In this document: piece by piece, positions 1 to 16,000 of the stretch
How the letters are laid out: each line of letters begins with the position of its first letter
How positions within the stretch are numbered: position 1 is the stretch's first letter
NCBI GenBank assembly: GCA_003641745.1
Contig: QNAI01000066.1
Location: forward strand, 1,367-17,366
Origin: Verrucomicrobiota bacterium
Lineage (GTDB): Bacteria > Verrucomicrobiota > Verrucomicrobiia > Opitutales > Opitutaceae
Length of the DNA: 16,000 nucleotides
Reading direction: 5' to 3'
Position numbers and translations under genes: made by a program
Notes under the pieces: generated by a model
Seen by the model: only the letters and a program-made list of their open reading frames with translations
Database searches by the model: none
What the model was told of the DNA's origin: nothing

Positions 1-93
1 TGGGCGATAAGCCCGCAAGGTCAGGCCCCTGTGGGGAACGTCCCTGCAATACCGGATTGAGGTTTGTCCGGGATGTGAGAGTGTGGCTTTCCA

Positions 94-759
94 GTGACTT
101 CAGAACCGATACCGGAAATCCTTTACCAGGACGACGATCTCATCGTGGTCAATAAACCGCCCGGATTGACCAGCGAGTCACCTGATTCGAAGGCGGAGTC
201 GCTGCTCGGGAGGATGTCAGACCATTTTGGGCGACAGTTGATTCTCTATCATCGGCTCGATCGCATGACCTCGGGTTGTATCCTCTTCGGCAGGACCGCG
301 CGTTTCAATCGGGCGATTGCCGGACTTTTTTCGGAAAAAAAGATACGCAAGGAATACTGGGCCGTGGTCGAGGGGTCCTGGCCGAAGGGGCTCAATCGGG
401 TGGAGACACGGATTGCGCCACTGGATGGTGGACGTTGGGAGAATCGGGAGGATTCCGGCAAACCGGCCGTCACCACATTTCGGCGCCTGAGTTCAGCTGA
501 GGGGCGGACCTGGCTGCAGGTTCTGCCGAAGACCGGCCGAACCCATCAGATCCGTCTCCATTGTGTCCACGCCGGCTGCCCGGTGGTTGGCGATGCGCTC
601 TACGGACCGCCCGGAACGAAAGGTTCGCTTCTTCTGCACGCAAGAAAGCTGACCTTCAGGCATCCGGCCGACGCTCGGACCATCGAAGTGGAGGCTCCGT
701 TGCCGGACTATTGGGACGAGTGGATCAGGCTTCAAACAACGGTGCCGCGGCCTCGATAG
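94..759 (+). CDS. RluA-family pseudouridine synthase
   Basis: 221-codon ORF with a GTG start, the first start after in-frame stops at 58-60 and 76-78. Motifs HRLDRMTSG (catalytic Asp loop) and GRTHQIRLH, plus N-terminal DDDLIVVNKPPGL, are typical of the RluA/RsuA superfamily. Confidence 0.88.
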   Translation: MTSEPIPEILYQDDDLIVVNKPPGLTSESPDSKAESLLGRMSDHFGRQLILYHRLDRMTSGCILFGRTARFNRAIAGLFSEKKIRKEYWAVVEGSWPKGLNRVETRIAPLDGGRWENREDSGKPAVTTFRRLSSAEGRTWLQVLPKTGRTHQIRLHCVHAGCPVVGDALYGPPGTKGSLLLHARKLTFRHPADARTIEVEAPLPDYWDEWIRLQTTVPRPR

Positions 760-1264
760 CTTTTGCCAATCGTTCCTCACCCGTGCCCTGGATCAGGACA
801 AAGCCCACCCCCAATTCTTCGAGCGCCTCCTGCCAGAGCCGGCGGCACATGCGCTGCCCCGACTCGTCAGGAAACGATCGCATTGGATCGCTTTTCCACG
901 GCAGATCGTTGTCGCAGAACAGATACAGGGCCGCGCCCAGAGCCCGGGCATTGCCTTCTGCACGTACCCAATCCGGACAGTGTCCCGCAAAAAGGAGGTC
1001 GTTCCATATTCGACAGGTCAGCAGGTCGGTATCGCAGAAAACCAGCTTTCCTGCTTGAGCGATCGCTCTTTCCTCGCCCGACCGTTGCCCGGTTCCGATG
1101 GCTTCGAGAGAATCAGCTGTGATGACGCCGTCGTGTTCGAGCCAATACTGCCGGACATATTCGCGTGACCATGGCTCATTGTAGTGGGAGGCCAATGCCT
1201 CGGCCAGGACGGATTTCCCCGTTGATTCCGGCCCGTAGATGACGATGCGTTTGATCTCATTCAT
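725..1264 (-). CDS. P-loop ATPase related to the ribosylnicotinamide kinase (RNK) domain of NadR
   Basis: Track ORF is 725..1348. I place the start at the ATG at 1264 (MNEIKRIVIYGPESTGKS), which puts the Walker A motif GPESTGKS near the N-terminus and overlaps the pnuC stop as ATGAATGA. Single-domain size (179 aa) and pnuC context fit NadR-RNK-like kinases. Confidence 0.72.
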   Translation of the reverse strand: MNEIKRIVIYGPESTGKSVLAEALASHYNEPWSREYVRQYWLEHDGVITADSLEAIGTGQRSGEERAIAQAGKLVFCDTDLLTCRIWNDLLFAGHCPDWVRAEGNARALGAALYLFCDNDLPWKSDPMRSFPDESGQRMCRRLWQEALEELGVGFVLIQGTGEERLAKAIEAAAPLFEA

Positions 1265-1874
1265 CGTGTTTCTGTGCCCGCCATGCCTTGGTCCAGGCAC
1301 GCAGACCGCCGAGTGCCATGAACCAGAAAATGGCGTAAAGAACGGCAAACCAGTAGTATTCCTTCACCCAGAAAACGCCGATCGCGACGGAGTTGGCGAT
1401 CAGCCAGCCGATCCAGTTTGCCAGGACTTTGCGGGCCTGCAGCCACTGCGACGCAACGCTGAAGGCAAAGACAAAGGCATCCCAATAGGGCAGGGCTGCA
1501 TCGGTCAGTTGGTGCATGGCCGTGCCCCAGGCCGCCCAGAGGATCAGGGTCGCTGCGGCCCAACCGAGGGTGGCTCCAGTGGAGAGGCTCTGGATGGGCA
1601 GTTCCTTCCGTTCCCTGCCTTCGGGATGTGTCCAATGCCACCATCCGTAGGCCAAGGCGATGAAGAAGACGCTCTGCAGGACCGTTTCGGAGTAAAGCCG
1701 TCCCTGGAAGCATACATACCCGAAGATCGCCACCTGGACGAGCCCGACCGGAAAGGCCCATATTTTTCGCCGGATCATCAGGCCAACCCCGATGATTCCG
1801 AGCACGGTGCCGATCTGCTCAAGCACGGAAGCGCCGATCAACCCCTGCCAGATGGATTCAAGAATTGGATGCAA
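1257..1874 (-). CDS. pnuC: Nicotinamide riboside transporter PnuC
   Basis: 205-aa polytopic membrane protein with a TTG start in the track. W-rich motifs (AYGWWHW, SQWLQARK, NWIGWLIAN) and overall layout match PnuC. It overlaps the NadR-type kinase gene by 8 nt, implying an operon. Confidence 0.85.
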   Translation of the reverse strand: MHPILESIWQGLIGASVLEQIGTVLGIIGVGLMIRRKIWAFPVGLVQVAIFGYVCFQGRLYSETVLQSVFFIALAYGWWHWTHPEGRERKELPIQSLSTGATLGWAAATLILWAAWGTAMHQLTDAALPYWDAFVFAFSVASQWLQARKVLANWIGWLIANSVAIGVFWVKEYYWFAVLYAIFWFMALGGLRAWTKAWRAQKHDE

Positions 1875-1909
1875 AGGTGTGTTACCCCAAACCAGGTACT
1901 TGGAAACTC

Positions 1910-1937
1910 ACGGACTCCGCCCTGTTCCGGAGTCCGT
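1910..1937 (-). terminator. Candidate hairpin downstream of the glycoside-hydrolase-like gene
   Basis: Perfect 10-bp stem acggactccg (1910-1919) / cggagtccgt (1928-1937) with an 8-nt loop, 67 nt after the stop at 2004 on the minus strand. It is followed on the minus strand only by gagtttcc, a weak U tract. Confidence 0.3.
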
Positions 1938-2003
1938 TCCCTGTGCTCTCAGTGGTCTTAATCTGATTCATATCGAGCAGGTTCACTCACGAGTGCGCTC
2001 AAG

Positions 2004-3503
2004 TCAGCTCTCAGTCGTGAATCTGAAGGCATAGAGATCGGCATCCCTGAGGACAAATCGCAGTCGGAGCGGGCGGCCCGTCAGGGTGGAGACGTCCGAA
2101 CCGGTCTTCCAGACGACCGGTCGGTCGACCGAGTCGCCGAACGTGGGGTCGCAGTCGCCAAGGGCAAATCCCTCGATCGGACTGCCTGCTTCGTCCTGGA
2201 TTTCGACCCGCACGTCACCTGCGACGGAAGTCGCGAAATTCAGTCGGAGTTCGTTCCCCTCAAAGACAAGTGGCCGGGTCAGGCATTCCCCACCAGACGC
2301 AGGTGCGTTGAGTGACACGAAACCATCGAGGCGAAGCGTGTAGCGGCGCAGGGCACTTCCGGTCTCCATCCAGTAGTCCTCAACCGCATACAAAGAGAGT
2401 TCGTTGGGAGCATCGGTCCCCAGGCTTGAAGCCGTCTCGACCAGGAGCCAGGCCAGGTATTGGTGGCCATAGTTCCAGGTCCCGGAGCGTTCGGGACCTG
2501 GACGGAGGAATCCTTCCGGCCACTTGGTGAACGATACTCCATCGCGACTGGACATCAGAAGCGATTCGGACAGTGCCGTGCCGTAACGCTCCTGGGCCGA
2601 GGACCTGAATTCACGGAATTCCCGATCCGGAAGGGCCCGCATGGAACTCCCCCACGGACGTTCGAGGTAGCGCGCGGGAAACCCGATCAGGATATGGGGT
2701 GCCCGGTGATAGGGCTTGATCTGGTTGACATAGAGTTCCTCGGCCGGCGGGTTGCCGAGGTAGGTCAGGTCGGCCTGGTTGGACCAGTGAATCATGTCGG
2801 GAGAGGTGGCGGTGCGGATCGACCGGGGACCCTTTGGATCCCAAACGCCCTGCTCCACCTTCCCTTCGGGGAAGCATCGCCAATACGCGCGGTACTCGCC
2901 GCGTTCGCCGTCCCAGAACGCGAGATTCTGTGAGTCGAAGGCGCCGTCGGTAATAACCGGCGTGTCGGCCATCTCTGACCACTTGAATCCATCATTCGAT
3001 TCGATGGCAATCACTCCGTGCGCGCCCCGCGATCGGAGGAAACCCTTGTAGGGTATTTCCGCGGACGGATTCTCGTCCCGGAAAATCGCGGGATGGCCAG
3101 GGTCTCCTTCCGCTCGGGTCAGGCTGTTCCGATCCAGGACAATATTGTTCGCCTCGTTTCCATCGTAGGCGACCTGTCCAAGATCGGGCTTCACCCAGTG
3201 GATGCCGTCCTTGCTCTCGGCATAACAGGTAAATATGTCCGGGGTCTTTTCGGTGGCGATTTTTCCGGGTTTGAGGCGGATCTTCCACGCTTTATAGTAG
3301 AGTTTGTAGAGATCTCCGTCCCGGAACAGGCTGTGGTAGCCGCAGCCATTGCCTTCCCAGGGGGCGTCATGTCGCAGCACAATATCCCGGGGCTGGGGAT
3401 GATGCATGCGTCGGCTGGCGTGGCCGTCAATCCGGTCGATCAGGAAATCATCGATGAAGAGTTCACGTCGTGAGCCAATGTCAGTCGGTTCGGAATTCTG
3501 CAT
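2004..3503 (-). CDS. Putative beta-propeller glycoside hydrolase-like protein with C-terminal beta-sandwich (family not resolved)
   Basis: Uninterrupted 499-aa ORF. The N-terminal RELFIDDFLID motif and repeated W/G/D-rich blade-like segments (DGDLYKLYY, DGIHWVKP, DGFKWSE, MIHWSNQ) resemble GH32/43/130-like propeller proteins common in PVC bacteria. No canonical catalytic motif recognised and no obvious signal peptide. Confidence 0.5.
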   Translation of the reverse strand: MQNSEPTDIGSRRELFIDDFLIDRIDGHASRRMHHPQPRDIVLRHDAPWEGNGCGYHSLFRDGDLYKLYYKAWKIRLKPGKIATEKTPDIFTCYAESKDGIHWVKPDLGQVAYDGNEANNIVLDRNSLTRAEGDPGHPAIFRDENPSAEIPYKGFLRSRGAHGVIAIESNDGFKWSEMADTPVITDGAFDSQNLAFWDGERGEYRAYWRCFPEGKVEQGVWDPKGPRSIRTATSPDMIHWSNQADLTYLGNPPAEELYVNQIKPYHRAPHILIGFPARYLERPWGSSMRALPDREFREFRSSAQERYGTALSESLLMSSRDGVSFTKWPEGFLRPGPERSGTWNYGHQYLAWLLVETASSLGTDAPNELSLYAVEDYWMETGSALRRYTLRLDGFVSLNAPASGGECLTRPLVFEGNELRLNFATSVAGDVRVEIQDEAGSPIEGFALGDCDPTFGDSVDRPVVWKTGSDVSTLTGRPLRLRFVLRDADLYAFRFTTES

Positions 3504-3620
3504 AATTCGAGGGGTTGGAGGTTCGTGCGTGGTGACCCTTGTCTTCGGTCAGGAAATGCGCGAATGACCACATTTCGATTTCGTTCGAATAGACGGGAAT
3601 GCATCCACCCGGCAAAAGGC

Positions 3621-3758
3621 AGGATGCTGGGAATTTTAGACAGGATTAACAGGATTGACTGGATTTGCTTCTGCAGGGCTTGAAAAGACAGAGACGGTGA
3701 TAAGCCGCTCGTTTCTGATGATTCATAGCCATCTGCTGTTCCCAGCCAGGATCCTGTC
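3621..3758. repeat. Family-1 intergenic structured repeat, copy A (3' arm truncated)
   Basis: The 27-nt block 3638-3664 is 26/27 identical to 12381-12407, and ggatcctgt at 3749-3757 is identical to 12486-12494. Helix P1 pairs 3626-3633 gctgggaa with 3739-3746 ttcccagc. Helix P2 pairs 3689-3695 cagagac with 3711-3717 gtttctg. Arm pairing joins 3639-3646 gacaggat with 3751-3758 atcctgtc. Confidence 0.8.
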
Positions 3759-3793
3759 CATAAGAGACCTGAGGCATGGGGGCTCGGTTGAGT

Positions 3794-4498
3794 TCAGTCT
3801 GGATTCAGAAACAGACCTGCGCCTGCCTCATTGAGGTCTTCCAGCAGGTCCGAGGTTCCGTCGATCAGGACCCGCAGGTCACCACCACTCGGGATCGAGA
3901 AAGAGACCTGGTGGGGCAGCAATCTCATTTCGATCGATGTCCCGGGCGCCTTCAGGGTCAGCCATGATGCGTCCGCGGCATAGTCGAGAAGGGGTGCCAG
4001 TTTATCGGAATCTTCGATCCGGTCGATCGTTCCTTCGAGGTCGATGGTTTGAGTGAATTCGATCAACACCGAATCGCAATAGTGGCGGAATATCTCGATG
4101 AAGCACGCACGGGTTACGACCTCCCTCGAGGTTATGGCGGCCACTTCGGTTCCGATTCGATAGGACCTTGCGTCATCCGGATCCTGATCGATCCAGAGCG
4201 TCACCGTGAAGTCGGGTGTCTTGATGATGCCGGTTCCTTCTTCGCAGGAAAAAGAAAGTCCCTTCCGTTTGAGGTGAAACGCCGTCCGGATGTCCCGGTG
4301 GAGTTGCTCTGCGCGGTCTTCCAGATCGGGGCTTCCTGCTTTTCTGGTGAACGCCTCCGTCGCCTGGGAATGCCGATCGGGTTCGCGGTGCACGCCTTTG
4401 AGAAAGCCACGCAGTCGCCGTATGCGACCCACGTCCCAACCACGCAGGCGCGCCTGATGGAACGGACTTGAAGATTCGTCAGCTTTCTTCTCAGGCAT
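3794..4498 (-). CDS. Hypothetical protein (no recognisable family)
   Basis: 234-aa ORF in the same orientation as its neighbours. Arg-rich N-terminal third and acidic C-terminal two thirds; no signal peptide or TM segment seen and no motif I can name. Coding status is inferred from length and lack of a competing supported ORF. Confidence 0.6.
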   Translation of the reverse strand: MPEKKADESSSPFHQARLRGWDVGRIRRLRGFLKGVHREPDRHSQATEAFTRKAGSPDLEDRAEQLHRDIRTAFHLKRKGLSFSCEEGTGIIKTPDFTVTLWIDQDPDDARSYRIGTEVAAITSREVVTRACFIEIFRHYCDSVLIEFTQTIDLEGTIDRIEDSDKLAPLLDYAADASWLTLKAPGTSIEMRLLPHQVSFSIPSGGDLRVLIDGTSDLLEDLNEAGAGLFLNPD

Positions 4499-4585
4499 CG
4501 ATCAACCGAGAGTGGTGCGCACGTTCACCTGAATGCAAACCCGTAGTTGTTGATCTGAACCGGTTGCTCCCGGTTCGGCCCATAC

Positions 4586-5995
4586 TCACCTTTCTGCCCC
4601 GACCAGTTCCAGGTAATCACACAGGATCTCGATGTGATGATTGAACAGGGCGGAACTGAGACGATCGCTGACTTCGTATTGACCATCCCATCGCTTGCCG
4701 GGTTCGTACACCTTGTATCTGTCGCCCTTGACAATCCACCGGCCGTGTTTGTCCAGCGAATCAATGACCGCCACGACTTCCGGTCGGATGGCGTTCAGTT
4801 TCTCGGCGATCTCCTCAGAGGTCATTTCAGCGATCGGACGATAGATATAGGGGTCAACACCGGTCTCCCGGATATGATCAAAACGCTTTTCCCCATTCCT
4901 GATCCTTTCACTGAGGTCGGATTCATAGCCATATCCCGTGCGGCGTTCCAAGCTGAGTTCGTCGGTTGAGTCCACCCGGAAACGCCCACGATCATAGTAG
5001 AGCGCCCGGCCGGTTCCTATTTCGATGAATCGTGCCCAGAGTCCGTTGGGTAACCGGCTCTCTTCCAGCCAATCGAGGGCATCGGGTATTGGTTCGAGGT
5101 AATCCTCGTTCCCGAATTGGGCGAAGAGATCCATCAATACCTGAACGTTCTGGATCGTGACCAACGGGCATACCGCAGGAGGTTCGAACGTACGGGCCCA
5201 AGCCGGTTGAAGAAAGTCATTGTATTGTTGCGCCCATCCGGGCTGAGGCGGTGGAAGCTGGGACAGGATGATAAACCACCCCGTTTTTCGGACCGATTCC
5301 AGGAATTCATCGCGGTCGTAGTGCCGGTGAGCTGCGAGCATAACCGACAGGCAATCCGCGATACCATGGTCATTGTAGGTGGCGAAGTCGTGGTAGTTTC
5401 GTTGTCTGGGATATTTGTGTGGCCAGCCGCCATGCTCCATCTGTGCATCGAGCATCATGCTGAGAGATCGCTCGACGGCCTTGTGGAGAACCGGATCATC
5501 GACCACCTGATCAAGGGTCATCAGGAAGCGAATGGCGCTCTGGGTCTGGTCATCATCAAAACTTACCTCGTCACCTCTTGGTTGATCGAAGTGGATCTTA
5601 TGATCCCATCCACCCAGATCGTTCTGACCGCGGATCAGGGCGGATGCCGCGTCGTTCGCCGCTTCAAGGAATAATGGGTCGGGGAGCACTTCGTACGCGT
5701 GCAGGAAACTCATTCCGACGCTCGGAGTGCCGGGAGGCTGCACCTCAATTGTCCGATCATCCATCGGCGGGCCTTCTCCCCACCTCGTCTGAAGATCGAG
5801 CGAATAGTAGTAACCGTAGCCACCTTCGATGGCGATCGAGTGAAAGAAATCGATGCCGCGTTCGAGTGCATCCTCCGCCCGTATGGCGAGTTCATGATCT
5901 GACACCGGATTTGCGGGTGCCCCGTAGGCAGAAATGGTCAGAACAACTGCCAGGGACAGCGCGAATCCGCAGGTGATTGGAGTATTTCTTAACAT
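4586..5995 (-). CDS. PL10-like pectate lyase (PelA/Pec_lyase family), secreted
   Basis: Track ORF is 4586..6085. I place the start at the ATG at 5995 (MLRNTPITCGFALSLAVVLTISAYGAPA), which gives a signal peptide. Repeated GGW/GGY motifs (GGYGYYYS, LGGWDHK, HGGWPHKYP) and NGLWARFIEIGTGRALYYDRG resemble the alpha/alpha-toroid PL10 family (WARFYE..RPIF..RDG). Confidence 0.7.
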   Translation of the reverse strand: MLRNTPITCGFALSLAVVLTISAYGAPANPVSDHELAIRAEDALERGIDFFHSIAIEGGYGYYYSLDLQTRWGEGPPMDDRTIEVQPPGTPSVGMSFLHAYEVLPDPLFLEAANDAASALIRGQNDLGGWDHKIHFDQPRGDEVSFDDDQTQSAIRFLMTLDQVVDDPVLHKAVERSLSMMLDAQMEHGGWPHKYPRQRNYHDFATYNDHGIADCLSVMLAAHRHYDRDEFLESVRKTGWFIILSQLPPPQPGWAQQYNDFLQPAWARTFEPPAVCPLVTIQNVQVLMDLFAQFGNEDYLEPIPDALDWLEESRLPNGLWARFIEIGTGRALYYDRGRFRVDSTDELSLERRTGYGYESDLSERIRNGEKRFDHIRETGVDPYIYRPIAEMTSEEIAEKLNAIRPEVVAVIDSLDKHGRWIVKGDRYKVYEPGKRWDGQYEVSDRLSSALFNHHIEILCDYLELVGAER

Positions 5996-6124
5996 AGGTT
6001 GGGAGATGAGTTTTACCACAGAGAGCACCGGGGGAACAAGGAGTTGATTGGGGCATAGGGACCAATGATCGTCCGACTCATGCATTCGCTGCCGATCTCA
6101 GATTCCCTTCGTGACCTTATGTTA

Positions 6125-6168
6125 CCTTCCGTGTGAAAGATTCTTCGGTATGGATTGAACACGGAAGG
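6125..6168. other. Perfect 10-bp hairpin in the PL10 upstream region
   Basis: ccttccgtgt (6125-6134) pairs with acacggaagg (6159-6168) around a 24-nt loop, followed by a G8 run at 6177-6184. Function unknown. Confidence 0.5.
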
Positions 6169-6208
6169 AGCGATGCGGGGGGGGAGGGACTCGGCTCTAG
6201 ATTCTGAA

Positions 6209-6389
6209 TGAACCACAGAGGACACAGAGGACACAGAGAATAAAAAGGAAGAGGCTCGGAATGAAAATTATGTTTGGAGAATTTTATATACTGAGTCTCG
6301 TCAGATGGAATAGCTGGTAAGTGAGGTTCCTGCGCGAGCGAATGGCCTGTTTCCTGAACCTCTGTGCTCTCTGTGTCCTCTGTGGTTCA
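6209..6389. repeat. Family-2 long inverted repeat built of tandem 9-mers, enclosing an AT-rich 119-nt insert
   Basis: 6209-6229 tgaaccacagaggacacagag is perfectly complementary to 6369-6389 (21 bp). After 2 mismatches, 6232-6238 pairs with 6360-6366. The arms are tandem 9-mers (ccacagagg acacagagg acacagaga). My hand count for 6241-6300 in the interior is 20/60 G+C. Confidence 0.85.
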
Positions 6390-6396
6390 AAAAACT

Positions 6397-6930
6397 TCAG
6401 TCAATAATAAGCCCCATGCAGAGGGTGTCGTGGTATTTCCCATCCACGCGAATTGCGTTCTGAATGCGGCCCTCTCGTTCGAATCCTTTGCGCTCATAAA
6501 GGGCGATCGCCCGTTCGTTGTCGGCTCGGGCCTGGAGGTTGATTTTGGTCACCACGCCGCCGCTGCGAGCCCAGGCAAAAAGTGAATCGAGCAGGAGTGA
6601 ACCGATCTGCATTCTCCAGTAATGTTTTCGCACGGATATCCCGAACTCGCCGGCGTGACATCTGCGCGGTCGATGACCGCTATTGAACCCGAGGGTACCG
6701 ACGATCTCGTCGCCGACCCATGCGATCAGGAAAAGACTGTTGGCGGACTGACGCTTTTCATCCAGGAAATCAGCCTCTTCCTCTTCGGTCATGCCAAGCT
6801 CGCCACGCCCGAAATCGAGGAAGTCGGTTTCCCCGGCAACTTCGTTGATGTATTCCAGTACAGCTTTGGCGTCGGCGGCCTCCGCCTCGCGGACGGTCAC
6901 CTCGGGTTCGGATCCACGGCTCGTTTTCAT
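6397..6930 (-). CDS. GNAT-family N-acetyltransferase
   Basis: 177-aa ORF. The acetyl-CoA binding region RRCHAGEFGISVRKHYWRMQIGSLLLDSLFAWARSGG and the ERAIALYERKGFE motif are typical of GNAT. It starts 33 nt downstream of the sulfatase gene on the same strand. Confidence 0.85.
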   Translation of the reverse strand: MKTSRGSEPEVTVREAEAADAKAVLEYINEVAGETDFLDFGRGELGMTEEEEADFLDEKRQSANSLFLIAWVGDEIVGTLGFNSGHRPRRCHAGEFGISVRKHYWRMQIGSLLLDSLFAWARSGGVVTKINLQARADNERAIALYERKGFEREGRIQNAIRVDGKYHDTLCMGLIID

Positions 6931-6963
6931 GGCGAAATCAACCGTGCGCGGAGAACTGCGCTC

Positions 6964-8301
6964 TCAAGCATCGTCCGCATCAGAGGGGGTGGGACCGAAG
7001 TACCGGGCAAAGAACTCCCTGCACCTGCTCAGAGCCTCAGAGTTCGTTTCATCAGCGATCGCGTTTCGGGTTTCCCCCGGGTCGTTTCTCAGATCGATCA
7101 ACTGCTCCCGGTTTTCGCCTGAATCGTAGAGCATGTACTTGTGGTCCTTGGTTACGATCATCCTGCCGATTTCGTTCTCCATCGGGATGAATTCTCGTGT
7201 GGCAGGCAGGGACTTTCTTTCGGCCAGAGGGCGGAGCGACACACCTATTCGGTCAGCTGGTGGTTCTGCACCCGCGTAGTCGCAGAGTGTGGGCAGCAGG
7301 TCCAATCCGTTTGAAACGAGATCGGAGCATACACCCTTCGATGTGACGCCAGGCTGACTGATGATCAGCGGAACCCGGCAGGCTTCCTCGTAAAATACGG
7401 TCTTGTGCTCCAGTTTGTGGGCGGAATCGTGGTCACCGTGGTCGCTGGTGAAGATCACCAGGGTGTTGTCTTCCTGCCCGCTGGCGCGCAAGGCTTCGAG
7501 AACACGGGCAATCTGTCTGTCCACCATTTCGGTCAACCGGGCATACGCCCACCTGTGCAGTCGCCACTGCTTGTCGCTGTAGTGGGCGCGGGCCTTCTTC
7601 TTGAACGGACTCTTCTCAAGAAAGTGACTGATCGCTTCCGGTTCGTCCTCCTGCGGTTGGTGGTTCTCCGGCAACGGTGGACAATGTTCGCTGAAGAACT
7701 CGTCTTCGCTGACCCCTTCAGGCCGGCGAAGCGCCCGGTCCAGGTTGGTCATCTCGATCTGACCACGGTCGATCAAGTCCCTTTCGCGGTCCGATGCGGC
7801 AAAATCGCGGATGGCCATATAGCAAATGTCGTGGGGATTGATGAACGACGCGCAGAGGAAAAACGGCTGGTCTCGTTCCTTCCGGATGTAGCGTGCACAT
7901 TCCTCTGCGAGTTCGTCGCGTTCATCCCTGCAAATGAAATCAAAGCCGATCTCCTCGGGGGTCATTCCGGGCAGGTGGACCTTGCCACCGTAGGCGGGTT
8001 TATACCCCGCGCTGCGCATCTGCCATCCCAATCCTGAGTCGCGGATTTCCCGGGAGACGGAGTCGATGTGTTGGATGTCGCAGGACCGGAGCCCGATCTC
8101 GCTCGGCATCCTTCCGGTCATCAGGCTGAAGCGGGATGGGACGCAGACCGGATTTGCGCTGTAGGCACGATCGAATCTGGTCCCGGTTGCCGCCAAGCTG
8201 TCGATAGCCGGCGTTCTAAGGAACCGATTCCCGGCGCAACTCATCATCGAGGCGCTCAGCTGGTCCGCGAGAATCAGAAGGATATTTGGTCGGGCCTGCA
8301 T
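6964..8301 (-). CDS. Formylglycine-dependent sulfatase (arylsulfatase family), no signal peptide apparent
   Basis: 445-aa ORF. The N-terminal PNILLILADQL, the sulfatase signature CVPSRFSLMTGR (C-x-P-x-R) and LVIFTSDHGD are diagnostic of type I sulfatases. The protein begins MQARPNILL directly at the conserved core. Confidence 0.9.
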   Translation of the reverse strand: MQARPNILLILADQLSASMMSCAGNRFLRTPAIDSLAATGTRFDRAYSANPVCVPSRFSLMTGRMPSEIGLRSCDIQHIDSVSREIRDSGLGWQMRSAGYKPAYGGKVHLPGMTPEEIGFDFICRDERDELAEECARYIRKERDQPFFLCASFINPHDICYMAIRDFAASDRERDLIDRGQIEMTNLDRALRRPEGVSEDEFFSEHCPPLPENHQPQEDEPEAISHFLEKSPFKKKARAHYSDKQWRLHRWAYARLTEMVDRQIARVLEALRASGQEDNTLVIFTSDHGDHDSAHKLEHKTVFYEEACRVPLIISQPGVTSKGVCSDLVSNGLDLLPTLCDYAGAEPPADRIGVSLRPLAERKSLPATREFIPMENEIGRMIVTKDHKYMLYDSGENREQLIDLRNDPGETRNAIADETNSEALSRCREFFARYFGPTPSDADDA

Positions 8302-8332
8302 TATAGTTGGGTCTTTGTTGGGTTCGCAGAGT

Positions 8333-9169
8333 TCACTTCCGGCAAACCGCGATCAGGTGGGTGCCGGTATCCCAGCATCCGGGTTGTCGGCAGGTCTCTT
8401 TTTCAAGCCTCAGCAGTTCGTTCCAATTAGGCGGAATTTCCATAATCTTCTCGAGTTGCTCTCCCATATTGACCGAAAGGAAGTTGGCAGAGGACATATC
8501 GAGGATATGCAGGTGGCTCCGTTCGAGAAGGTCGCGGTATTCCTGAGATCTGAACATGTGACAGAAGTGCTTGTTGTTCGGGTCCGTATGGGGAGTTACA
8601 TCCCCAGATTCCAGAATCGTATCGATCTGATCGGATGTGAGATACATGATCGATGGAAGAAACGCATGAGCAGCTCCCCAGACCGACATGACGCTGGAGA
8701 AGAATATCCCGCCGTTCTTCAGGACTCGGCAGCATTCTCCCAATGCTTGATCGGCCTTCTCAAAAACATAGCTGAGCGGTCCTCCGTAACAGACGACGGC
8801 GTCGAAATCTCCGTCCAGGAAGCAGGCCATATCGCACATGTCGAGTCGATGCCAGTCTTCGATGCCCGAAGCAAAACCGAGTTCTTCCGCCTTCTTTCTG
8901 TTCAAGGCAAGCTGGCCTTCCGAGAGGTCCGTGACGGTAACGCGGCAATTGAGTTCGACAAGAATCCGGGTGAATCGACCGGCTGCAGCGCCGACCTCCA
9001 GTAATTTCATTCCGGGCTCGACGTGTTCCCGAAGAAATTCGGTGTGCAGGTGCAGGCTGATCCTGTCTTGGGGGGTCCGGACAAGCCGTTCCCATTCCTT
9101 CTCTCCGTGTTCGTCGAAGAATCGGGATACATCCTCCGGATCGTATTTGTATTCCTTGGGCATCCTCAT
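8333..9169 (-). CDS. Class I SAM-dependent methyltransferase
   Basis: 278-aa ORF. Motif I is LLEVGAAAGRFT, followed by VTVTDLSEGQL (acidic loop) and DAVVCYGGPLSY (motif II/III region). It ends 31 nt upstream of the sulfatase gene. Confidence 0.85.
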   Translation of the reverse strand: MRMPKEYKYDPEDVSRFFDEHGEKEWERLVRTPQDRISLHLHTEFLREHVEPGMKLLEVGAAAGRFTRILVELNCRVTVTDLSEGQLALNRKKAEELGFASGIEDWHRLDMCDMACFLDGDFDAVVCYGGPLSYVFEKADQALGECCRVLKNGGIFFSSVMSVWGAAHAFLPSIMYLTSDQIDTILESGDVTPHTDPNNKHFCHMFRSQEYRDLLERSHLHILDMSSANFLSVNMGEQLEKIMEIPPNWNELLRLEKETCRQPGCWDTGTHLIAVCRK

Positions 9170-9247
9170 CGCTTTTCCATTTTGTGGAAGTTTGCCGGTT
9201 CTGAGAGCTGTGATGCCGAGAGAACCTGAAGCGGTTGTTGTTCCGAG

Positions 9248-9670
9248 TCACTCATCGAAAGCCCAGTCGTCGATGATCGCCAACTCGGCTTCCGTGACCT
9301 CCGTGTCCGGATGGATCAGGAGATAGCTCTTGAGCGGCATGTACCCGTCCGCGATTTCGTCGTAGGTTTCCTCGGTCTTTTTGGTCCGCTTTTTGGCACT
9401 GTAATTCCCCCAATCAGAGTAGTTCAACTCCTCGCGTCCCTCCTGGATGTGGTCCGCGATCCACCAGGAAACAGGAGCGACGTAACTGTACCATGGCCAG
9501 ATCGTTTCGTTGGAATGGCAGTCGTAGCATTTTGCCTGCAGGATCGTTTTGACCGGTTCTGGGCCATCAAAATCCGCGGTGACTTCCGGATTCGATCGGT
9601 CGGGCTGAATGAATTGAATGACCGCAGTCAGGGCTGCCAGGCCAATCAGAGATTTGGTGATGATCTTCAT
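9248..9670 (-). CDS. Heme-binding domain protein (Haem_bd / PF14376-like), membrane anchored
   Basis: 140-aa ORF with an N-terminal hydrophobic anchor and a CxxCH heme c motif (CYDCH) in the context CHSNETIWPWYSYVAPVSWWIADHIQEGREELNYSDW, which matches the conserved core of this family as I recall it. Confidence 0.8.
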   Translation of the reverse strand: MKIITKSLIGLAALTAVIQFIQPDRSNPEVTADFDGPEPVKTILQAKCYDCHSNETIWPWYSYVAPVSWWIADHIQEGREELNYSDWGNYSAKKRTKKTEETYDEIADGYMPLKSYLLIHPDTEVTEAELAIIDDWAFDE

Positions 9671-9721
9671 GGTGTCGGGTGATTGATCATCCTTTGGACT
9701 TTCTCCCTGTCTGTCAGGCGA

Positions 9722-9738
9722 AAATTAGGGAAATTAGG
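9722..9738. promoter_or_regulatory. Tandem AAATTAGG direct repeat in a divergent promoter region
   Basis: aaattagg at 9722-9729 and again at 9731-9738 (9-nt period), in the 157-nt region between the divergent heme-binding-domain and b562-like genes. Candidate regulator site; no experimental basis. Confidence 0.3.
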
Positions 9739-9827
9739 TTGATCTCCGCTTGCAGATCTGCGTTTCATTTCGCGGATCGACCTGAGTCGATTCAAATCCT
9801 GTTCTCGTCTATAACCATGACTTATTC

Positions 9828-10271
9828 ATGACCAACTACCGCTGCTTTCTGACCGCCCTTGCCTTGATCATCTGTCTGCCCATCGCCCGGGCCGAGCATC
9901 ATGAGAAGGAAGAGGAGAAGACGCCGCTTGGAGAGGAAATGAGCGCCATTAACAAGGCGTGGCGCCAGATCAAAAAGCAGGCCGAGGATGTGAGTCAGAA
10001 TGAGGAGACCCTGAAACTTCTGGACCAGGTGATTGAAAACTGCAAAACCGCGGTGGACATGGTGCCCATCCTCAGTGAGGAGGTTTCTGAGGACAAGCGG
10101 CCTGCTTTCATCGAGGCCTATAAGAAGGAGATGATGAAGCTCGACAAGCAGTTTGAGTCACTCAGGAGCGCTCTTGAAGCCGGCGAAAACGGGAAGGCCC
10201 AGGAACTCATCAAGAAGATCGACGACTTTAAGAAGAAGGGGCACAAGGACTATAAGCCCGAGGATGATTAG
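9828..10271 (+). CDS. Secreted four-helix-bundle protein, cytochrome b562-like
   Basis: 147 aa with a signal peptide (LALIICLPIARA). The Lys/Glu-rich helical sequence has a Met near the mature N-terminus (EEMSAINKAW) and a His near the C-terminus (KKKGHKDYK). These positions parallel the Met7/His102 heme ligands of E. coli cytochrome b562 (DNMETLNDNL ... RNAYHKKYR). Confidence 0.5.
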   Translation: MTNYRCFLTALALIICLPIARAEHHEKEEEKTPLGEEMSAINKAWRQIKKQAEDVSQNEETLKLLDQVIENCKTAVDMVPILSEEVSEDKRPAFIEAYKKEMMKLDKQFESLRSALEAGENGKAQELIKKIDDFKKKGHKDYKPEDD

Positions 10272-10400
10272 CGGAGCTCCTGATAAGTTCTTTCGCTACG
10301 GGCACGGACGATCCCCCCTGCTGATGCAGGGCTGTCCGCCGGGAAGTCGCGCGGGGCATATTTGTTGACTCTCCAAAGTCTTCGCCCGATAAGAGGCCTC

Positions 10401-11396
10401 ATGATTTTTGAATCCAGAGCCTATGCACGTGCTGGTTTGCTGGGAAATCCGTCCGATGGGTATTTTGGCAAGACCATCTCGATTGTGGTCCGGAACTTCG
10501 GGGCCCATATTTCTCTATATGAATCCCCTGAACTGCATATAGAGCAACAGGCGGAAGATCAGAACATATTCAGAAATATATATCAGTTGGTGGAGTCTGT
10601 TGACCTGACCGGCTATTATGGTGGTGATCGATTGATAAAGGGCGCCATCAAGAAGTTCTGTGAGTTCTGTGATTCCCAATCGATTCGACTGCACGGAAAA
10701 AATTTCACCATAAGGTACCGATCGTCGATACCACGCCAGGTCGGCCTGGCCGGCTCAAGTGCCATCGTTACGGCCACCATCAAGGCTTTGATGGCGTTTT
10801 ATGAAGTGGAGATTGAGGATGAAATCCTGCCCAACCTTGTTCTTTCGGTGGAGACCGAAGAATTGGGCATCAATGCCGGCCTTCAAGACAGGGTCATCCA
10901 GGTTTATGAAGGTTGTGTGTTCATGGACTTTGAAAAGACCATCATGGAGTCGCAGGGTCATGGGGATTACGAACGCATTGACCCATCGCTTCTACCAAAC
11001 CTGTTCATTGCCTATAAGACAAATCTGGGGAAGGTATCCGGTGCTGTGTTCAGCGACGTGAAGGCCCGATTTCTGGAAGGAGACCCCCTTGTGGTCGATA
11101 CCCTGGCGGAAATAGCCGAGGTCGCGGCAAAGGGGAAAAAGGCCATCTTAAGTGGCGATCACGGTCAATTGGCCAAACTTGTTGATAGGAACTTTGACCT
11201 CAGGTGCAAAATATTTTCCATCAGTGAGAGCAATCGTGAGTTGGTAACCGTCGCACGGAAATGTGGAGCGTCGGCAAAATTCACCGGTTCGGGAGGATCC
11301 ATTATAGGAACCTATGAAAGTGATGAAATTTTGCGGAGTCTCATTATTAACATGAATGCCCTGAAGGCAAGGGTGATCAAACCATTCATAAACTAA
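10401..11396 (+). CDS. GHMP-family sugar-1-kinase, glucuronokinase-like
   Basis: Track ORF starts at TTG 10362. I prefer ATG 10401, preceded by aagagg at 10391-10396. The GHMP motif is IPRQVGLAGSSAIV. GLLGNPSDGYFGKTIS, GYYGG, LGINAGLQDRVIQVY, GHGDYERIDPSLLP, NFDLR and GASAKFTGSGG match motif-for-motif what I recall of plant glucuronokinase (GlcAK). Confidence 0.75.
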   Translation: MIFESRAYARAGLLGNPSDGYFGKTISIVVRNFGAHISLYESPELHIEQQAEDQNIFRNIYQLVESVDLTGYYGGDRLIKGAIKKFCEFCDSQSIRLHGKNFTIRYRSSIPRQVGLAGSSAIVTATIKALMAFYEVEIEDEILPNLVLSVETEELGINAGLQDRVIQVYEGCVFMDFEKTIMESQGHGDYERIDPSLLPNLFIAYKTNLGKVSGAVFSDVKARFLEGDPLVVDTLAEIAEVAAKGKKAILSGDHGQLAKLVDRNFDLRCKIFSISESNRELVTVARKCGASAKFTGSGGSIIGTYESDEILRSLIINMNALKARVIKPFIN

Positions 11397-11404
11397 AGGG
11401 CATT

Positions 11405-12283
11405 ATGATTAAGAAAGCAGTAATACCGGCAGCCGGACTTGGAACAAGATTTTTGCCTGCGACCAAGGCGCAGCCAAAAGAAATGTTACCCATCATTGAT
11501 ACGCCTACCATTCAATATGTGGTTCAGGAGGCGGTTGATTCGGGTATCGAGGACATTCTGATAATCAGTGGCAGGAACAAGCGGGCGATGGAGGATCATT
11601 TTGACCGGAATGTTGAATTGGAGGATCGGCTGGCCAAGGAGGAGAAGGACACGCTATTCAATGAGATTCGACATATTGCGGATATGGCAAATATCCATTA
11701 TGTCAGGCAGAAGGAGATCCTTGGATTGGGAGATGCCATATATTACGCGCGATTCCACACGGGGAATGAGCCGTTTGCGGTGTTGCTTGGTGATACGATC
11801 ATTAATTCGGTCATGCCGGTGACCCAGCAGCTGATTGATGTGTATGAACAGTATCAGGCGACAACGGTTGCGGTGGAGGTCGTGCCAAGAGACAAGGTGT
11901 CGAGATATGGGATTGTGGGCGGCGAGAAGTTGAGCGACCATATCATGGCGATCGACCAGTTCATCGAAAAACCGTCGGTTCAGGAGGCGCCGTCAAATCT
12001 GGCGATTGCCGGCAGGTATATACTGACCCCGGAGATTTACACCGCATTGGAGCAGACGCCGAAAGGCAAAAACAATGAACTCCAGCTCACTGATGCCCTG
12101 ATGAACCTTACCCATAAGGAAAAGGTGGTCTCTCATACTATTCAGGGCAAAAGATATGACATTGGCAATAAGTTGGATTACTTGAAGACAACCGTGGAAT
12201 TTGCCTTGCGCCGAAAGGAGTTCGCAAAACCGTTCTATGACTATCTGAAGAAGATCGTGGAGGAGAATGACAGGCCACTCTGA
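11405..12283 (+). CDS. galU: UTP--glucose-1-phosphate uridylyltransferase (GalU type)
   Basis: 292-aa ORF. The N-terminus KAVIPAAGLGTRFLPATKAQPKEMLPIIDTPTIQYVVQEA and the motifs RYGIV and EKP are canonical for GalU/GtaB. It starts 8 nt after the kinase stop. Confidence 0.9.
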   Translation: MIKKAVIPAAGLGTRFLPATKAQPKEMLPIIDTPTIQYVVQEAVDSGIEDILIISGRNKRAMEDHFDRNVELEDRLAKEEKDTLFNEIRHIADMANIHYVRQKEILGLGDAIYYARFHTGNEPFAVLLGDTIINSVMPVTQQLIDVYEQYQATTVAVEVVPRDKVSRYGIVGGEKLSDHIMAIDQFIEKPSVQEAPSNLAIAGRYILTPEIYTALEQTPKGKNNELQLTDALMNLTHKEKVVSHTIQGKRYDIGNKLDYLKTTVEFALRRKEFAKPFYDYLKKIVEENDRPL

Positions 12284-12364
12284 ATTATTCGAGACGGCCA
12301 ACGAGGCAAGGATATGGGTGCGTTGGGTTTCCCGGTTTTCTGCAAAACGCTTGAACAGACCCCA

Positions 12365-12512
12365 GTCTGAGAAGAAGTTCAGACAGGATTAACAGGATTG
12401 GCTGGATAGGTTTCTGAAGGCTCTGAAAGGACGGAGAAGGCGATAGGTCGTTTTTCTCTGATCATCATGATCTTCTTCTCAGACCGGATCCTGTGAATTC
12501 TGTTAATCCGTC
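12365..12512. repeat. Family-1 intergenic structured repeat, copy B (full-length arms)
   Basis: Helix P1 pairs 12365-12377 gtctgagaagaag with 12472-12484 cttcttctcagac (13 bp, perfect). Helix P2 pairs 12432-12440 with 12452-12460. The arm helix pairs 12382-12399 with 12496-12512 (17 pairs, one bulge, one G-U). An A7 run follows at 12513-12519. Confidence 0.85.
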
Positions 12513-12538
12513 AAAAAAAGTTTCGAAGGGTTAGTCTC

Positions 12539-13672
12539 CTAGAACGCCTCAACGAGTTCCACCATCTTCTCGTAGTTTCGCAACGCCAGGGCCGGCAGTT
12601 CCCGCCCATAGGGACAGGATGATGGCATCAGGACGAATCCCCGGCCGGTTCCTGATGTTCCTTCCTCGAGGGCGCGTTTGATTTTTTCCGCAAACCGGTC
12701 AGTGGGCAGGTTCTCGATGTCATTTGATTCGAGATTGCCGAAGAGGACCATGTCCCTGCCGTATCGTTCCCTTACATAGGCCAGTTCAACGTCGCCTTGG
12801 GGAGGCGGTTCGATGGGATCGAGCGCATCCGCGCCCAAGGCAGCGATATCATCCAGAATGGCCTTGAGATTTCCGTGTGAATGGATGCGGGCAAATCCGC
12901 CAAACCTCTGGATTGTCTCAACCATGGGCCTCACATACCGGCATACATACTCCCGGAACAGATATGGCGGCAGGAAGGGAGACGAGGCGTACTCCGGACC
13001 GAATATCCGCCAGAGACGACCGGGCAGTGCTTTGGCCACGGCCTCTGTCTTTGGCAGGAGGGTCGAAGCAAAGCGCTCCAGAAGTCTGTGAAAGAGGGCC
13101 TGTTCGGTCAGGGCGATCACCGTGTAGTCGGCCAGGTCAAACAATCCTGCCGCAAGGCAGAGCGGATCGGGTGTGTCGATCATCACTATTCCCGTGTCGC
13201 CCAAGGCGGTCTCCGCTTGAATGACCGCCTCAGTGGCCATCGCGCCCTTCGAATCGGGCTCGGGTATCTCCAGGAACGCTTTCAGGTCATCGACATTCTT
13301 GAGCAGCGGTTCGACGGTCCACACCGTGTCTATGCCGGGGTCGCGCCGGGTGAGTGAGGTCAGGGTACGGGTTCCGATCTGAATGCGCCTGCGGGTGAAA
13401 CGGTTCCCATCGCGCATATAGGTTTTGGCCTCCGAGATCGATTCAATCGGATCGGGTTGGATGCGGGCAAAGGAAACACCTCGCAGGACAATGCGATCGG
13501 TCTTTTCCCGGGCCAGATCAATCAACGGCCGCCAGGATGGATGGTTGAAGATGTTGAACGGATCACTGTCGTCAGGATCCTGATTCATACCGTTCAGTTC
13601 ATAGAATGAGACCGGAGGCCGATCTACCTGCTCGCCACGCAAGGTGGCCATGAGTCTTTCCCGTCGGTTCAT
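12539..13672 (-). CDS. Uroporphyrinogen decarboxylase (URO-D) family protein, probably a non-HemE paralogue
   Basis: 377-aa ORF. The N-terminus MNRRERLMATLRGEQVDRPPV is the typical URO-D/MtaA-family start and the length fits a TIM barrel. No heme-biosynthesis neighbours. Confidence 0.7.
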   Translation of the reverse strand: MNRRERLMATLRGEQVDRPPVSFYELNGMNQDPDDSDPFNIFNHPSWRPLIDLAREKTDRIVLRGVSFARIQPDPIESISEAKTYMRDGNRFTRRRIQIGTRTLTSLTRRDPGIDTVWTVEPLLKNVDDLKAFLEIPEPDSKGAMATEAVIQAETALGDTGIVMIDTPDPLCLAAGLFDLADYTVIALTEQALFHRLLERFASTLLPKTEAVAKALPGRLWRIFGPEYASSPFLPPYLFREYVCRYVRPMVETIQRFGGFARIHSHGNLKAILDDIAALGADALDPIEPPPQGDVELAYVRERYGRDMVLFGNLESNDIENLPTDRFAEKIKRALEEGTSGTGRGFVLMPSSCPYGRELPALALRNYEKMVELVEAF

Positions 13673-13848
13673 TGGTTTTATTGTGTTTTGGGTGGGGTCG
13701 CCGGATATCGTGTACCATCAGGACGTTGGTTTTGGAAAGGAATTCGGATGCCGGGCGTGGCTGACCGATCCTCGTGCACCAACATTCGTGAACTGGTGGG
13801 CTGGTATTGTTGGTCTGTGCGTGCAGGGTCCGTATCTGGTGTTCAACT

Positions 13849-13906
13849 GTAGGAGAGGCTTAATGCCTCGATGGTCTGCGTGATCGAGGCATTAAGCCTC
13901 TCCTAC
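13849..13906. repeat. Perfect 24-bp palindrome (REPIN-like inverted doublet)
   Basis: gtaggagaggcttaatgcctcgat (13849-13872) and its exact reverse complement (13883-13906) are separated by 10 nt. Each arm starts with GTAG and contains its own mini-hairpin gaggc-ttaat-gcctc (13855-13869). Confidence 0.8.
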
Positions 13907-14077
13907 TGAAAAGGCGGCGATGTAATCTCTGTTTCCGGTCAGACCTCATCGATTCATGGCTGTCCGAATACCCGTCCATCTGCTGGCAATTTGAACTTTT
14001 TCATCGATTTTCCTAAGAAAACAGCCGTTACCGTGTCTACATGGGTGAGGTGAAGAAGATTTGTCATCAGAAAAACC

Positions 14078-14668
14078 ATGAAATCCCTGGCGTCCAATCA
14101 GGATTCACCCCAGCGTACTGACCCCAGAAGTCCGCTGATCCCGCTTCCCATGGCATCCGGAGAATCGAATACGACCCTGGTGGCTCTCTTCGAAGCTGAA
14201 GAGAGTCGGATTCTGGGCTTCGCGACCGGCCTGGTGGGTCGTCGTGCGGTGGCTGAGGAGTTGGTGCAGGAGACGTTTGTGAGGCTGCACCAGGTCTGGG
14301 ATCAGGTGGATAACCCGCGCGCCTGGCTCTACCGCAGCCTGCGGAACCTGGCGGCCAACCATCTCAGAGACAGGCGGGACGAAACCGAACTCGACGAAAA
14401 ACGGGAATCCGGGTCCGGTGAGAACGCACTTCCCGATGAGGTCCTGGGGCGCATGGAGGCGGTGGGAACGATGCGGCTTCTGGTGGCCGAGATGGCGCAG
14501 GAAGACCGGGATCTGATCCGGTTCAAATACGAAGAGGGGCTGAAATATCGGGAGATCAGTGAACGGACGGGCATCAGTATCGGGAACGTTGGTTTTCGCC
14601 TTCACCACCTTCTCAAGAGCCTGGCCGTCGGTCTGCGCCAGGCGGGAATCGAAGGGAGCCGGGGATAG
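14078..14668 (+). CDS. ECF-type RNA polymerase sigma-70 family factor
   Basis: Region 2 (AEELVQETFVRLHQVWDQVDNPRAWLYRSLRNLAANHLRD) and region 4 HTH (LIRFKYEEGLKYREISERTGISIGNVGFRLHHLLKSL). The start is uncertain: ATG 14078 or ATG 14150 (MASGESNTT). Confidence 0.9.
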   Translation: MKSLASNQDSPQRTDPRSPLIPLPMASGESNTTLVALFEAEESRILGFATGLVGRRAVAEELVQETFVRLHQVWDQVDNPRAWLYRSLRNLAANHLRDRRDETELDEKRESGSGENALPDEVLGRMEAVGTMRLLVAEMAQEDRDLIRFKYEEGLKYREISERTGISIGNVGFRLHHLLKSLAVGLRQAGIEGSRG

Positions 14669-14680
14669 GAGGAAGATACC

Positions 14681-16000
14681 ATGAGTCACGACGATAAAGA
14701 CAAGAGCCCCGACCTTAATCTATGGATCGACCCCGAGTTCGAAGCACGGGTGATTGCCTGGGTCCTGGGCGAAGTGTCCGATTTTGAAGCGGCGGAGTTG
14801 GAGCGGTTGATCAAAGATAAACCAGAACTCGCCCTGTTCAGGAAGCGTATCGAGGCCGCCCACGGTCTGGCTGCGGAGGCGATGGGTCCGGAGGGTGACC
14901 CACTGCGTCTGTCGCCCGAACGGCGAGCTGAACTGCTGGCGCGGATCTCGGAACCCGTTGCGGATACCGAGCCGGACAGGCCGATCGTTTATCGGAGATC
15001 GCCGGCCATCAATTGGCGCAAATGGCTGCCGGCGGGAGCTGTTTCTGTTGCGGCCTCCTTCATTTTGGTTTTCGGGGTTGTTCGAATGGGTCTGCGTCAC
15101 ACCGAATTCGGCCAGGCCGACTTTTCGCAGTCGCTGGAATTACCCACCCCGCCGCCGCCTCCGACTGAATGGGACGGGCGCCGGCTTGGTCGGGAGGAAC
15201 CAATGAAGCTGAAATTGGAGTCCGGATCCAGGGTGTTGCTGGATGGACCGATTGTCGATCCGCTCAGCGTCAATCAACTGGAGATCGCTCTCGATGTGGG
15301 TATCGGTGGACTTTCCGGCACGATGGACGAGTTCGATCGTCAGGTGGGACAGGACAAGCAGGCGATCGCCGCGGCGGTCGATTCCTCAATTCTTTACAAG
15401 GGTGAAGGGATTGGGAGCGAAGAGGTTTTCTATGAATACGGTGATCTCGATCGCCTCGACGCAAACAAGCCGGCCGTAGCCGGGCGCTCAAATTCGCTTT
15501 TTCAGAGTGCCGGCACGACGGCGCCCGCTCCGAGCAGTCGGGAGCGTGCCAAGCTGAAAGATGTCACCGAAACGGAGGTCGTCGTCCTGTCAGCATTCGA
15601 GGTTTCCTCAGACGACGAGGATCCGGGTTATCGTGCACCGAATACACCCTGGGACTCGCAACGGAAAAGCCGTAATACAGCTTTTGTGCATAGCCCCTCG
15701 CCGTTGGTTGCGGAAAAGAAAGACCAGGCTGAAGTCCGCAGCGTTGTCGGTGGTAAGATCCTGGGCGACACCAAGGTTCCAAAGTCTTCAGGCGAGTATG
15801 CAGCGACCCCTTTCACCGTTGCAGAGGTCAACGCTCTCGAGGAGTCGGTATCCACATTTTCACTACATGTAAGCGATGTCTCTTTCAGACTGGCCCTGGC
15901 GGCACTCGATCGTGGACAGATGCCGAATCCGGAAATCATTCGTCCCGAGGAATTCTACAATGCATTCGACTACGGAGATCCGGCGCCGACCACGGCGGAG
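14681..16000 (+). CDS. Anti-sigma factor / von Willebrand A (YfbK-like) fusion protein, 3' end outside the window
   Basis: Not in the supplied ORF track. The ATG at 14681 lies 7 nt after aggagga (14667-14673) and 13 nt after the sigma stop. I translated 440 codons by hand with no stop up to 16000. There is one TM segment (WLPAGAVSVAASFILVFGVV, about 15023-15082). The C-terminal visible part, STFSLHVSDVSFRLALAALDRGQMPNPEIIRPEEFYNAFDYG, resembles the N-terminal module of YfbK-type vWA proteins. Confidence 0.8.
   Translation, partial: MSHDDKDKSPDLNLWIDPEFEARVIAWVLGEVSDFEAAELERLIKDKPELALFRKRIEAAHGLAAEAMGPEGDPLRLSPERRAELLARISEPVADTEPDRPIVYRRSPAINWRKWLPAGAVSVAASFILVFGVVRMGLRHTEFGQADFSQSLELPTPPPPPTEWDGRRLGREEPMKLKLESGSRVLLDGPIVDPLSVNQLEIALDVGIGGLSGTMDEFDRQVGQDKQAIAAAVDSSILYKGEGIGSEEVFYEYGDLDRLDANKPAVAGRSNSLFQSAGTTAPAPSSRERAKLKDVTETEVVVLSAFEVSSDDEDPGYRAPNTPWDSQRKSRNTAFVHSPSPLVAEKKDQAEVRSVVGGKILGDTKVPKSSGEYAATPFTVAEVNALEESVSTFSLHVSDVSFRLALAALDRGQMPNPEIIRPEEFYNAFDYGDPAPTTAE

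Follow-up and report, generated by a model that had tools for sequence, protein, structure and literature searches.

Introduction

Short palindromic intergenic repeats are an established kind of element, and several described systems resemble the one reported here. Among them are the Correia (NEMIS) elements, MITEs that occur only in Neisseria and carry a TA target duplication and an IHF site. They are intergenic, ~100–160 nt in length, bounded by terminal inverted repeats, and often co-transcribed as long hairpins, with internal variation and decay between copies and presence/absence polymorphism among relatives, features in which the present repeat is like them. REP/BIME and ERIC sequences are comparable in being multi-copy, non-coding extragenic palindromes that lie mainly at gene 3′ ends or between cistrons. 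RAYT proteins are the REP transposases, and REPs are species-specific. One report describes REPs as 20–40 bp long with GTAG or CGTC heads (PMC3733652).

Other systems place a gene between the repeats. IVS-type cassettes hold a small selfish ORF within the loop that a long inverted-repeat stem closes; a GxxExxY gene takes the place of that ORF in the cassettes described below, and cargo-less stems coexist with these. Both the 23S rRNA IVS protein and the GxxExxY families are linked to rRNA intervening sequences. Homing-endonuclease cassettes are similar in combining a free-standing nuclease-fold gene, patchy and horizontally transferred, with recognition-like flanks and an “empty” version in the genome. 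The phylogeny of PDDEXK_3 has been reported as “multiple transfers, mixed clades” (PMC3424549). Two open problems meet at this point, namely how short palindromic repeats spread without a transposase and what role is played by the multi-copy, horizontally transferred GxxExxY (PDDEXK_3) proteins.

We analyzed a 16-kb stretch of Verrucomicrobiota DNA (the window, taken at its full length), in which a sequence-only reading had proposed two copies, A and B, of a ~140-nt element with a conserved core and covarying helices, interpreted as a selected RNA or single-stranded DNA fold. Our analysis indicates that A and B are probably diverged, cargo-less, MITE-like copies of a ~180-nt palindromic repeat that belongs to an apparently undescribed, transposase-less class.

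Results

Every coordinate and sequence quoted for copies A and B proved correct on re-reading, including the 26/27 identity between 3638–3664 and 12381–12407 and the GGATCCTGT common to A (3749–3757) and B (12486–12494). The repeat itself is real, with a gapless alignment of 92 nt at 77% identity; the interval first assigned to it was too short, as alignment with further copies extends the A/B homology ~40 nt past each end (Table 1). The exact 18-mer ACAGGATTAACAGGATTG occurs twice in the 16-kb window, for which shuffling gives an expectation of 0.01 matches with ≤3 mismatches. Its 10-mer AACAGGATTA (3646–3655 and 12389–12398) also forms part of a universally conserved 16S rRNA segment at ~780–790 (AAACAGGATTAGATACCC), which is probably a coincidence.

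The 27-nt core consists of three tandem nonamers (ACAGGATTA, ACAGGATTG, and RCTGGATNN) built on the unit ACAGGATTN. In copies B, C, and D an inverted nonamer array (…AATCCTGTNAATCCTGTC) forms the right arm, so the unit is an imperfect palindrome of ~180 nt, with the ends 5′-G ACAGGATT … AATCCTGT C-3′. Within copy B, 22–24 nt of the right arm at 12486–12509 (GGATCCTGTGAATTCTGTTAATCC) are an inverted copy of the core, which identifies GGATCCTGT as the inner end of that arm; the array forms an inverted repeat of 22 nt with 82% complementarity, and 18/27 positions are paired. The arrays are the best-conserved part of the repeat, A and B being identical at 26/27 positions there and 77% identical overall, and copy A is the most decayed of the copies. 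The outer helix of copy B is a 27-nt inverted repeat with 81% complementarity and a duplex energy of −30.5 kcal/mol. Since the arms of the outer helix (oL–oR) and the array hairpin (cL–cR) are interleaved in the order oL, cL, oR, cR, the two are alternative structures rather than nested ones.

Table 1. Positions and composition of the repeat copies and their parts. Coordinates are those of the window unless a contig is named.
Feature	Position	Strand	Composition or basis
Copy A, full unit	3599..3786	+	~180–190 nt; homology with B, C, and D; CM score 137.6 bits
Segment without counterpart in L156, read as an insertion containing copy A	3522..3786		~265 nt
Copy A, left nonamer array	3640..3666	+	ACAGGATTA ACAGGATTG ACTGGATTT
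Copy A, remnant of right (inverted) array	3749..3759	+	GGATCCTGTCC, other part of arm gone; alignment, core-arm pairing
Copy A, outer helix, 5′ arm	3613..3633	+	GGCAGGAT GCTGGGAA; MFE fold; duplex −24.1 kcal/mol
Copy A, outer helix, 3′ arm	3739..3759	+	TTCCCAGC, cagg bulge, ATCCTGTC; MFE fold
Copy A, inner hairpin	3689..3717	+	CAGAGACGGTG / CGC-CGTTTCTG, loop ATAAGC
Copy B, full unit	12338..12519	+	Four-copy homology; CM score 164.7 bits
Copy B, left nonamer array	12383..12409	+	ACAGGATTA ACAGGATTG GCTGGATAG
Copy B, right (inverted) array	12486..12512	+	GGATCCTGTGAATTCTGTTAATCCGTC, then A-run at 12513-12519
Copy B, outer helix, 5′ arm	12355..12381	+	Includes GTCTGAGAAGAAG
Copy B, outer helix, 3′ arm	12468..12494	+	Includes CTTCTTCTCAGAC; crosses the array hairpin
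Copy B, inner hairpin	12432..12460	+	CGGAGAAGGCG / TCGT-TTTTCTCTG
Copy C	L125 5683-5842	−	Metagenome scan
Copy D	L125 4806-4968	−	Metagenome scan
Copy A, helix pairing			Outer CTGGGAA / TTCCCAG, 7/7 pairs; inner 7/7
Copy B, helix pairing			Outer CTGAGAA / TTCTCAG, 7/7 pairs; inner 7/7
Copy C, helix pairing			Outer TTGAGTA / CTCTCAG, 5/7 pairs; inner 4/7
Copy D, helix pairing			Outer CTGAGAA / GTTCCAG, 5/7 pairs; inner 4/7

Copies C and D come from a metagenome scan anchored on the core and GGATCCTGT alone, which returned three loci. One (L123) is the same locus as copy A, another (L124) is a chance coding match, and the sole new locus is the 14.7-kb contig L125, where C and D lie in direct orientation ~870 nt apart. 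Both retain the whole right arm (GGATCCTGTAAATCCTGTTAATCCTGTC). The units A–D are short (~180 nt), non-coding, and multi-copy, and this subfamily comparison rests on n = 4 copies from two contigs. A covariance model built from them recovered its own four copies at 138–180 bits and no further copies in 718 kb, the other matches scoring ≤51 bits, lying on both strands, and covering only the arrays. C and D flank a 193-aa ORF (L125 5079–5660, −) without a Pfam or NCBIfam match.

The outer and inner helices quoted for A and B exist and appear in the single-sequence folds of the + strands (−56.6 kcal/mol, z = −4.2 for A; −48.8 kcal/mol, z = −2.0 for B). The minus strands fold more weakly, because several of the helix pairs are G-U; the interior of copy A reaches −17.0 kcal/mol on the + strand and −9.2 kcal/mol on the other. 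The outer helices had been described as unrelated in sequence. They are instead homologous and have CTG-R-GAA / TTC-Y-CAG in common; a single compensatory change (G-C to A-T) separates the copies, and the helix of B is longer. As had been claimed, the A/B differences within both 7-bp helices all preserve pairing, two double changes included. In the additional copies C and D, both helices are broken (Table 1), and the interior folds weaken from −17.0 (A) and −14.0 (B) to −8.6 (C) and −6.1 kcal/mol (D). Pairing between core and right arm runs the other way: it holds for 25/28 positions of copy C, 24/28 of D, and 18/27 of B, and only a vestige is left in A. RNAalifold applied to A–D on either strand kept the array hairpin and a tiny 4-bp flank hairpin and lost the outer and inner helices; covariation terms were unfavorable (+0.5 and +1.06) and consensus energies weak (−19.5 and −15.7 kcal/mol). 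The array hairpin is thus strong where the secondary helices are weak (C and D), and the reverse holds in A and B. This inverse pattern can be reconciled with a hairpin of some kind being maintained in a lineage-specific way, and not with a single conserved RNA architecture.

No Rfam family matched at the gathering threshold anywhere in the window, and permissive scans of A and B returned only noise (E ≥ 2), in agreement with the earlier statement that the element is no named RNA family. Consensus scans for intrinsic terminators and promoters around A and B were negative for both, with no terminator-like site; copy B has its A-run 3′ on the + strand and a T-run 5′ on the − strand. A small protein encoded on the minus strand was also considered. 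Its 29-aa peptides end in NPVNPV in B and C, with a frameshift in A and an in-frame stop in D. The differences between A and B fall at codon positions 1, 2, and 3 of this frame in 9, 4, and 6 cases (hand count), a non-coding pattern on which the frame was rejected as coding. An ATGATG follows a GAGGAG-like site in this frame, opposite to the orientation first assigned to the element, at 12408–12471 (−) in the window and 5713–5775 (+) in L125. The peptides of B and C are alike (MMIREKRPIAFSVLSEPSETYPANPVNPV and MMMKKGPIGFCVIPDPAEAYPVNPVNPV…) and were judged non-functional because neither A nor D keeps the frame open.

Minus-strand genes flank copy A on both sides (2004–3503 and 3794–4498). The relative L156 carries orthologues of both in synteny (232 aa, 66% identity; 499 aa, 80% identity), with 30 nt between them. 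The gap in the window is 290 nt, so that ~265 nt (roughly 3522–3786), containing copy A, is extra here. The copy A unit is inserted DNA that is absent from the orthologous site of L156, a presence/absence polymorphism observed for copy A between the window and this relative. The empty site could in principle also reflect a deletion in L156. No direct repeat could be assigned as a target-site duplication at the copy A/L156 boundaries, and paralogy of the two 499-aa genes was considered and rejected. Copy B sits between convergent genes that Pfam assigns as galU-like (11405–12283, +) and URO-D-like (12539–13672, −). On the galU side, the closest GalU loci are Bacteroidota contigs without the element and are uninformative as orthologous sites. 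The orientation of the repeat to its neighbors varies, being antisense to both genes at A, in a convergent gap at B, and sense at C and D; the contig of the window carries ordinary metabolic genes, and the 499-aa protein marks the organism as Opitutaceae-like Verrucomicrobiota. Neither L155 (21.5 kb, an Opitutaceae MAG) nor L156 (10.6 kb) contains ACAGGATT arrays, and the element is therefore patchy in the lineage, with two copies in the 16-kb window, two in L125, and none in the 32 kb of these two Opitutaceae-like contigs.

The arms of the repeat extend far beyond this lineage. The 18-mer core was found at no fewer than 120 loci of species-representative genomes, where ~17 are expected by chance. 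At least a dozen phyla are represented among the matches listed, which include Verrucomicrobiota, Kiritimatiellia, Planctomycetota (Pirellulales), Lentisphaerales, Acidobacteriota, Chloroflexota, Bacteroidota, Ignavibacteriota-type lineages, Nitrospiraceae, Gemmatimonadaceae, Auribacterota, Gamma- and Betaproteobacteria, Syntrophobacteraceae and other delta-type or Desulfobacterota-type lineages, and the archaeon Methanoperedens. The class consists mostly of intergenic hairpins, whose usual form is [T-rich] G (ACAGGATTN)2-4, loop, (NAATCCTGT)2-4 C [A-rich]. A G stands directly 5′ of the array in 125 of 136 instances, and 64 of the 136 have an inverted array ≤2 kb away, with a loop of ≤120 nt in 50 of those 64. 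In L102 and L115, for example, arrays also form long direct tandem runs that have no inverted partner. The flanks have G/C termini and are A/T-rich and partly complementary, and no consistent duplication was seen in them. Copies A, B, C, and D fit this class, each having at least two phased ACAGGATTN units after a G and an inverted AATCCTGT array downstream in an intergenic position. One class hairpin (GACAGGATTAACAGGATT … AATCCTGGAAATCCTGTTAATCCTGTC) was detected in a plasmid scan, at ~197.0–197.2 kb of the Spirosoma oryzicola RHs26 plasmid NZ_CP089539.1 (L159), a finished RefSeq replicon of a cultured isolate with no feature annotated there.

By crude ORF calls, the gene context of the class is convergent in 34 cases, divergent in 11, and co-directional in 67. 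Among 21 co-directional hairpins, the transcribed strand folds better in 6 and not in 15 (mean +2.1 kcal/mol), a lack of folding advantage that favors a palindrome acting at the DNA level. The 144 ORFs neighboring arrays are ordinary genes and include no transposase, whether RAYT/Y1 or of another kind. The arrays were also considered as ends of a transposon carrying its transposase, a possibility rejected on these 0/144 neighbor ORFs and on the 1.2-kb stretch between inverted arrays of L021, which holds an ordinary ORF. A phage origin was likewise rejected, as coding TGLTGL repeats in a few phages account for most of 26 viral matches, with only ~4 of the hairpin type. In these viral contigs (L126–L151) the 18-mer is mostly coding, read as TGLTGL in tail-fiber-like or collagen-like repeats, so exact-motif scans also catch unrelated coding sequence. 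Full-text literature searches on the motif, GxxExxY, the IVS protein, and Verrucomicrobia MITEs found no description of the nonamer arrays.

Identical arrays were found to enclose just one kind of gene, GxxExxY / PDDEXK_3, and this is no recognized transposase. At four loci (L002, L019, L157, and L158) it lies exactly between three nonamers and three inverted nonamers, and the assignment (TIGR04256 / PF13366; PD-(D/E)XK fold) is made at E = 1e-39 to 1e-42 for TIGR04256. The last left nonamer ends a few bases 5′ of the ATG, supplying AGGA, and the right array is read through as an NPVNPVNPV tail, the stop falling just past …CCTGTC; NPVNPV-type C-terminal tails are accordingly repeat arms that have been translated, which matters for the annotation of predicted proteins. 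Among the 120 best homologues of the L019 protein, NPVNPV is present in 84 and the looser N-x-V-N-x-V within the last 45 residues in 110; these homologues belong to a single subfamily, and the word index by which they were retrieved contains words from the tail. The arms are common to the widespread hairpin class and the GxxExxY cassettes. L157 holds both, with one cassette and four hairpins that lack cargo lying in successive intergenic gaps behind a common left flank (cgcgggaaggttttTAG). A sequence search found no solved structure for a GxxExxY protein.

Some details of these loci were recorded alongside. At L157 7280–12270 and L158 8774–8850, array hairpins fill successive intercistronic gaps, ending a few tens of bases 5′ of the next ribosome-binding site, and their loops hold nested hairpins of other words. 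At L157 8140–8780, a second GxxExxY gene lies between ~48-nt direct repeats (ggcgcaagcgtWagcgc.gcgcagtctgcgaaagtctgtggttaaa) without nonamer arrays, an arrangement that suggests other end types for this gene family.

Discussion

The reading of A and B as repeat copies draws on their palindromic anatomy, the empty site in L156, the patchy spread in the lineage, and the cross-phylum class with its hairpin form. It also draws on the gene context, the absence of a transposase, the GxxExxY bracketing, the reported transfer of PDDEXK_3, the Spirosoma isolate, and the covariance-model result. We infer that A and B are non-autonomous, MITE-like or REP-like members of the class. In the window, a candidate structured RNA is thereby removed and replaced by inserted repeat DNA, probably splitting an operon of the relative. 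The element would spread through its arrays, most plausibly by way of a trans-acting protein that recognizes them; the GxxExxY nuclease-like protein is the best candidate for this factor. The mode would be cleavage and copying, by homing or gene conversion, rather than classical transposition. Inserted copies would simply be co-transcribed and fold into long hairpins, whose stems may be processed or may stabilize mRNA, so that a host-level role is possible and not required. The outer and inner helices seen in A and B would then be secondary palindromes specific to the lineage, which gained dominance while the array hairpin decayed. Against this reading stand the pair-preserving changes between A and B and their stronger + strands, which are what constraint at the RNA level would produce.

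That constraint is the substance of the earlier interpretation, in which the 140-nt unit would be a structured RNA, either non-coding or cis-regulatory, or else single-stranded DNA with a functional fold, its helices selected and its core single-stranded. The favorable + strand folds of A and B, the preference for that strand through G-U pairs, and the retention of pairing at every A/B change in both 7-bp helices speak for it, and the lack of an Rfam match would make it a new family. We nevertheless regard it as improbable. The pairing does not survive in C and D, whose interiors fold weakly, and the four-copy consensus contains neither helix and earns no covariation bonus. The opposite strand folds better in copy C, the orientation to neighboring genes is inconsistent across A–D, and the transcribed strand holds no advantage in the 21 co-directional hairpins (6 vs 15). 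The claim that the fold is selected rather than a decaying repeat is weakened further by the absence of the element from the orthologous, syntenic site of L156, and by the finding that its core is what forms the inverted array at the ends of a widespread class of repeats and gene cassettes. Of the outcomes that the sequence-only reading had named as refuting it, the lack of supported covariation in further copies was observed; the core also turned out to end a repeat class, which is not a known repeat or IS end.

Two other functions could attach to the same DNA. The hairpin may have been exapted as an mRNA element, an intercistronic or 3′-end stem that sets the relative stability of the adjacent cistrons by stopping exonucleases or by undergoing RNase III cleavage. 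REP/BIME and Correia elements work in this way, and stems of 25–30 bp suffice for RNase III. The enrichment of the class at gene 3′ ends (34 convergent vs 11 divergent), the L157 hairpins just 5′ of ribosome-binding sites in successive intercistronic gaps, and the 30-nt spacing in L156 of the genes around copy A, which are probably co-transcribed there, all fit such a role. It is unlikely all the same, as sequence identity across phyla would be unneeded for a stem, the transcribed strand is not favored, and tolerance of insertions predicts the 3′-end bias equally well; A and B are also unlike intrinsic terminators, with a T-run 5′ and an A-run 3′ of the stem on both strands. Alternatively, the arrays could be double-stranded DNA binding sites, either cooperative 9-bp-phased operators or nucleoid sites, their symmetry reflecting a dimeric binder. 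Strict 9-bp phasing, the conservation of the arrays above the rest of the repeat, and the direct tandem runs without an inverted partner argue for sites of this kind. We consider them a poor prospect, comparable to the structured RNA, since the arrays take no consistent place relative to promoters, divergent and promoter-rich gaps are under-represented, and no regulator gene is associated with them. Moreover, we know of no single DNA-binding protein that spans all these phyla and the archaeon.

The repeat-copy reading still leaves A and B distinct from each described system. As in a MITE, terminal inverted repeats are present in the class of A–D, as array and inverted array (decayed in A), whereas an autonomous partner with the same ends and a transposase was not found here. 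Unlike Correia elements, the repeat has arms made of phased nonamer arrays that recur across phyla, and no target-site duplication could be assigned to it; Correia repeat ends are presumably unrelated to the nonamer arms, save for a chance-sized GGATTAAC. The class termini read GACAGGATT, unlike those of REPs, and identity of an 18-mer across phyla is not a REP property. In contrast to IVS cassettes, the window copies enclose no ORF, and they are situated between protein-coding genes instead of within rRNA. The likeness to homing-endonuclease cassettes is qualified in that the GxxExxY proteins are putative nucleases and any homing by them would be hypothetical. The combination of identical phased nonamer arms across phyla, no transposase, and GxxExxY bracketing appears to be undescribed in the literature and Rfam releases searched.

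A broader proposal can be put forward tentatively, one we hold to be possible though with the balance against it. Inverted ACAGGATTN arrays would be the ends of an undescribed, transposase-less selfish family whose autonomous form carries a GxxExxY PD-(D/E)XK gene in the hairpin loop and which has spread horizontally through a dozen-plus phyla and Methanoperedens; hairpins of the A/B type would be its non-autonomous copies or landing pads. If true, the large and enigmatic GxxExxY family would gain a function, namely to drive copying through cleavage specific to a sequence or structure. An identical 18-mer in hairpins of many phyla, together with exact GxxExxY bracketing, offers a testable handle on both open problems introduced above.

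Additional Observations

The GHMP-kinase and galU pair (10300–12300) has a G+C content of 0.49–0.51, compared with 0.55–0.61 elsewhere. Its closest homologues (86–93%) are on Bacteroidota-type contigs, and the 499-aa gene is Opitutaceae-like. By composition and homology, the block may have been horizontally acquired, ending at copy B.

The window contains further palindromes. A second “word hairpin”, made up of another repeated word, occupies an intergenic position at 6204–6390 (TGAACCACAGAGGACACAGAGGACACAGAG … CTCTGTGCTCTCTGTGTCCTCTGTGGTTCA), with arms that are 93% complementary and a loop of 121 nt, and a smaller one lies at ~6113–6170 (CCTTCCGTGT / ACACGGAAGG). The same CACAGAG-type words adjoin ACAGGATT arrays at many genome loci (e.g., L007, L018, L029, L041, L106, and L119). 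A perfect 24-bp palindrome without an Rfam match (GTAGGAGAGGCTTAATGCCTCGAT / ATCGAGGCATTAAGCCTCTCCTAC, loop 10 nt) is present at 13849–13906, in the divergent region upstream of the URO-D-like gene.

Follow-up and report, generated by a model that had tools for sequence, protein, structure and literature searches.

In REP/RAYT systems, dispersed extragenic palindromes lie mostly behind genes, and a cognate gene is found between inverted copies of the repeat; REPs, REPINs and RAYTs were reportedly described by Nunvar et al. in 2010 and by Bertels and Rainey in 2011. The Correia elements of Neisseria, known from one genus, show TA target duplications around a conserved interior, and their RNA forms long hairpins that can be cleaved by RNase III. 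The 23S rRNA intervening sequences (S23p/PF05635) are located in rRNA helices, from which RNase III removes them. Two further records concern paired tandem arrays: the “class 2 putative global regulator binding sites” of Geobacter metallireducens, read as IHF/HU-type (PMC2700814; Aklujkar et al., 2009), and the convergent pairs of GGGAATC heptamer arrays of Xanthomonas, which are stable between related species and have been studied as quadruplex formers (PMC4692102; Rehm et al., 2015).

The element considered here occupies positions 6204-6400 of the window, by which we mean the whole 16,000-nucleotide stretch of DNA that was analysed. We suggest that it probably derives from a GxxExxY hairpin cassette, of which it would be a gene-less, MITE-like form, situated in the 3' region of a GNAT gene.

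The hairpin behind the GNAT gene

The features of the locus are as follows, with the strand given where a feature has one.

6012-6038, + strand: degenerate solo arm, TTTTAC CACAGAGAG CAC..., in the leader of a pectate-lyase-like gene, 175 nt leftward
6204-6208: outer flank CTGAA, pairing with 6396-6400 (in the sequence and in the MFE fold)
6209-6238: left arm, TGAAC + CACAGAGGA / CACAGAGGA / CACAGAG
6239-6359: loop or “insert” of unique sequence, 121 nt long with 42% G+C, containing an imperfect inner hairpin
6261-6320, + strand: 19-codon ORF MKIMFGEFYILSLVRWNSW with AAGGAAGAGG ahead, status uncertain
6360-6389: right arm, CTCTGTG / CTCTCTGTG / TCCTCTGTG + GTTCA
6390-6400: A run, read as a T run on the - strand, then outer TTCAG, overlapping the GNAT stop codon at 6397-6399
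6397-6930, - strand: GNAT acetyltransferase gene (PF00583, E = 2e-18)

An earlier, sequence-only reading of this DNA had recognised 21-bp arms, perfectly complementary between 6209-6229 and 6369-6389 and built of three tandem 9-mers. This description is correct, and the inverted repeat extends further, to 6209-6238 and 6360-6389 (30 nt, 93%, with two mismatches at 6230-6231), each arm consisting of three tandem 9-mers with a CACAGAG core. The hairpin shares this tandem 9-mer construction with “family 1” of the window, as had been claimed. The + strand folds with -84.4 kcal/mol (z = -7.7) and the - strand with -72.5 kcal/mol (z = -7.0), and none of 200 shuffles reached the folding energy of the hairpin. 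The outer pairing of CTGAA (6204-6208) with TTCAG (6396-6400), likewise proposed earlier, is present in the MFE fold of the + strand, which also pairs the stretch beginning at 6246 into the loop. Left flanks resembling CTGAA(N)TGAAC also occur in two sister copies (C21b and C119).

The stretch between the arms had been described as an AT-rich insert of 119 nt. Its AT-richness is evident, with 42% G+C against 55.6% for the whole window and 52.6% for the remaining part of the intergenic region, and the hand-counted G+C values of 20/60, 33/60 and 42/60 proved exact on recount; its length, however, is 121 nt (6239-6359) when taken between the 30-nt arms.

The stop codon of the GNAT gene (TGA, - strand) lies at 6397-6399, leaving 7 nt between stop and arm. 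The A run reported after the right arm is present (6389-6394) and becomes, on the strand of the GNAT gene, a T run preceding the hairpin; no U tract follows the hairpin on that strand. The hairpin was therefore rejected as an intrinsic (Rho-independent) terminator, given the missing U tract and a T run that precedes the stem. A consensus terminator/promoter scan found no terminator-like site in 5800-6600 and a single weak promoter-like site, inside the GNAT gene, and Rfam gave no match at gathering score for the whole window and none at E <= 1 for 5950-6450.

The sequence-only reading had also seen neither a clear target-site duplication nor a transposase nearby, and we agree on both points: the flanks CTGAA and TTCAG are inverted and not direct, no duplication is visible in the sister copies either, and no transposase is found among the scanned ORFs of the window. 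BLAST searches with the whole element returned only a 36-nt arm match from plasmids, in a Pseudoalteromonas replicon, and nothing from phages; there was no IS match. An identical GNAT protein is encoded in four other assemblies, three of which reach beyond the element and carry it unchanged, the contig of the fourth breaking inside the arm.

The arm family and its loops

Within the source genome the 21-mer arm (up to 3 mismatches) gave 29 matches, compared with 0 for the reversed control, distributed over approximately 20 arm-bearing loci; the arm is thus not unique to the window, and the suspected repeat family exists. Of 24 genomes belonging to the family, 13 have the arms, which also occur in other families of the order (control 0), on at least 120 contigs of genomes spread over more than 12 phyla, for which about 0.3 are estimated by chance, and on at least 120 viral contigs. 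The consensus consists of inverted arrays of a CAC(A/G)GAG heptamer with a unit every 8-9 nt, CACGGAG variants being found inside the same arms in relatives. The arm arrays combine a conserved heptamer with varying spacers, a pattern that fits recognition of a specific sequence.

The loops behave differently. Their lengths range from 13 to about 300 nt (298 being the longest measured), no loop sequence is common to any two unrelated loci, and neither credible similarity among the long loops nor a preferred loop length of about 120 nt was found. Long-loop copies share their arms only, so that arm and insert together were not the copied unit, and the loop of the window resembles no other long loop. 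Because the arms alone are conserved and the loops are unrelated over lengths of 13 to about 300 nt, we read the insert as exchangeable: the 121-nt AT-rich stretch is ordinary loop content of this family or the remains of cargo, and no separate insertion.

Shared sites point to gain, loss and exchange. In a genome of the same genus (G001), the flanking genes of sister copy C21a are kept and the hairpin is absent (60 vs 290 nt), and the same is seen for C21b (105 vs 441 nt). What congeners show at orthologous sites is, variously, shared arms around a loop with a central indel of 124 nt, a common arm family enclosing unrelated loops of 23 vs 216 nt, or a wholly different arm family. For the window’s own copy no empty site was found in G001 and the three assemblies that reach beyond the element; at this locus G001 matches in the GNAT gene alone, with 66% identity and without synteny.

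The placement of the arms is consistent. Family members mostly begin 1-50 nt past a stop codon (50 pairs from other genomes), with 16 of the 50 pairs sitting between convergent genes, and every oriented copy of the source genome has a stop codon at a distance of 12-49 nt. Two other readings of the arm were dropped on this basis, namely as an ECF sigma -35 element (TGAAC) and as a 5' leader, since the forward arm follows stop codons and does not precede start codons. When the mismatches are read in the sense of the upstream gene, G.U-type exceed A.C-type (33 vs 17, p = 0.03), unoriented pairs giving 52:47; this hint of a role as RNA could also reflect a transcription-linked C-to-T mutation bias.

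GxxExxY cassettes and competing explanations

Across 401 genomes of the phylum, 17 period-9 CACRGAG arm pairs were found 370-400 nt apart (control 0), 14 of which enclose a GxxExxY ORF (PF13366/TIGR04256; HMM E = 1e-32 to 1e-47), and in one of these 14 cassettes (L369) the three-unit array is the same as in the right arm of the window. The source genome’s own GxxExxY gene, on contig C12, is enclosed by CACGGAG/CACAGAG arms directly adjoining its start (ATG) and stop codons, and such arrays lie no more than 90 nt from 66 of 80 metagenomic GxxExxY homologues. An 8-nt period prevails among the gene-bearing relatives of the C12 protein, and among period-9 triple arrays a GxxExxY gene lies nearby at 1 of the 120 genome loci and at none of the 120 viral loci. 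We infer a relationship in trans from the shared heptamer, the mixed 8/9 periods and the 14 cassettes. The arms hold further kinds of content: L101 is a GxxExxY gene with an internal deletion, leaving a 135-nt loop within period-9 arms, and in one genome (G035) such arms enclose a 66-codon membrane-like ORF. All four PF05635 genes of the source genome are also bracketed by inverted short-unit arrays, and no association with a PF05635 (IVS protein) gene was seen in 240 loci with the arm type of the window. Orientation of the GxxExxY gene with the upstream gene (58/83) was discarded as a signal, being not clearly beyond the usual co-directional share by a rough expectation.

The GxxExxY protein matches TIGR04256 with 137 bits, and its AlphaFold2 model (pLDDT 93.5) finds its best structural matches in Cas4 SSO0001 and the lambda-exonuclease type. 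In the full-size form of the element the gene has approximately 125 codons, and its start and stop codons directly adjoin the arms; its product is modelled as a PD-(D/E)XK nuclease fold with intact D...ExK residues, of which D67, E77 and K79 are invariant in 42 sequences. Nuclease activity, arm binding and movement of the elements are predicted; the PF13366 entry lists the function as “unknown”.

Similarity between the loop of the window and this gene is slight. Against the GxxExxY profile the best frame reaches 1.1-2.4 bits, a value equalled by about 2.1% of random genome segments, whereas the positive control L101 scores 11 bits; at the DNA level, comparison with the 17 arm-bounded regions (14 intact cassettes) gave p <= 0.05 in 3 of 34 tests, near chance. 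Neither comparison is significant for the window loop as a putative decayed GxxExxY gene. The 19-codon ORF has no Pfam match and aligns weakly to profile positions 96-113 (LG-x4-FGE); it is possibly a relic of the 3' end of the nuclease gene, or due to chance.

In the scenario that we favor, the arms are the conserved part and presumably the part that is recognised, while the interior would be exchangeable between 13-90 nt of sequence, unrelated filler of 100-300 nt, as in the window, nested hairpins of other arm families and the GxxExxY gene. How the hairpin moves and acts as RNA we infer as follows. It would be transcribed at the end of a sulfatase-GNAT transcript, where the 30-bp stem would make for a highly stable hairpin at the 3' end, serving as an end-protecting structure, a terminating structure or an RNase III substrate. 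The GxxExxY nuclease may act on the arm arrays and thereby bring about spread and turnover, in trans for the empty copies, a relation that could be likened to that of REPs and RAYTs, or of empty alleles and a homing-endonuclease gene, and the arrays might double as recombination handles. The designation of the element as MITE-like in the sequence-only reading holds for a gene-less derivative of a gene-carrying element, but not for a classical MITE, as target-site duplication, transposase partner and shared interior are all missing. Of a counter-case named in that reading, short-looped copies elsewhere that are ordinary terminators at 3' ends, with the insert as unique junk, one half is borne out: many copies do have short loops and lie at the 3' ends of genes, and the insert of the window is unique. 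Ordinary terminators they are not, because they have no U tract, one and the same heptamer is shared between phyla and a cognate gene for the nuclease exists.

A more far-reaching proposal, which we put forward tentatively and regard as possible though rather doubtful, is that the arrays are the handles of a nuclease-driven, homing-like exchange of cassettes across phyla: the PD-(D/E)XK enzyme would recognise hairpins or cruciforms of CACRGAG arrays just behind stop codons and cut them, and repair would then copy, swap or delete the content between the arms. Such an exchange would account for identical arms with unrelated cargo, for nested arm families and for turnover at fixed sites. If true, it would provide a first mechanism for the large GxxExxY family and a type of mobile element that operates without transposase or target duplications.

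Several features could also be expected of an RNA element that serves the host without being mobile, such as a terminator lacking a U tract, a 3'-end stabiliser or an RNase III site, with heptamers read by a host RNA-binding factor: the position 1-50 nt past stop codons, often filling the whole gap between convergent genes, the very stable stem, the prevalence of G.U over A.C in the sense of the upstream gene, and, in one orthologous comparison, a right arm conserved at 100% where the flanks are about 82% identical. Against it stand a patchy distribution among close relatives, with empty sites in a congener and a different arm family at one orthologous site, and the presence of the same heptamer on viral contigs as well as in more than 12 phyla; as there is also neither a U tract nor an Rfam family, and the arms bracket a nuclease gene, we consider this explanation unlikely.

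Mobilisation as a classical MITE, by a transposase from another locus, is improbable. Candidates for the enzyme are present in the source genome, which has eleven Y1_Tnp ORFs (about 330 codons, IS200/RAYT-like); its 13 short-loop copies lie within a 230-nt repeat, which has been copied as a whole and whose end module is also found upstream of one Y1 gene, and inverted ends, many copies and a non-coding interior would all be in keeping with a MITE. Against this, a comparison of contig positions showed none of the Y1 ORFs to coincide with the listed CACAGAG array loci, target-site duplications are absent, long-loop copies are alike in their arms only, and the gene that does occur between the arms encodes a predicted PD-(D/E)XK-type protein.

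The interpretation given to the Geobacter sites, as paired DNA sites for a nucleoid or global regulator of the IHF/HU type, appears very improbable for the present family. In its favor are the 21 paired sites of that genome, whose sets of three tandem TCTCCGTS[Y] units are paired between the two strands over a varying distance (PMC2700814), and a conserved heptamer with variable spacers, which suits sequence-specific recognition; but the arrays lie behind stop codons and not in promoters, and a conserved host regulator predicts neither spread across phyla and viral contigs nor presence and absence among congeners. Finally, an expression cassette for the 19-residue hydrophobic loop peptide, type I toxin-like and with translation controlled by the stem, is hardly credible, since the ORF, despite its ATG with AAGGAAGAGG 8-10 nt upstream and the membrane-like ORF in such arms in G035, lies on the strand opposite to the flanking genes with no promoter found for it, is conserved in no other loop and has no family match.

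Comparison with known systems

The copy in the window is by itself an ordinary family member and probably inert. What is unusual is the family, in which one 7-base core with an 8-9-base period forms inverted arms that follow stop codons, on viral contigs as well as in more than 12 phyla, and the full-size form of which carries GxxExxY, a widespread small nuclease-fold protein without known role.

The 23S rRNA intervening sequences resemble the family in their long stem of inverted arms that encloses a small ORF or nothing, but the window element adjoins a protein-coding gene and not an rRNA helix. Correia MITEs are likewise non-autonomous, have inverted ends and adjoin genes, whereas the present family shows no duplication, has unrelated interiors and a huge taxonomic spread. 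In the GGGAATC arrays of Xanthomonas, tandem heptamers again form what are often two convergent arrays on opposite strands in intergenic DNA, yet the unit is different and G-rich, and an associated gene is not described (PMC4692102).

The Geobacter “class 2” sites, almost the same in motif, are likewise paired on opposite strands with varying spacing, intergenic, and present in some dozens per genome. Their three tandem units of 8-9 nt, TCTCCGTS[Y], read as the reverse complement ...CACGGAGA, which departs from CACAGAG by a single base and is also seen in arms of the present family; the window element has the same architecture, with a heptamer differing at one base (A for G). The Geobacter sites were described without a link to GxxExxY genes, to placement behind stop codons or to a cross-phylum distribution (PMC2700814). 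In the literature searched, such repeats are recorded only as “regulator binding sites” (2009) and as heptamer arrays (2015).

In organization, REP/RAYT systems resemble the family: palindromes behind genes, an enclosed cognate gene, and many gene-less copies for each gene-bearing one. Identity with REP/REPIN-RAYT was rejected, as no Y1 ORF position coincides with a listed CACAGAG array locus. RAYTs are Y1 HUH transposases, whereas the gene enclosed here encodes a predicted PD-(D/E)XK nuclease fold, and REPs are lineage-specific, short imperfect palindromes, in contrast to arms made of tandem heptamer arrays that occur in more than 12 phyla around freely variable loops. If the partnership of nuclease and arms is real, it would represent a REP/RAYT-like system built on a different enzyme, and would bear on the remodelling of bacterial 3' ends and terminators.

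The window element and its arm family in the source genome

The arms of the hairpin at 6204-6400 of the window (6209-6238 and 6360-6389) measure 30 nt in an inverted-repeat search and are 93% complementary. The sequence-only reading had described perfect arms of 21 nt, each built of three tandem 9-mers; the sequence agrees with this description, and the repeat searches recovered both the perfect outer 21 nt and the three 9-mers per arm. No other inverted repeat of equal length occurs in the 16-kb window. As RNA, the 213-nt stretch folds at -84.4 kcal/mol on the plus strand (z = -7.7) and at -72.5 kcal/mol on the minus strand (z = -7.0), with 0 of 200 shuffled sequences folding as well on either strand, and the computed fold includes the outer CTGAA/TTCAG pairing and has loop bases paired from 6246 on. 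The base counts behind the claim of an AT-rich insert were exact (loop 42% G+C, window 55.6%), and we regard the observation as real. The neighbouring gene end is:

6397-6399, minus strand: stop codon of the GNAT acetyltransferase gene (PF00583), 7 nt from the arm

On the minus strand, GNAT is followed downstream by a pectate-lyase-like gene, which probably starts near 5995 rather than 6085, since the later ATG precedes a signal-peptide-like sequence and is where the gene call of another assembly begins. A degenerate solo arm (TTTTAC-CACAGAGAG-CAC...) lies at 6012-6038, 175 nt left of the element and within the long version of this ORF. Positions 6125-6168, in the interval from the element to the next gene, form a perfect 10-bp inverted repeat (CCTTCCGTGT ... 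ACACGGAAGG) with a 24-nt loop and no U tract. An independent assembly of the same population (L158, logan:SRR6478915 contig) ends at 3566, exactly inside the element arm; CACAGAG-type hairpins fragment short-read assemblies, and copy numbers are therefore underestimates. From the genes of this genome, which include sulfatases, the pectate-lyase-like protein, a PF14376 haem-binding protein and an ECF sigma factor, and from the pattern of relatives, we infer that it may belong to a marine polysaccharide degrader of the Verrucomicrobiota type.

That the arm belongs to a repeat family was borne out genome-wide: the 21-mer gave 29 matches with at most three mismatches, and a reversed control gave 0. 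Heptamer clustering resolves ~20 CACAGAG loci. Thirteen are short hairpins that share one conserved 27-nt loop and sit inside a ~230-nt repeat copied as a unit, and six, including the window copy, have arms extended to TGAAC/GTTCA and mutually unrelated loops of 120 to ~400 nt. The ~230-nt repeat (contig C172:6127-6366 and 12 further copies, on C3, C4, C6, C36, C63, C67, C90, C108, C139, C185 and C220) falls into two subfamilies with inter-copy identity up to 96%, and carries the hairpin at a fixed position, followed on one strand by TTTTTCT. Its 70-nt end module also occurs ~220 nt upstream of a Y1_Tnp ORF (C16:603) and alone on C104 and C125; capture of the hairpin by an IS200-type miniature element may explain this repeat. 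Eleven ORFs of ~330 codons in this genome have an N-terminal Y1 (IS200/RAYT-type) transposase domain (e.g., C222:736, C130:203, C16:603, C19:32147), about twice the usual length for such proteins.

In a second gene-less family, octamer arms of TCTCG-CGCRGAG surround unique loops of 60-150 nt (C6:54731, C26:20900, C27:15573, C42:7585, C103:4888, C140:5903, C172:1263); three copies have chimeric arms, with CGCAGAG on one side and CACGGAG on the other, and one arm changes from a 9-nt to an 8-nt period inside the array. At C116:2688-3140, the loop of a CACAGAG hairpin is a complete third-family palindrome (TTAAGGGCACCTTGATTAATTGGAG ... inverted) with its own ~230-nt G+C-rich interior, a short form of which is present on C67.

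Conservation and placement of the arms across phyla

Of the 24 other genomes in the family, 13 contain the 17-mer arm core, which also occurs in two more families of this order (controls 0) and was not found in the single other genome of the genus. A cross-phylum scan for the exact array CACAGAG-NN-CACAGAG-NN-CACAGAG, using one genome per prokaryotic species, matched at least 120 prokaryotic contigs, where we calculate a chance expectation of ~0.3; the matches listed include Proteobacteria, Acidobacteriota, Chloroflexota, Planctomycetota, Bacteroidota, Cyanobacteria, Firmicutes, Actinomycetota, Spirochaetota, Verrucomicrobiota and others. At least 120 viral contigs in IMG/VR carry the array, with up to six per contig. 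Among the matches listed, convergent pairs make up ~60% of the genome loci, with loop lengths in a continuum of 13-298 nt, which places the 121 nt of the window in the upper third. No loop sequence shared between loci was detected by blastn, tblastx or local alignment, and every long loop has a G+C content at or below that of its own flanks. Retention of the heptamer and of a complementary outer extension of 2-5 nt across phyla, with 1-2-nt spacers that vary and are often unpaired, argues for sequence-specific recognition of the heptamer over selection for the stem alone.

In loci from relatives, the forward arm starts 1-25 nt past the stop of a same-strand ORF, and in this genome every oriented copy has a stop codon at a distance of 12-49 nt. 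Gene context for 50 cross-phylum pairs, set by a crude longest-ORF rule, was convergent in 16, tandem in 24 and divergent in 10; the nearest stop was mostly 1-50 nt away in the convergent and tandem classes, and in many convergent cases the element is the whole intergenic gap. At the window hairpin there is no consensus terminator and no U tract following on the gene's strand. Oriented as in the upstream gene's transcript, the arm mismatches in 25 tandem-context pairs comprised 33 of G.U type vs 17 of A.C type (binomial p = 0.033), as compared with 52:47 in pairs without a settable orientation. This fits pairing of the arms within the transcript of the upstream gene, although a transcription-linked mutation bias could also produce the G.U excess.

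GxxExxY and PF05635 genes between inverted arrays

Inverted arrays of short tandem units enclose every one of the three PF13366 (GxxExxY) and four PF05635 genes of this genome, the unit differing from gene to gene. PF05635 is the 23S rRNA IVS-protein family.

Bracketed PF13366 and PF05635 genes of the source genome (contig and positions; unit)
C172:96-461; CGCAGAG
C63:13198-13602; ACAGGATT
C12:12755-13187; CACGGAG
C305:2825-3199; GAGGCTT/GAGGACT
C35:8206-8586; GGATTTG
C4:77867-78244; GAAGTAA
C21:26357-26716; GATGTAA

The GxxExxY gene on C12 has arms CACGGAGG-CACAGAGA-CACGAAGA, the left reaching into the ATG and the right beginning 3 nt past the stop. The CGCAGAG arms of the GxxExxY gene on C172 recur in at least six gene-less long-loop hairpins elsewhere in the genome, where chimeric arms mixing heptamer types and 8/9-nt periods are also found. 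Of 80 homologues of the C12 protein taken with their flanks from metagenomes (64-100% identity), 66 have CRCRRAG arrays within 90 nt of the gene, with a period of 8 nt in 144/153 steps. Because the window arms have a 9-nt period, CACRGAG arms of period 9 spaced 370-400 nt were sought in 401 genomes of the phylum. Such pairs occur in 17 genomes, eight of them in the same family (control 0), and 14 of the 17 enclose a GxxExxY ORF (HMM E = 1e-32 to 1e-47), its ATG usually in contact with the arm. At one locus of the same order (L369), the left arm, CACAGAGGA-CACAGAGAG-CACAGAG, equals the right-arm array of the window letter for letter. In a Planctomycetota MAG (L101), period-9 arms adjoin the start and stop of a middle-deleted GxxExxY gene with a 135-nt loop, an intermediate between gene-bearing and gene-less forms. 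Among the matches listed, a GxxExxY gene lies near period-9 triple arrays at 1 of 120 loci in genomes and at none of the 120 in viral contigs, so gene-less copies vastly outnumber gene-bearing ones. The window loop scores 1.1-2.4 bits against the GxxExxY profile, a level reached by 2% of random genome segments, with the alignment falling on the C-terminal LG-x4-FGE region; this is a hint, not evidence, that the loop may be a gene remnant.

The GxxExxY protein matches TIGR04256 (137 bits), and sequence search found no solved structure. An AlphaFold2 model from 42 homologues (pLDDT 93.5) has Cas4 SSO0001 as its best PDB fold (E = 4e-4, TM 0.54), alongside lambda-exonuclease-type enzymes; the modelled fold is a predicted PD-(D/E)XK core, and D67, E77, K79 and the G-x-x-E-x-x-Y-E motif are invariant in the 42-homologue alignment. 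A survey of PD-(D/E)XK proteins gives PF13366 as of "unknown" function with "multiple transfers" (PMC3424549).

Turnover at fixed sites and known systems

Comparison of empty and filled sites in relatives, as the sequence-only reading had proposed, gave an empty site for each of two sister copies, C21a and C21b, and none for the window copy. The same-genus genome G001 retains both flanking genes of each without the hairpin, the intergenic gaps being 60 nt vs 290 nt in the source genome (C21a) and 105 nt vs 441 nt (C21b); C21b is itself nested within an outer hairpin with TTAAGAG-type arms, and nested hairpins are common in long loops elsewhere. A hairpin shared by genomes G004 and G334 has right arms identical at 27/27 positions and flanks ~82% identical, and the loops differ by a central 124-nt stretch holding arrays of another arm family; at another shared site, the two genomes have different arm families. 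G035 and G328 have, at the same site, the same arm family with different spacers and unrelated loops of 216 vs 23 nt. Taken together, the empty sites, the three congener comparisons and the nesting indicate that these elements come and go, that new ones preferentially arise at the apex of a hairpin already present behind a stop codon, and that the content between arms is exchangeable.

At L022 (G035:C1:2082239-2083497), a 66-codon ORF whose product has a two-helix membrane look lies exactly between CACAGAG arms (502-767, minus strand), at the site where G328 has the 23-nt loop. A 65-nt palindromic repeat (L005:2441-2505; contig C21 of the source genome, ~17646-17710) has no relation to the CACAGAG arms and matches ~40 places, on both strands, in the same-genus genome G001.

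On the best reading, the window element is a gene-less member of a CACRGAG-armed hairpin family, the full-size form of which is the GxxExxY cassette. That it belongs to the family has good support; how the family spreads and what it may do as RNA are inferred. The nearest published description is that of 21 paired "class 2" sites in Geobacter metallireducens, each of three tandem TCTCCGTS[Y] units and paired at variable distance with a site on the opposite strand, for which binding of an IHF/HU-type regulator was proposed (PMC2700814); on the complementary strand, this unit reads as the CACGGAG form of the heptamer described here. The convergent GGGAATC heptamer arrays of Xanthomonas (PMC4692102) are a parallel case. 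Going by title and abstract, none of the papers found to name GxxExxY deals with these repeats. REP/RAYT systems are closest by logic, with a gene flanked by its own repeat and many orphan repeats behind genes, and MITEs with an autonomous parent are similar as well; both comparisons break down at the defining features, because we found no Y1 transposase partner, target duplication or shared interior. Similar bracketing of the PF05635 genes in this genome makes the ORF-carrying intervening sequences of 23S rRNA another analogue.

Follow-up and report, generated by a model that had tools for sequence, protein, structure and literature searches.

The intergenic element between the GalU-like and URO-D genes in this stretch, which we call copy B, is probably one decaying copy, without a gene, of a repeat cassette of the hairpin type, the ends of which are inverted tandem arrays of the nonamer ACAGGATTN. 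Its own genome has six full copies of an intergenic repeat of about 185 nt (family 1), of which this region is one. We reject both a designed RNA pseudoknot or switch and a terminator as readings of it. The long helix between its two arms would be the terminal inverted repeat of the element. A second helix that crosses it, P1, would be another inverted repeat, a degenerate one that matches the left extension of the element to the segment just inside the right arm and that is perfect in copy B alone. The crossing order would then be a by-product of the layout of the element and not a designed pseudoknot. The result is mainly a clean-up, in that copy B has no place in a catalogue of new structured RNAs. 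Of greater interest is the wider class: inverted arrays of short tandem units that enclose nothing, a GxxExxY gene, or a four-helix-bundle gene, found across phyla and in viral contigs. The window (the whole stretch of 16,000 nucleotides that was analysed) adds one gene-less family to this class, and the genome adds the observation that each gene copy has a repeat unit of its own.

Two crossing helices in copy B

The features of copy B, its flanking genes, and the second copy in the window (copy A) are as follows, with positions counted from the first letter of the window.

11405..12283, plus strand: upstream flanking gene, NTP_transferase (GalU-like), pointing into copy B
12350..12381, plus strand: left extension of the family-1 repeat, from homology among the six copies, the alignment, and the fold
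12356-12369, plus strand: small local hairpin inside the left extension, predicted by the fold and vying for bases of the P1 5′ strand
12365-12377, plus strand: P1 5′ strand, within the left extension
12379..12468, minus strand: 29-codon mini-ORF within copy B, weakly evidenced
12382..12408, plus strand: left arm, three tandem ACAGGATTN-type nonamer units; 5′ strand of the arm helix
12409..12471, plus strand: family-1 core, providing the hairpin with its loop and imperfect inner stem, 75-89% identity among copies
12472..12484, plus strand: P1 3′ strand, perfect complement of 12365-12377 in copy B alone; in the plus-strand fold, part of the inner stem of the arm hairpin
12485..12512, plus strand: right arm, three nonamer units in an inverted array; supplies the 3′ strand of the arm helix
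12513..12519, plus strand: A7 run, part of the outer palindrome
12539..13672, minus strand: downstream flanking gene, URO-D family, pointing into copy B
3608..3770, plus strand: copy A of family 1, right arm truncated to one unit

Base by base, P1 of copy B (12365-12377 with 12472-12484) consists of 13 Watson-Crick pairs with no mismatches. The arm helix joins 12382-12384 and 12386-12399 to 12496-12512 in 17 pairs, 16 of them Watson-Crick and one G-T, leaving A12385 as a bulge; in the minimum-free-energy fold it is lengthened by 6 pairs, to 12407/12488. A run of seven A residues (12513-12519) lies directly 3′ of the right arm on the plus strand. Copy A has 8 perfect pairs in each helix, 3626-3633 with 3739-3746 for P1 and 3639-3646 with 3751-3758 for the arm. 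The order in both copies is 5′ P1, 5′ arm, 3′ P1, 3′ arm, and the helices cross. The coordinates and pair counts that the preliminary description gave for copy B (13 bp for P1 and 17 pairs for the arm) are correct, and the crossing order that it claimed for both copies in the window is confirmed, with 8 + 8 bp in copy A.

To assess P1, we folded the 35 nt before the left arm against about 35 nt before the right arm and compared the duplex with 300 shuffles. None of the 300 dinucleotide shuffles reached the copy B duplex on either strand; its perfect 13-bp P1 is far beyond chance. As an origin of the crossing, the nesting of two hairpin elements was considered and rejected, since the order x, n, x′, n′ is impossible by nesting.

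Copy B belongs to a dispersed intergenic repeat

We searched the organism's own genome, an assembly of 307 contigs that is 83% complete, with the 161-nt region as query. The search returned five further near-full copies and many partial matches. An nhmmer profile found six full copies, two each on contigs C66, C8, and C87, and, beyond these, a 5′-truncated copy on C24 and two distant relatives (C196 and C16). The six copies are homologous over a stretch that opens about 29-39 nt before the left nonamer array and closes just past the right array, so that the unit of family 1 consists of a left extension, a left arm, a core, and a right arm. The presence of a left extension outside the left arm is odd for a simple terminal-inverted-repeat element. 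Of the criteria for a MITE, family 1 shows terminal inverted repeats, small size, and many copies; no direct repeats indicative of a target-site duplication flank its copies. All seven copies in the genome (the six full ones and the C24 partial) are intergenic and lie in mixed orientation relative to their neighbors. Five of the seven are within about 75 nt of a neighboring ORF stop, and at least one family-1 copy sits in a divergent promoter region.

The full element was absent from all 40 relatives searched, members of the same genus included. Rfam gave no matches at the gathering threshold over the whole window, and a permissive scan of 12300-12580 gave only chance-level hits (E above 5). 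Both family-1 copies on C87 have a CCGGAAGCATG-type motif in common on both of their outer sides.

P1 is not a property of the family

According to the preliminary description, the crossing topology is conserved in family 1. The duplex test does not bear this out: P1 is significant in copy B only. Copy A is marginal on the plus strand, where 9 of 300 shuffles did as well, and on the minus strand the count was 100 of 300; C8a is also marginal (14 of 300). In half of the six copies (C87a, C87b, and C8b), the duplex is no better than shuffles. Paired cells in the six-copy alignment amount to 68% for P1 and 91% for the arms, counts that include copy B, the source of the structure. Pair counts in the same alignment showed no covariation beyond shuffles, the score being equal to the shuffle mean, and RNAalifold predicted the arm helix only, not P1, with a positive, that is penalising, covariation term. 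We also tested the outer flanks against the inner loops of 22 other nonamer hairpins with loops of at least 90 nt, and none of the 44 tests came near significance. A weak purine-rich/pyrimidine-rich complementarity is seen in most copies, the distant C196/C16 pair included. The crossing topology is not a family-1 property. The existence of genomic copies lacking P1 is also what the preliminary description had named as counting against a pseudoknot or switch.

The perfection of P1 in copy B may have a mutational explanation. Its 5′ strand equals the family consensus, and its 3′ strand carries one cluster of departures from consensus, each of which makes a complement to the 5′ strand. Because only the 3′ strand departs, and does so in a cluster, we infer that P1 may have been perfected by templated correction of a quasi-palindrome. 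This would resemble Ripley-type correction by intramolecular template switching, in that one strand of copy B was changed in a cluster to match its partner. It differs in that the process is here read from six copies only, and in that C87a has a similar 3′ variant that is unmatched to its own 5′ strand.

The two helices compete in the predicted RNA folds

We folded copy B as RNA from either strand. Plus-strand RNA gives the arm hairpin, at -61.9 kcal/mol (z = -4.2), and the 3′ strand of P1 is absorbed into its inner stem. Minus-strand RNA gives a fold closed by P1, at -46.9 kcal/mol (z = -2.1); the G-U pairs of the arm turn into C-A mismatches on this strand. The arm helix dominates the plus-strand ensembles of all six copies. 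The expected number of P1 pairs is 14 for the minus strand of copy B, 2.5 for the plus strand of copy A, and about 0 for every other copy and strand. When either helix was blocked, the resulting states lay 12-20 kcal/mol apart on each strand, too far apart for an equilibrium switch.

A knot containing both helices was modeled by keeping the P1 strands free, refolding the remainder, and adding the P1 duplex at -20.0 kcal/mol, with no pseudoknot penalty. This hypothetical structure came to -63.4 kcal/mol against -61.9 for the nested minimum on the plus strand and to -46.5 against -46.9 on the minus strand. The pseudoknot penalty in common energy models is usually several kcal/mol, and once it is added, the knot loses on both strands. 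Full co-formation also appears sterically implausible: the linker between the top of the 13-bp stem and the base of the other stem, of at least 17 bp, is 4 nt, each stem is longer than one helical turn, and threading would be needed. Folding of both strands thus favors neither the H-type pseudoknot nor the toggle that the preliminary description had proposed; the helices compete, with the arm prevailing on the plus strand and P1 on the minus strand. If the region is transcribed, the two helices would be mutually exclusive, with plus-strand RNA forming the long arm hairpin and minus-strand RNA the P1-closed fold.

We therefore regard a dedicated structured RNA, whether an H-type pseudoknot or a P1/arm toggle, as extremely unlikely. 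Such an RNA would account for the presence of two crossing helices in copies A and B, and for a P1 that differs in sequence between these two copies yet pairs in each. Moreover, P1 on the plus strand would be transcribed before the right arm, and a kinetic intermediate is conceivable. Against this stand the absence of P1 from three of the six copies and of covariation, the gap of 12-20 kcal/mol between states, a knot gain of at most 1.5 kcal/mol before the penalty, the probable steric clash, the lack of an Rfam match, and the absence of the element from the 40 relatives.

The arms themselves were examined for selection at the RNA level on one strand. Their mismatches were 61 G-T and 55 A-C in 66 inverted pairs. 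Among the 37 elements with at least two such mismatches, all fell on one strand in 17, where 13.4 were expected. This asymmetry test gave no sign of RNA-level selection on one strand of the arms.

Surroundings of the element and transcript ends

Copy B is 66 nt from the ORF on its GalU-like side and 18 nt from that on its URO-D side. The GalU-like gene (plus strand) and the URO-D gene (minus strand) converge on it, as had been claimed, and the segment of lower GC content reported over the kinase and galU genes is real: GC is 0.48-0.50 over the kinase and NTP-transferase genes, compared with 0.57-0.61 in the URO-D gene and 0.58 in the genome. At a distance of 35 nt, the end of copy A is indeed close to the stop of a minus-strand ORF (3794-4498), as had been claimed.

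The preliminary description was also right that copy B is not a canonical intrinsic terminator. The polarity of the run is wrong on both strands, with A7 after the stem on the plus strand and T7 before it on the minus strand. A terminator scan found no terminator-like sites in 12200-12650, and no U run lies 3′ of the stem on either strand. A scan for sigma-70 promoters found nothing.

Could the element nevertheless have been put to use by its host? Co-option may have turned it into a cis-acting RNA stem at the 3′ ends of the two convergent genes (GalU-like and URO-D), where it would be a site for RNase III to cut, a block to exonucleases, or a terminator of the factor-dependent or roadblock kind; P1 would have no part in this role, which is compatible with a repeat origin. 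The short distances to the two flanking ORFs (66 nt and 18 nt) fit such a role, as do the plus-strand fold (-61.9 kcal/mol, z = -4.2) and the closeness of most copies (five of seven) to a neighboring ORF stop, at distances of up to about 75 nt. rRNA intervening sequences and Correia elements provide precedent. However, no U run follows the stem on either strand and no terminator was matched, the element is not kept beside the URO-D gene in 80 relatives, and the copies lie in mixed orientation, at least one of them in a divergent promoter region. On balance, we consider co-option unlikely, and a repeat cassette remains our preferred reading of copy B. If the cassette affects its host, it would probably do so through a long stem of double-stranded RNA in the 3′ regions of the two convergent genes, for example by offering RNase III a target or by stabilizing 3′ ends, by analogy with rRNA intervening sequences and Correia elements.

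A search for an empty site, the locus without the element, found none. The four closest genomes had no match to either flanking gene at E <= 1e-20. Exact-protein look-ups led to other contigs that carry the copy B locus, all from the same strain and identical. The 80 metagenomic URO-D homologues (53-77% identical) showed no synteny to the copy B locus, and neither the element nor the GalU-like neighbor was found near any of them.

The GHMP-kinase and NTP-transferase pair at 10362-12283 of the window has a GC content of about 0.48-0.50, against 0.58 for the genome. In none of the 80 metagenomic relatives did this pair adjoin the URO-D gene. The pair may be a recent acquisition, with copy B at its right edge. 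Independent short-read contigs of the same strain (Logan, run SRR6478915) stop inside the element, at window positions 12427 and 12441; contig ends inside copy B are the usual assembly effect of a dispersed repeat.

A minus-strand reading frame

The mini-ORF of copy B (12379-12468) is bracketed by P1 on minus-strand RNA, which raises the question of whether family 1 encodes a minus-strand peptide of 24-38 amino acids ending in ...SEPSEAYPVNPVNPV. P1 would then join two stretches of this RNA, the purine-rich ribosome-binding region 5′ of the ATG and the segment that directly follows the stop codon. The minus frame is open for about 20 codons in all eight copies, with an in-frame ATG in five of them. 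Codon pairs with a single difference number 72 synonymous to 107 nonsynonymous, compared with 30:153 and 52:121 in the other frames, and variation by codon position runs 3 > 1 > 2. The P1-closed fold of the copy B minus strand also accords with this reading. However, the pairwise codon counts are not independent, three of the eight copies have a frameshift in a homopolymer run where the frame starts, and the C terminus is the nonamer array read in frame (Asn-Pro-Val; ...PVNPV(NPV)). P1 is strong in one copy only, and there is no evidence from homologues. On the plus strand, no ORF is common to the copies. We find it very unlikely that family 1 encodes this peptide.

Two functional roles for P1 can still be imagined. 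One is a minus-strand peptide with P1-gated translation, so that the second, crossing helix of a mobile hairpin cassette would serve to lock translation; the other is a P1 that acts as a co-transcriptional trap and delays closure of the arm stem. We give this pair a slim chance.

The nonamer arrays are widespread and patchy

We searched for the nonamer arms of copy B more broadly. The genome contains 67 arrays of at least two ACAGGATTN units, compared with none in a reversed-genome control. They typically have a T run upstream, and the inverted pairs are 50-450 nt apart; in most arrays the outer flank is a run of T residues at the left and of A residues at the right. Across the 67 arrays, the first eight positions of the unit hardly vary, whereas the ninth varies freely. 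Conservation therefore applies to a sequence word that recurs every 9 nt, not to perfect pairing.

The exact triple nonamer (ACAGGATTN x3) occurs, among the matches listed, in more than 120 genome contigs from many phyla. The contig titles name Chloroflexota, Verrucomicrobiota, Kiritimatiellia, Bacteroidota, Firmicutes, several Proteobacteria, Acidobacteriota, Planctomycetota, and the archaeon Methanoperedens, again among the matches listed. It is also present in 41 viral (IMG/VR) contigs, several of them labeled as giant-virus bins. Inverted pairs numbered 54 at the first 80 genome-contig loci; the loops of most are 24-185 nt long and unrelated between genomes, and 3 of the 54 pairs enclose GxxExxY genes. 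In contigs of other genomes and of viruses, the palindrome often runs past the nonamers into genome-specific sequence.

Within the phylum, the word is patchy: 8 of 61 sampled genomes carry it, and the sampled members of the same family or order all lack it. GxxExxY genes are present in 7 of the 8 nonamer-bearing genomes and in 24 of the 53 others, a comparison that ignores relatedness. The patchy spread, the absence from the relatives searched, and the mixed intergenic orientation are together what a selfish or horizontally spread repeat would leave, and they do not suit a conserved regulatory RNA. Family 1 would have reached this genome by insertion or horizontal spread.

As for the nonamer unit itself, AACAGGATTA is identical to what we take to be a universally conserved stretch of 16S rRNA just upstream of the 785F site (..AACAGGATTAGATACCC..), which may be a coincidence; the assembly has no copy of the 16S stretch AACAGGATTAGATACCC.

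Gene-bearing cassettes with the same layout

Three small PF13366/TIGR04256 (GxxExxY) genes, of the PD-(D/E)XK nuclease fold, are found in the genome, in the following cassettes.

C63:13171-13626: GxxExxY cassette
C172:1-520: GxxExxY cassette
C12:12700-13220: GxxExxY cassette

The C63 gene is bracketed by inverted ACAGGATTN arrays, a pair at 13171/13626. It shares family-1-type arms, and its protein is not a demonstrated transposase. The other two genes are flanked by inverted arrays of the CGCAGAGR type and the CACGGAGG/CACAGAGA type, so that the tandem unit is an 8-9-mer that differs for each of the three. Similarly, all four PF05635 (23S_rRNA_IVP, four-helix-bundle) genes of the genome, on C305, C35, C4, and C21, are bracketed by inverted arrays, each with its own 7-8-mer. 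This layout extends to other genomes of the phylum: 23 of 29 GxxExxY loci have flanking inverted repeats scoring at least 15, whereas the shifted controls, with a single exception, scored at most 12. Short tandem units make up the majority of the flanking repeats.

A second hairpin in the window, family 2 (6209-6389), has arms of tandem CACAGAGGA units like the arms around the C12 GxxExxY gene. This likeness makes it a probable further member of the class, again without a gene.

Searches of the literature with nonamer strings and with the GxxExxY/PF13366 and IVS protein names found no description of these arms, and no paper on a class of inverted-array cassettes outside rRNA.

Relation to known elements

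The closest parallels are with three kinds of known element. The intervening sequences (IVS) of 23S rRNA, found with or without an S23p/four-helix-bundle ORF in Leptospira, Coxiella, Salmonella, and Campylobacter, likewise have inverted ends that form a long stem around a short loop or a small gene, and the PF05635 (23S_rRNA_IVP) and GxxExxY genes of this genome have the same inverted-array layout. Unlike an IVS, whose stem is processed by RNase III at the RNA level, copy B is located between protein genes and not in rRNA, has tandem nonamers for arms, and contains no ORF of that family.

Correia elements/NEMIS and other bacterial MITEs resemble family 1 in being 100-200 nt long, multicopy, intergenic, and bounded by inverted repeats, and in forming long hairpins when transcribed, often near gene ends. 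They differ in that there is no sequence relation and that no TA or other target duplication is seen in family 1. In addition, the conserved part of family 1 is a subterminal tandem 8+1-mer and not the outermost tip, and its gene-bearing relatives carry a gene of PD-(D/E)XK fold, not a known transposase.

The REPIN-RAYT system is similar in having inverted doublets of a short intergenic motif and a single-gene partner flanked by the same motif, as on C63. Here, however, the partner is a GxxExxY or four-helix-bundle gene in place of a Y1 (IS200/IS605-type) transposase, and the motif is tandemly iterated.

In two places in the genome, C105:1-700 and C87:4750-5870, repeat families are packed head to tail, in arrays of the ACAGGATTN, CGCAGAGA, and AGAATTAAG types.
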